Assembly: GCF_031769215.1 (NCBI RefSeq)
Contig: NW_026782690.1
Coordinates: 186,001 to 250,000 of the forward strand
DNA: 64,000 nucleotides
Source: Ylistrum balloti
Taxonomy: Eukaryota
Reading direction: 5' to 3'
Part shown: positions 1 through 64,000 of the stretch, in pieces
Position numbering within the stretch: the first letter of the stretch is position 1
Layout: each line of letters opens with the position of its first letter
Program-made: the position numbers and the translations under genes
The notes under the pieces: model-generated
Seen by the model: only the letters and a program-made list of their open reading frames with translations
Databases searched by the model: none
Told to the model about the DNA's origin: nothing

Positions 1-2262
1 AATTTGATGCACAATAAAAACTGTTCACACTTAGTTGATTCACAAGATTTGCAGATAATTTCTTACGCTAAGAATCAACACAATGATTTGACTGAAAAAC
101 TAGTCTTGCAGAAATATCCGTAAGCTCTAACGCGTTGGACATAGTCAGTATTCCGAAATACCCGATGACTCAAAATTTGCAAAGCCAATACGATTTAAAT
201 TTCTACATGAACATTTTTCCATGGAGTTATTGGCAATGTGATGTTACTTGTGCATACTTATATAACTGCCTCCACAATCTACAAAGATTTTATGCGATGA
301 TGTTCTATTCCCTATAATAATTTTTTCGTAACATCCCGCACATTTTTGTAACACATTAGGTGGATATTTATTCCAACTGTGTAAAAACATACATGTTATA
401 CATGCACCACATGTGATAAAAGTTAAATAAAACTTCAGAAAAAGATTGATCTTCTTATTGTGGTGGAAACAGTTAACAGAATCTCGCAGTTGTAGTACCA
501 CAACCATTCATTTTGTAGTTTCTATATATTACAATTTCCGCGGGGAAATAATATGGATTGACAGGCGCACGCACAACATGCACTCACCTCTTATATATTG
601 GGGGGCATTCTAGGAAGGAATCAGAAGATGATAAGTAAAAAGTTTCCAGAGTAAAGAAATTATATGATTATATTAGATACTGTATTAAAACGTTGTTTTC
701 AATGGTCCACATTTTCGTGGGCGTATATTTCTTACAAGTCAGGAAACGGGTTGCAGTTCTCTTTCTTTATTGTATTTTTACGTTGCATGTAATTTTTTTC
801 GCTAATTTATCCATTCTCCAAAACAGTTGACAATAGGATTGTTCGAAAATGACATGTTTACGAACCAACATTTATCAAATATAACATACCTGTACTCGCT
901 ACAAACCAAACCAAACCATATCTTTTCAAACACTGACGGACAAGTTACCTACCTTCCTGGTTGAACGTGGAGTTACTTTTATGGTGTGTATCTTCTTGGT
1001 ATCCAATGGTTGGAGTTTAGTGAACATATCTGTAACAACTGTCTTCTCTCTCATCTTTCTTTACTACACTAGTCACTCCAACGTTGATTAAAGGTGTTCT
1101 GGTCAATCTGATATTGATAATTCCTTTATTCTGGTAACCTGCGCATCATATATAGCCCACTATACGTGAATATTAATTATTAAATAGTAGTAAATTGGTA
1201 TTATCGGGTCATTATCGAATGTAACGCGTAAGTATCGTTAAGCCTTAAGGTCTCTCCGACAGAAATGCTAGTTCGTGATTATTCTCACGTCACGTCAACA
1301 AATAAACTTTGAAACTGTGAAACTGTAAAATTTCATAAATTTCTCATTTGTCGCGTAAGCTTTTACATTTATACGCGAGTAAAAAAAGGTAACATGATAT
1401 TATTGATATGGGAGCATAATTACATTGTATGTTAGGCATTTAATGTAATGTCATTTTGGTCATTTTCACTACTACTAAGGGAGACGAACTAACAAAAAAT
1501 ATATATACGACGTGGACGTCTGTTCGTCGGAGTAACGATATTGTGAATAGCATGTCTGCATTACACCAAATATATACCGACCGATACATGTAAAATAAGA
1601 TGTAACACTCACAAACTTGTGAAAGCTGTGGCGTACGTTACAGATGAATTAATTATAATTCTAAATGTACCCAGGATTGTGAAAATACCGGATCCATATC
1701 TATACAGTCATGACTTGAAATCCGCCGAGGGAGACCTGATGTAACTGGAGGATGAAAACCAAATAGTTGATTCCCCAATGATTACGTTTGTTGAAAGCAT
1801 TCAGGAACTATGCCCTGGCCTGGTCATTTATTATTAAGTATTGGCCATTATTTGGTAATTATCATGAATGTCATAAACAACGGTGACTGCATTAATAAAG
1901 GGATGGAGCTGAGAGGCGTGGTTTGATATTTTGATATACATTGTATGTAGAATTCATCTGATCTATTATACAAAAATGATTGCTGTAGAATATTTCTGCT
2001 AGATGGAGAATAAACTATATTTAGCTTGGCATTTAACTGCAATGGACATAAAAGTAACATGGAAAATATCAATATATCAACAGAGTCATCATTCAAACTC
2101 TGAAAAGTGATTTTAATGCAGCATGCTCTGGATTCGTCCGTTCCTGGCATAATTTCCTCTCGAAATATGTAATGTTATCGTGAAATTCCTATCGCCGTGT
2201 TTTAAAAGTCTTGTTACCGATTATAGTCCCCGAAGGTCATTAAACACAACTTTAGCTTAATT

Positions 2263-2430
2263 GAATTTGGACGTATTTGATGGTCGTTTATTTGTTTATC
2301 GGTTCCGTTGTTGTATACCTTATTTTCATTTGAGAACCTGACATTACTTACTTGCATTGACCAAGATTTACATGACGAGTGTCGTAGATGGAGCAGAAGA
2401 CGCCTACTCTGCCGGAACACCTGGTCCTAT
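2263..2430 (+). repeat. Dispersed repeat, probable 3' terminal part of a bivalve Penelope-like element; inverted partial copy at ~18785-18900
   Basis: The reverse complement of 2263-2382 aligns by eye with 18785-18900 (ttggtcaat..aatgtca.gttctcaaatga.aa.aaggtatacaacaa.ggaacc). It is followed by gagcagaagacgcctactctgccggaacacctggtc, resembling a common bivalve repeat end. Confidence 0.55.
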
Positions 2431-3344
2431 TTTCCTTGTACTTTTTCAGGAGCCTCTGTGTAGATCTTTCTTTTGTTCGTATTTTACTGTAGTATTATTG
2501 AATTTAAGTTAAAATTTTGGTTATGCTAACGTCTTGGTATTTCTTGTTTTCATAACTCGGAGGGAGGAAGCAAATGCAGTATGGTTCGACTTTGTAAAAT
2601 CTCCACAATGTATTTAAACTAAACAGTATGTGATTGTAATGGCTGCTTGATGTTGGTAAAGTGTCCCATCAATTAGTGATGGATCTGCGGCAAAGAAAAA
2701 GTTATTTTTATTCTTTGTCTCCGTATGAAAATTTCAATTAAATGATTAAAGTGATACACTTGATATATTTATAAACATTTTTACTGAAGCTTTTATAAGA
2801 ATATATAATTCGTTTGGATAATTCTTCTTAAAGAGATACTTTGTAGTCACAAAAAAATGTATTCTACATGTATATAAGAAATGCAAGATCGGTACATATT
2901 GTTCAGACTTTGATGACTGTTTTCTCGTATGTAAATCTATTTTGATGTTCTACATGTTAAATTTCGTTTCAAAAAAACTGTTGTTATTTTTTTCTGTCAT
3001 TTGTTGTCTTAAAACCCCATCACTTTTATATGGAGCATTTTCTGTCATGGTAATATTGCTTTTAAAAAACAATTCATAGTTAGCTGTTACGGGTATTTGC
3101 GAGATTTATCGGACATGGCTATCAGGGAGGAATCGGGGTTAATGTTTTTTCGCAGAGTTCCACATCAAACAGACCCGTGAGCTATTTTCAACATCACTCT
3201 GTACGGTTTCTGTGGCAGCCCCAGTTGCAGGATAAATGTAAATATGATGTGTTTAATTCCAGCTTGCATCAAAAGGTGCTAGCCATTTCAGGTAATCCGG
3301 ATATACATTTCAGCTTCTTGCTTGAAAGTTACTTAGACACACCG

Positions 3345-3352
3345 CCGGAAGT
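3345..3352 (+). promoter_or_regulatory. ETS-type core promoter motif CCGGAAGT just upstream of the NSUN6 start codon
   Basis: Exact CCGGAAGT ending 9 nt before the ATG at 3362. This motif is typical of TATA-less housekeeping promoters. Confidence 0.5.
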
Positions 3353-3361
3353 GGAAAACTC

Positions 3362-5175
3362 ATGGCCTCATCATGTTCAAGCGCTTGTCTACTACCACCG
3401 CTTCGCTTCGTTACTGATGTTCACGGCTATATAAAGAATTCACTGTTGCAATCATTGGTATGGTAAAATAAAAAAAACAAAGCCAATTTAATTGGGTCGT
3501 CATTAGGGACGGTATTCTGTGGTGACACACACAATTGTATTTCAATCATTATTGGTCAGATTTCAATTAGTATCGCCTGGACATCTATTTCGGTCCGATA
3601 TATATTTTGATCCGATATATATTTCAGAACGGCCACTTTGTCGAGCCCTATCACATAAACTAACGACTTTCGTGACATTGCGTTCGGCTTATTTTAATTA
3701 TTGTAGCATGTCATACTCCCAGAAAGAATAACAACCTTAATACACATTTTTTGTTTGAAGGCAGTTCATTGACAAAGCACAGCTAGCGAAGAATTATTCT
3801 TAAGGAGTCCAAAATTAATGCACCAGGTATACATATATGTTAGTGTGGACCAGAAGATTTGTTACATTTGTTGAAAGTTATGCTATGTCAGTGAATTGCA
3901 ACCAAACAGATACATAGATTTATTGAGATGTGTTCATTCTGTATTCCATCAATACTTATTCAATATTCTGATCAGTCCCCTACACCCCAATGCCCCACCA
4001 ACCCCCCTACAAAAATACATCAGATTGAAGCGAATTAAGAACTTTGTTCACCTGATATGAAGGGTAGGCATGCATAGGCAACTGCATTCTGCTTTCTGTT
4101 GACAACTCTTAGTAACAGGGTTTTCTATAAGAGCCGGTCGCCGGCTACTTTGATCATTTGGCGGCCTACAACAATTCAGTTCCATAATAATGTTCCGTAC
4201 ACGACTACACATACAAGGCAGGCCAGCCTCCTACTTTCACTACACAGCCTACTACTAACAAAATTATGGAAAACCTTGAACAGTACAATGGCTTTTCAAA
4301 GATATTACATAGAACTATAAAGTTAGAATAGGAATAACACCATGATGTGGAAATTTCAAGATAACATCATGTGGTGACATTAGAAGTTATATGTGCTCTG
4401 TGTATATTTTTTTTTTAAAGTTAAATTTTTCTATTGCTAAGAATGTTTTTCTCAAATTATCCGTATTTCTTTGTTGTTTTTTTTATCAAACTACTTGTAT
4501 AGACTATTCAAATAAATTTATAGTCCTCTTTTCATCTGTTTGTCTACATCTTACTACTTAATTCAAAGAAAAAATGATCCCGTTAAAATCAGTGTTTAAC
4601 AGTATTTAAGACATGCAAGTTTGATAGCTGTAGCAAACAAATGGTAAGCAGGTGCAATTTATTTTCTGTGGTAGAATTATTTTTCGCTTGACAGACAACA
4701 ACAAAATACAAGCATCCTATAATTGATTGATTGCTTATTCATCATATCAAGGCCTGGAAGAATGATTTGCATGTAAAAATTGTTTTCAGAGAGAAAGGAC
4801 ACAAATTTGCCAATGAAACATATATCACTTCCAACATTTCATAGTGAATGGATATAATCAGTTTTGGTTTTCTCCTCACAAGCATTACTTATCTTACAGC
4901 AATCAAAATCGTCTAGAGACTTTGTTACAGTCAAGCTGAATATGAACCTATATGGAAATGTACAGTTTTTATAGAGGCATATTTTGTTTAAATGTGACAC
5001 TCATCTATGGTGATTCAACACCCCACAAAACCTATAAAAACCTTACAAACAGACCAAGACTTCACTATAGCTACCTTACAAATTTTCAGATCTCCTTGTT
5101 GTTTGTGATTGGAAATGTATAGCTTTATAGACATATTTTGTTTCTTCCTCATTGAAAAATATAATCATAGTAAAG

Positions 5176-5209
<34 letters not shown>

Positions 5210-8200
5210 AAAAAAATCAAATAACTGTGATATACAATTACATACATGAAGTTTTTGATATACACTAATGTATAGTACACATGTAGATGATTGAGGCCAT
5301 GGCATAGTTCATGTACTTCTGTGCAGTACATTACCTGGCATTGTCACTTCAGCAACAATCCAGTTCTCAGGAGGATGGATCTTCCCTGTTTGAAAAACTT
5401 CTTGGCCAACTTGGTACACCCCCACTGTTCACCACCCTGAGAACCAACCCGCTGGCAGGGAAAAACCAAGAAGAATTACTCGGCACTGTGAAATCAGAAA
5501 TTTTGAAAGTAAGAAATGGTTATCTTTACATGACTGTTAATATTTAAAAAAAAAAAAAAAAAGTAGTGCACAGGGCTGCCAAGATTTAGTGATTCTGGTC
5601 AGTGTACTGTATTGCAATTTAAAAAAAAATTGTCTATGCTAAATGTTATATCATGTTTTTGTCAAATTGCGTGTAATTTCCATCATCATAGTTATTTTGC
5701 ACCTTTTTTCATAAGAATACAAAAAATCAGGTGGTTTTGATTTCTTATCAAGGAAAATAGGAACAGGCATGTAACATATCATGTTGAACTTACCCTTTTG
5801 TAAGAATGCTGAAACAGGAAATTCTGATTAGTTTCAGTAACACACATTACTATCTTGTTGATGTGATAACAGTCAGAGTTAGATTTTTACAGTTACAGAA
5901 ATATTAAAATTTGTAGCTTTGTACATGTATGTGTGTAAATCTCTACTTATGGACTCCTACTGTATGAATGTGACGCATGAATGAATGGTAGTAGAGAGAA
6001 GAGTAAATGGAATGAAATGAAGCTAAATAAAAAAAGAAAGTAAAGTTGATTTTTGATATTTCTTTATACTTTATTCTTTATTGGACAGAATTACAAGCAA
6101 AAGGGATGGAAGGAGCCTTGCATCTACTATCATGCTGTGCTGAAGGATCTCATCATTGTAGAGGGAAGGGGACCAAACCTGGATCTGCAAAAGGTGTTCA
6201 AAGCATCAAGTTGGAAAACAAATATGTCAATATCATTGCATTAACTAGAGGGTGTACATGTTTGTGCAATAAGTTTTAGTTCTTTAAAGTGCTACTAAAA
6301 TGTATTGTACTACTTCAGTCATTATAAACAAATAAATATGTGTTTCTTTTTAAATATCGAAAGTTATTTGCAATTATTTTGCATGTTCATTTTGAAAATT
6401 ATTCAGCTTTCTATTATCATTCTTTTTGAAAAGACAGGTTACTTAGCTCACCTGACCCGACGGGCTAACTGAGCTATTGGGATACCATGACGTCCGTCCT
6501 TTGTCAACTTTTTCTACAAAATACTACTGGTCATAAATGACTGAGATTTTGATGGGGAACATTGTAATGGTAAACAATAAATATAAATGGTGGATCTCTG
6601 CCATCTGGGACAGGAAGGGTAGGGTAAAAAAGGATAAACAAAGCAAATTCTTTAAAATCCTATTCCTGCTGTAGAAGTTTCTGGATTTTGTCCAAATTTA
6701 GTCAGAAGTGCTTTTGGATGAAGGGATTTTGTATTTATAAATGGTGGATCTTGGACCCCAAGGGCAAAGCCGAAATGGGGAAATAGAAGAAAAAAATAAA
6801 TCCTACTCTTCCTGTAGAAGTGATTGGATTTTGCCAAAGTTTGGCGTGAATCATGTTTTAGTGAAAGGGGATCAATTTTATATAAATGGTGGCTCTCGAC
6901 ACCCTAGAGCAGTAAGGGAGGGCTCAATAGGGGAGATGTGTTTGAAAACAGTTTAGATCCCCATCCCAGGACCATATATAGCATTGCTAGGCATAAAGAG
7001 ATGAACACAATCATGATGGTCTGGGGTCTGACCCAATCCCAAGGGACTTAGTTTCCTTGTTATATCTTTGAGACAGATGAGATACCCACCCTTTAACCAT
7101 ATACATGATGTTAGAATTGGCCTTTGAGTCTGGTGCCATCCTGAGGGACTTATGTTCCATGTCATATCTTTGAAAGTGTTGAGTTCCCCACCCCATAACC
7201 ATAAAGGATATAGCAATGTTGTAATTGGGAATCAAGTAATAATTACAATCATGACGTAAGAATTGGCCACACTGCTACTGACTCAGTTTCACAGTAATAT
7301 CTTTGAAACAGTTGAGAATGCCACCCCTAAAACATATATGGCAATTCTAGGCATCAAAGAGGTTAAGCGACCGCTTTATAATTTGGTAATATTTGAAATA
7401 CTAAACCTGTAGGCATGTATTACATTGTTAGGCTTTAAGATCAAGGTGAGCATTACAGGCCCTATGGGCCCCTTGGTCATTTTCTGCCAAATGCCATTTT
7501 CCATACAAAGTCATCAAGGTTTATGCTCAGCAGTCTTTCAGTGTTGACTGCTGGTCAATATTTTTTTAAAGATTATATTTGTTTAAAGAAACTAGCATGA
7601 GTTTAATTAATGTTCTCTTTGACAGTATAACAAGCAAGTTGTGGTTGACTTGGCATGTGGAATGGCAGTGTTACGTGGGGCTGATGTGTTTGCACAGGGA
7701 ATTATGGGATGTTCAGTAGGTATGTCTGAAAAGATTGAATTTTGATGTTTAACCATTTCTTAAGGAAAACAGTATGTCATGTTTTTTGGCTCACCTGGCC
7801 TATTTCTCGAGAACTAATGCATAGATCATTTCCAAACTTCATGTGTAGGTTCCTCTTGCTCCCTAGTGGAACCCATTTGATTTTGGGACTGATCAGGAAA
7901 ATAAAATGGCCAACAGACGGCCATCTTGTATTTTACCTAGTAAGGATTGTTATCGCTATTTCTGAATGGATCTCGTTCAAATTCCATATGTAGATTCCCC
8001 TTGGTCCCTAATACCTTGGATTTGGCAGGTTCAATTTTTTATGTCTATCTCTGAAAAGGATTAATGTTCAAATTTCTTATCATTAAGAGCAAAAACAGAA
8101 GAAAAGACCCAACATTCAAAGAACGAATGCAGATCAAACAGTGGTGGGTGTAAGATCCCTCTGGGATCTCTTGTAAAGTAATGTTTCTTCTAGTTAAGTT

Positions 8201-11200
8201 TGGTGCCAGTTGACAATTACATTGCAAGTTTGATGACTTACGAATCTAAAATCAAATAAACTTGAATGTTGGGATTATAACTACCGTAAAATTTATTAGA
8301 TAATTACAAGAAAAATGACTGATCAGTTATACATATTATTACTTGTTTTACATGAATCTTTCTAAGTATGTGGTTCTTTGATAAATTTGCTGATATATTG
8401 CCATGCATTGTGACAGGAATGCGTGAAGAGGATGCTGTGTCTGTATTTTGTGATGTTGACAGTACATGTTTAAAGGGAGCAACAAAACTCCAGGAAGAAT
8501 CCATGATGTTTGTAGGAAATGGCATTGCTTGTGTCAGCAGGGAGAAACTATTCTGCTCAAAAGAAAAAGTTTGGTAATCATGATTCTAACATTTTGATTA
8601 AGTTTCTAGCTCACCTAGTCATGCAGGAGCCCATTCGTCAACATTTGCTACCAGTATAGAATGAGTGAATTTTGACCAAATTTGATCAGAAGTGTTGTAG
8701 GGTGAAGCTGATCAATTTTCATATAAATGATTGGCCCCGCCCTCGCCCCTCAGGTCACTGAGGAGAAAGAAGAAATTTTCAAAGTTCTTTAAAATCCTAC
8801 TCTTCGTTTAGGAACTACTGGATTTTCCCCAAATTTGGTCTAAAACAATCTTAGATAAAAAGGAATCAATTTTGTAAGAGCAGTAGGTCTTCGCATCCAG
8901 GGCAGTGAGTGGCAGGGTCCAATAACGGAAATTTTGCAAGTCTTTTAAAATCCCACTCCATTGGATTTAGTTCACATTAAATCAGGAGCATTCCTGGGAG
9001 GAGGGAAATCACTTTTCTACACAAAACATCAACATACTTAACATTGAAAAACACTGCAAAGTTTTCTGTGATATATAAGTGATGCATTGATAGAAAAATA
9101 CTTCTTTTTTTCAGTTTTAATATCACTGTTTTTTTTTTTACTTTTGAATCAATAAGTCTCCCACATGTTCATGTAGTGTATATGCTCAACATACAGTGTA
9201 ATAGGTCAGCCAATTGACTAAACACATCAGTTTCGAAAACTTATTAACTGGATGATTTTGGTGAGAATGAAGGTGTCCAGACTCTCAAGGATTCACAGTA
9301 TAACATCTTTTGATCAACTGTATAACATATATCATATTCCCATTTCAGTGAAATCTGTAGCTTAAAAATTTCAGATACATGAATTATAAATATATGTGAT
9401 GCATACTCTTAAGCCTCTGTTGAATACATGAAATTATGTGGGTTTTTATTTACATCACATACAAAAATAAGTCACTGCAACTTTGTTTTCATGTTCAACT
9501 GTTTTTACATTTTATCTCATATCTTTGTGTTTCATTTTTACAAAAATGCACTGTAAAACCTGAAAAAGTTGCTGTATAGAAATGCTTGTATTTTTCATGG
9601 CAATAAAGAATCCACAAAAATGAAGTGTGAACTTTTAGATTGAATAAATATGTATATAGTTGAACGACATTCACAAATGTTTTTACCAACTGAAAAGATG
9701 TTTTGAACCAGGAAAGAAAATGATACACACAAATATTCAATCTTATACATGTACATCTATGTGTAAATCAAAGCAGTCATGTGTACTGACATGTGTTTTT
9801 AGGTCATTCATCACATATGAGGGAAGGTCTTGTTCATGTCATTGCATAGCATTGCATAGCTTAGCTTTATACATTGTAATGTAGATGTTGATGTGGTGCC
9901 ATCGAGCAATGATTTAATTATTTTGTGATTTCAGTGGTGTTGGTATCTCTATGACACAGCCATTATATGAAGCCCCCAGTCTGACAGATCTGTGCTCTGA
10001 TCTTGTCTTTCCACAAAATCTTCCGTCTGTTGTTGCAAGTCATGCTCTCAACCCCAAACAAGGGGAGACCATCCTGGATATGTGTGCTTCACCTGGTAAC
10101 TTCGCCTTTCTATTTTTAGCCCATCATCAGCAGATGGTTGGCTGTCAAATTACCCTTTGTTAATCACCACTTTAGAGGTTCATATTAAAGTTAAATCTTT
10201 TAATAAACTTGAGACCTTTTTTATGAAATATGAATAACAGTTTAAGAATGAGAATACTTCATTATATCTCATTTATCGTTTTTTTTTACTAAGAGAAATT
10301 GATTTTTTGAAAGGAGGTAATGACCACTTCACTACATATTTGTAATTACAGTGTTACAATTTAAATCCAGGTACAATGAAATAAATGCATGAGTAAAGTG
10401 GTTTAATGAAGGCTTGAACAAGGTTAAATGAGGAAAGTGTATTAGTGGACTTAAATAAGACTTGGCTGTAGTTTATAAGATATTAATATAGAAAGTTATA
10501 CATAAAGTTATCAACTAAAGAGCTAATGTCTTAGTCATATCAATATTTATCTCTAATTTTAGTATGAAAAGTGATACTTTTTTTTTGCAGGTGGAAAAAC
10601 AGTGCATATAGCTACACTTATGGCCGGAAAGGTACTGTAAGTAGATACATTTCGTATCTCTCCAACTATAAGAGTAAAGGATCTGGTCCCAGTTGCTTAA
10701 AGCTTGGCTAGAGTTTACAGATTGTCAGTGAAAAATCATATTGAAATTAAACGAAACATTTCACAGTTATGTATTTGTTGAGACAGGTTCAATTAATGTT
10801 TTTGAATACTAGATTTTCTTTGAAAGTCCTTGTTTTTCAATGGAAATGTTTACAATTTTTCACTATCCATTGGTCAAATCTAACCAAGCTTTCAGCAGAA
10901 TAAAAGAATCTTACAATAATTATCTGACGTTTTATTCAGACAATGCAATTTTATATAAAATTTTATCACAATACTAAAAGGAATATTTATTGGTATCAAG
11001 AATTCCTCATCAGCCGATGTGAAGTTAATTTTTCTATCTCTTTTTACAAATAACACAGTAATATTGATACCTTATATTAATAACTGATGACATTTCTTTG
11101 AATTTAAGGGCCGTCTGATAGCTTTAGATAAAACACCAGCTAAAATTGATAAAATCAAGAAAAATGCTGAAAACTGGAATATCAATTTTATTGAGACCTA

Positions 11201-14200
11201 TCCATGTGATGCGAGACATGCATGCTTAGACACAGCAGGTGAGAATATTATCTAGAGTTCACTAGTATGAGGACTGATTGATAAGTAGAGGGATTTCTGA
11301 GGAAAGGACTTCTTTAAAAGTGGCATGGAGGCCCCTAAACATAGAAGGCAAAAGTGTATAGATACTAAAGGGGATTATGTTGAAAAATAATGCATTATGC
11401 CAGCCACAAGTCCATACCTTAAATATGATACTCACAACTTATCAAACAGTCCTCATATATATCTCTAAATGTAACGTGGTTATATCACAGTTAAACCTGT
11501 TGTTGGATGGTGTAATTACTCTGGATCGCAAGATCTTCTTTCTTTCCAGGTAGTGACAAAAATTATTGGGTATCTGCCACATGTCTCCTGTTTTGATAAG
11601 ATTTGTTGATACAGTGCAACTTTCCCAAACCTGGGAACCAGATGAAATTATGTCCTGTTTATTGCAGTAATTAAAAACTTCCCTTTAGCAATTCCTCTCA
11701 ATTCCAATTACAAATCCAATTTTGTGACATTATTTATGTTGAAAATTACTGATACCTACCATGTATATCATTAGAAAATTGCTGACTGGCTTGTGCCACA
11801 CACATCAAACTTTAGGTCATACATGTATTCAGCAAGTTTATTACTGATATTGTCATTTTTCCAAACTTTTTATGATAATCCCAAAACATGACAAACTATT
11901 GGTTTTATTTCATGAATAGCAAAAAGAGATAAACTTATTTAATAATTTATGTTGAATCTGTTTTAGTGGTTTTTTTTGTTTTTCTTTTATTTTAGATATT
12001 GCAGGGGGGCCTCCCTATCCACCAGATATGTTTGATCGTGTCTTACTGGATGGGCCTTGCAGTGCTCTGGGCCAGAGGCCTTCCAGCAAGAACAATATGT
12101 CACTTAAGTCTTTAAAATCTTATCCTATCCTTCAAAGACAACTATTTCATCAGGTAATCTTGCATTATAACATTCTTTGTCAAACTAAATACATAATGTA
12201 CTTCACAATATTCAAAGGTTAAAGTGAAAAAAAAACAATTATGAAATGATTATTTGCTACTACCATGGTGTCAATCCAATACTGTTAGATATGCTTATCA
12301 TAGACTTGCAGATATTGCCACATTTGTTAAGATCTAAGGATATTAAAATATTCACTAATTTGTAAGATATAAGTTATCATATATAATGTATCATTTGTCT
12401 ATCAGAATCTGTCACCACGGTGTTGGTCCTATTTACAGATTTGTTTACACTAACACATTATCATATGGTAGTTGAAAATATATTATAGATATTTGTAGTC
12501 TTTCATAAAGACTTAAGGTTTGTTATATTATAGAAAAGTTTTTTGTTTGCTGTTGGTCAAATCCTTCCTACAATATACACTACTGAAACTGGATGTTGCT
12601 TGTTTTAAGGAATATTGATGGATCAGCATAATGTTAGGCTTGGCTAGAAATTATCTAAACCTATAGTATGCTGTAGTATGTACTTAATCCTGACTGGTCC
12701 TATTTGATTCAAAGGCAGTGAAATTACTGAGACCAGGAGGAACTCTAGTGTACAGTACTTGTACCATCACGATGGAGGAGAATGAGGAACTAGTCGCATG
12801 GGCATTACAGACATTTTCCTGCTTGTCCTTATCCAAAATGGTGAGTAGATATTGATTTCACACCATTGATATAACGTATGATTCGATCACTACAGGAGTC
12901 CTTGTGGGGATGTACATGTATAATAATAGGGATGTTTCCTTATATATTGTAACATGTATCCTTGTCAGCACTCTAGCAGCTTCATTTCTTGAGAGACTTA
13001 TATAGATTTCACTCTCATATAATGGTCCACCATCTGTCTAAGATTAATTTGAATTTCAGGGTTCTAGGGTCAGTCATCCTAACTCTAGCAATATAAGTCC
13101 TTGTTAGATTGTTATCAAACTTTACCCACTTAAAAAATTCTGTCATATCTCAAACAAATCAAAATTTCACTTTAAAGTCAAGGTCATTACTATTATCTTT
13201 AGAAATTCCAAAAGACAAATTGAATTGACATGTAAGTAGAACAAGTAAGAAAGTAGAGATTTAGTTTTAAAATTTCTTGAAGTGAAAGGTGTCAAATATC
13301 CCTAAATCATGTAAGGAAAATCACAACACTCTTTATACTTTATACAAGAAGCTTTCAATTGATATTACAATTGAAACAAAATTTACAATATAAAATTCTT
13401 CAAAGGGTTTCAACTACTGGTACAAATAATTTCCTTTATTAAGTTAATGCAATTGTTAATGTCTTTTGTTCAGTTTGTAGAGAGACATCAGAAAATCTAG
13501 AACATTAATATATTTGTTGTGTGAAGGCTAATCAACTGTGAATTGGTTTAAGAAATTGGTTGAATGTTAATACACAATCATGATGTCAAAATTAGTTTAA
13601 CTGGTTGGTTTTGCTTTGTGAAAAGGGTCTGCCTTTAACTAAGTACTTGATACTTATAACAAATTACTTAGTACTTTTACTCAAATACTAAGTTTATAAT
13701 ACTCGCAACAAATTTGGCTATACTGGAATCACCCAGCATGTCTGTCTAGATGGTGAACTGATTCCAAAGAAACTTCATATCATTATAAAGGACCATATGT
13801 GGATGTGCGTACAATTTTTTTTCCAAAAAATTTGATTTCCATAATAATTTGTAATGGTACAAATATTTTACAATAAATGACCATTACACCTTGGTCATTC
13901 AACAGAAACAAAAACTATAGTAAGGTACATTAGGTGTTTCAAAACCAGTTACTATGGGAACGCAATCTGGGCCTCTGATTGGTCAAAATTAAGATATTCA
14001 AGTTCGACCAAATTTGGAAAAATAGGGGTATAAGAGGATGCCAAATATCATGGTATGTGTTTCATTGCCATGACAACTATGCTAGGGCAAATGGTGGCCT
14101 CTTACTGGTTGAGATTTAGATTTTGTCTGATTTTTACCTTAGTTTGTATATAGGAACATACAGGAATTCCAACATTAATTTTCAACTGTTTTTGAGTATA

Positions 14201-15053
14201 TTGAAGTCTTTGGATCTGCAACCAGTATTATAAGGTCATTTCATCGAGTGCTACCTAGAAAAAACACATGCACCTAAGTAAGACCATTATCACAGCTCTG
14301 AATTCTCATAGACGCTAGTAAAATCTGTGCAACCTACCCCATTATTTTCTGTGTACGCTCTACGTTTCATGTTTCTCACACAACCTTTGATGGGTACAAT
14401 CTACCTGCGTCCTCTACAATATGTAGACAGTCTACATACTCTCTACATATGCTCTACTGGCGTCAATCTTTACGCTACCAAGGCTCATTCTGTCATCCAG
14501 TCTTTGACACAGCATAAATCTCTCTGCAATTTATCTTCATAAGTTTGTGACCTTAGCTGTCCTTCACGTTACTGACTTCAATCACTCATGATCATAACAT
14601 TTCCATTACTATTTATTTTCATTTAACAATATTGATCAACCAATTGATACTGACAAAGTAGCTGCACATGGTGTTATTAGTATTACTGTGTGTGGAAACA
14701 AAATTTAATAGAGCATTACTTATGTCATCCTACAAATACATGCATTCATGAATAGATGTAAAATAATTCAGCCAGTAACATTACCTTTGAGATATGGACA
14801 GTAATCTGTTCAACACATAAGACTTGATGCTTAAGAATCGTTATTACCTTGAACAGAAGTTGATTATAATTTGCAAATTTGATCTCTGGTACAGGAGCCA
14901 CATCTAGGAAGTGCAGGACGAGTATGTGCAGGCCTTGGTGCAGCTGACAGAGACAAGCTACAGTTGTTTCTACCTGGATGTGGTGACAATACTTCACCAG
15001 AAAATGACACTATTGGATTCTTTATAGCAAAGTTTCTGAAATTACCTAGCTAA
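3362..15053 (+). CDS. NSUN6: tRNA (cytosine-5)-methyltransferase NSUN6, 11 coding exons, ~460 aa
   Basis: Exons read from sequence with GT-AG ends and consistent phase: 3362-3457, 5353-5508, 6089-6193, 7626-7719, 8417-8573, 9935-10095, 10591-10631, 11109-11238, 11996-12153, 12715-12840, 14895-15053 (1383 nt, ends TAA). PUA-domain motif [29 protein letters not shown]-binding [12 protein letters not shown], motif [12 protein letters not shown], motif VI LVYSTCT, C-terminal [11 protein letters not shown] all match NSUN6. Confidence 0.96.
5179..5216 (+). repeat. C21 homopolymer followed directly by an A17 homopolymer (NSUN6 intron 1)
   Basis: Directly visible. Confidence 0.9.
6443..7476 (+). mobile_element. 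Helentron-type non-autonomous element (HINE-like) in NSUN6 intron 3
   Basis: 5' end ttagctcacctg plus a short cgtccgtcc tract; degenerate internal repeats; 3' end caaggtgagc (inverted to the 5' motif) followed by the hairpin aggccctatgggcc. Confidence 0.7.
7786..7930 (+). mobile_element. 5' fragment of a HINE-like element (NSUN6 intron 4); related sequence at ~47690-47860
   Basis: Starts ttttggctcacctg. Shares atgtaggttcc...tttggg.ct.atcag.aaaataaaatggc with 47780-47850. Confidence 0.5.
8604..9010 (+). mobile_element. 5'-anchored fragment of a HINE-like element related to 6443-7476 (NSUN6 intron 5)
   Basis: Starts ttctagctcacct. Internal aaaatcctactc...ggatttt...aaatttggtc units resemble those at 6650-6860. 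Confidence 0.55.
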
Positions 15054-15839
15054 TTGAAACATTTCTTGTTTCTGGTGTTTCAGTGTCAAAGGCTTTGAAT
15101 TGTCAAAATTGTTCACTCAATTTTGATTATGTGCATGTGCTTTATAATCAGTCATATATGTAAAATGTACATAAATTTCTCAAGGAAGAAATAAATAGCT
15201 AGCAATTAGAACAACATGCTTTGATTGGTGATATTTTACTGGACTTGTATCCATGGTCACATGGATCAGAATTGTAAAAGAAAAAAACACTTAAGCAACT
15301 TTTGATATAATGTAATATTAATAAGAATACAAAACTATGGTAATTGGCCTGGAGCTTGCTGGCATTGAGAAATGATCTTGTTCATGGTTGTCACTTTGTC
15401 AGATTTGTGAATCCTTTTGATTTACAAGAGGACCAAGTTTATATAACAGGTAATAACTATGACATTCAGCTTTTTGTTGTTAGATTTTTATTAAGAAATC
15501 AATTTAAAACTTCATGACCAACATTAATTGAAATCTTGCAGGAAGGGATTTACCAATTTCAGTGGAATACAGTTTAGGCTGAAGTGTAAACATGACTGTT
15601 TTAAAGTTAATTAGTGTGAATTTGATACTGAACCACTTTTAATGTGTGAGAACTAAAATTTAATGTTGTGATGACAAGATCACTGCAGATGGATGCACTC
15701 TATGCCCATATATACATGTATATAAACATGCCTTTTAGGCCTTTTCTATGCCCATGTTATTGTGTATATCATCGATAGTATTAGTCCATGAACATTGAAT
15801 TAATGATAAATCAAGAATTAATAAAAAAAAAAATTCTCA

Positions 15840-16420
15840 AAATCCCTAGAATCAAATTCCATGAAATTTTAGAAGAATCATACACTTGCAAAAGATGAAC
15901 CAAAAGTGTGAATTATATGGTTCCATGTCCCCACTGGCCAAAGGGGTCAAATTGACTAAAATTTTTAAAATAATCTTATAAATACCAGATTTAGTAGAAT
16001 AAAATGATTTTCATGGATGGAAAGGTCTTGTGGTGCTTTATCAAAATTGTGAATTTCATGGCCCTAGGGTCTCGCATTTCCCCTTGGGCAGGGGGTAAAA
16101 TTTGTGAAAAAAAAAAAATTTATAGTAAAGTTATATTTTCAGGATGATTTAGTTAATTTCTGTTGGAAATATTTGAAACTTGGTTAAGGATGACGGCTTG
16201 ATATTATACACGTATTGCTTTAGCTTGCTGACCCGAGGGGCAAGTGGATGGGGACCAAAAGGAGTTAAATTCACTCAGATTTCAAAAATTATCTTTTTTT
16301 CACCTTGAAATGGTAGAATCAAATGCTGTTCATAGCTTGAACGGTCTTAATGTGCTTTTCACTAAAATTGTGAATTTCATGACCACATGGTCTCACGTTT
16401 CCTCAGGTTTGGGATGAAGT
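15840..16420 (+). repeat. Degenerate satellite-like/HINE-derived monomers downstream of NSUN6
   Basis: Recurring aaaattgtgaatttcatg(g/a)cc motif at ~16045 and ~16365 with a similar flanking layout. Confidence 0.45.
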
Positions 16421-16752
16421 TTACCACATATCATTCCACTCTATGAAACATTCCAGATGTACTATATTGATAAAAAAAATAGTGTACATGTGCATTGGGA
16501 CGTTAGAGTCTGCCTGTGACATTATGCTTTCAACAAGTAAATCATGTTATACTGAACCACCACAATGCTAGGTGTTAACCATTTAATATACATGTACAAA
16601 TGCATATATATGCAGATATTGAAGGCTGATTTAAGGTCATCCATATTGATATTGGCAGTTAAATTCCTGTTGTTTAGATTTTAATTTTTCCCTTATATGC
16701 TCTTAGAAAGGTGAAATAGTTGCATGACACATAACCAGTTTGATTATAATAA

Positions 16753-18384
16753 TTTTAGGTCATCTGATGACTATTGCGATTGCCTTTTGTCCGGCGTCCG
16801 TCGTCAACAATTAACATTTTCAACTTCTTCTCAAGTTCTACATGTCTCATTGAGCTGAAACTTACCTGAAAAGATCGTGCCATGTTCCTGACCAAAGTTT
16901 TTTAATTTCGGGTTGGTCCGAAATCCATGAGGGCCGCCATGGATGCCATTTTGATAATACATTGAAAACACATTTTCAACTTCTTCTCAAGTTCCACCAG
17001 TGCGATTGAGCCAAAACTTGCAAGAAATGATCATGACATGGCACTGACCAAAGGTTGTCAATTTCGGGTTGGTCCGAAATCCAACATGGCCGCCATCTTG
17101 AAAACACATTTTCAACTTCTTCTCAAGTTCTACCTGTGACATTGAGCTGAAACTTACCTGAAAAGATCGTGACATGGATGGTCCCTACCAAAGTTTGTTA
17201 ATTTCGGGTCAGTCCAAAATCCAACATGGCCGCGATTTTGAAAATACATTGAAAACACATTTTCAACTTCTCAAGTTCTGCTTTGTGACATTGAGTTGAT
17301 ACTTACCTGAAATGATCGTGACATGGACTTGACCAAAGTTTGTTAATTTCTGGTCAGTCCAAAATCCAACATGGCTGCAAAGGCCGCCATTTCGAAAATA
17401 CATTGAAAACACATTTTCAACTTCTCCTCAAGTTCTACCTGTGACATTGAGCTGAAACTTACCTGAAATGATCGTGACATGGATTTGACCAAAGGTTGTT
17501 AATTTCGGGTCAGTCCAAAATCCAACATGGCTGCAATGGCCGCCATTTCGAAAATACATTGAAAACACATTTTCAGCTTCTCCTCAAGTTCTACCTGTGA
17601 CATTGAGCTGAAACTTACCTGAAATGATCGTGACATGGACTTGACCAAAGTTTGTTAATTTCGGGTCAGTCCAAAATCCAACATGGCTGCAATGGCCGCC
17701 ATTTCGAAAATACATTGAAAGCACATTTTCAGCTTCTCAAGTTCTACTTGTGACATTGAGCTTAAATTTACATGAAATAATCGTGACATGATCCTGACCA
17801 AAGTTTGGTAATTTGACAGAGTTCAAAAACAGAAGTAAGTAGTAGTTCTTATATCTGAAGGTTGTCTGATCTGTGTTGTTCTGGCACCTAAGACCTTCTA
17901 GGTATACACAGCTGCTTAAGGCTTATATAACCTATAAACAACGTACCGTATTTTACCTAATTGCCACACATGCTGTTATAACCACACCCCATACTTTTGT
18001 ATGGAAAAGAAGATGGGTGCGCTTATTTAAACCCTGGAAACATTCCTTGCCTCAATGATCTGACGTCCAGAATATTTGTCAGCCTTCTAACCAAAGACTC
18101 TCTTCCGGAGAATCCTCTTTCTTGAAACAAATGACCTTGATCCTTTTTCAAGGTCAGAAGGGTCAACTTTGTATAAAACCTGGAAGAAACATCATCTGAA
18201 TAACCATAACACCCAGGGTGATATTTGGCCTGTAGCATGCTGGTTTGTTGAAATGAATAACCTTAACCCACTTTCAAGGTGGTGACTGAGTGCACTTGAT
18301 TCTTAAATCCAAGTGAAATAAGTTCAAAATTTGAAATCTTGTATTTATGTCAGATGACCGTTAAAGCCCATGAGCCTCTTGTTT
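16753..18384 (+). mobile_element. Complete-looking Helentron-type non-autonomous element (HINE) carrying a central tandem array
   Basis: 5' ttttaggtcatctga (16753-16767) and inverted subterminal tcagatgacc (18350-18359); short gtcc/gtcg microsatellite near the 5' end; 3' imperfect hairpin aagcccatgagcct followed by cttgtt; T-rich flanks. Confidence 0.85.
16818..17815 (+). repeat. Tandem array of about 7 monomers of ~155 bp (satellite-like)
   Basis: Monomer starts (ca(a/g)cttc..tcaagtt) at about 16821, 16977, 17113, 17264, 17418, 17574, 17730; periods 136-156 nt; central copies nearly identical. Confidence 0.92.
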
Positions 18385-20174
18385 TGTATACTGTTCTTCC
18401 GAATTTACAATTTATGGAATTTACAAATTTTGGAAAGTTATTGCTGAAATCAGGACAGTATATCCCTAATGACAATAACGGCGAAGTGGCGGGTAACGAA
18501 AACCAAACGTCATTAATCATATATACTATGTAAACAGGTTTGGTATCCAGCCATTGAAGGCATGTATCACGACATGTCAATGCTGGAATCTCCTACCACA
18601 AACCAGGCATACGTGAAATAAAACCAACAAGAAAATAACAATATGTCAACATAATCATAATCCAAACTTAAATTTAATAAAAAATATATATATATATATA
18701 TATATATTTACACGGAGATTCATGAAAACGTACAAAGAGAATAAGACCACTTATCCAGATGAATAAACATTTTTGCATTATCAACGACACCCGTAAATTT
18801 TGGTCAATCCAAGCACGTAATGTCACGTTCTCAAATGAGAACAAGGTATACAACAATGGAACCAACAGAAAACTAACGAGCATCAAACACGTCCGGCTTC
18901 ATATCGCACAAAGAAAAAAATATTTATCAGTGAGAGCATTGTGATAACCGTAAAACTTGTCCATACATTCCCATCAACACGCATCATTTGAAACCCTTTG
19001 AGACAAGTTTGTCCGTCAGTTGATGACTTCTTGCATGAAATGTGTGATAACGGGAACAGATCTTTGCACTGTGACATGTAAACATCATAGGCTGGGCATG
19101 CACGATGTTGCTATCAATTAAAAATTCACACTAGGAAAATCTAAATCATCATGCTCATCGTACAGCTGGGTGGAAAGCTGTCTATGTGGTTTCGTTGTAG
19201 GAAAAGATCAATATAAGCTGTTGGGTGTTTATATATACATATGCGTATATATCGATAGATTCAGCGACGTATGAAAACAAACATGTCGAACAACAGAGTG
19301 GTAGAGGCAGTTCCCATAGGTGTGTCAGTAGTCTGGTTGATGATCTTGCAACCGATCTCAACGAAAATGTTGCCACTCCGTATATTTATAATTTGATTGT
19401 ATTCACAATCATATACTTGTACCACCGTGCACTTTTTGGAAAAGACAGTAGCATTGAAAGAGAACGAAGGCGTTCACTGACTTTAAAATGATGCTAAAAT
19501 GTACTTACTGTACAACGTTTTTTTTCGAAAAGGATGTTTGGAGATTGGTCAAAAGCTCTTCGGAGTACTTTTAAAACCACATAATATTCATTCCACTTCT
19601 TCAGTGAACAATGTCACGTTCAGGCTATACTAAGAATGATAGTAAGTAGTTTTGTTAAAGGTTTGATGTAACAGCTAGACGAAACAGCAATAAAACGTTC
19701 TGTATCCGTATCATTATTGGCAATCTAAATTATTGTAATGAAACATGATTAGCCAGTACAGTTCTTTTTGTATACGGGAAATGAAACAATATTTGCAGAC
19801 AAGGATCAAAGCATTGGCCTCGTCATCTGCGGGAACAATAACATAACTGTAAAGCAAATCTTTGAAATGTGGTTTTAACATCAGGATCATATTCCATTAA
19901 CGGACGGGATTTCACGATGTTTATGACACTAGGAACGCGTCGTGAATTTATCTTTATATTTGTTTTCGTGAAAAAATAGATTTTAGGCTGTTATTGTTTT
20001 AAGAATGATGGACAGAGTGGATTTAACACATTCAGTAAGTGAATCAAACACAGCATATTCTCATTTCACCCATCGTCTGGTATAGTTATGAACGAAATCC
20101 ACCAGTTTCTTGAAATTCATATTCCATTCATTTATGGAAGGGACAGTGGGTGGGATTTACACAATTCAGGTTTC

Positions 20175-20465
20175 ATATTGCATATTCTGTTATGTTACAC
20201 ACAAATGTTTTATGTAATAAAGCACACATACCAGTTTTGACTGAGGTTTATTTTTACAGGACTGGGTTATATTGTAAATTCGTTGCACGAATATAAAGAT
20301 AAATTCCTCTAGATCCGAAACGCAATATTGATGTGATAAGGAACGTTCTCTGTAAGCAGACAAAACACTTATTTTACTCACCGTCGTGAAGCGGATGGTC
20401 GCCGCCATTTTGGTTGTGACCGGGGATAGTTAGGCCGTGACCTACGGTTTAGGTTGGACCCCTTG
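20175..20465 (-). mobile_element. Copy 1 of a young interspersed element (copy 2 at 62545-62890, opposite strand)
   Basis: The reverse complement matches 62545-62890 almost base for base over the first ~220 nt. Both copies share the same sharp end caaggggtccaacct; flanks are unrelated. Confidence 0.85.
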
Positions 20466-23400
20466 TTTATGAAAAGCACACAGAGAGAGGAAGCGGTACG
20501 GTGTACTTCAAACATAATGAAAACCTAATGGTTTCTGTAAGATATCTGACAATAAACCCCATATTAGTACACGTTAGAAAAAAACTTATTATAATTAAGA
20601 CATGGGAGCTATGAACATTCATTCGACAACAAATCCTTTTTACAAATTATACTTAAGTACAGTACATACTGTATCGTAGTGTGGTTCGCTTGACGCACTG
20701 GCGTATTTCTTGTATCGAGTACATTCTTTTGGCGGCACAATAAACATATGGTAGATCTTCACGAATAGTTGTTTTATGTGTCAGTAACCAGACGGTGATT
20801 AAGACACATACGTCTTTAAAATGAACAGATCTGTGTACAGTGATGTTGGTATGTATTCTTCATATCGAGTATCAAGTTAGTGCGTCCTTACGGATATATC
20901 TACTGCAAAATGTACGTGTGTTTTATACCATTTAAAACCAGCCGGATATATTGCGCTCTCCTCCACAGGTGAGTATTTATATAGAACCACATGTTACATT
21001 ATTTAATGTGTACGTGCCTTTATTTGTTGAGCAGTGTGTTGTATATAATGAAAGGAGATTATTATTATTGTTATTACTGTTTTAACGGCTCGTCAACATA
21101 TTAAAGGTCATTTAGGCCATTAACTGGTGAAAGACACCGCGATCAAAACGAAGTGAAATGTTGAAAAACAAATACTAAAAAATGAAATGGTTATATTATC
21201 TCGAAAGTTTAAAATGTATAAATCTGAACAGTTTCTAATTTATCTGACAATTTTATAATACAATACGAAGTATAATGTTGATTACTTTTTATATTCAGTG
21301 ACGGACAACTCGTCGATCAACGTAATAATATATCATATATGTTTTAAACTTTTCATCTTATCAGTTCACGGAAGGAAACTTTACTATGGACATTTTACTT
21401 ATATGTACCGCAATGAATACATACAGCGTTAACAGAACGTAGTCAAATAGAAACAGAGGTGCAATTTATAAGGGCAACGCAAATGTTCTGTTAAAATGTA
21501 AAATTGTGAATTGCAACGTTCTTAGAACTTATGAAATACTAGTTAGCTTGTATAACTGGTGACAGAGCCTATTTCGTGTTGTTACGTATTCTGACCTACG
21601 AAAGAAATGGTGTTTATTTAAATGTGTCCCAGATAATGACCTATCACTTCATTCTTGAGCAGCAGCAAATATTTCCTTAACATTGGTTTTTATTTGATAG
21701 CCAAATGATTGCTGGTGTTGATTTTTTGTTTACTGTGTGTTTTAAACATGTTAAAGGGACATACTTTTGTATTTTGGCATTGTCCGTCCGTCCGTCGTAA
21801 ACCGTCATTTTCCCGGAGATCACCTCCTACCATTTTTAAACTTAGCAGGTTTGTCACCAGGGCATGAAGGTATGTTGACATGAACGGCCTTTAGATTCAA
21901 AGTTTTTACCATAAGCTGACTTCGATTGTGTCTAAGTCAGTTAGTATTTATCGATATATCGTTTTGTACCTCACGCTATGCATCCACGTGATTCCCTATA
22001 GTGCTTATGACATAACTTGCTTCAAAATTGTCTATTGTACTTATTGTCTGTAGTACTTGGTAATTGATTATGTATGCACTACTCAAAAACAGTATGAAAA
22101 CACTTATAACCATAAATCGATGCAGCATATAACACAGTAGTGAAATGCCTGCAGTTGTGCAACGTCATCAATTTTAGGGCCTATCACATATCATGATAGG
22201 AAATACGGCAAAAACCATTTTGAAGTAGGGTGGGGTATCTATACTCATACCATTCTTGTTATCTCGTTATCCCTGACAGTGTTGAATACGTTTGCAAATT
22301 CATTTACTAATGTAACTTTGTAAATATATGTACATACTTTAATGTCTACAAGATAAAGTTAAAATGATTGCTGTCTAGATCAATATACATATGTATCAAT
22401 CAGAATGTTGGACCATTTCCCTGTAATTCTAATCATATCTATAGGTTCACCGGGTAGTCATCATCTCGGGTAGTCTTTCAACACTACAGTCTATAGACAA
22501 CGAAAACAGCTCAAGATCAGTCGCTCTAAATTCTATTATTTGCTCTCTAAAACTATCAGATGTTCAGGGTACACAAGAGAACAAGCATATATCCCATCGC
22601 CCGCTGACTTAAGAAGCACTAAATTATACATATAACATCATTGACATCGATGTCAAACTTACAAACACATAATTCTATGCTCTAATCAAGAAAGCTTTAA
22701 AACAGAAAATGGGTCCGAGTAATTCAAACAATCTGAGACAAATTACAGGAAATCTATTACAGAGAATAAATCACACAAAATCAGCAGAAATAGAAGAAGA
22801 CAAAGATAAGGATTAGCAAATTCAAGTCGAACATTTACATGATATTGAAACATATATCGCCATTTTTTTTTTTTTTTTTTTTTGCGGTAATAATGTGGAA
22901 ACAATGTTGTCTTCTGTTACAAACATACCACGGCTAGGCATAATTATATAGCAGTAAAATCCATAAAGCTTTCACCAATCATATTTTATTTCACTGGATA
23001 GACAGGGTATTGTCCACAATATAATACTTTTTTTTCAAAACAATCATATTTTATTACAAAATTTAGCTTTACACACCAACATTATATATCGGACAGATAT
23101 TTGGAGACTCTGGCCCATACCTAGGTCGCCACACAGGACAAAGTAGGACTCGCCCTCTATTTTTTAGAACCCTGCGCAATGATCTTCATATTTCATGCAG
23201 GTAGAATCCTCAGGATACCCTAGGTGACTTTACCAGGGAAGATTACTATCAATCTTCCTATATTTCGAAACATTTTCTTTAGGGTGGTAATGTGAGTAGA
23301 ATACGGGTTTTTGTAACACAAAAAATTAGATTATTAGATGATTAGAGTGTGAAGTTTCGATTATTACGCGATCACCTTCATAAGAAAAAAGTATGGCGGT

Positions 23401-24354
23401 TCCAAGCGGAATGTTCTCTTGTCACAACTGTACACGAATTAGATTTCAACAACACTTCACAGATACAAGCACAATATTGCACAGGTAAGGATAACAGAAT
23501 GGAGAATCGCACTCGTACCTAGGGGGCTATAAGGGACACAGGTATAGTCCACGTCTGATTTTCTGATCTCGGCACAATACTTGCAACACCACATAGGTAT
23601 TTTATACAACACTGCCACATCTTCAAACTAATACGGCTCTACACCACGCCCTTGACATGCGCCACTGTGGAGATACAGCATCATCCTTCTACCGGAAACA
23701 ACACGATCAATATACCCACGTAACATGGTTATACAGGTATTTTACAGGCTCGTCAACTCATCAGGTGCACTTATCTACCATCATAAGGGAAGAACTATCA
23801 TAACATAAAACACGCATACCGCTTACTTACTAAAGATTGGTACAACAAAACCTAACATCACACTCGAACAAAATGTGGTTCTGTATGTTTTTCAAGTCTC
23901 GACACCTAATCCTTTCAACATTTTTCTTCACTATCACCTCTGCCACACAACACCAAATTATCCCACAGTAAACATTCGATTATTATAAGTATATTTCATT
24001 AACGACTTGGTATTACTATAAACTCTTTTAGCACTCACAATACTAACACGATCACAAACATAAATGTCGAATTTGTGAACAGTAACCTGATGCTGGGAAC
24101 GGTGTTGATTTATAGAAATTATGGACTTGTTTAAGACAATTGTTTACAGAGTGACGGACAAAATCTGGAAAAAGACTACATATAAACACCAAAATGAATA
24201 ACCATGAACACAAGAGTCCGTTGGAAGGGACCAAAATGTCGGCCTGTTTGGGAATGATCAACTCTCATTATATATATCCTTTTGCAAATACTCGAAAAGG
24301 ATCAGGCGTTATAACGCCAACCCAGGGGTGAGGGTTAGGTAACATTTGGAACTC

Positions 24355-24541
24355 TAGTCAAACCTGTCTTTCAGTCTAACTTTATAAAAAGGTCAGCTGT
24401 TTATACATCTCTTTTTTTTTTTTTTTGGCTTCCTGTGTAATGCCATTCATATTAATTGAACCTCTATACAAAGACCACCTGTGTATAAAGGGCACTTTTC
24501 TCTACCCCTGTGAGTGGCCACTATAATCAGCTTTGACTGTA
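24355..24541. mobile_element. Tc1/mariner-pogo-type MITE
   Basis: Imperfect TIRs tagtcaaacctg ... cagctttgactgta (CAGTCAAAC-type, TA at the right end); internal aaagaccacctgtgtataaag block typical of these MITEs. Confidence 0.55.
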
Positions 24542-26265
24542 TTTATTAAGGAATTTTGGCGTACCTCCAAAAATATCGAAATTCACATAGAATAGGATCC
24601 CCATCCTCTCGATATCCTTCCACAACCGATCCTTCTTCCACAGGATTTATCCTGTACTTTTCACGATAATAAACATTAACTGTCCAATTTGATAGTAAGT
24701 CACAAACTTGAGAGTTAAACAGGCGGGACCGAAATATAAAAGGACAGTGCTTGTCATTAAGGAAAAAACGTACATCCTGATTATGAAAAGGATATCTCAA
24801 TATTAATTGTTAGGACATTGCGATAATGAACTTTCATAGTCAAAACACAAGACGACCAATTATCAGACATTTATGTTTTTTATCTGTCTAGAATCCTAAA
24901 AACCTCAAATACAATGAATCTTCAAATGAAAGTTTAGAAAGGTCCATTCAGCGTATCTAAAAAATGGCGATAACAAATTTCGTCATTGATGTTAGAATAA
25001 GCTTGCAATTATTCTCAAGAATAATCAAATAGGCTATTATCAGTTGCACTGAAAAATCTTATTTTAATAAATTTCTCAACACTGAACCTTTTCAGGACCT
25101 TTACCCATTAAATTCACTAAATCTGTTGCGGAGTTGATTATTGATTTTTATTTTAAAAGATGTCAAATGTACATTTAACCCTCAAACATCATGATTTGCC
25201 AATGACCGCCAAAATGTTTTCAAATTTAAAACTTGTGTTTATTTCGCCAATTTAAAAATGAGTCTGTGGCAGGAAAAATAATTTTATTGGTTTCAGTCAG
25301 TTTTAGCCGAATTGGCGGATTCTTACATAAAAAAGGTACCAGTTTATAGAACATTGTATCTTCGTCTCATTCGCTAACCTTTACCTTAAAGTCCAGGAGT
25401 TATACAATGACACGATAAATACTTAAAAGAAGCACGTTGTTTAAATAAGATAAGAATCAAGTTCGCATTTTCAGCCTTATCCAATCATGTATTGTGGATG
25501 TTAGGCATATTTCCTACATCATACCCATCTGCAAAATATGTCCCATATAATAAAAAGCTAACCACGCAGTAATATCGAAAGCGGTTTCACCATTTCCACC
25601 ATTATGGCATATTTAAACTCGAGATAAACCGAAGTCGTCATACGAGGACACATTATTGTCACAACGAGATAACTCCTAACTGTGGCTAAGTATATGTAAT
25701 GTTTGGAATCTAAGTTACAAATAAATTCGTCACCGATACAGATACATTTTACTTGTAGTTTGACCCACATAGATAATACATGGAACATACTCTGTCAAAG
25801 TGATAGGAAAATGTGCTCGACACTAACTCAGACTTTAACACACTTGAGGTTGTTATATTTCTGATGTAGGAACCAATACATCGTAGATTCTGTCTCAATG
25901 AACTGAATTGAACAGGAGCTGAGTGAGGTTTAGTATATTGAACATATCTGTATTCTACTTCACGGCGTACAATTTCGATCTGCATGACAGAGAGAAAAGT
26001 GCTAGTATTTTCTATCCAAAATCTAAGAAGGAAACTTTTTTTATATTTTCAAGATTCATACTAAGCCTGAATACAGACAACTCTGAGATGAAGCTAACTA
26101 ACACAAGTATTTGTCGTTGGTAAACTATTTTCAAAAGTGATCTTATTGTGATTATACTACGATTCAGTTTATGTTCTTATGTTGCAGCTTTAGTAAAGAA
26201 GGTTGAAGAAGGGTGAAGCCGGCAGCTGTTTAATAATTGGCCAATGTAAACCGGAATCAAGAAAT

Positions 26266-29067
26266 ATGACGGAGGAAAACAATGAAATGGAAATAGATCC
26301 AAGTACTTCCATTTGCAGATCTGGACACGATAGACCAAAACAACAGAATGTGATTTACTCCATCTGCATCTATGTTACATTTTTCATGATAGTAAGTAGT
26401 TTTCTGTTAAAAAACAGACATAATTGCAATATACTTACAAAAAAATGCATAAGTGTTAAAAACAATAAAATACCGCTATGAGAAAAGAAAAAAAATAGAA
26501 TAGGTGCTTCTGTCTAGCACCAGTCGTAGGCTATACTATGAAATTCAAGAACTTGACTTCGAATTTTCAGTTAATGAACAAAAACAGTTATGCATTCTCG
26601 AATTGTGCTCATTTATTTCACGGTTTGTAAAGGGCTGGAGTCGCAGTCTGTTTGGTCCGTGCTTTCCCGACATTCAACACATATGCCACATCGATCTAGA
26701 GCTGGGATCATGGATTGTTGCTACATTTTATATTGGCTACACATTTGGCTCTTTAATTGCTGGATTGTTAGAAACATATAACCAGAATTTGATATTTGGT
26801 TTATCTCTCATCACATTAGCGACGTCTGTTGTTGTAACTCCTTGGTGTTCTGTGTATTGGATAATGATAGCAGTCCACTTTTCACAAGGATTTTGCCAGG
26901 GAGTCGTAGATACCAGTAAGTTTTTAATAAGGTTTCATTTACATTTATGAAATTATGAATTATGTTGTTAGTAACCTTAATCAAAACAACGGCCATTTAA
27001 TCCAAATTAAACTGCAAAAATCATAAAGCTTAACGTTTTAATCCTGTCATGAAACGAATATTGATCATCGGTGCTGTATAATACGTACATGTAAATGACA
27101 TATAAATCCATTGCAAACCATTAAGATGGTGTGTCGTGAAAGAACACAAAATATCCTATTTATCAATTTTCAGATTGCCAGTGTTGTCCATGATCATCAT
27201 CGTCTGCTCGTAAATAATTCTTGTTTTCGTAACATGAATTTTCAATTTATTATCAATTCTACATAATTAAGACAATACGCCGTGGAGTGTATAAAATTTC
27301 CATTTTTGAAGAACAAATAAATGGCAAACAATATTGGACGCCAATGCTCCCTGAAATTTCTTATTTGCTTACATCGTCCTGGTGATGCGTTTCCGTAAAA
27401 CTGCCCATTCAAAAAGACATTTATTTACAAGCAATGTAAAAATTTTGATATGTTTATGGCACAAAGTAAAATAACATCTGCAATGACGGATCGCCTTTAT
27501 ATCATCCATTGTGAATGTCGTTTCTATGACATTTAGCGTTGGGTCATAAAATAGACACATTTGCACATTCTAAAAATAGCACCATGACGCTACTATGAAG
27601 TCTTTTATATTCAAAAAGACATTTATTTACAAGCAATGTAAAAATTTTTATCTAAAAATAGCACCATGACGCTACTATGAAGTCTTTTATCATTTATATG
27701 TTATTATTTACAATTAATTGGCGATTACTATACTATCATAGATATAAACATTGTATGCATCTGTTAAGTAAGTATATTTCCCACATTATTGTCTCTCCTG
27801 TATCATTTATACCTTCGAAGGGCGTAATGCGATACGAATCTTTCTTGAGCAAACTTCGTGAATGTATTTTTGTCTATTCTTTCTCTTTATTTCAGTCGGA
27901 AATTCTGAAATTCTACGTATATGGAAGAACAATCGTCTGCTGTACTTCTGCCTTGAGCTAAGCTATGCCATCGGGAGTTTCGTTTCACCATTGGTAGCCG
28001 CTCCGTTTCTCATGGATATTCCTGTAAACCAGACTTTGGTTAATAATATTTCTACAGGATATCACATGTCAACTGTGAATAAGGAAGTTCCAAATATTTC
28101 TATATCAGACTTTTCACGGAACACTTTTTTTAACCGAACTCCTGATAGCGTGAACATCTCCTCAGACGGGATTCCATCGACTAAATCTGTCCAATCGATG
28201 ATATACATTCCTTACTCTTTAACCGCATTTCTTGTTAGTTGCATATCAGTCTCTTTTTTGTTAATGTACTTTGTTTATGAACAAGTCTGTCTTTCTCAGT
28301 TTACTGCTATAACACAACCCGAAGACGAATTAAATCCCGTTCCTGTAACAAAAGGTAATGCAGAACAGGCGGTTGCGACAAAATCCGGATGTGCACCTAT
28401 AGCTAGACAGCTCCCTACCATGATCAGGGTTTTCGCTTTACTTACCACAAGTATTTTCTTGTCGTTTTATGTTGGAGTCGAAGAAGCCTTAGTTAACTTT
28501 CTTACTGTATATTGTGTCGATTATCTTAATTGGACTCCGTCAGATGGTGCTTTGATAACTGCCATTATGAATATATGTGGTATAGTTGCAATTGTTGGTT
28601 CCTTGTTTATGAGGTGTATCAACACTATTGTGTATGCAGGTATCAATTGCGTTTTTGTGTCGCTTTCCTTTTTAGGTATATTGATAAGTTCACTATATTA
28701 TCATGGAATAAGTATGTGGATTTCTTGTTGTTTTCACGGTTTTTTCAGAGCCATCCTGTTTTCGTTGATTTTCACTTGGACCAATGAATACATTACACCA
28801 GTGACAGGACGGATTGCGTCCCTGTTTATGATTTCTTCTTGTCTAGGCGCAGCAGTAAATCCGCTCATGTTTGGATATGTGATGGAGACTTTTGGTGATA
28901 TATGGTTGTGTTACGGTTTTGTAGCTGAAGGATTTTTTGTCCTGTTCTTGTATTTTGCTATGGTCGTCATTACGAGGTATGTTGTGAAAAATTTTGGTAA
29001 ATCTTTGGATACGTCAGATATATACGAAACAGCAATTTCAATGACGGGCAGTATTATCAGAGTTTGA
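26266..29067 (+). CDS. MFS transporter, MFSD4/sodium-dependent glucose transporter 1 (NaGLT1)-like, paralog A, 3 coding exons, 526 aa
   Basis: Exons 26266-26391, 26633-26915, 27896-29067 (1581 nt; phases 0 and 1); in-frame stop upstream of the ATG. About 12 hydrophobic segments; motifs SLFGPCFPDI, QGVVDTIGNSEILRIW, LSYAIGSFVSPLVA, FYVGVEEA resemble the MFSD4 family. Confidence 0.9.
27408..27690 (+). repeat. Mosaic local duplication (A...B-A-B) in MFS paralog A intron 2
   Basis: Block A (attcaaaa(a)gacatttatttacaagcaatgtaaaaatttt) at ~27408 and ~27609; block B (ctaaaaatagcaccatgacgctactatgaagtcttttat) at ~27569 and ~27652. Confidence 0.85.
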
Positions 29068-30299
29068 TAATGCATGAGAAATGAATTCAACACCTAATGG
29101 TAGCGAAACTGCTTTGATAAGGGAAAATGTCTTTCCTGTCGATCGAAAGGGACATTCTTATACATAAATTATCAACGTGACACGTACCGGGTGTTTGCGT
29201 GTGTATACATTTTTTTTTTTAACTTAGCGAATCCATCAAAAAAGTAAAAGCAAAATCGTACTATTTTCGTTTGTTTCTTGTCTGTGCGAGAGAGTACGAA
29301 TGAACGCGCCTACGGAATGTAACTTAAGGCTCAATTTAACTGCATTCATTGTATAATAAACGATTTGTAGGGTTACGGATTGCTGGAAAGAAAATTGTCA
29401 ATGAACATCGGTATTTAATATACATTTTTTATATAATCACTCTTAGACTACGTATTTGCTAGTAATTGATGTGCTAGCTGTACATGTGTTGTGCATATAT
29501 GTTGATGTTGCTCACTTCAATCATTAACGTATTCATGCAACGTATACATGGTAATCAATCCCTAAATCGTGCCTCCACAATATTTTAGGTAATATTCACG
29601 AGCAGGTTAACAAGTGTCGGATAATAATGCCTAAAATCTTCTTCTTTTTTTAATGTCATTATAGTATTAAAAAGAGTAAAAAATGTATATTGTTTCCGCA
29701 TAAATACATCCATGTGATTAACGTTTAACTTTACTACAACAGATACACTTGAAGTAATGCGATTTCCAGCGACTCGTTTCAGTTTTTATAACATGTTTGT
29801 AGGGTCAATACAGCGTTCCGTGCCATTTTGAAGCTCTACACGTCTCAAGAGTTGCAACAGTCGTTGTCATAGACTCTTATACTAGTATTACATAACAATG
29901 CCATTTATACTGAACACATTAATACTGAAGCCTAAATTGGATAGGAAGCAAATGTGTCATCTGTTGAGTCCTAAAACAGGATACACTACAAAAGACCTAA
30001 GTAGGTATCTACTGACTATGAAGATTTACAGCAGGAAAATGATTTCCAATATGTGTTTAGTGGTTGGTCAGTAGTCACAACATAGTGGTCATGTATCAGT
30101 TATCAACTTAAATAGGGATATACAGCATATTTTAGCTTATTGGACACTCCAATCCTTACCCAGAAGAGTCTAATGTCCATCAATTCTATTAAAAATTACC
30201 CTTCTGCTCCATCTGATTACGTTTCAGACCAAATGTTTAGAAACCGCGTAAACATTATACAGGATGAAGAGAAATTCAAGCAGCACGTCTCGTCTGTCT

Positions 30300-30900
30300 C
30301 AATTTCCTTCATTGGGTCACACCCGTCTGATCATAGAAGTAACTTAGTTCTACAAAAATTGTTCATAATGGCAGAATTTGAAGCGAAGCATTAATTTTCC
30401 TAATTGGGCGTTGACCTTCTTAAATAACTAAACTACTATAAACCATAGGTGATTACACATTGCCAGCGTGATAGAACTGTGATAGGATTTAAAGCATAAA
30501 TATAATTCCTATAAGGGATCTCCCTCCCATTGCTTGCCTCAGGGGATTAAATCAATATCAAATGATTTAAGAAATAATTGGTTTTCTTATAGAATTTTAT
30601 GGAATATCATTTTAAAGCAGAAGTTTACTTCATTGTCATTTTGGGACCTGTCCCTCTGTCTCCGGAGTTCGAATCGATCTTATATATTCAGAAATTATTG
30701 TACTCTGTCACTGATGTCCCGGGGATGAAATTGAAAGGCATTAACGAAATGAGTTCAAATCATAAATTACTTACGTGCACGACTTAGGACCAATTGGAAC
30801 CAATAATTGCTACCTTTCCTCCCCTTGATAGCGTTGTTAGAATTATGAAAAATATAGCAGCATCCCGTGACTACGAGTTCAGTTACTATCGACAACGTTA
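30300..30900 (-). pseudogene. Possible highly decayed LINE apurinic-like endonuclease relic
   Basis: Minus-strand pieces RGGKVAII, ELISL, GDP and NHLWFIVV appear in APE-like order, with many stops. Weak. Confidence 0.3.
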
Positions 30901-31189
30901 GGTGTCTGCTCCGTTTCCGCAATCGGTTGAGCATAAAATTCCGTTTATAAAGCTCAAATATAGTGAAATAGTACTTTAATTCAGCTGTACTTCTAAAGAT
31001 TGATATGTCCTCTGTTGAATATAATCAGAAATTGCTAAATCCTGTATATCAGTAAAAGCAATATGGCTTTCTAATATTTAATATTCCACTGGCACTTCCA
31101 GCACCAGAAAAGAGTTATCAATTACTTGACGAGGCTTGGCTCCCGACACACTTTGTATTGTCAACAAGGAAAGTGAAAGATCATCACAC

Positions 31190-31690
31190 TGGAGACCATC
31201 TTGTTGATGCCATGGCTACTTTTAGAGATTTTACAAATAACTGATGGAAGTGTGATTATAATCGAAAAAGACAATAGTGTGCATTTGAAGGAAATCTGAT
31301 GAAGCATATCGTTCTGAGTGTATTTCTCCAAGAGTTCACGATAAAAAGCTTAGCCTTATGATCTGTTGCGGACACTCACTCGTGTTGACGGTAACGTGAA
31401 TTCGGAAAATATTATATTGAAATTATTTATAGACTAAAACTTGTGGCCGGTGATTGCTAGACATTTTCCGGATAATAATTATATGTTTCTGATTTCTGGA
31501 AGACATTTATGGAATCAACCCAAATAAACGCAATGAGCTGGCCGGCACAGAGTTCCGACTTGAACAGAGAAAGTTCCCGTTTGGACCAGTTTTGACTTAT
31601 AACTATCCAAAACATATACCGGTCTATTCCAAAAAAGATATCTGCTATAAGAAAGGCTCAAGAATACATCACAAAAATATCAGGTAATTA
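31190..31690 (+). mobile_element. Decayed Tc1/mariner (DD34E-type) transposase relic
   Basis: Frameshifted pieces in the right order: KDNSVHL, TLTRVDGNVNS, NLWPVIARHFPDNNYMF, MSWPAQSSDLN (cf. WPAQSPDLN), IQNIYRSIPKKISAIRKAQEYITK. Confidence 0.8.
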
Positions 31691-33039
31691 ATTTATCATA
31701 ACATTTGAATCTATCATCCAATACAGATACGATAATCTTTTTAGTGTGATATGATTTATTTTGTTTGGTGTAAATACAAACTGTCAAGGTCATCTAAACG
31801 AAGCACATGGGGCACGATTAGCAAGAGTGCAGTCGTTCCATTGTTTTTGTCCGAAGTCTATATATGAAGTTAAAAAACATCCGTCAACTAGGTACTGTTA
31901 ACAATGAATACTTAATGACAGGCGAACGCCTTTCCACCAAGGAACGGCAATTTGGATAGCTGGTCCTTCGAAAACTTGATTTTTAGTTTGTTTATGAGAT
32001 GAAGTCTGTTGTCGACAGTTGCCATAAGCAAAGTAATGTTTTGACAGGCTTTTGTTTATGATGTCACAATGTAACTTCACCACCTCGTTGTAATGTCATA
32101 AAAACAATAGTCATTAATTGCCCCTGTAACGTGACGAGGAGTTCGTACCTAGTTATACTTGGATCCATAAATTGACTTAATGATATCCACTAATTGACTG
32201 CACTACAAAAGCTTAAAAACCTACAACAAAATGTTAATATATAGATATTGTCAGTATCTCTCTGGACCTATTACTTTTGACTACGAAACTATCATACTAC
32301 ATACACAAACGTACACACGAGACTGATAAGAACTCAATACATGTATAAAATGTTAAGAATACTGAACACCACACACAGGTGTTTTCTGTCAATGTACAAT
32401 CACCGATAACCTGGTGATATTAACTTATCAATTGTCTGGCTATGAAATTACAAGAAATTGGAGAGTCATCTCCCTTTTTTATCACCTAGTGCAGATCAAC
32501 CGATTGAGCCAAATCAGAATTTTTGTTGTCTTTTCTGATGTTTCTAGCCATTCCAGATGTAAATGAGTCCCAAATGAAGAATTTTAAAGAATATTCGTCA
32601 TGCAATAAATTTTGGTAAAATCCTATAAGGTAACAGGAAACAGATAAATGGCCATTTTCTGAAAAATAAGGGACACATTCCAGATAATTATACACAGTGT
32701 ATTAACCGTGCAAAACAGACATATGAAAGTATATATTTTCATAAACTAAACACCACATGCCATCTTAATATACAATAGAGCATTCTCTAAATACATGTTT
32801 ACTGTTAACAACTATGGTTACCACATTAAACACTGAAAACAGCAATATATTGTGATTTGTGATTGAAAATCTCACCAAATAAGACAGAAATTTCAACTAT
32901 GACACACATAAAAAATTCAACACTGCATACATGAGATCAAACGTATTTCTGTTTAAGGAAAATGTAACTCGGAAATTTAATAACGTCGTGTCCAGAGATT
33001 CTCTACTTTACAAAAATATCACCCATGGCCACACCAAGA

Positions 33040-33355
33040 AAGTGTGTACTGCTACCTATGCACCGAGGATTACATTCTTCTTTCAACATATATGAATGTG
33101 TAAGGAATGTATAGCCCATCCGAAGACGGGCAAGGACAACTTCGTCTCGGTGGTTGTCTCTATAGCATGGATACCATTCACTGACAATAGGTTTTACGGA
33201 GTGCAATTTATTATTGGTATATGTATTCCATTCCTCCTGCAATTGAGGTGTTAAAATATGTTTAATAAATGATTTAAAATCGGAAAATAAATGTTAAAAC
33301 AACAGGTGGTAGCGATAAAGCTTCCTTTGCGAGACGATCTGCTTTTTCATCGCTA
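33040..33355 (-). mobile_element. I-clade (RNase H-bearing) LINE 3' ORF2 relic
   Basis: DEKADRLAKEAL (end of RNase H), then QEEW..NNKLHSVKP..EVVLARLRMGYTFLTHSYMLKEECNPRC, the typical lead-in to the C-terminal zinc knuckle. Homologous to 47060-47390. Confidence 0.8.
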
Positions 33356-33382
33356 GACTAGACTAGACTAGAGGTAACCAAG

Positions 33383-33900
33383 GTGAAAGAGACAAACAAA
33401 AAACAGAAAAATCTTCTTCGAGGAATTGGAGAGTATGTTTCAAGTATGTACGATTTCTATGACATTGAACCGGATAGAGAGGTAGATCTAAAAGATTCTG
33501 GTTTGGTCTTCGAAATAGTTTCTAAAATTTTATCCAAAGGAATCAAAGCATTTTCAATCCTATCTGAAAAGAAACCTTCTAGAAAACAGTCACAATCCAT
33601 ATGCTTTAAGCATCGGAAGGGAGAATAGAACTAGAAATTAAAAGATGGGTGTAACTGAGGTAAAAGCTCTTAACTTCAGGGCACATTCAATTGGTCTCAA
33701 TAGAAGAACCTTTATGGATGAAAATATGTCAGAACTTTTGTTTTAGGTGCTCGTTACACCACATTTTGAATATGCCACCATACAGGAGCAAATATCTAAA
33801 TTTAACTGAAGCGTACAAAGACGAGCTTCCAATATGTTATTTGAATTGGAATATATGTATGCAGAGTGTTTGTAGAGACTAACCAACAGCGGGACGTTAG
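33383..33900 (+). mobile_element. Possible L1/Tx1-type LINE 3' ORF2 relic
   Basis: Broken frames with IEEPLWMKICQNFCFRC..LHHIL resembling the Tx1 C-terminal region. Weak. Confidence 0.35.
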
Positions 33901-34689
33901 AAGTAGAAAGAGCATTAGTAAAACCTTTTTGAAAATTAAGGGAACCATGATATCAGGAAAATGTCGTTACTTTATGTGCTGTGTAACCCACAGGATGTAA
34001 TATATGCAGCTGGTATTGTACAGTTTGAAATTTGAGTACTACTGTAATTTTAAGATGTTCATTTGACACACGCATCATCTTTTAATGCCAAAATCATTGC
34101 ATGTACTGATATAAATATAGATGCTTGAAGCCTGTGTCATTTATGTATCATATTAGATTTGAACAAAACCTACTGTATTTTAAACTTCTTTTTCAAGTGC
34201 CGTGCAAAGATTCATTTCAACATCCCCTAACGATTATCATGAAATGTTTTTTTCGATACATTTGTTATTAAAATTTAAGGCAAGGTGTAAATGATGGACC
34301 TTTACCTGGGATTAAAGCTTATTAAAATAAAACCAGGAAGAGAGAAATGCAAATGTTTATCACCATCTAACCATACTCTATCACGTTAATAAAAGTTTAG
34401 AATATTCTCATTTTATATGTCTTATTTAATGCATTTCCTCTAGTATAATGTCTTAGTAATACATAGGTCTTATCGATAATTAAATGTATGCAATGTGAAA
34501 ACGATTAACTATCATGTTTTTCGTGTACATTTTATACGCTAGGGATTATTGTTCATGGTTATCAAATACGGTTTAATTACAAAAACTAAATATTGTTGTA
34601 TTGAAAGACCTAATTGGTTGGTTCCAATCAATTTCATAGTCCTGGATTTTTTCAGGCAGTTTTAAAAGCCTAAGTCGATAAGTGCATCA

Positions 34690-34860
34690 GTAAACGTTAT
34701 CTCGGGTGCTTAGTGCATGGTTCGAATCCTCTTATCTGTAGAAGTTTGTGTTTCTCAGGAAGTTTGGAAACTGACCGGGCTATGCTGCCGTTGTTGTGTC
34801 CTTGGGCAAGACACTTTATCTGAATTTCTTTTAATGGCATGCGACGGGCCTCCGTATTTT
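34690..34860 (+). mobile_element. tRNA-derived SINE with V-domain-like core
   Basis: Pol III B-box ggttcgaatcc at ~34719 followed by tgtgtccttgggcaagacacttt (~34796-34818), the conserved V-SINE core. Confidence 0.65.
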
Positions 34861-35665
34861 CTTCAGTGAAGTTGCCATCAGCATACTGATATCTCCTTCC
34901 TCAGTTTTTTTTAACAATCTCGCTGATTCTTTGACATTCTCATTTTATCCTGTTGTGCTGTGATTGACTATCTCTGGTAAATTCGATGTGATTATTACAG
35001 TAAAAGTATGCTGTATATTTTTGAGATAAGAAAAAACGTAAAATCTAAAATTGCTTGACCTAAAATTTTATGTTTTTAATGGTACATTTAAAAACATTGT
35101 CGTAAACGTATTCCTATTCTGAGTACCTTATTTCGGAATATGAAGGATACAGTCACATGGCTAAAAAATACACTACGTGTGTGTATTCTTTTTTAATATT
35201 AACTTCTTTGATGAAGCCTTCATGTCATGATTTGGAGTTCAGATTTCATCGAGTATTCTGACAGAACTTAATAAACTTTCCTCCCGCATCAACAACGAAG
35301 CACACACTTGTCTCAATAGGAACACATAACCACATATTCGTTTGCTCTAGTATATTTACTGGTACCTTATCGATTACTCGTAAAATACCGACAGTTTGTA
35401 CGTTATACAATGTATGTAGCTAGATATTTAAACTGGTGCGTGCTTTAGTGCACGATCGCATAGACAAGATAAAAAGGAAAATTGCATATTTTAACTTTTG
35501 ACTATTTTGATTGGGTCTCTACGATAGATATACACAAAATACCTAACATGTTTTTCATTTACATATCAGCTAGCTCCATTCAACAGGAAGATGTTTGTCC
35601 TTTTATCGTTTAATACCGGGCGTGGATAAGACATTGTCACTACTAGTAGTAATTGAATTCGTTTC

Positions 35666-38336
35666 TCAGTCATCATCATCATCGTTTTCAAACTCTTCGA
35701 TAACCGTGCCCCTCATTGAAATTGCAGTTTCATATGTATTTGACGTATCCGAAGTTTTACCGAAATGTTTCACGATATACCTCGTGATGACGACCATAAC
35801 AAAATACAAGAAGAGAACAACACACCCTTCAGCTACAAAACAATAGCACAACCATATATTACCATACGTCTCCATTATATATCCAAGTATCACCGGATTT
35901 ACTGCTGCGCCCAGACAACAAGAAATCATAAACACAGACGCAATCCTTCCTGTCACTGGCGTTATATATTCATTGGCCCAAGTTAAAGTCAGGGAAAATA
36001 GGACGCTTTTAAAGAAACCATGAAAACAACAAGAAATCCACATACCTATGTCGTAATAATACAGCGAACTTATCAATATGCCAAAAAAGGAAAGCGATAT
36101 TAAAACACAGTTGACACCTGCATACACAATGGTGTTGATACATTTCATAAACAAGGAACCGATAATGGCAATGATACCACATACATTGGTCATGGCAGTT
36201 ATCAAAGCGCCATCTGATGAGGTCCATTTTAAATAATCTACACAGTATAAAGTAAGAAAGGCAGCAAAAGCTTCTTCTATCCCATCATAAAAAAGCAAAA
36301 GAATGCTTGTTGTAACTAAAGCGAAAACTTTAACCTTAGTAGGGAGTACTCTAGCTATAGGATTGCATCCGGAATTCGGTCCAGAAACTTGTTCAGATAT
36401 TCCTTTTGTTTCGTGTTTCGAGTGGTCATCTGTTTCTGTTATATTTGTTTCTTGTGAACGACGGGTACGTTCGCGTTTATCAACAACATAAATCAAGAAA
36501 AAGAAAGTTGATAAGCAACTAAAAAGAATTCCGGTCAGTGAGTAAGGAATATAAATCATTGATTGGAAAGATGTAGCCGATGGAATCACGACTGAGGAAG
36601 TATTCACGCTATCGAGATTAGGGCTAAAAGAAGCGTTTCGTAAAAGTTCTGCTATAGAAATATTACGGAAATTCTCATTGAAAGTAGTCACGTTATATAC
36701 TATGGAGATATTGGTAAGCGAAGTCTGGTTTACTAGGGTATCCATGAGAAATGGAGCTGCTACCAAAGGTGAAACGAAGCACCCGATGGCATAGCTTAGC
36801 TCAAGGCAGAAGTACAGCAAACGATTGTTCTTCCATATACGTAGAATTTCAGAATTCCCGACTGAAATAAAGAGAAAGAATAGACAAAAATACATTCACG
36901 AAGTTTGCTCAAGAAAGATTCGTATCTCATTACGCCCTTTGGAAGTATAAGTGATACAGGACAAACATTAATTTGCCTTCTGTGTTGAATGATTCTCTCA
37001 GCTCGTTGAAAAGGGTACGAAATGGAAAATCTCACTATCAGATTGGCTTACTTGAAAGATTTCGGATAGTAAATTTATGTACAAAGATGTGATATCATCT
37101 AATTCAGATTCACAGAAGTCGAGCAAATCATTTCAACAAGACTGGACAGATTTCCTTGTCAGACCTGAAAGTAATGTTTAAAGAAGATTTCCAAAATAAA
37201 TGCCATTATATTTTAGTGCTTAGATATGAGGTTGCTGTCATCTCTGACTCATTAAAAAGATTGATTCATATATTCATATGGAATAGATGACATTCAAAAC
37301 TTTCAGACGTCTACAGAAAAGACAAAACAACTACATATTAAACAGACAAATAAAAATGAGATAATTGACTTGAAATATGAGATCAGTAAGATGAGTGTAT
37401 GTGGATTTTAAGCCGAACTTCAAAGCAGATTTTCTTATAATTTTCCTCAAATTTATTGCTACATTATTGTCTTTCATATAAATACATTTTTTTTTCTTTT
37501 CATTTTATTTACAAGTTATCGTATTAAGGTGCTTTGTCATGATTTGTCACAATCGAGTCCCACTTTTAGAATCCTTTTAAAATTCAATTTGCCTAATTAC
37601 GAGCTAGTAATGACTCCTTCGTAAGATAAGGTTGAACAAAACTAAATCATGAGACTTTTAACTTACTGGTATCTACGACTCCCTGGCAAAATCCTTGTGA
37701 AAAGTGGGCTGCTATCATTATCCAATACACAGAACACCAAGGAGTTACAACAACAGAAGTCGCTAATGTGATGAGAGAAAATCCAAATGTCAAATTCTGA
37801 TTAAATGCCCCTAACAATCCAGCAATAAGGGCGCCAAATGCGTAGCCAATATAAAACGTTGTAACAATCCACGATCCCAGCTCCAGATCGATGTGGCAAA
37901 TCTGTTGGATATCGGGAAAACTCGGACCGAACAGACTACGATTCCAGCCCTGCACAAACATGGAAATAAATGAAGCATAAATCGATCTTACATATTCACA
38001 TCGGAACGTTTGTTTGTTTGTTTGGGGTTTTTTTTCTCTCATTAACTGACGTCTGCCGTCCGGTTCTTGGTTTTCAGATTACGATGAGGTAACGAAATAT
38101 TCTTATATCTCCATGACTATTTTCTTGTTTACATAGATTCATGTCAAATAATTAGTTTTTTGAAGAACTGTTTTGAAGTAAAAAAAAAAAGTGTTAACAA
38201 TGTTACTTACAATCATGAAAAATGAAAAATAGATGCAAATAGAATAAATCACACTCTGTTGTTTTGATCTATCGTATCTAATTCTGATTTTTGGAAAGCA
38301 CGAGTCTTTCTCCATATTACTGCTTTCCGCCGGCAT
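35666..38336 (-). CDS. MFS transporter, MFSD4/NaGLT1-like, paralog B, 3 coding exons, 534 aa
   Basis: Exons (minus) 38336-38211, 37949-37667, 36861-35666 (1605 nt). Exon 1 and 2 lengths (126, 283 nt) and intron phases are identical to paralog A; ends EEFENDDDDD-stop. Confidence 0.9.
38005..38090 (-). mobile_element. SINE 3' tail fragment with (AAAC)n end in MFS paralog B intron 1
   Basis: Minus strand gacgtcagttaatgagagaaaaaaaaccccaaacaaacaaacaaac resembles oyster SINE tails. Confidence 0.4.
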
Positions 38337-39587
38337 ATTTCCTGGCCGTGATTCACACTTGCCAAGTAGAATACAGCTGCTAGTTTCTTTCTTGAGCAAT
38401 CTCCGTAACTAAAACTGAAAGAACAAAAGGTGATGTTATTATAGATTCATCAGAACAAAATATCATCTGAACGTGTTTTACTAAAAGGAAATACATGTCG
38501 TTTGACAATGATTAGTGGCAGAATTGTATAGATTTGAGAAATAACCTTGAGGATTAACCGAACTAGCAATCTCATCAAAAGGTCAAAATTTTAACTAAAA
38601 TGGAGTAGATATCGCAGTCATACTGCACCTTCTCTTGGTCCACTTCGGCAAATTGTGAATATCATCTACAATTGGTGATCTATGCATCAAAAATGTAACA
38701 ACATGAAGTGTGCTCGACTCTGCGATAGCTGATAGTTCATATCAGTATAATGGAATGTGTATCACGTATTATCTATTTAGGTCATATTGTATATGTATCT
38801 TTACATGTGGCTTAAGTATTTACCAATTACCATTGTTCCGAGAGAGCCTGATAGTAATATGCCGTAATTTGGTGAAATGAGGTAATCTTATAATATGTAA
38901 GGCAGAAAGGTGAATGGGGATGACGTCGTGCAATTGCATTTGTTAATACTAAACGGATCACCAGAATACAATATCCAAAATATAAACATTTAAGGGAAGA
39001 TATTGTTTTCGTGGTCTAGTGTTACAGAAAGTGGTTAGCACATTGTAATAATAATTGTTGTGTGATCCGTCTTTCATGTATACGTCCTGTGCTATGACAT
39101 ATCTCAATGATAGCTATATAATTTTTTTCAGTGTCATCGCAATGGAATTAGAGACACGGTAGTAAGAAACCTTACATCATCACATGATAAGATCTTTTCG
39201 GGACATTTGTCAGGTTAGTGATGTCAATGATTACAGAAGATTATAGGAAAAACGTGCATAAGAACATCTTCGTGTATCAATGCACGGCAGGACTTTACTG
39301 TTCACACTGTTTTGTGATCGTGGCTGTGGGTTCTCACAAGATGATGAAAGTAAAAAAGTTTCTTAAATAAGGAAGGAGAAGGGACGGAATAGGTGGCTAC
39401 ACGGCATCATCTCATCTAATGAATAACATGGTGCATTGAACTCATATGCAGATTTTGTTAACACATATAGTTTTAAATCAGTTACAGCTGCTATATACAT
39501 ATATGTTACACAGTAATATAGTACATAGTAACAACATAAGGGGAGTTAATAGCGTTATTAACCATAAATGGTATCGCGACACAATCG

Positions 39588-40690
39588 TCAGCGTGTATTT
39601 AGGGACGAGTGAAACAGTTTCACAAAGAAATCTTTGCAGCTGATTCGTTTTGATGTTGTAAATTCTGACATCTGATAAAACGGGTATAGCAAAATGTTAA
39701 CTTTGTCCAAATGTACACTCAGCAGGATATTATGTGGGATTTTTTTTTTTTTGCGGATCTGCTGTCTGTGGACTCGAACTCTTTCGGAAATTGCATTTCC
39801 TGTCTGTCTAATGTTGTTTCGAGACATGTTGGACAGGTAATGCAGTAAATCAGGTTTCTGTTTTTTACAATTTAAATCACTCCGCACTGGAAACCACATG
39901 GTCGCGCTGGTCGTTGATATAGAAATAAGCTCGGATTAGTATCTTGTTCAAGTTGTTGGGTTGCAATTTACTTTGAAGAATATCCGATGACTTAATGAGA
40001 TCGCGTAACTGTCTGCTCTTGTGTAATATGGCAATAGAATGATCGGAAACCATATTACGATGACCTGGGTTATGTGTCAAAACGAACGGTATGTCGGTTT
40101 TGTTAGCTTGTCCTACCTGGCGCGTTAAATTCTTTTTTAATCACCTGATTCAGATAGTGTTGTTTGCACAGAAATACTTGAAGTTCATTGAATCTTTCTT
40201 CTCTTTTCCTGCTATCTATAACAAGGACACATATCCGCCGTGCTAAACAAAATGGTATATTTCTTTTTGTGCGAGGCCGGTGACATGAATGGAAATCTAG
40301 ATATTGCTGTGTATCCGTGGATTTGTGGTAAATATCAGTCAAAATATTTTCTCCGCTTTTTTGTACCATTATATACAGAAACGCTGGTTCCGTTAAACTA
40401 TTTTCCATTGTGAATTTAATAGATGGATTGAGGTAATTGAGCATTTCTTCAAACATGGATAGGTCTGTGCTGGACTTTGTTCATATTATGATACAGTCAT
40501 CCAGATAACGTTTCCAGCATTCCTTTATGTACATACTAAAGGTGTCACCAAAGTTGTTTTTACTATCTCGCACAGTCGGTGTTCAAACCATTACTACGTT
40601 TGCATACGTCGGTGATACCTTTGTGCCCACTGCTGTTCCAAGTTTATGTATATAAAAACCGTCAAAATAAAATGCATTTTTAAAATATAG
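39588..40690 (-). mobile_element. Penelope-like retroelement relic (RT C-terminal half plus GIY-YIG endonuclease), 5'-truncated and frameshifted
   Basis: LGTAVGTKVSPTYANVVM, WKRYLDDCII, LNPSIKFTME, TDIYHKSTDTQQYLDFHSCH..TKRNIPFCLARRIC, then QTGNAISERVRVHRQQI..PFYQM. These are diagnostic PLE RT, linker and GIY-YIG motifs. Confidence 0.9.
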
Positions 40691-40741
40691 GTTATAGAGA
40701 TTCGACGATGAAGGTTTCGTTAAATCTTAGATGAACTGCTT

Positions 40742-40790
40742 ATGGGTGCCTGAAGATGGCCGCGAGGCCTGAAAACGTTAGCGAATCTAT
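40742..40790 (+). ncRNA. Hammerhead-ribozyme-like motif (probably degenerate) adjacent to the Penelope-like relic
   Basis: CTGAAGA (40750-40756), t, GGCC-GCGA-GGCC hairpin, t, GAAA (40771-40774), then palindromic ACGT and TA. Helix I pairing is weak. Confidence 0.4.
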
Positions 40791-42942
40791 TTACAATGTC
40801 AAGTGTTTGTATATATATATATACAGCAACAACAACGTTACGTGGTATCGCATTAACAAAGCCATATCTGAAAAATATTAAAAATATCAAAGTTCACATT
40901 ATTTATTCATTTCTGTGAAAAGAATGAGAAAATATATATACATCTTTATAAAACATACATACTAAGATATATTCTTAATCAATTGAAACATTCTTTTTGC
41001 TAACAGACAATCATGTTATCATATAATTCTTTTTATTTTTTTATTTTTTTTTTATTTTTTCAAAAATTTTACCTGGAACAGAATAAAGGAAGACATTCAT
41101 ACCCGTTACTCTCATATTTGTTGATCATTAAAGTTGCCATTATTCATCACATCATCACCATCTTCCTACTCATCACTGAACATGATATAAACATAATTAG
41201 TACATCAGCAACATCAACATGCATGTTTCGTCGTCCTCATTATCACACCATTCATCAACAGAAATGTTTGCACCAATAGCTAATATTTTTTCTAAAATTT
41301 ACACATACATAAACTCTTGCTTATTTTTTTCATTCATGCTGCAGAGAGAGAGAGGAAAGAGAGAGCGAGCGAGAGATATGAAAATAACTAATTTACAGCC
41401 TTCATATCGCCCAAAAAAAACAAAACAAAAACAAAAAAAAGTGGTAAGTCTTTAACAGGGTCATGTATACTTTTGAATAATATTTCAAGATAATACATAC
41501 CTTAAGTACATTAGACAGTATGTGTATGATAATAAGATTCATACTGAATCATACCGAATGCGTAATCTATATGACATAATTTTGAGAATACTGTTCTCAC
41601 CAAGAAATGGATTTGTGAAATTGTACTTTCGTATGGATAACATTATCGTCAATGTTTAGACAATAATGATTTAAAGAAACCGCAAGACAATTCTAGGAGG
41701 GTCATTAAGTATTTAATTATTTTAGAATTTGAACTTAAAAGAACAGTCAATATTACTAACATGGGCTATACCGATTTTACAGCGTGGCCACGTTGCCAAT
41801 CAACAATAACATATGGGATAAAACAGCACATTGTATACATTAGCACAAAGACAGACGGTTTAGAAACTACATCAATTTATGTAACGATCACATTAAGCTG
41901 ATATGGGAGAATGGTACTCTCCCGATTCAGCATCAGCTAATATAAGCATAACCTTTCCTCTGTAGTTTCAGCCTGACCCTATCAATAGAGTCTGACTGGC
42001 AGATATTGGAGTCATGTATACGTATGACGTGCACCAGTGGCCTTACGTTCCTAAAATAAGATTGACATTTGTAACTAATAAGACGCGATTTCCATAGAAG
42101 GTATTTACTGTAATTCACTAAAATTTCGCGAGATTGGTATGACGGGATTACATTTTCGTCAGGGACTAGCATAGAGGTATTGACGATGAAAAAAAAATGC
42201 AACTTTCATTACATCTGTGGGTTTTTTTTTAATTACTTCTATTCTATTCTGTAGTAGAATATAAAATTGATAAAAAAAAAATATTTCTTTTCTTAATGTA
42301 TTGCCCTAGTTTTATGGAATTTGAGTTTGGTTTAGAATTATGTTGTCATGTTGGTATTTTCTTGATTTGTTTTCCGTAATTATTCTTTATCTATGAATTA
42401 GTGTGTCAACAAAGCAATTCATTGTTGATTAAGTATAAAAGAAAGTCTTCAGTACTATCCATCCGCGAAATAAAATGACCATGAAATAAAGTTTATTTGA
42501 AAACCCAACAAAATTGAGTCCAACCGAGAAAAAACACCGTTTTGAACTCTCCCAAACGTTTCCGAAATAGAGTCCTTTCCATATCAAAATCAAACTATTA
42601 ATCCTCAAGAATTTGAGACCTTTGGTCAAGCAATCAGGCTTTGACAGCAAAGCAAACCCCAAGAAGATTATGACCCATTAGCACTCAAACCTCAGTAGGG
42701 GCCTCAAGCTTCGTGTTTCGTCATCGAAAACAGATGATATGACACTGTATACAAAATATGTTTTAATGTTAATCCTCATCTTATGTTATTTATATGTATT
42801 ATGCAACGCTGAAACGCGTTTTGCTTTATAAAACCACATAAAATTCATTGGAATAGTGACACGACTCACAAGCACTTCATAAAAATCACTTTACTTGATT
42901 TAAACACATTTCATTTGCAGTAGTGTATACAAAAAGATTGAG

Positions 42943-43204
42943 NNNNNNNNNNNNNNNNNNNNNNNNNNNNNNNNNNNNNNNNNNNNNNNNNNNNNNNNNN
43001 NNNNNNNNNNNNNNNNNNNNNNNNNNNNNNNNNNNNNNNNNNNNNNNNNNNNNNNNNNNNNNNNNNNNNNNNNNNNNNNNNNNNNNNNNNNNNNNNNNNN
43101 NNNNNNNNNNNNNNNNNNNNNNNNNNNNNNNNNNNNNNNNNNNNNNNNNNNNNNNNNNNNNNNNNNNNNNNNNNNNNNNNNNNNNNNNNNNNNNNNNNNN
43201 NNNN
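42943..43204. other. Assembly gap (262 N)
   Basis: Run of N. Confidence 1.
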
Positions 43205-44165
43205 TCCGAATGAAAGTAAAAAGGTAAGAGGATAAGTATCTGACCACGTTGATTTTCCCAGAGTATCCCAGTTTCCTTCCACAGTAAGTACCCTTGCTTG
43301 CGACCAACATTAATATAATTACTGGTAAAATAGGTGAGAATAAGTTGTTTCGTAATCGTTATAAAAGAAATGAAAGTTTATATTTAAACAGCGATTGTAT
43401 TTCCGATGTCAATAACTTTGGGAAATAACTAATGTTTGGCAGTTGTAACGTTTTAAACAGATTTTTATGACAAAAATGATGAAAGGTTACTGTACAAAAT
43501 ACATATTATAAATGTTACAAGGCTGTCTCTTGATAAATTGTTTGAAATGTTTTTTATACTTGTGTTCCTTGCTTATTTTAGATTCAAATGATGTATGATT
43601 TCGAGGTATTAAAATTGTCAATGTGATACACACACGATTAATGCTCAATTATATCATTATACATTAAAATATACAGATGTTGGAATTTTATGTTTTATGT
43701 TCAATTCAACTACACCTTTCGACAACAAAATAAGTTTTGTTGTATAATTTAAGTGATCGTAGCCTTGTTCGCATTAAATTTGCCCTGCCTTTTATTGTAA
43801 TATACAATCAAATCAAATTCCAGGAAAACAGAAACAGTAAAGATTGCTTTTATTTTGATACATTCATCAACGATTACATCTAGAAAATATATAGCGAAAA
43901 CTGTACAGCAATACATAATGATTAGCAAGATACATGAAGTCACAACTTTGCTTCTTTTCACAATTTAAAAAAAAAATAGTCCGTTCTGAAGATAATTTGA
44001 TATATGCATAAATTAATAACACAGTAGAGTCCGTTTCTATCAAGATATATTAACAAACACGTGTAATAATGATTTCGTCAATATAAGTATTATTGAAACC
44101 TAATATTCTGAGATATCAGCAACATTTCCCAGTCAGGCGTCGACAGGTTTCCTAACCGTGGTAAT

Positions 44166-45606
44166 CTAAGCGCACTCTCTTCGACAGTCGCGATGAGACT
44201 TGAACCTGTTCTTATTCCCACCACATCCACGATAGTTGAAAGACTTGCATGAATTTGTAGACTTATCATAGTAAACGCGTTCCACAGGTCCACGTGGGCA
44301 ATGGTGACCATGATCAACCGGTAGTTTACAGTCTGAAATATGATAAAGAAGTGAGTTTACGGACATCCCTTGCTTTCTCTCCTGGCACCAGTTCTGCTAA
44401 GGACATAGTACAAAATATGAGAATATAAAGATATATGAAAATGTACGCACGATGTTTTCGTCTCGTAACACGCAAGCGTTATTTACCCGTTTCTACCGTC
44501 ATAATACACTTTTAAAAAGGGGTGTGAGTGTATGGCTTTATCTGATGTATTTTCAAAGTTCAAACGTAAAAAGTTGACCTTCAATTAATATACATATTGT
44601 AATTTTGTCATCAAGATACCTGATTGAAACTGATGCCGTTTACAAAACTTTTTTTTAAAAATTCAGATATGACAAAGGATCGGCATAAATACATAAGGGA
44701 GGTTAAGATTTCTAGTTAATATAGATATCACTTTCCTATTATTAATGAAACTTTATATGGCAGTCATTAGATAGAGTACTGAAAACAGCACACATAGATC
44801 TGAAAATGAAGAAAGAAAATGAACCTACTATAAATCCCTTAGATTTTGCGAATACTTTATTCCACATTTGCAGACATTTTTTAAATGATTCATATGATTA
44901 CATATACTAAATACCGTTGCCTTTTAGTAATATAATTGGAAATCTTTTAAATATGCCTTGGAAGCAATAATATTGATTTTCGAATCATACTAGTTATTGT
45001 CCATTTATATTTTTCTAATGTGTCCCCTTCAAAAGATCCGGGGTTTTTTCGTCAAATATGAATATTGGAAAATATAATTTAACATATTTCACTTCAGCTA
45101 AGAACGTTAACTCCTGAATCATATTTGTTAGTTATGTGTTGTTTGTACAAATAATGAGAAAAAGAGCACTTTACGGCATGATAATATACTTTTGTGGATA
45201 CAATGCCGAATATAATCCCTAACCGTGCAGCAACAGTAACATGAAAGAACAAGCAAGTCGTTCCGAGGGGTAATCACGAATTCAGATAACCACCAGTTAA
45301 GCAGCTCTTCAACTTTTTCGAGTCTCTTGCTTATAAGTCAGCTGTTTGGAATTATGAAGGATAACGAGATATATTTCAAGTTACTACATATTTAGTTTTC
45401 CTGTAAAATAGCATGGTTTATATAATGCATCTAGTTACCATCAGTTTGTTTCAGATTTCCAGTTCTATTTTGCATGCAAAAACACATCATTTACATTCGT
45501 CGAAATTTTGTAATATTTAAAAAGAGTACTTACGTGCTGGACGTCTGCCTGCCGTCATCCCTACGATAACGAGCAATACAACGGCGACTATGAGAGTTGT
45601 CTTCAT
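44166..45606 (-). CDS. Secreted single-domain Kunitz/BPTI protein, atypical loop, 79 aa
   Basis: Exon 1 45606-45534 (MKTTLIVAVVLLVIVGMTAGRRPA, signal peptide, donor gtaagt, phase 1); exon 2 44332-44166 (acceptor tttcag). Six Cys plus FNYRGCGGNKNRF. Confidence 0.9.
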
Positions 45607-46831
45607 TTTGAAAATATTCAAACTGTAACAGATACATTCACTTCATATATAAAAAAACCTATTCATATGATTACATCTTATCCGTGTCTAGCTTTGTAAG
45701 TAGCATATTTGATAATATGTTGTGTATTTAGATAATGAATGTGATTTCAAGCACTATAAAAAACTGATATTACACTTTCCCAATAAATGTCTGTTGATCA
45801 ATATGTTGAATTAAGTTATATTACAATCTTTTGAAAAGAACAACTATAAATTACGATAACGCCTTACCTGCCAATTCAGTTATTCCAAACTGCATGAATC
45901 GGTAGCCTTCTATTAATATACCTTCAACGAGAGAACGAAATTAATTACTAGTAAAGCCTCCAGTCAAGAACACGTCAGTTCTGACAGCACATTATGTTGG
46001 TTAATTTACAATATGTATCTTAATTATATATCTTAATCATGGCATTGACCGAAACATTCCCAAGTTCAAGGACTTTTAGTGAGTCAATAAGTGCAGCTGT
46101 TGTTATTAGTGATACTAATGCTATGATTATGATACTACCCATTGATCATTCTGTTATCCTGTTATGTGACAGGCGTTTCTACTTGCTTGTAGCTTTATAC
46201 CATAAACAAATTTTAAAACAAACTGGTGATGTACGGGGAAAATGTGCTAATTTGTTTATCAATAGGCAGGGAATACAAAACATATACCCTTTGTTTGTAA
46301 AGTATTGACAATATATATGATTAAATGCATATTCTAATTTTCGCTCCGTTACTGACCGCATCGGATCCTAACCAGAGAAAAACGGAATGAGACTTTTTAT
46401 CAGATTTGAGCGACGACAATAGTAGAGATTGTGACTTATTATATACCATTTGTTATCTAACTACACCGAAATACAATGATGATATCAGATTGTAATTAAT
46501 ATAATGATGCTATTGTCTTTTCTTAAGCAAATTAAATTCAAAAACAACTTCAATTTTAGAGAAGTGTCAAAAGAAGAGGAAACGCACTATTTTCGGTCCG
46601 TCAACTTATACAAGGTCATTAGGGCCATGAACAGGTGATAGACACATCGGTCCAGAAATGATAACATCAAACGAACCAAAAGGTAAAATACAGATGCTGA
46701 AAATCTTAAATGGTTATATTATTATTAAATATTTAAAAAGTAAGTCATATTCTATATTAAAGACCAAAAATCTTTCAGATAACCTTGAATATTATCAATC
46801 TAACAGTTTCAAAAAGGGTCTTTAGACTTGT

Positions 46832-47390
46832 AACGTTACGATAAATAAAACCCTAGCGTATACAAAAAAGGTCAATGCAATTCTATAAAAATGTTGAACG
46901 ATGAATGGTTCATCGCATGCTATGCACCGAGGATTATCTTATCTTCGCCTTTCAACATATATGAATGTGTAAGATAAGTATGGGTCATCCAAAGACGGGC
47001 AAGGACAACGTTACGATAAAAAATCCTCGAGTTATACAACAAAGGTCAATACAGTCCTATAAAAATGTTTAACGGTGAATGGCTCATCACATGCTATGCA
47101 CCGAGGATTATCTTATCTTCGCCTTTCAACATATATGAATGTGTAAGACAAGTGTGGGTCATCCAAAGACGGATAAAGGACAACATCGTCTCGATGGTTG
47201 TTCTTATAGCATGGAGACCATCCACCGATAAAAGGTTTTACGGAATGTAATTTATTATCGGTATATTGATTCCATGCCTCCTACCACTGAGCTGTTATTA
47301 ATTGTTTGATAAATGGTTTAAATCAATAAAATAAAGTTTGAAAACAACAGGTGGTTGCAATAAAGCTGCTTTGCGGCAGGATCTGATTTT
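46832..47390 (-). mobile_element. I-clade LINE 3' relic with a ~175-bp tandem duplication of its zinc-knuckle end
   Basis: Homologous to 33040-33355. Units 46832-47006 and 47007-47182 both contain the PRCIACDEPF..KH..DC coding relic. Confidence 0.8.
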
Positions 47391-49133
47391 TTTGATAAAT
47401 CCAAAATTCTTTATATAATTTAGACAATAAATGCAATATTCTGATAGCAAATTAATATGGTAATGGAGAGTTATACATATCAAAGACTATTGTAAAATGA
47501 TGTTGTCTAAGTAAAAAAAATTTTTTTTTTTTATACTTGATAAATGTTTGCCCTCAGTCTGTTATCCTAATTATCACTATATCTTGGGAATTATTGAATG
47601 AACCTTTCTCTTTTTCTCATATATACATCTAGATGTCCCTTTCTCCCTAGTTGTATCTTTTCATATTTGGTGATTAGAGAAACGAAATGGCTGACAGGCA
47701 ATCATCTAGGATTTTGACAATGAAGTTTGTTATCACTGACCTCTCCAAAGTGCATTAATGAACTTTCTCAAATTTCGAATGTAGGTTCCCCTGGGTCTGA
47801 ACAGATGTTCTTTATAATTTGGGTCTAATCAGAAAAATAAAATGGCAACAGGAATTCATATAAAGATTGTTATTGTTTTTTCTTTCAAGTAATTAAGAGG
47901 AGAAAACGGGAGAGAGCAGAAAACATTGAAAAGTTCAAATTTATAAAGAACGAATAAAGATCACTCGAAGGTTGGTGCAAACAATTACTCTGGAATCACT
48001 TATTCAGTGCGCTTCGTACAAAATAACATATATTGTCATGCTTAGAGTAATATTTATATTTATATAGTGTCAATGTATGTACTTTTCCAGTTGAATGTAC
48101 TAATCTAGGAAATTCGCATGTACACATTCAATATAAAATACGTATATTATGATATTCACAAAATAAACATGTTCTTAAAAGTACCATCTAATATATTTTT
48201 CTACTAAGACAAGTCGTACCGGGAATGATGTGATAAAGTAAAATATTTTACAAAAATAATAGGTACATGATAAAACACTGAAAACTGTACACAATATTAG
48301 AGTATCTACCTTCTACAATAATTTTATATAAACGGTTTTCATTTGATTATAAAAAATATATACAATTTTACGATTTACAGGTTGTAGGATAAAGATGACC
48401 AGTTTCTGTAAACTGATGAAACGTTTATAGCACATTTGGACTCGAAAACTTCTAAGGCGAAAGATATAGGTACAGGATATACAAGGTATTTTTTTGAAAA
48501 AAGGAGTTTTATGCATGGATTGAAATATCAGAATCAGCAAATTTAAAGTCATAAAATAATCTTTTAAAATTTCTAGTACCGTATAATTCATCCATTGCTA
48601 TTGCAAACATATCCATCTTCATGGTTGATAGGTACTTAAAGGAAATAATACATATGTGTGATATTTGAAAAATGATAATGAAAAACTTTAAGTAAAAATT
48701 CAATATTGAGTCAATGAATTTTCTAAAATATTTGAATCCTTTACAGAACTTTAAGAACACAATAAAACAATATCAGAACCTGATCCAACACTTCATAGGT
48801 ATATTTTCCACTGAATGTATCAGACTGAGTTTGCTTCTTTAAAAAATGTGCAGATATGTATACAATACATAACAGACCTAAATTTCAAAATACTGCAGAA
48901 AGGACATATTTGTATTACTGATTCCAAATCTATGTAAAAACCAAATTTCAGTGGTTTTAATGTAGAACACAACTTAAAATCTTACTAGTAAATCTATAAA
49001 TCGATATCTTAAGACTGCATATGCTAAATCATGAGATAAATTTAATTTTTTATGAAATTGAAACAGTAAGAAAATTGGGACTTTTTTCAAATGACGCATA
49101 ATGAAATAATTATTGACACAACTTATTTAGCCA

Positions 49134-49136
<3 letters not shown>

Positions 49137-49166
<30 letters not shown>
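49137..49166. repeat. (AT)n microsatellite; others at ~18684-18706 and ~54233-54265
   Basis: Directly visible. Confidence 0.9.
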
Positions 49167-49169
<3 letters not shown>

Positions 49170-50747
49170 TTTGATACATCTTAATATGTTATACAATACA
49201 TTTCATATACAATTCCTTTAGACAAAAAGATAGCTTAAATCAAAATTAATATAAAACAATTTGTGTTAATGCGCTATTATATTGAGAAAACTTCATTTTT
49301 AAATAACATAATGTGGATGAATTTAACATCACATGGACAATCTTGGAAAACATGTCATAAATGCTACTACAGTCAAACATTTTTCTTTACTAAATGAACA
49401 TTGGAAACAACTTTTAAAAAAGTTAAGATTAATTGAGTTCACGAAATCAGCACAAAATTATTGATGAACAATATTATTTTATGTAAAGTTAAATATTGGT
49501 ATAGACATAGAGGCTTATACCTACGTCCATTATGTATCCTAATGATAATTACCATCCTCATAATTAAAAATATACATATCAGTAATTATATTTCACAATA
49601 AGACTAGCTCCGACCTGATAGTACAAAAATGACAGTATTTAACTTTAACAAAGTTTAGAAACTTTGTTTCGTAGTCCGAGGTTCGTTAGTGGTGTAAAAA
49701 TCCGACTTTAATAAAGGTTCAGCTTTTCATTTTCATAATCTTACTGATATATACATCCAAAATTGATATTGAACCATATTCAAATATATACAAAGAACAT
49801 TTTGGTATTTATAATGCGGTAGAGATTATAATTGCCCGTCTCCACTTTTGGAAACACAAACAGAACCAGCGATAATGTATTTAGATAAGAGGCAGTACGA
49901 TGTTTTCATTAAACGAAGAGAGATCCAAAATTCCATGTCTAAGTATACAAATTACCACCGTGACAAAGGTGACGTCATCAATCACTGACATCCTGAAGAG
50001 ATCAGACAGAATGATTTGAAAATTTCTTTTTATGAAACCTCGACTTACGAAGACGGAAAATCTCAGGATCAATGTCGTAAAACAGTTTTATTTACATTGT
50101 TACTTTACAAATACTATTAAGTTTTCAAAATAATAAACATATGTATCAAAACTGTCATTAGCCTCTCTATGAAAAAAATGATGAGTGCGCTTGCGCGCAG
50201 GAAGCATCATCTGTCAAATAATTCAACAACTAAATGCGTTGACCGCTGGTATCCTTGCATTCCGTTACCGCTATTACAATATCCTGAAGGACTTGTCAAC
50301 ATTTGATGGTAATCGGTTGACCAGATGATGCGTACATTGTTTATAATGTGTGAACATGACAGTTGATGTGTTGGGGGCATTTAGTTAGATGATTATAACT
50401 AGGATCATTGTAGTGTATCTACATTTGCATATCACAGTCGACGTACAGGAAGTGCTGGTGAGCATATATGATACGCCTTTCGGATATTAAATTATGATAC
50501 TTTTTCCATTAGGTTTAAAAAATATCTTTTTCAAATCAACAAGTAATTGTGACAAAATATTCCTCTATATACCTACCTGATAACATCGTTGTATAAGAAA
50601 TGTTTCAATTGTCTTAGACTATATCGTAGAATGTGTTTTGTAAAGATGTTGGTATTTCTCATTTTTCTTACAAACATGAATAAATCATCTTTATTTTTAT
50701 CTTTTAGTATTTTTAGATATTACTGCTTTGTTCACTCCAATACCACA

Positions 50748-52163
50748 ATGGCATTCCTGCTGTTATCAAGCTTAGTGTATTTTGCTCTTCTCTGTACAGC
50801 CATGGGAAAAGATAAACCAGACGGTAAGTTAACAAAGGAATCGCACCATAAATTTACATGAAATGACAACGAAACAAGGATGAAACACGGATGAGGAGCC
50901 CTAACGATTGTCCCGAACACTTAACACTGTTATAATACATATCAATTAGATAACATGTATATAATAATACTAAATTTCATGTTAATGATTTTATTCAACT
51001 GTTCGGAATACATCTTGACTAAATCTGATTGTCTGAGAACAGGAGGACATTGTACAAAGTTTAATTGCTAAAACATACGCTATGGAGTACCACTTCAAAA
51101 TCGTCAGCTTAAGGCATGCCATTTCGTTAGCAACGAAGTTTGAAATATTCGGATGTATCAGTCTATAGTTCAATACTTTAATAACGCCATATAGCAAACT
51201 ACTATCGAATTATTTATGGGTTTGTTTCACCATAATGCTAATAATTATCTTTATTTTCCGATGATAAGTATATGTAAAGCCAAATACATACCTAACACAT
51301 GGTCCTATTATAAATAAAACATACATAAAAAAAGGGTTAGTAAAAACAACATATATGGGGAAAGATGATAACACATACATATCAAATGTAAAATACACAT
51401 GCATACATTTTAAACTATTTGAGAGAGATGGTTAGTTAAAAGCAGTATCTGGGAAATGGTCTAAAATTTTAGAAAATGTTTTCTTTTAAGAGGTAAAACA
51501 GTAGATCTCTTAAAATTCATGAGGTATAACATTCCAATATTTGATACTCGATATAAAATAGTGGTTTGAGTAAAAAGTAGTTTTGTGTTTGGGACTAAAA
51601 TGTCAATATCACAGGTATATCTTGTAACTCTATATGACTACTTCTAAAAACACTTTTCTTGATCAGTAGTCTGAATGAAAACATGAAAAAATCATACATA
51701 GCCTTCTAAAATCAAAATATTCATCGATAGGCAACCGCCATTAAATTTAAAGATGACTTTGGAAGGCGTATCTGATGGTACATTAAGAATCACTCAGGCT
51801 GCTTGTTTCTTAGCCTTCAAGTGCTTAAGCATTAAATTGAACCAGAACAACCTAACCACACAGTACTACATTATACAAACTGTTGCAAAATAACAAGCCT
51901 GCAAAACAACTGAGTTCTCTTTACATGTGTAGATATGGATTTATAATACCCATATCATCTGCTAATATTATAATTTGTTCCTTCCTCCTGCAATTTCAGA
52001 CTGTGTTTTGCCTCCCGTCACCGGTATGTGTATGGCGTACTTCACCAGGTATCATTACGACCCGTTCACTGACACATGTAAACAATTTGTGTTCGGTGGA
52101 TGTCAGGCCAACGCTAACAACTTCGAGACCAAAGAAGATTGTGAAAGTCTCTGTTTAGATTAA
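50748..52163 (+). CDS. Secreted single-domain Kunitz/BPTI protease inhibitor, P1 = Met, 79 aa
   Basis: Exon 1 50748-50823 (MAFLLLSSLVYFALLCTAMGKDKPD, donor gtaagt, phase 1); exon 2 52000-52163 with canonical spacing CVLPPVTGMCMAY...C..FVFGGCQANANNFETKEDCESLC; AATAAA just after the stop. Confidence 0.93.
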
Positions 52164-55100
52164 CAGCAATAAATTTCACTTTTCCGCAGATTAGTGTCTT
52201 CCATTCAGTGTTTACGTCATTTTCCTGTATAGCATCCCATCAATTCACTTTGCATTGTATCGGTAGGCCGTTCTTAAATGGTGTTATTACCTTTCAGTCA
52301 ATTCTAGCATCACTGTTGTGTTCAACACTTGATCTACAACAAGTGTACATGAGACATGCATGTTTATGGCGTCATCATGAACCTCACCATTTTATTTATG
52401 TAGGTACCTCCCTATTAAGACATTCGCCTTAAAATATCAATTCAAACACGAGCTTGAATCCTCACAGTTTGGTGTCCTAAGACTATATGTATCATATCTA
52501 GGCTGTATGTGTATCCAGGCATTAAACTTTGAATGCATTGATGCATGAAATCTCGTTAACTTTGGAACCCTTTGCTCGCAATAACCTTAAAATAACATGT
52601 TTGATGAATATAATGACACTCAGGTGGAAATATAAGGGGTTTTTAAATATTTTATCGTAACCTTATACAACCTGGAGTTTGATCACGATTATGGTCCACT
52701 GTTTACACTTTTGTTTGTCCTTATGGTGTTTTTTTTTCTCCATCACCACTCTTTATGTCTGATTCAAGTAACTGTAACTTTTGGAAGTTCTGCAAGTGGC
52801 AGGTATCTTCACACTCTCACTCGGGAATACGAATGAAATATAACTGTATCAAAACATGCACTGGTTTTGTTGGACCAGCAAATAATTCTAGTACAATAAT
52901 GTCGGCTATTACTGTTATTGTTTCATTGCGTGACGAGTTTTCACCGATCAGCACTACTCCTTTCTAATAACAATAAAATAGCACTACTTTCTTATAACAG
53001 TGATGAGTTTTCTAAACCTGATTGTGACTTCTCATATAATGACACCGCTGTCCAGAAAAGTACACAAGCTTAGATACATGCTTGGTTGAAAGTTTAAAGA
53101 TTTTGATGAAAAACAGTCTGGTCAGTTCAATCACAAAAGAAAACCTTTCCTTGCAAGTTATTCCTTGTGAAATGATGCCTCGGTGAACGGAAAATGCAGC
53201 GAGGCCCGGCCCGGCTGTTGTGTGCTTCGAGGTTATCTATGGAGTCATGTTTAAGGCGGTAGCAAAGGATTTTGAGATCCGACTTTGAATACTCATGGTA
53301 ACCCTTTTTATCCCCCCAATGTTTTTAGAACAACCATTTAAAACTTGTAAACACAACTTTGTTATAATTTCACATTGAAATGTAGTGTTATTTTATTATC
53401 ATTACCGATACTATACTAATGGTATACATTAACAATCTCAGTAGATTACAGTATTTTTGTATTGTTCTTGAACATTACGTTGTTTGGATTAATCTTCTTA
53501 ATTTTACTTAATGTAAATATCATCTGCAAACATTTCATTGACTAGAGGTAAGTAATATGACAGCCCTTGTTGAATGCTTGCAGGATGTGATAAATTATCT
53601 TCACGATAAGAAAACAATCTTCTTGGTACATTGGAACGGAGCGACATAGGGACATACTTGGAGGAATATAGATTTTTTTTCCAACGAACTAAGGTTAAAG
53701 TGTAATTTATGTAATTTTCACATGTAAATATTTCATGAACCAGAACAGATAATTAATATATGTCTATTTTTCACTTTCACGATTTGATGGAATATAGCCA
53801 AAACTGGATGATCGATGTTATGGACGGTTAAATACCAAATACAAACACTTAACTTTTACTGGACCACAGATGGTCGAATATTCGTTAAACTTTCACGGTC
53901 GAGTGAAAAGTCCTCATCAAAAACATACCACATCTACTGCAGCTTGTACCAACAGCTGAAAATTGTGAAGTATATTATCTACTATTCTGTAATATTGCAT
54001 ATGTTTCGCTTATTTCTCATGTAAGTCAGCTAGCCTTGGAATAATATTGTAACCGTTAACTTCATATCATACATGTATGTACTTATTTTGATTGGATATG
54101 ATTTTCTTGTTTTGTACAATGTGCTCTTTCATTGCAGTGTTATTGTTGTACTTATGAGCGTGAAGGCTCACAGTGAATTTTCAATAAACAATAAACAGTT
54201 GTTAGTACAGTCCGACTATACTGGGTTAAAGTATATATATATATATATAGATATATATATATATAACTAACATGATTCAAGTTTGGTTCCCGCGCAGTTT
54301 CGCGCAAACCTTACCCTCTTGAAAGTGACTTGAAATTTGATTGCCTTTTATCTGTACACACTGGCACCTTCATCAATGCAGAATAGCAGAAAATGCCTTG
54401 CGTCTATTCAACCGAACTTAGTATTGAATATGAAAGTGTGCAAAAATAAGGCGCAGGAATTATATAAATGAACAGAGAACACAAATAAATACTTTTGGGC
54501 TCAGACCTCACAAATGAAGTCCATGAAAAATATATGTATTTTCGGAGAAAAAATAATTTGTCCCTTTTAATTAGATGTTTGCCTGAAAATTTGATGTAGA
54601 TTTGCTGTGGAGACGATAATAATTTTCACCTCTACTTGTGACCCTGATGTGTGTAATCGACTGGAGTGTACCTTAAGAAAATGCTGAACATGATGGGTTG
54701 AATTGTTTATATTTTGGTTCTCAGATATTGATCTTTGCCAGGTAAGATTTATATTTGCAAAATGAAATTCTGGAATTTAGGTATGAATTTGAATGTTACA
54801 ATGAAATATATAGTAAATCCAATTGTGGTCTCGGTCCTTCATATACCTGCTACCCTCGTCATTTGATCGTCAAATGCGACTTGGGACCTTCACCTTTTCT
54901 AAAACATTTTTCATTTATGTCACTTTTAACACTACCTCGTTTCCTGTTGGTATTTTCCATCCGCCTTTACGCAAAAGGACGCTTCAAAGTGGTATATTCC
55001 CTTGATGTCCTTCAGATTTGAACGGAATGCATTAGGACCGGCTATTTCATTATAAATTGGTGAATCTCTGAACACCATTTATTTAGTTATTTATTTATTC

Positions 55101-57702
55101 ATTCATTTCTCTACAAAGCATTTTGTTTTGAATAGGATTACAGTTTTTCTCACTTTCAACACGTAAATTTACCTGTACGTCTTACCCGATGGTACTAAGG
55201 AACGGATATAACTTGCATCTTTTATTTTCCATTTTCAAATTATTGAAACGTTTTTTAAACATCAGCAAAAGTTTTTTGTAAATGTATTGCATAGTGATAA
55301 ATATCATATTTCATGTTATTTTGCAAATTTTGTAATACTAATTATAATTATAATAATAGTTTAATTATTTTAAATAAGTAGCTCGGATACGTGTAAGTAT
55401 TTGTTTTCTTTTCATCTATTTAATTCTCTTTTACCATATACAGTTCAAAGAAACTTACTACACCATTTAATATATCATGTCTTTTTATATGGTATTATGT
55501 TGTTGTATGTATCGTTGTTTTCATTGCACATCATATCATGGAGAACAAATGTTGCTTAAAATTGTTCTGATAAATCCATACTCATTTCAAGATTCTAATA
55601 TAAATGTAATAAAACTTTGATCTTCTTATGATTAGGCAGTGATTGGCAATAACTTTATTTATTTCAGTCTCTTTGCAAAAAAACCAATGTATAGAGAACA
55701 TATATTTACATTTAACAAAAATGTACATTGATGACACCTCATAAGACCTTTTAAAGAAGACTTTGTTAAACTTGAAGTTTTGACATTATTAGAATTCATG
55801 AGCTTTGAAACTTTATATATGGATACTGTAGTAATATTTATGGATATTTGACGTTCTCTCAGAAATCAAAAGTGGGAATTTCAATAGATATTGAAGTTTA
55901 TCACATATGTCGTTTGTATCACAATGATGATAATTTTGTTTTGGTATTCTATCTTACTCCACCTGCCAGTTTCACCTATGAATGTATGGTTACTTGTTTT
56001 AAATACAAAGCAACCATGGTTCCGCTTTTTTCATTTAATATAGCACACTGTTTTTCATAAATTATTTTAATATATTCTATAGCAAATGGATATCAAAGAA
56101 TGACAAATATTCGGGGGTTTTTTATAAAAGATGATCGTTTAATATCTGCTTAAGAACTAGTTCTACCCATTAAGGATGAAATTTTCTAGAAACTGGGAAT
56201 TCCATATACATTTGTACAGCAGATCGCATTGATTCAAATTATTTTTTATGAAAGTGTAGTATGCTACTTCACTATTTCTACTTAAAGAAACATGCTAAAA
56301 CAAAAGTTTATCATACATTGCAACACTTTGTAATGTTATTCATCGCTTATTTGCTGGTAATTACAATACATCAGATTTTGTCTTGCCGCTCAGTATTATC
56401 ACCGCACATACATTTCCAAACCTATTAATTACTTGAGTCTCTTTTTCTAGAAAAAAATATATAGTCTGTCTTTGTGTTGTAGTTGTTATAATTTCCGATA
56501 AAATAATTTGTTTTGGGTTTGTTTGTACGAATAGGTTATTTAGTGGGTTTTTTTCCATTTGAAATCTTATATATTATCATATATAAACATTCAAATATTT
56601 TCAAAATTAATATCTTTCAAATATGAAGAAATGTATTGTATCATATGCATTTTGTGAGACGAATGAAAAATTCGGGTAAAAATCCAGGTGAATAAGACAA
56701 CCTCTATGGAACAGTATAACATTGACTCTTTTTATTTAGGAAATTGTAAATACAGAAGACAATTATTATATTGACATTTCCCTGTGGTATCACTTAAAAG
56801 CGAACGTCTATAGAAACGTCACGGCGGATTTGTCCGCTGTAGCGGAGGATGTAAAATCCAAAACAACACGGAAACATGTGTTCACCTTCGATGGAATTGT
56901 TACCCTGTCAGTACTTCTCGTCGGAGAATATAAAGAAAGTCAGAAAATGCACGTGCATTTCATTGAGGTAACATTCTACCATATTATACAGGTGGCTCCG
57001 TGTACTTTTAAGCTGTAGAATAAGCATGCTGTTGTACCAAAATGGGTTTATTAAAACAAAAACAATACCATTATGAAAAAAGCGACACAAGGAGACAATA
57101 AACTGTGCAATCGAAAAACACGGGAAAGCTCTCAAATTTACATTTGGATGTGACAGTGTTCTGATATTATGCCACCCATCCAGGTGTCACAAAAGACGGT
57201 TTCTCATCGAGTTCACAAAACAACAAAAATAATAAATTGATAACTTGGTCGTTTGTTTGTCTAATAAAAACTTGACTGTTAGCGACAGTAAGCTCGATCT
57301 TCAAAAACAATTCATGTCAATAATACTGAAGTATATTTGATTCGTCCAAAATCAAGACCATCAATAATGGAGTCTACTGGAAGTGGTATAATTCTTTTAA
57401 CAAATGATAGACAACGGATTTGTGCGGGATAGGGGTGGTTGCCTTGTAGGCATATACTGAGACGTTCTGAAGAATAAACTTTACAAACTAATGGATTCCA
57501 AATATTTCAACTTAGCTTTCCCAAATTTACTTGATACATATATGTGAATTATTTTGTATTGTCCTTCCAACATGTTATTGCAAGACTGATACATGTACGT
57601 CATATACTTATGACGTCTAATCAAACCAGAGCTTCAATAGGTGTTCCTACGTTTGCTTTCATCACATACTTCTGTCAGGACACTGTTTGGAAAACAGACA
57701 CT

Positions 57703-60295
57703 TCATTTGATACTGTGAAAGAAACGCCCGTGAAAAGTCATAGGAACACGTGTCGGTAGGTTCGCTTTGTGAGCAGTTGTCATAGAAACGGCATCAATAA
57801 CGGCAAGATAACTTGCATTCTTCTCTCCATCAAGAACGGGTACTAACAAGAAGCCATCGTCTTCTTTAGGTTTCGACTCGTTGTCGGTAGGAAAAGGAAT
57901 AAACCACATTTCCGCCGGGTAATGATAGCGATAGAACCACATCCGATCTTTTCCATTACCACAAAGATCTTTTTTGACGAGAGCAATGTAGCTATACTGC
58001 GTGTCATCACACTTAGGAACCATACCGTACACGTAGCAGTAATTCCGAGACCGGTAAACTTCGTTGATTACTGGCATGTCAAACTTTGTTACACACGGAT
58101 ACCTGGCCGATTCCGGAAATGACTTCACACTAACCTGCGTTCTGTTTAGATTAATACCGTAACGTGTCAAAATCGAATGTGGATTCAGTTTATTCCTTTC
58201 AGAACGGTTAAGCAAGGTTTCCATGTTCAAGTCGAAGATGAGTGAGGCGTCCGGATATGTTGGTAAGTCTATAATAATTTCTTTTGTCCAAGTCTCGTAC
58301 GCGTTTATATGGTGCATATAGAAAATTGGCGGCGCGCTAAAGGTTCGAACAATCCCAGTCCTGATCTCAATAACATGTATCGTCATGTTCTTCCTTGCAC
58401 CCTGCCATTTCAATCCGTTTGAAATGAATGCAGTTGGTAGGAGTGCTTTCGTGTTGACAAATAGCGGTGGGGAGAAAAATATCACATAGTTTGGAGTAAC
58501 AGAAAAGGAGTGCATGTATGGAACCTCGTGTATGTCCACCGACCACTGCGCCACAACTTCTCGATCATCCGTCGACTTTATTCGGATAAGTGAAATGCGA
58601 TGTTTTACTCCAGGAACAACAGCTACACTGACCAAGTACGTGAAAAGGTGAGGGGTGCCATATTCCGGAAGTGGATGAGCGGACGACATAATATTCTGAA
58701 AAATGAAACTGTTAATACCACCGAAAGATGGCACCTTTGGGTGTTGATACCCAATCGTGTCAAGAGACAACGGGTTGATTTCATAATTATCCCAGATATC
58801 ATTTAATGAAACAAAATCGCCATCTTTATTTCTCTGGGAGGGAAATCGAAAAATGTTCACATTCATGTTGTCCATACTCCGCCACAAGGCTAGCAACACC
58901 TGTAGGTGATTAAACCGTGGATGAGTAGGTCCGAACAGGACGTATGGAGATATATCTTTCTGTGAGATCGACTTACTGTAGAAGTCAGATTTGATGAATT
59001 TAGTAGAGAAGAATACGGAGCCGTTTCCTATAAACCGCCAACTGTAGAGTTTTCCAAATCCGTCAAACATATGAGAGAAGCGGCGATTCCCAACCTCGAA
59101 CTGACCAGGTCCATTTCTAATCTGTATTTAAATGGAAGAGAAATATATTTCGCGTATCTGTAATAATACGATCACTATATCACTACAATATGTATTTTGG
59201 TCACTTGCAAAATATATGTAATTACAGATACAGAATTGTTTGTAACTATATGCAGTATTTCATCATTCGATTAATTAATTTGTTCTAGACGTAGGCCTAT
59301 CGAAGAGCATATCAAAACAAAACAAAACGACATTGCAAAGTCCAGATGTCTTGATGGCGTTTTGTCTTCAAAATAACAAGAGATTTGGTGACCAGGACCA
59401 GTATTCATGAAACCATTATCATGCTCAAGCATAGATTTTGTGCTCAAGAGAATTTTTTTTTTATAATTCGCCTACATCATACAGAATAATACAAATGTCA
59501 AATATAAACATTGAATATAACTTTGACTTGAAGTCCTTTCATACTTTTTTAAAACCTTTGGCAAAATCAGTCTTATCTATCAATTTTTAACTTAAACAAG
59601 ACATAAGGCTTGAGCACAAATATGCTTGAGCAGGAGAACGGTTTCATGAATACGAGCCCAGTGGTCTCTCGTATATGCCCACCAGAATTGGAAATCAAGG
59701 ACTCCTCTACATCGGCCGCATATCTCGATATTTTCCTACTATGAAACCAAAATGGAAAGCTTTCCAACAAGCTGTATGATAAGGGTTATAATTTAAATTT
59801 CCCCATTGTATTTCTTTCTGGATAGTAACATGTTGCATTTGATTCGATATTCCCAAGACTGTTCATTATCTGAGAACAGTTGATAGCTGAGAAGATACTC
59901 GAAGAAAATAGACCTACTTGTGAGACTCTGTTTACTTATGAATCGAATACGTAAATTTATTTTTATGTGTAATATATCGATTGATTGATTGTCAAGTCTA
60001 AATTGAAATCAAGTGCTTCTGTTACTTGGAATAAGCATTTGTGTATTAAAGCAATATAATTATCTGCCGTGCTGTGTTTTTCAAAACATACCAATGTTCC
60101 CGTGATCCATCGAGGTATCGGTTTATCAAAGTGTATGGGCACGTTCTCCATTTCCTCTGTGTTTGTACGAAACAGTTCCTCGAAACCCTTGTCATGCACG
60201 ACATTCTTGTGAGAAGAGCGTGTCCGCAAGCATAATTCTACTCTTGTCCAACACGTCCAGGTGAGGAGAAGGACATTAAACAATGAATGGGTCAT
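57703..60295 (-). CDS. Carotenoid cleavage oxygenase (RPE65/BCO superfamily, BCO-like), 2 coding exons, 540 aa
   Basis: Exon 1 60295-60092 (68 codons, donor gtatgt; in-frame TAA 12 nt upstream of the ATG); exon 2 59121-57703. Motifs IPRWITGTL-IRNGPG, HMFDGFGKL, DNMNVN, and four Fe-ligand His contexts SAHPL, YMHSF, MHHINAYE, TFHGRF. Confidence 0.93.
59320..59830 (+). mobile_element. Decayed Penelope-like RT fragment (mollusc KLYDKRDDFNFPIV type) in the oxygenase intron, split by a MITE
   Basis: Removing 59396-59661 rejoins IAKSRCLDGVLS..NKRFGD (cf. RYIDDVLS) to PPELEIKDSSTSAAYLDI..GKLSNKLYDKGYNLNFPIV. Confidence 0.7.
59396..59658. mobile_element. PIF/Harbinger-type MITE, 263 bp, ~50-bp imperfect TIRs, CAG target duplication
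   Basis: Left gaccagtattcatgaaacc...tgctcaagcata..tttgtgctcaag; the right end is its reverse complement. CAG at 59393-59395 and 59659-59661. Confidence 0.8.
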
Positions 60296-62109
60296 TCTGA
60301 CGATTTAAGTTCTAAAAGTAATCACATAACTGACACTTTCCGACTTGACGTTTCAAATAAATAAGAAATATTTGGATTTGACAAAAAGACTTAACATTTC
60401 ATCGTTCAGAAGAGAACGTCACTATACAAACGATAATTAAATTGTATATTTATTTGTACAGCAGCACATACTTCCGTTCGCCTGACAACTTTAACGAAAT
60501 AGCTACTGAACTATTAAACCTCTAGTTTCTAGTTAGCTGACGCAATGCCATCAGCTCCAGCATGAAGGCTCTGTGTGATACCTGGAGCTCATGTACTTAA
60601 ATATCCTTACTACAGATCTGACGAATCACGGCTGTACATACATCTGTTTGTTCACTACACATCTTCTACAATAGCATTAGACTTTCTATCTAAAGATGTT
60701 ACGTAACGTTCTCGTAAAGAAAAATTAAAACCTCAATTACAAAAAAAAATCATTAAAAAACACTTGTCACTTGTATGCACCTAATGCTGTTTAAAAGGTC
60801 AAATTAAACTGGTGCAGTGTCAGATATAATCACGTCATAACCTTATCTGAGCCATTCTTGTCTTCAATCACGTAAGGTTTTAGGCACTTTAGAAGTTACT
60901 TCCCATGCGAGACTTAATAGTTGAACTAAGGACATTACGTAACACGCTTTCCTGTTCAATTTGAATGATCAAATATCAACCTGAAGGTTTTTCTTTTCTT
61001 TTTAAACAGATTGAAGCTCTTGGTATTTTACTTTAGTATCATTCAATTATTGTGTAATAACTGATAAAACAATCAATTCGGTTCACAATCAGCATGTTTA
61101 GTGGATGTTTGATACTAGCAATAACGATGTGAAGTCTTAGATGGACAATTTGAAACTTGAATTTAAAATGATCTAAACATTAGATTAAAACAAAGACCAA
61201 AAACAAAAAACAAAACAAAAACAAAACAAACATACAAGACATGCCCTCAGGTCTTCCGACATTCACAAGTAATGTTTATCACACTCTTGCGAGTTAGAAG
61301 TTATGAACCGAAGAATATACTTTTGACATGAGCTAGACTTAAATCTCGGATGATATCGAAAAACAGACCCGAAAATAGTGACACATCGCCTTTCCATTCT
61401 AGAAAAAAGCAGTCGATGTCATTAATCTGCATTCAGTAAATAAAAGAAACCTTTTATTTCGATGAGACATTCGTCTTTACATTCATTGTGCGAACTAAAA
61501 AAATATATAATCATCTCTACGCCTTACCATTCTATAGACAAAAAAGCCAGGTTTTCGAGTGAAGTGACACGTTTGTGTTCACGGTATGTTCTTTCTTTAA
61601 CACATACGACAGTCTTCTTCGTTAAGAACACAATGTCAGTGAACTTCGTAGTGTGTATAGTTTATAGGAAAAAATCCCATGAAATGTAGCAGAGAAGGAA
61701 CATTTAACTTATCAGAGGTTCACGGAGAGTACTTTCTACCATCATCAACCTTTCATAATAGAAAACTATTAAGACCAATAAGATCACGCGATGAATTCAG
61801 ATTGTATACATGTAATTAACATTCTTTTTAGAATTAAGAGATTTACAAAATTATGAAGTTTATTGAACATTAATTTATCATAGTCGCCTCATAGGATTCA
61901 AATTCCATTTAATAAAAATAATTAGGGGGAGGGGGTTATGGAAATTAAATTCATCTTTCTTATTCGAAGAAAATTATCTACAGCCGGTAAAAGATACTAT
62001 TTTAGAAACAAAATTACAATACTGTCTTCCAGTGTATAATAGACAACGTATATCTAGTATTCCAGATACAGAAACAGATTTTTAAAACCTTATCTTGTTC
62101 TTTATATAG

Positions 62110-62544
62110 AAAATAATACAGAAAACAACCTAAGGAAAGTAATTCAGGCTATGGAACAACAGGGGCAAGTGGACATTGAGGAATTAGACAAACAAACAAA
62201 AACAGGAATTAGAAACTGTTAGGTTAGAGAAGATTGAAGGTAGCATAGTAAGATCTCGTGCAAGATGGCAGGAAGAAGGGAAAAACCAACAAGATATTTT
62301 GTTAGTTTAGAAAATAGAAACCACACATCTAAAATTATTCCAAAGTTAGAGACAGAAAATAAAGGTACATTGACACAGCAGAAGAAAATTCTTGAAGAGA
62401 TTAGGCTATTTTATGAAAATTTATATATGGAAGTTAACTTCCTAGATGATGTGAACTTGAATGAATTTTTAGACACTTTTAATGTTCCAAAGTTAGATAA
62501 TATAGTTTCTGATAGTTTAGAGGGGGGGAATTACTATAAAAGAG
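62110..62544 (+). mobile_element. L1/Tx1-clade LINE ORF2 linker fragment, cut off at 62544
   Basis: KIEGSIVRSRARWQEEG / EKPTRYFVSLENRN..KILEEIRLFYENLY..PKL..SDSLEG / ITIKE, the endonuclease-RT linker of Tx1-like LINEs, with frameshifts. Confidence 0.85.
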
Positions 62545-62890
62545 CAAGGGGTCCAACCTTAACCGTAGGTCACGGCCTAACTATCCCCGGTCACAACCAA
62601 AATGGCGGCGACCATCCGCTTCACGACACAGCGGTGAGTAAAATAAGTGTTTTGTCTGCTTACAGAGAACGTTCCTTATCACATCAATATTGCGTTTCGG
62701 ATCTAGAGGAATTTATCTTTATATTCGTGCAACGAATTCACAATATAACCCAGTCCTGTAAAAATATACGTGAAAAAACCTCAGTGTTTTGACAGTCAAA
62801 ACTGGTATCGAGGTCGGTTTTCCTACTTATTTGACTAATATATTACGTATCAAACATTTGTATGGTGTAACAATAACAGAATATGCACAA
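62545..62890 (+). mobile_element. Copy 2 of the young interspersed element (see 20175-20465)
   Basis: Near-identical inverted match to 20175-20465. Begins abruptly inside the Tx1 fragment. Confidence 0.85.
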
Positions 62891-64000
62891 AGTAAAACAA
62901 GTTTGATATGTTTGACCACGGACTGGTTTGACAAACACTGTTTTCTTTCTTTATTGATGAAGTGAAATAATCAAGAAACGGTGACCCTGCAATGAATACT
63001 TTGTGTGAGAATTAGTTATGGACATGTACTCTGTTTAATGTACATGCTATATTGTATAAAGTAAAATATAAAATGGGGGAACGTAACAGTAGTACAAGGG
63101 TTAGATTTCCTATACATTTGAATTATTTTATTTTGGAGTCCATTTCTACTGACATTAATGAGGAGTTATAACATATCCAGATAATAAAGAATGTACACTA
63201 ATGGAAACACAATGAGAACAATTCAAAATCTACTGTTACGGCACAGACTTGGAGGAGTGGCCTCCCCTAGCACGGGGCCGTGCCGTGAACGAGTGTAAAC
63301 AAATGACCCACGATCACAGAACATGTAAATGCAAAATCGGAAAATTTCACGGTTGAATGCGACGAACCGAAAATTAAAATCGTCTGTTAATAAAAGCATC
63401 TTGGTATCCAAATTAACTCATTCATAGTAATAAATTTTGAAACATTTAATTAGTTTTATGTAGAGAATCTATTTGGAGATTTATTAGAATTTTTGTTCCG
63501 GAGATATTAACTTCCTAATATCGGTGTCGTTTCCGGGAACGGCGTACACTTTTCACCCCACCTGTATGATGACGTATGATTATGTTTTTATTATACATAT
63601 TATTTTCTCTCTTATTCGTTGAAACAATTCAAAATATTTAAGATATTACCTTATTGTTAGCAAAATAAATACATCAACACCATTAAAACAGAGGTATTTT
63701 ACCCCGATTTTGACCAATACTATAAATCGTCGAACCCAAATTTTGACCGGCTCGGAAAAGAGGCTGGACTGTGGACTTCGTTCGAAAATAAATTACTAAA
63801 TAACATCAATTTTGTTAAATAAAGCAGGGTCAATGTTCGGATTTATTTTCCAAAAATGTGGTGTTATTAATCCTCGAGTAAAATTTTCTGATATACATTC
63901 TGTTATATTTATATTTCATATATTTGAAACGAATACCGAAACTGCGTAGTAAAAAACAGGATTACCTTAAATTGTCCTAGTTTCGATACGGATATTCCGA

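What the first reader, a model, noticed from the sequence alone, without database searches (positions are those of the whole stretch)
57703..60295. Carotenoid cleavage oxygenase that looks secreted or lumenal
Seen: an intact 540-aa RPE65/BCO-family ORF whose start is fixed by an in-frame TAA just upstream. It begins with a hydrophobic segment (MTHSLFNVLLLTWTCW...) placed before the first conserved family motif. It carries five N-x-S/T sequons (NMT, NRS, NRT, NES, NAS). Known: vertebrate BCO1 is cytosolic, BCO2 mitochondrial and RPE65 a cytosolic-face ER protein; none is a secretory glycoprotein. Inference: a non-heme-iron oxygenase acting in the ER lumen, gut lumen, haemolymph or mantle secretion would mean extracellular apocarotenoid or pigment chemistry. 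It may belong to the invertebrate BCO-like (BCOL) assemblage, whose substrates and locations are poorly known.
Basis: partly seen in the sequence, partly recalled or inferred. Interest (0 to 1): 0.72.

Follow-up and report, generated by a model that had tools for sequence, protein, structure and literature searches.

The report
Scallop secreted-type BCOL carotenoid oxygenase
This is an intact two-exon scallop gene for an iron enzyme that cuts carotenoid pigments and looks built for secretion, but it belongs to the BCO-like (BCOL) subfamily, whose secretion, sugar coating and disulfide bond are already published, so it is an ordinary new member of a known kind.

Summary
There is a 540-aa RPE65/CCO-family gene on the minus strand. 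Exon 1 is 60295-60092, the intron is 60091-59122, and exon 2 is 59121-57703. It is identical to NCBI XP_060082507.1 of the scallop Ylistrum balloti. The in-frame TAA (60307-60305) and the hydrophobic N-terminus are real. There are six N-x-S/T sequons, not five.

The protein is a BCOL-type carotenoid cleavage dioxygenase. Its best solved relative is the secreted lancelet BCOLg (9plv, 285 bits, against 76-90 bits for NinaB, nematode BCMO and RPE65). It has the BCOL hallmarks:
- no PDPCK motif;
- Asp at two of the three second-shell Glu positions;
- the Cys pair of the BCOLg disulfide (C430/C455);
- conserved sequons;
- a leader-like N-terminus shared with pectinid orthologues and most molluscan homologues.

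BCOL signal peptides were published in 2017, including molluscan ones. Secretion was published in 2020, and glycans plus the disulfide in 2026.

Caveats: this leader has the weakest hydrophobic core in the family, I could run no SignalP, and I found no RNA run. The scan reached the same verdict on two other BCOL loci of this genome.

The parts
60305..60307 (-). In-frame TAA four codons upstream of the start codon
60092..60295 (-). Coding exon 1 (68 codons): leader plus the first family-conserved stretch (GFEELF ... PRWITGTL)
   Evidence: The same exon is encoded in Pecten maximus DNA at L016:14492-14698.
60230..60295 (-). Signal-peptide-like leader, residues 1-22. The uncharged hydrophobic core is residues 4-17. 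The only site that fits the (-3,-1) rule just after the core is after T17.
   Evidence: It is conserved in P0004, P0005 and both Pecten tandem copies. The second individual shows no SNP in exon 1.
59122..60091 (-). Single phase-0 intron, 970 bp, GT...AG
   Evidence: DNA contigs of another individual are colinear with the genome on both sides of it.
57703..59121 (-). Coding exon 2 (472 codons plus TGA at 57705-57703): the whole seven-bladed propeller
   Evidence: Pfam RPE65 at 2.6e-74. AlphaFold2 model: pLDDT 92, pTM 0.88. Foldseek hits are CCD structures with target-normalised TM-score up to 0.93.
58675..58677 (-). His217, Fe ligand 1 (SAHP). The others are His272 at 58510-58512, His338 at 58312-58314 and His532 at 57730-57732.
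   Evidence: His217, His272 and His338 are invariant in 56 of 56 homologues and His532 in 55 of 56. His338 aligns with BCOLg H328.
58036..58038 (-). Cys430 (NYCYVYG). It aligns with BCOLg Cys422, one half of the published disulfide.
   Evidence: alignment; Cys in 55 of 56 homologues; PMC13734108
57961..57963 (-). Cys455 (KKDLCG). It aligns with BCOLg Cys449, the other half of the disulfide.
   Evidence: alignment; Cys in 54 of 56 homologues
59017..59025 (-). It is the most conserved sequon of the family.
   Evidence: 47 of 56 homologues, with NGS and NGT interchanging. It lies four residues before the glycosylated Asn98 of BCOLg.
58138..58146 (-). Sequon N394-R-T. It lies two residues after the position aligned with the glycosylated Asn383 of BCOLg.
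   Evidence: Kept as NRT, NIT or NES in 5 of 6 pectinid clade members.
58381..58389 (-). Sequon N313-M-T. The further sequons are N373 at 58201-58209, N482 at 57874-57882 and N503 at 57811-57819.
   Evidence: N373 and N503 are kept in 6 of 6 clade members, N313 in 5 of 6 and N482 in 3 of 6. The middle residue and the S/T vary.
59344..59745 (.). High-copy repeat inside the intron, with inverted arms at 59401-59433 and 59621-59653. Not part of the protein.
   Evidence: Summed contig depth is about 3,800 against about 10 on either side. Inverted repeat: 33 nt, 91% complementary.

Best explanation
The gene encodes a BCO-like (BCOL) carotenoid cleavage dioxygenase of the scallop Ylistrum balloti. 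It is a seven-bladed propeller that holds a non-haem Fe(II) on four histidines (H217, H272, H338, H532). These are held in place by D176, D416 and E472. Proposed course, all inferred by homology: the N-terminal leader (residues 1 to about 17-22) takes the nascent chain into the ER. There the conserved sequons (N101 above all) are glycosylated and C430-C455 form the disulfide seen in lancelet BCOLg. The protein has no membrane span, no PDPCK palmitoylation motif and no C-terminal retention signal, so by default it leaves the cell or ends in a digestive compartment. There it would cleave dietary algal carotenoids oxidatively. Shown here: gene structure, family, fold, catalytic and BCOL-specific residues, conservation of the leader, the cysteines and the sequons, and purifying selection. 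Inferred: translocation, glycan occupancy, the disulfide itself, the site of action and the substrate.
For: Family and fold: Pfam RPE65 at 2.6e-74. The AlphaFold2 model has pLDDT 92 and matches CCD structures. Subfamily: phmmer against PDB sequences gives BCOLg 9plv 285 bits (E = 7e-84), archaeal NdCCD 143, NinaB 89.5, C. elegans BCMO 86 and RPE65 76. The alignment with BCOLg is collinear. BCOL hallmarks named in PMC13734108 and present here: D176 (56 of 56 homologues) and D416 (41 of 56) in place of Glu, with E472 kept; PTHPRF where canonical enzymes have PDPCK; C430 and C455 aligned with C422 and C449, and conserved in 55 and 54 of 56 homologues. Those cysteines are absent at the aligned positions of NdCCD and NinaB. 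Leader: 38 homologues have at least 12 residues before the family core. 29 of them pass my strict test and 3 more miss only the run-length criterion, so 32 of 38 start with a hydrophobic leader. The query's leader is shared by Argopecten P0004, Mizuhopecten P0005 and both Pecten genomic copies. Sequons are kept with a varying middle residue and S/T swaps. No 19-residue window exceeds a KD mean of 1.27, so there is no membrane span, and the C-terminus is ...FHSIK. Tree: the protein sits in a pectinid clade of six (SH-aLRT 100) nested among molluscan homologues. These include Lottia XP_009063032.1, a published BCOL with TargetP SP score 0.971. Selection: a second individual has 5 SNPs in 1,623 coding bases against 31 in 2,062 non-coding bases (Fisher P = 1.5e-4). 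Three are synonymous and two are conservative (M435L, V263L). There are no indels and no SNP in exon 1.
Against: The leader is the weakest in the family. Its best 9-residue KD mean is 1.91, against at least 2.4 in nearly all others. It has Asn, Thr, Trp and Cys in the core and no basic residue before it. The site that fits the (-3,-1) rule in Argopecten and Mizuhopecten (V-[ED]-S before C) reads V-E-L here, which is disfavoured. Only T17 fits just after the core. I could run no dedicated predictor (SignalP, TargetP, DeepLoc). No RNA run was found, so the 5' end, the splice junction and expression rest on the NCBI model and on conservation. The sequon count is not above chance. AlphaFold draws residues 2-35 as one helix, which says nothing either way.
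Confidence: 0.8

Rival explanations
1. It is a BCOL by descent, but in this pectinid clade the leader has decayed and no longer works as a cleavable signal peptide. The enzyme then stays in the cytosol or sits peripherally on a membrane through its hydrophobic N-terminus.
For: It has the lowest hydrophobic score among leader-bearing homologues, and the core is interrupted by N, T, W and C. The cleavage motif is degraded from S to L at -1. The clade sits on a long stem branch (0.64 changes per column), which means strong divergence.
Against: The leader's hydrophobic character and length are kept in five pectinid genes despite sequence turnover. The disulfide cysteine pair and five of the six sequons are kept in the clade. 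A cytosolic protein has no reason to keep them. The 14-residue core is too short for a membrane anchor.
Confidence: 0.12
2. The N-terminal extension is a mitochondrial presequence, as in vertebrate and scallop BCO2.
For: BCO2 proteins carry N-terminal extensions, and scallop PyBCO2 is predicted to be mitochondrial (PMC11012205). Residues 18-30 are rich in R, S and T.
Against: Residues 4-17 are uncharged and hydrophobic, not an amphipathic basic helix. There is only one Arg in the first 19 residues, and Glu20 follows. PyBCO2 is a 12-exon gene with PDPCK. This gene has two exons and no PDPCK. TargetP called molluscan BCOL leaders secretory, not mitochondrial.
Confidence: 0.03
3. The real transcript uses another first exon, so that the leader is not translated. 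This is what the NCBI model of the Pecten maximus orthologue does. Alternatively, both forms exist.
For: Pecten model P0002 starts at an exon 4.4 kb upstream (L016:10001-10069). It splices into an internal acceptor (...ctccgcag) just after the leader-coding part of exon 1.
Against: In Y. balloti the corresponding bases read ...ttgcggaca, with no AG, so that acceptor is absent. No match to the Pecten upstream exon was found from 40000 in the window to the contig end. The NCBI model for this species starts at the leader. The ATG has A at -3.
Confidence: 0.05

Closest known systems
Lancelet BCOLg (Branchiostoma floridae; PDB 9plv; Uppal et al. 2026 preprint, PMC13734108)
   Same: Best solved relative: 285 bits, collinear over residues 69-536. 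Both have four His ligands, Asp at two of the three second-shell positions, no PDPCK and the disulfide cysteine pair. Both have an N-terminal leader of about 20 residues. The query has sequons within 2-4 residues of two of BCOLg's four glycosylated Asn (N98, N383).
   Different: The query's exon 2 differs from it at well over half of the aligned positions. Asn110 and Asn438 of BCOLg are not sequons here, and four of the query's sequons have no BCOLg counterpart. The leader is weaker. Secretion, glycans and beta-carotene 15,15' cleavage were shown for BCOLg and for nothing in scallops.
Molluscan BCOLs of Poliakov et al. 2017 (for example Lottia XP_009063032.1 = P0023)
   Same: Same clade in my tree. 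46% identity, E = 4e-129. TargetP called a signal peptide there (SP 0.971).
   Different: The query belongs to a pectinid-only subclade on a long stem branch. Its leader is less hydrophobic and carries a conserved C-W ... C-L-R pattern not seen in other molluscan BCOLs.
Canonical metazoan CCOs: BCO1, BCO2, RPE65, NinaB, scallop PyBCO2
   Same: Same fold and the same four-His iron site. The chemistry is presumably the same.
   Different: Only 76-90 bits. They have PDPCK, three Glu, no leader of this kind and no disulfide pair. PyBCO2 has 12 exons against 2 here. This genome also holds two multi-exon CCO loci, on C249 and C698.
Archaeal NdCCD (Nitrosotalea devanaterra, PDB 6vcf)
   Same: Second-best sequence match (143 bits) and the best structural match available (target-normalised TM-score 0.91-0.93). 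It also has a compact propeller.
   Different: It has Glu at the two positions that are Asp in the query, as the alignment shows. It has neither of the two cysteines.
PyBCO-like 1, causal gene of orange muscle in the 'Haida golden' Yesso scallop
   Same: A scallop CCO homologue distinct from PyBCO2, and involved in carotenoid degradation (PMC11012205).
   Different: I could not establish which Mizuhopecten protein it is, because the 2019 paper is not held. Orthology with this gene is therefore unknown.

Membership tests
BCOL (BCO-like) subfamily of carotenoid cleavage dioxygenases | RPE65/CCO seven-bladed propeller with four Fe-binding histidines | tested here: met
   Pfam PF03055 at 2.6e-74. 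H217, H272 and H338 are invariant in 56 of 56 homologues and H532 in 55 of 56. Model pLDDT is 92, and it matches CCD structures.
BCOL (BCO-like) subfamily of carotenoid cleavage dioxygenases | Closer to BCOL members than to canonical metazoan CCOs (clade membership) | tested here: met
   285 bits to BCOLg against 76-90 bits to NinaB, BCMO and RPE65. It is nested in a tree with the published BCOL Lottia XP_009063032.1. No canonical CCO or lancelet sequence was in my tree, so the placement rests on score ranking and shared derived characters.
BCOL (BCO-like) subfamily of carotenoid cleavage dioxygenases | N-terminal secretory signal peptide | tested here: inconclusive
   The leader looks like a signal peptide on crude measures: an uncharged core at residues 4-17, a (-3,-1) site after T17, and no membrane span. 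It is conserved in pectinid orthologues. It is also the weakest core in the family, and no trained predictor was available.
BCOL (BCO-like) subfamily of carotenoid cleavage dioxygenases | Absence of the PDPCK palmitoylation motif | tested here: met
   The region reads ...FGPTHPRF..., without Cys. BCOLg has VDPPF there.
BCOL (BCO-like) subfamily of carotenoid cleavage dioxygenases | Asp instead of Glu at two of the three second-shell positions (RPE65 E148 and E417) | tested here: met
   D176 and D416 are Asp and E472 is kept. D416 aligns with BCOLg D408 and H338 with H328.
BCOL (BCO-like) subfamily of carotenoid cleavage dioxygenases | Cysteine pair of the intramolecular disulfide (BCOLg C422-C449) | tested here: met
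   C430 and C455 align with it and are conserved in 55 and 54 of 56 homologues. The bond itself cannot be shown with these tools.
BCOL (BCO-like) subfamily of carotenoid cleavage dioxygenases | N-glycosylation | not testable with these tools
   There are six sequons. Five are kept in the pectinid clade, and N101 is kept in 47 of 56 homologues. The count alone is not above chance. Occupancy needs PNGase F treatment or mass spectrometry.
BCOL (BCO-like) subfamily of carotenoid cleavage dioxygenases | Lack of the long 'metazoan loop' of blade IV (RPE65 residues 371-400) | tested here: met
   Query residues 371-469 align with BCOLg 362-463 with gaps of only 1-2 residues. BCOLg lacks the loop.
BCOL (BCO-like) subfamily of carotenoid cleavage dioxygenases | Actual secretion and carotenoid cleavage activity | not testable with these tools
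   Shown only for lancelet BCOLg.
Canonical metazoan BCO1/BCO2/RPE65/NinaB | PDPCK motif, three second-shell Glu, multi-exon gene | tested here: not met
   No PDPCK and two Asp substitutions. Two coding exons against 12 in scallop PyBCO2.

The most novel reading that the evidence does not exclude
The pectinid-specific, fast-diverging BCOL pair may have changed its targeting. This gene is copy A; copy B is present in Pecten, Mizuhopecten and Argopecten and was not found in this assembly. The pair has an unusually weak leader with a conserved C-W ... C-L-R pattern. In Pecten maximus an annotated upstream exon splices in exactly behind the leader. Together these could give one gene both a secreted and a cytosolic isoform, or an uncleaved, retained form. 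That would let scallops cleave their own carotenoids (pectenolone, pectenoxanthin) in two compartments.
Probability: 0.08. Interest if true: 0.5.

Novelty: new member of a known kind. Interest (0 to 1): 0.2.

Why it matters
It adds one well-documented scallop member to the secreted BCOL subfamily. It also shows that the features solved in lancelet BCOLg are conserved across molluscan, annelid and nemertean homologues: the disulfide cysteines, the Glu-to-Asp changes, the loss of PDPCK and a sequon next to blade I. That supports the view that extracellular or lumenal carotenoid cleavage is an old and widespread trait of filter-feeding invertebrates. For aquaculture, BCOL genes are candidates for flesh and shell colour. 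It opens no new question, because the idea, the clade and the first experiments are already published.

Tried and rejected
(1) RNA evidence. The only public run that holds the stretch is DNA of another individual, with contigs colinear with the genome on both sides of the intron. The 5' end and expression therefore stay untested.

(2) Sequon enrichment. It is not significant, so I dropped it in favour of conservation.

(3) The nearest Mizuhopecten orthologue, P0003. Its model lacks exon 1 and its locus is not on record, so I used Pecten DNA instead.

(4) A second tandem copy, or a Pecten-like upstream exon, in this genome. Neither was found, either in the window or in the last 7.2 kb of the contig.

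(5) Mapping PyBCO-like 1 onto the tree. The 2019 paper is not held, and the 2024 paper gives no accession.

(6) Foldseek against PDB. That library ends in April 2026 and lacks 9plv, so the archaeal NdCCD came first. The sequence copy of the PDB does hold 9plv.

(7) Using the AlphaFold helix at residues 2-35 as evidence on targeting. I rejected it as uninformative.

(8) A membrane-anchor reading. I rejected it because no 19-residue window exceeds a KD mean of 1.27.

(9) I did not run the large representative protein search. The word search and the family scans left nothing open.
Full report
WHAT IS THERE. The window is G000:C833:186001-250000 of a 648-Mb assembly. The protein search identifies the organism as the scallop Ylistrum balloti. 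Two minus-strand ORFs at 60295-59963 and 59070-57703 belong to one gene. Exon 1 runs from the ATG at 60295 to 60092 and is followed by gtatgt. The intron (60091-59122, 970 bp) ends in ...acag. Exon 2 runs from 59121 to the TGA at 57705-57703. The intron is phase 0, and the product has 68 + 472 = 540 residues. This product is 100% identical to P0001 = XP_060082507.1, 'carotenoid isomerooxygenase-like'.

HOW THE SPLICED MODEL WAS HANDLED. I handed no typed or joined sequence to any search tool. Where a full-length protein was needed (alignment A1, structure prediction), I used the identical database protein P0001. The exons were joined only inside a local script, to number residues and read SNP effects. 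The masked run at 42943-43204 was left alone.

CHECK OF THE OBSERVATION. An in-frame TAA lies four codons before the ATG, at 60307-60305. Exon 2 matches Pfam RPE65 at 2.6e-74. The protein starts with an uncharged hydrophobic stretch at residues 4-17, which lies before the first family-conserved motif (GFEELF, from residue 37). There are six sequons, not five: N101, N313, N373, N394, N482 and N503. The count is not above chance. Shuffles of the same composition give 4.45 +/- 1.9, and P(>=6) = 0.28.

IS THE GENE ALIVE. No RNA run was found. The one run that holds the stretch is DNA of another individual. Its contigs are colinear with the genome on both sides of the intron. That individual differs at 5 of 1,623 coding bases and at 31 of 2,062 covered non-coding bases (Fisher P = 1.5e-4). 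Three coding changes are synonymous and two are conservative (V263L, M435L). There are no coding indels, and exon 1 is unchanged. The gene is intact and under constraint. Expression and the 5' end remain unverified.

WHICH FAMILY. phmmer against all PDB sequences ranks the lancelet BCOLg (9plv) first at 285 bits (E = 7e-84). The archaeal NdCCD follows at 143 bits, NinaB at 89.5, C. elegans BCMO at 86 and RPE65 at 76. The alignment with BCOLg is collinear from residue 69 to 536. The AlphaFold2 model (pLDDT 92, pTM 0.88) is a CCD propeller. In the Foldseek library, which ends before 9plv was released, NdCCD is the best match (target-normalised TM-score 0.91-0.93), ahead of NinaB and RPE65.

The word-index search returned 170 homologues, almost all from molluscs plus a few annelids and a nemertean. 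One of them, P0023, is Lottia XP_009063032.1. That accession is listed as a BCOL, with TargetP signal-peptide score 0.971, in Table 1 of Poliakov et al. 2017 (PMC5643517).

In a quick maximum-likelihood tree of 41 homologues, the query falls in a pectinid-only clade of six (SH-aLRT 100) on a long stem branch of 0.64. Subclade A holds Ylistrum P0001, Mizuhopecten P0003, Pecten P0002 and Argopecten P0004. Subclade B holds Mizuhopecten P0005 and Argopecten P0006. Pecten carries A and B in tandem. In this assembly only A is found. The genome holds seven further intron-poor BCOL-type genes and two multi-exon CCO loci. The latter correspond in kind to the 12-exon, PDPCK-bearing PyBCO2 of the Yesso scallop (PMC11012205).

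BCOL HALLMARKS, ONE BY ONE. The 2026 preprint on BCOLg (PMC13734108) names these features: a signal peptide of 22 residues; four N-glycans (N98, N110, N383, N438); a disulfide C422-C449; Asp at two of the three second-shell Glu positions; no PDPCK; and no 'metazoan loop'.

- Cysteines. C430 (NYCYVYG) and C455 (KKDLCG) align with C422 and C449. They are conserved in 55 and 54 of 56 near-full-length homologues. NdCCD and NinaB have no Cys at those positions.
- Second shell. D176 is Asp in 56 of 56 homologues. D416 is Asp in 41 and Glu in 14. E472 is kept in 55. D416 and H338 align with the D408-H328 pair discussed in the preprint.
- PDPCK. The region reads FGPTHPRF and has no Cys.
- Metazoan loop. 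The query follows BCOLg without an insertion in that region.
- Sequons. N101 is a sequon in 47 of 56 homologues, with NGS and NGT interchanging. In the pectinid clade N373 and N503 are kept in 6 of 6 members, N313 and N394 in 5 of 6 and N482 in 3 of 6, with the middle residue and S/T varying. That pattern is what is expected of used sites. N101 lies four residues before BCOLg N98. N394 lies two residues after the position aligned with N383.

THE LEADER. 38 homologues have at least 12 residues before the family core. By a crude hydropathy test, 29 carry a hydrophobic leader, and three more fail only on a strict run-length rule. The clear exceptions are truncated or differently modelled N-termini. 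Within the pectinid clade, the leader of the query is matched by those of Argopecten P0004 and Mizuhopecten P0005.

It is also matched in Pecten genomic DNA. L016:14492-14698 encodes a Met-initiated leader in one frame with the rest of exon 1, and the tandem copy does the same at L016:21484-21696. The NCBI Pecten model P0002 lacks the leader only because it starts at an exon 4.4 kb upstream (L016:10001-10069). It splices into an internal acceptor just behind the leader. That acceptor does not exist in Y. balloti.

Likewise, the NCBI model of the Y. balloti paralogue P0011 starts at an internal Met. The DNA upstream continues in frame to an earlier Met with a hydrophobic stretch. Annotated starts therefore under-report leaders in this family.

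WEAK POINTS. The query's leader has the lowest hydrophobic score of all leader-bearing homologues (1.91 against mostly 2.4-3.6) and no basic residue before the core. The V-[ED]-S site that obeys the (-3,-1) rule in Argopecten and Mizuhopecten is V-E-L here. After the core, only T17 fits the rule. No trained predictor was available. There is no membrane span anywhere (maximum 19-residue KD mean 1.27), and there is no KDEL-like end.

MECHANISM. Most likely (0.8), this is a BCOL enzyme that enters the ER through its leader. There it would be glycosylated and disulfide-bonded, and then leave the cell or reach a digestive compartment. It would cleave dietary algal carotenoids with O2 at its four-His Fe(II) site. 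The authors of the BCOLg work propose the same for the lancelet gut. Everything after 'enters the ER' is inference by homology. The rivals are a decayed, non-functional leader (0.12), an alternative first exon (0.05) and a mitochondrial presequence (0.03).

NOVELTY. The signal peptides of BCOLs, molluscan ones included, were reported in 2017. Secretion of BCOLg from HEK293F cells and the phrase 'secreted BCOL subfamily' date from 2020 (PMC7221588). Glycans, the disulfide and the structure followed in 2026. The finding is a new member of a known kind. Two earlier follow-ups of this scan, on other BCOL loci of the same genome, reached the same verdict. I saw them only after my own analysis.

Noticed in passing
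window 59344-59745 (inside the intron): A very high-copy repeat: summed contig depth is about 3,800 against about 10 on either side. It holds two inverted 33-nt arms at 59401-59433 and 59621-59653, 91% complementary. These look like two copies of a short interspersed element in opposite orientation.
   Followed up: partly
L016:10001-10069 and L016:14555-14565 (Pecten maximus LR736852.1): The NCBI model of the Pecten orthologue (P0002) starts at an upstream exon and splices into an internal acceptor (...ctccgcag) directly behind the leader-coding part of exon 1. That gives a leaderless protein. The leader-coding ORF is intact in the DNA. This is either an alternative isoform or a modelling artefact. 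The acceptor is absent in Y. balloti.
   Followed up: partly
L018:4438-4632 (G000:C85, minus strand): The Y. balloti paralogue P0011 is annotated from an internal Met. The reading frame stays open upstream to an earlier Met followed by a hydrophobic stretch, which matches the leaders of its Pecten, Mizuhopecten and Argopecten orthologues. Its signal peptide is probably present but not annotated.
   Followed up: partly
L016:24918-24929 (Pecten maximus tandem copy B): The match to the query changes reading frame between 24918 and 24929. Copy B therefore has either a small extra intron or a frameshift. Its annotated product is 501 aa.
   Followed up: no
window 40000-64000 plus L017 (C833:250001-257202): Pecten, Mizuhopecten and Argopecten have two copies of this gene (A and B), tandem in Pecten and on one contig or chromosome in the other two. 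Y. balloti shows only copy A. No remnant of B was found from 40000 in the window to the contig end, nor elsewhere in the assembly with the Pfam search.
   Followed up: partly
window 42943-43204: A run of 262 N (gap or masked).
   Followed up: no
window 44166-45606: Another first-stage note on this window reports an atypical Kunitz peptide here. I did not examine it.
   Followed up: no
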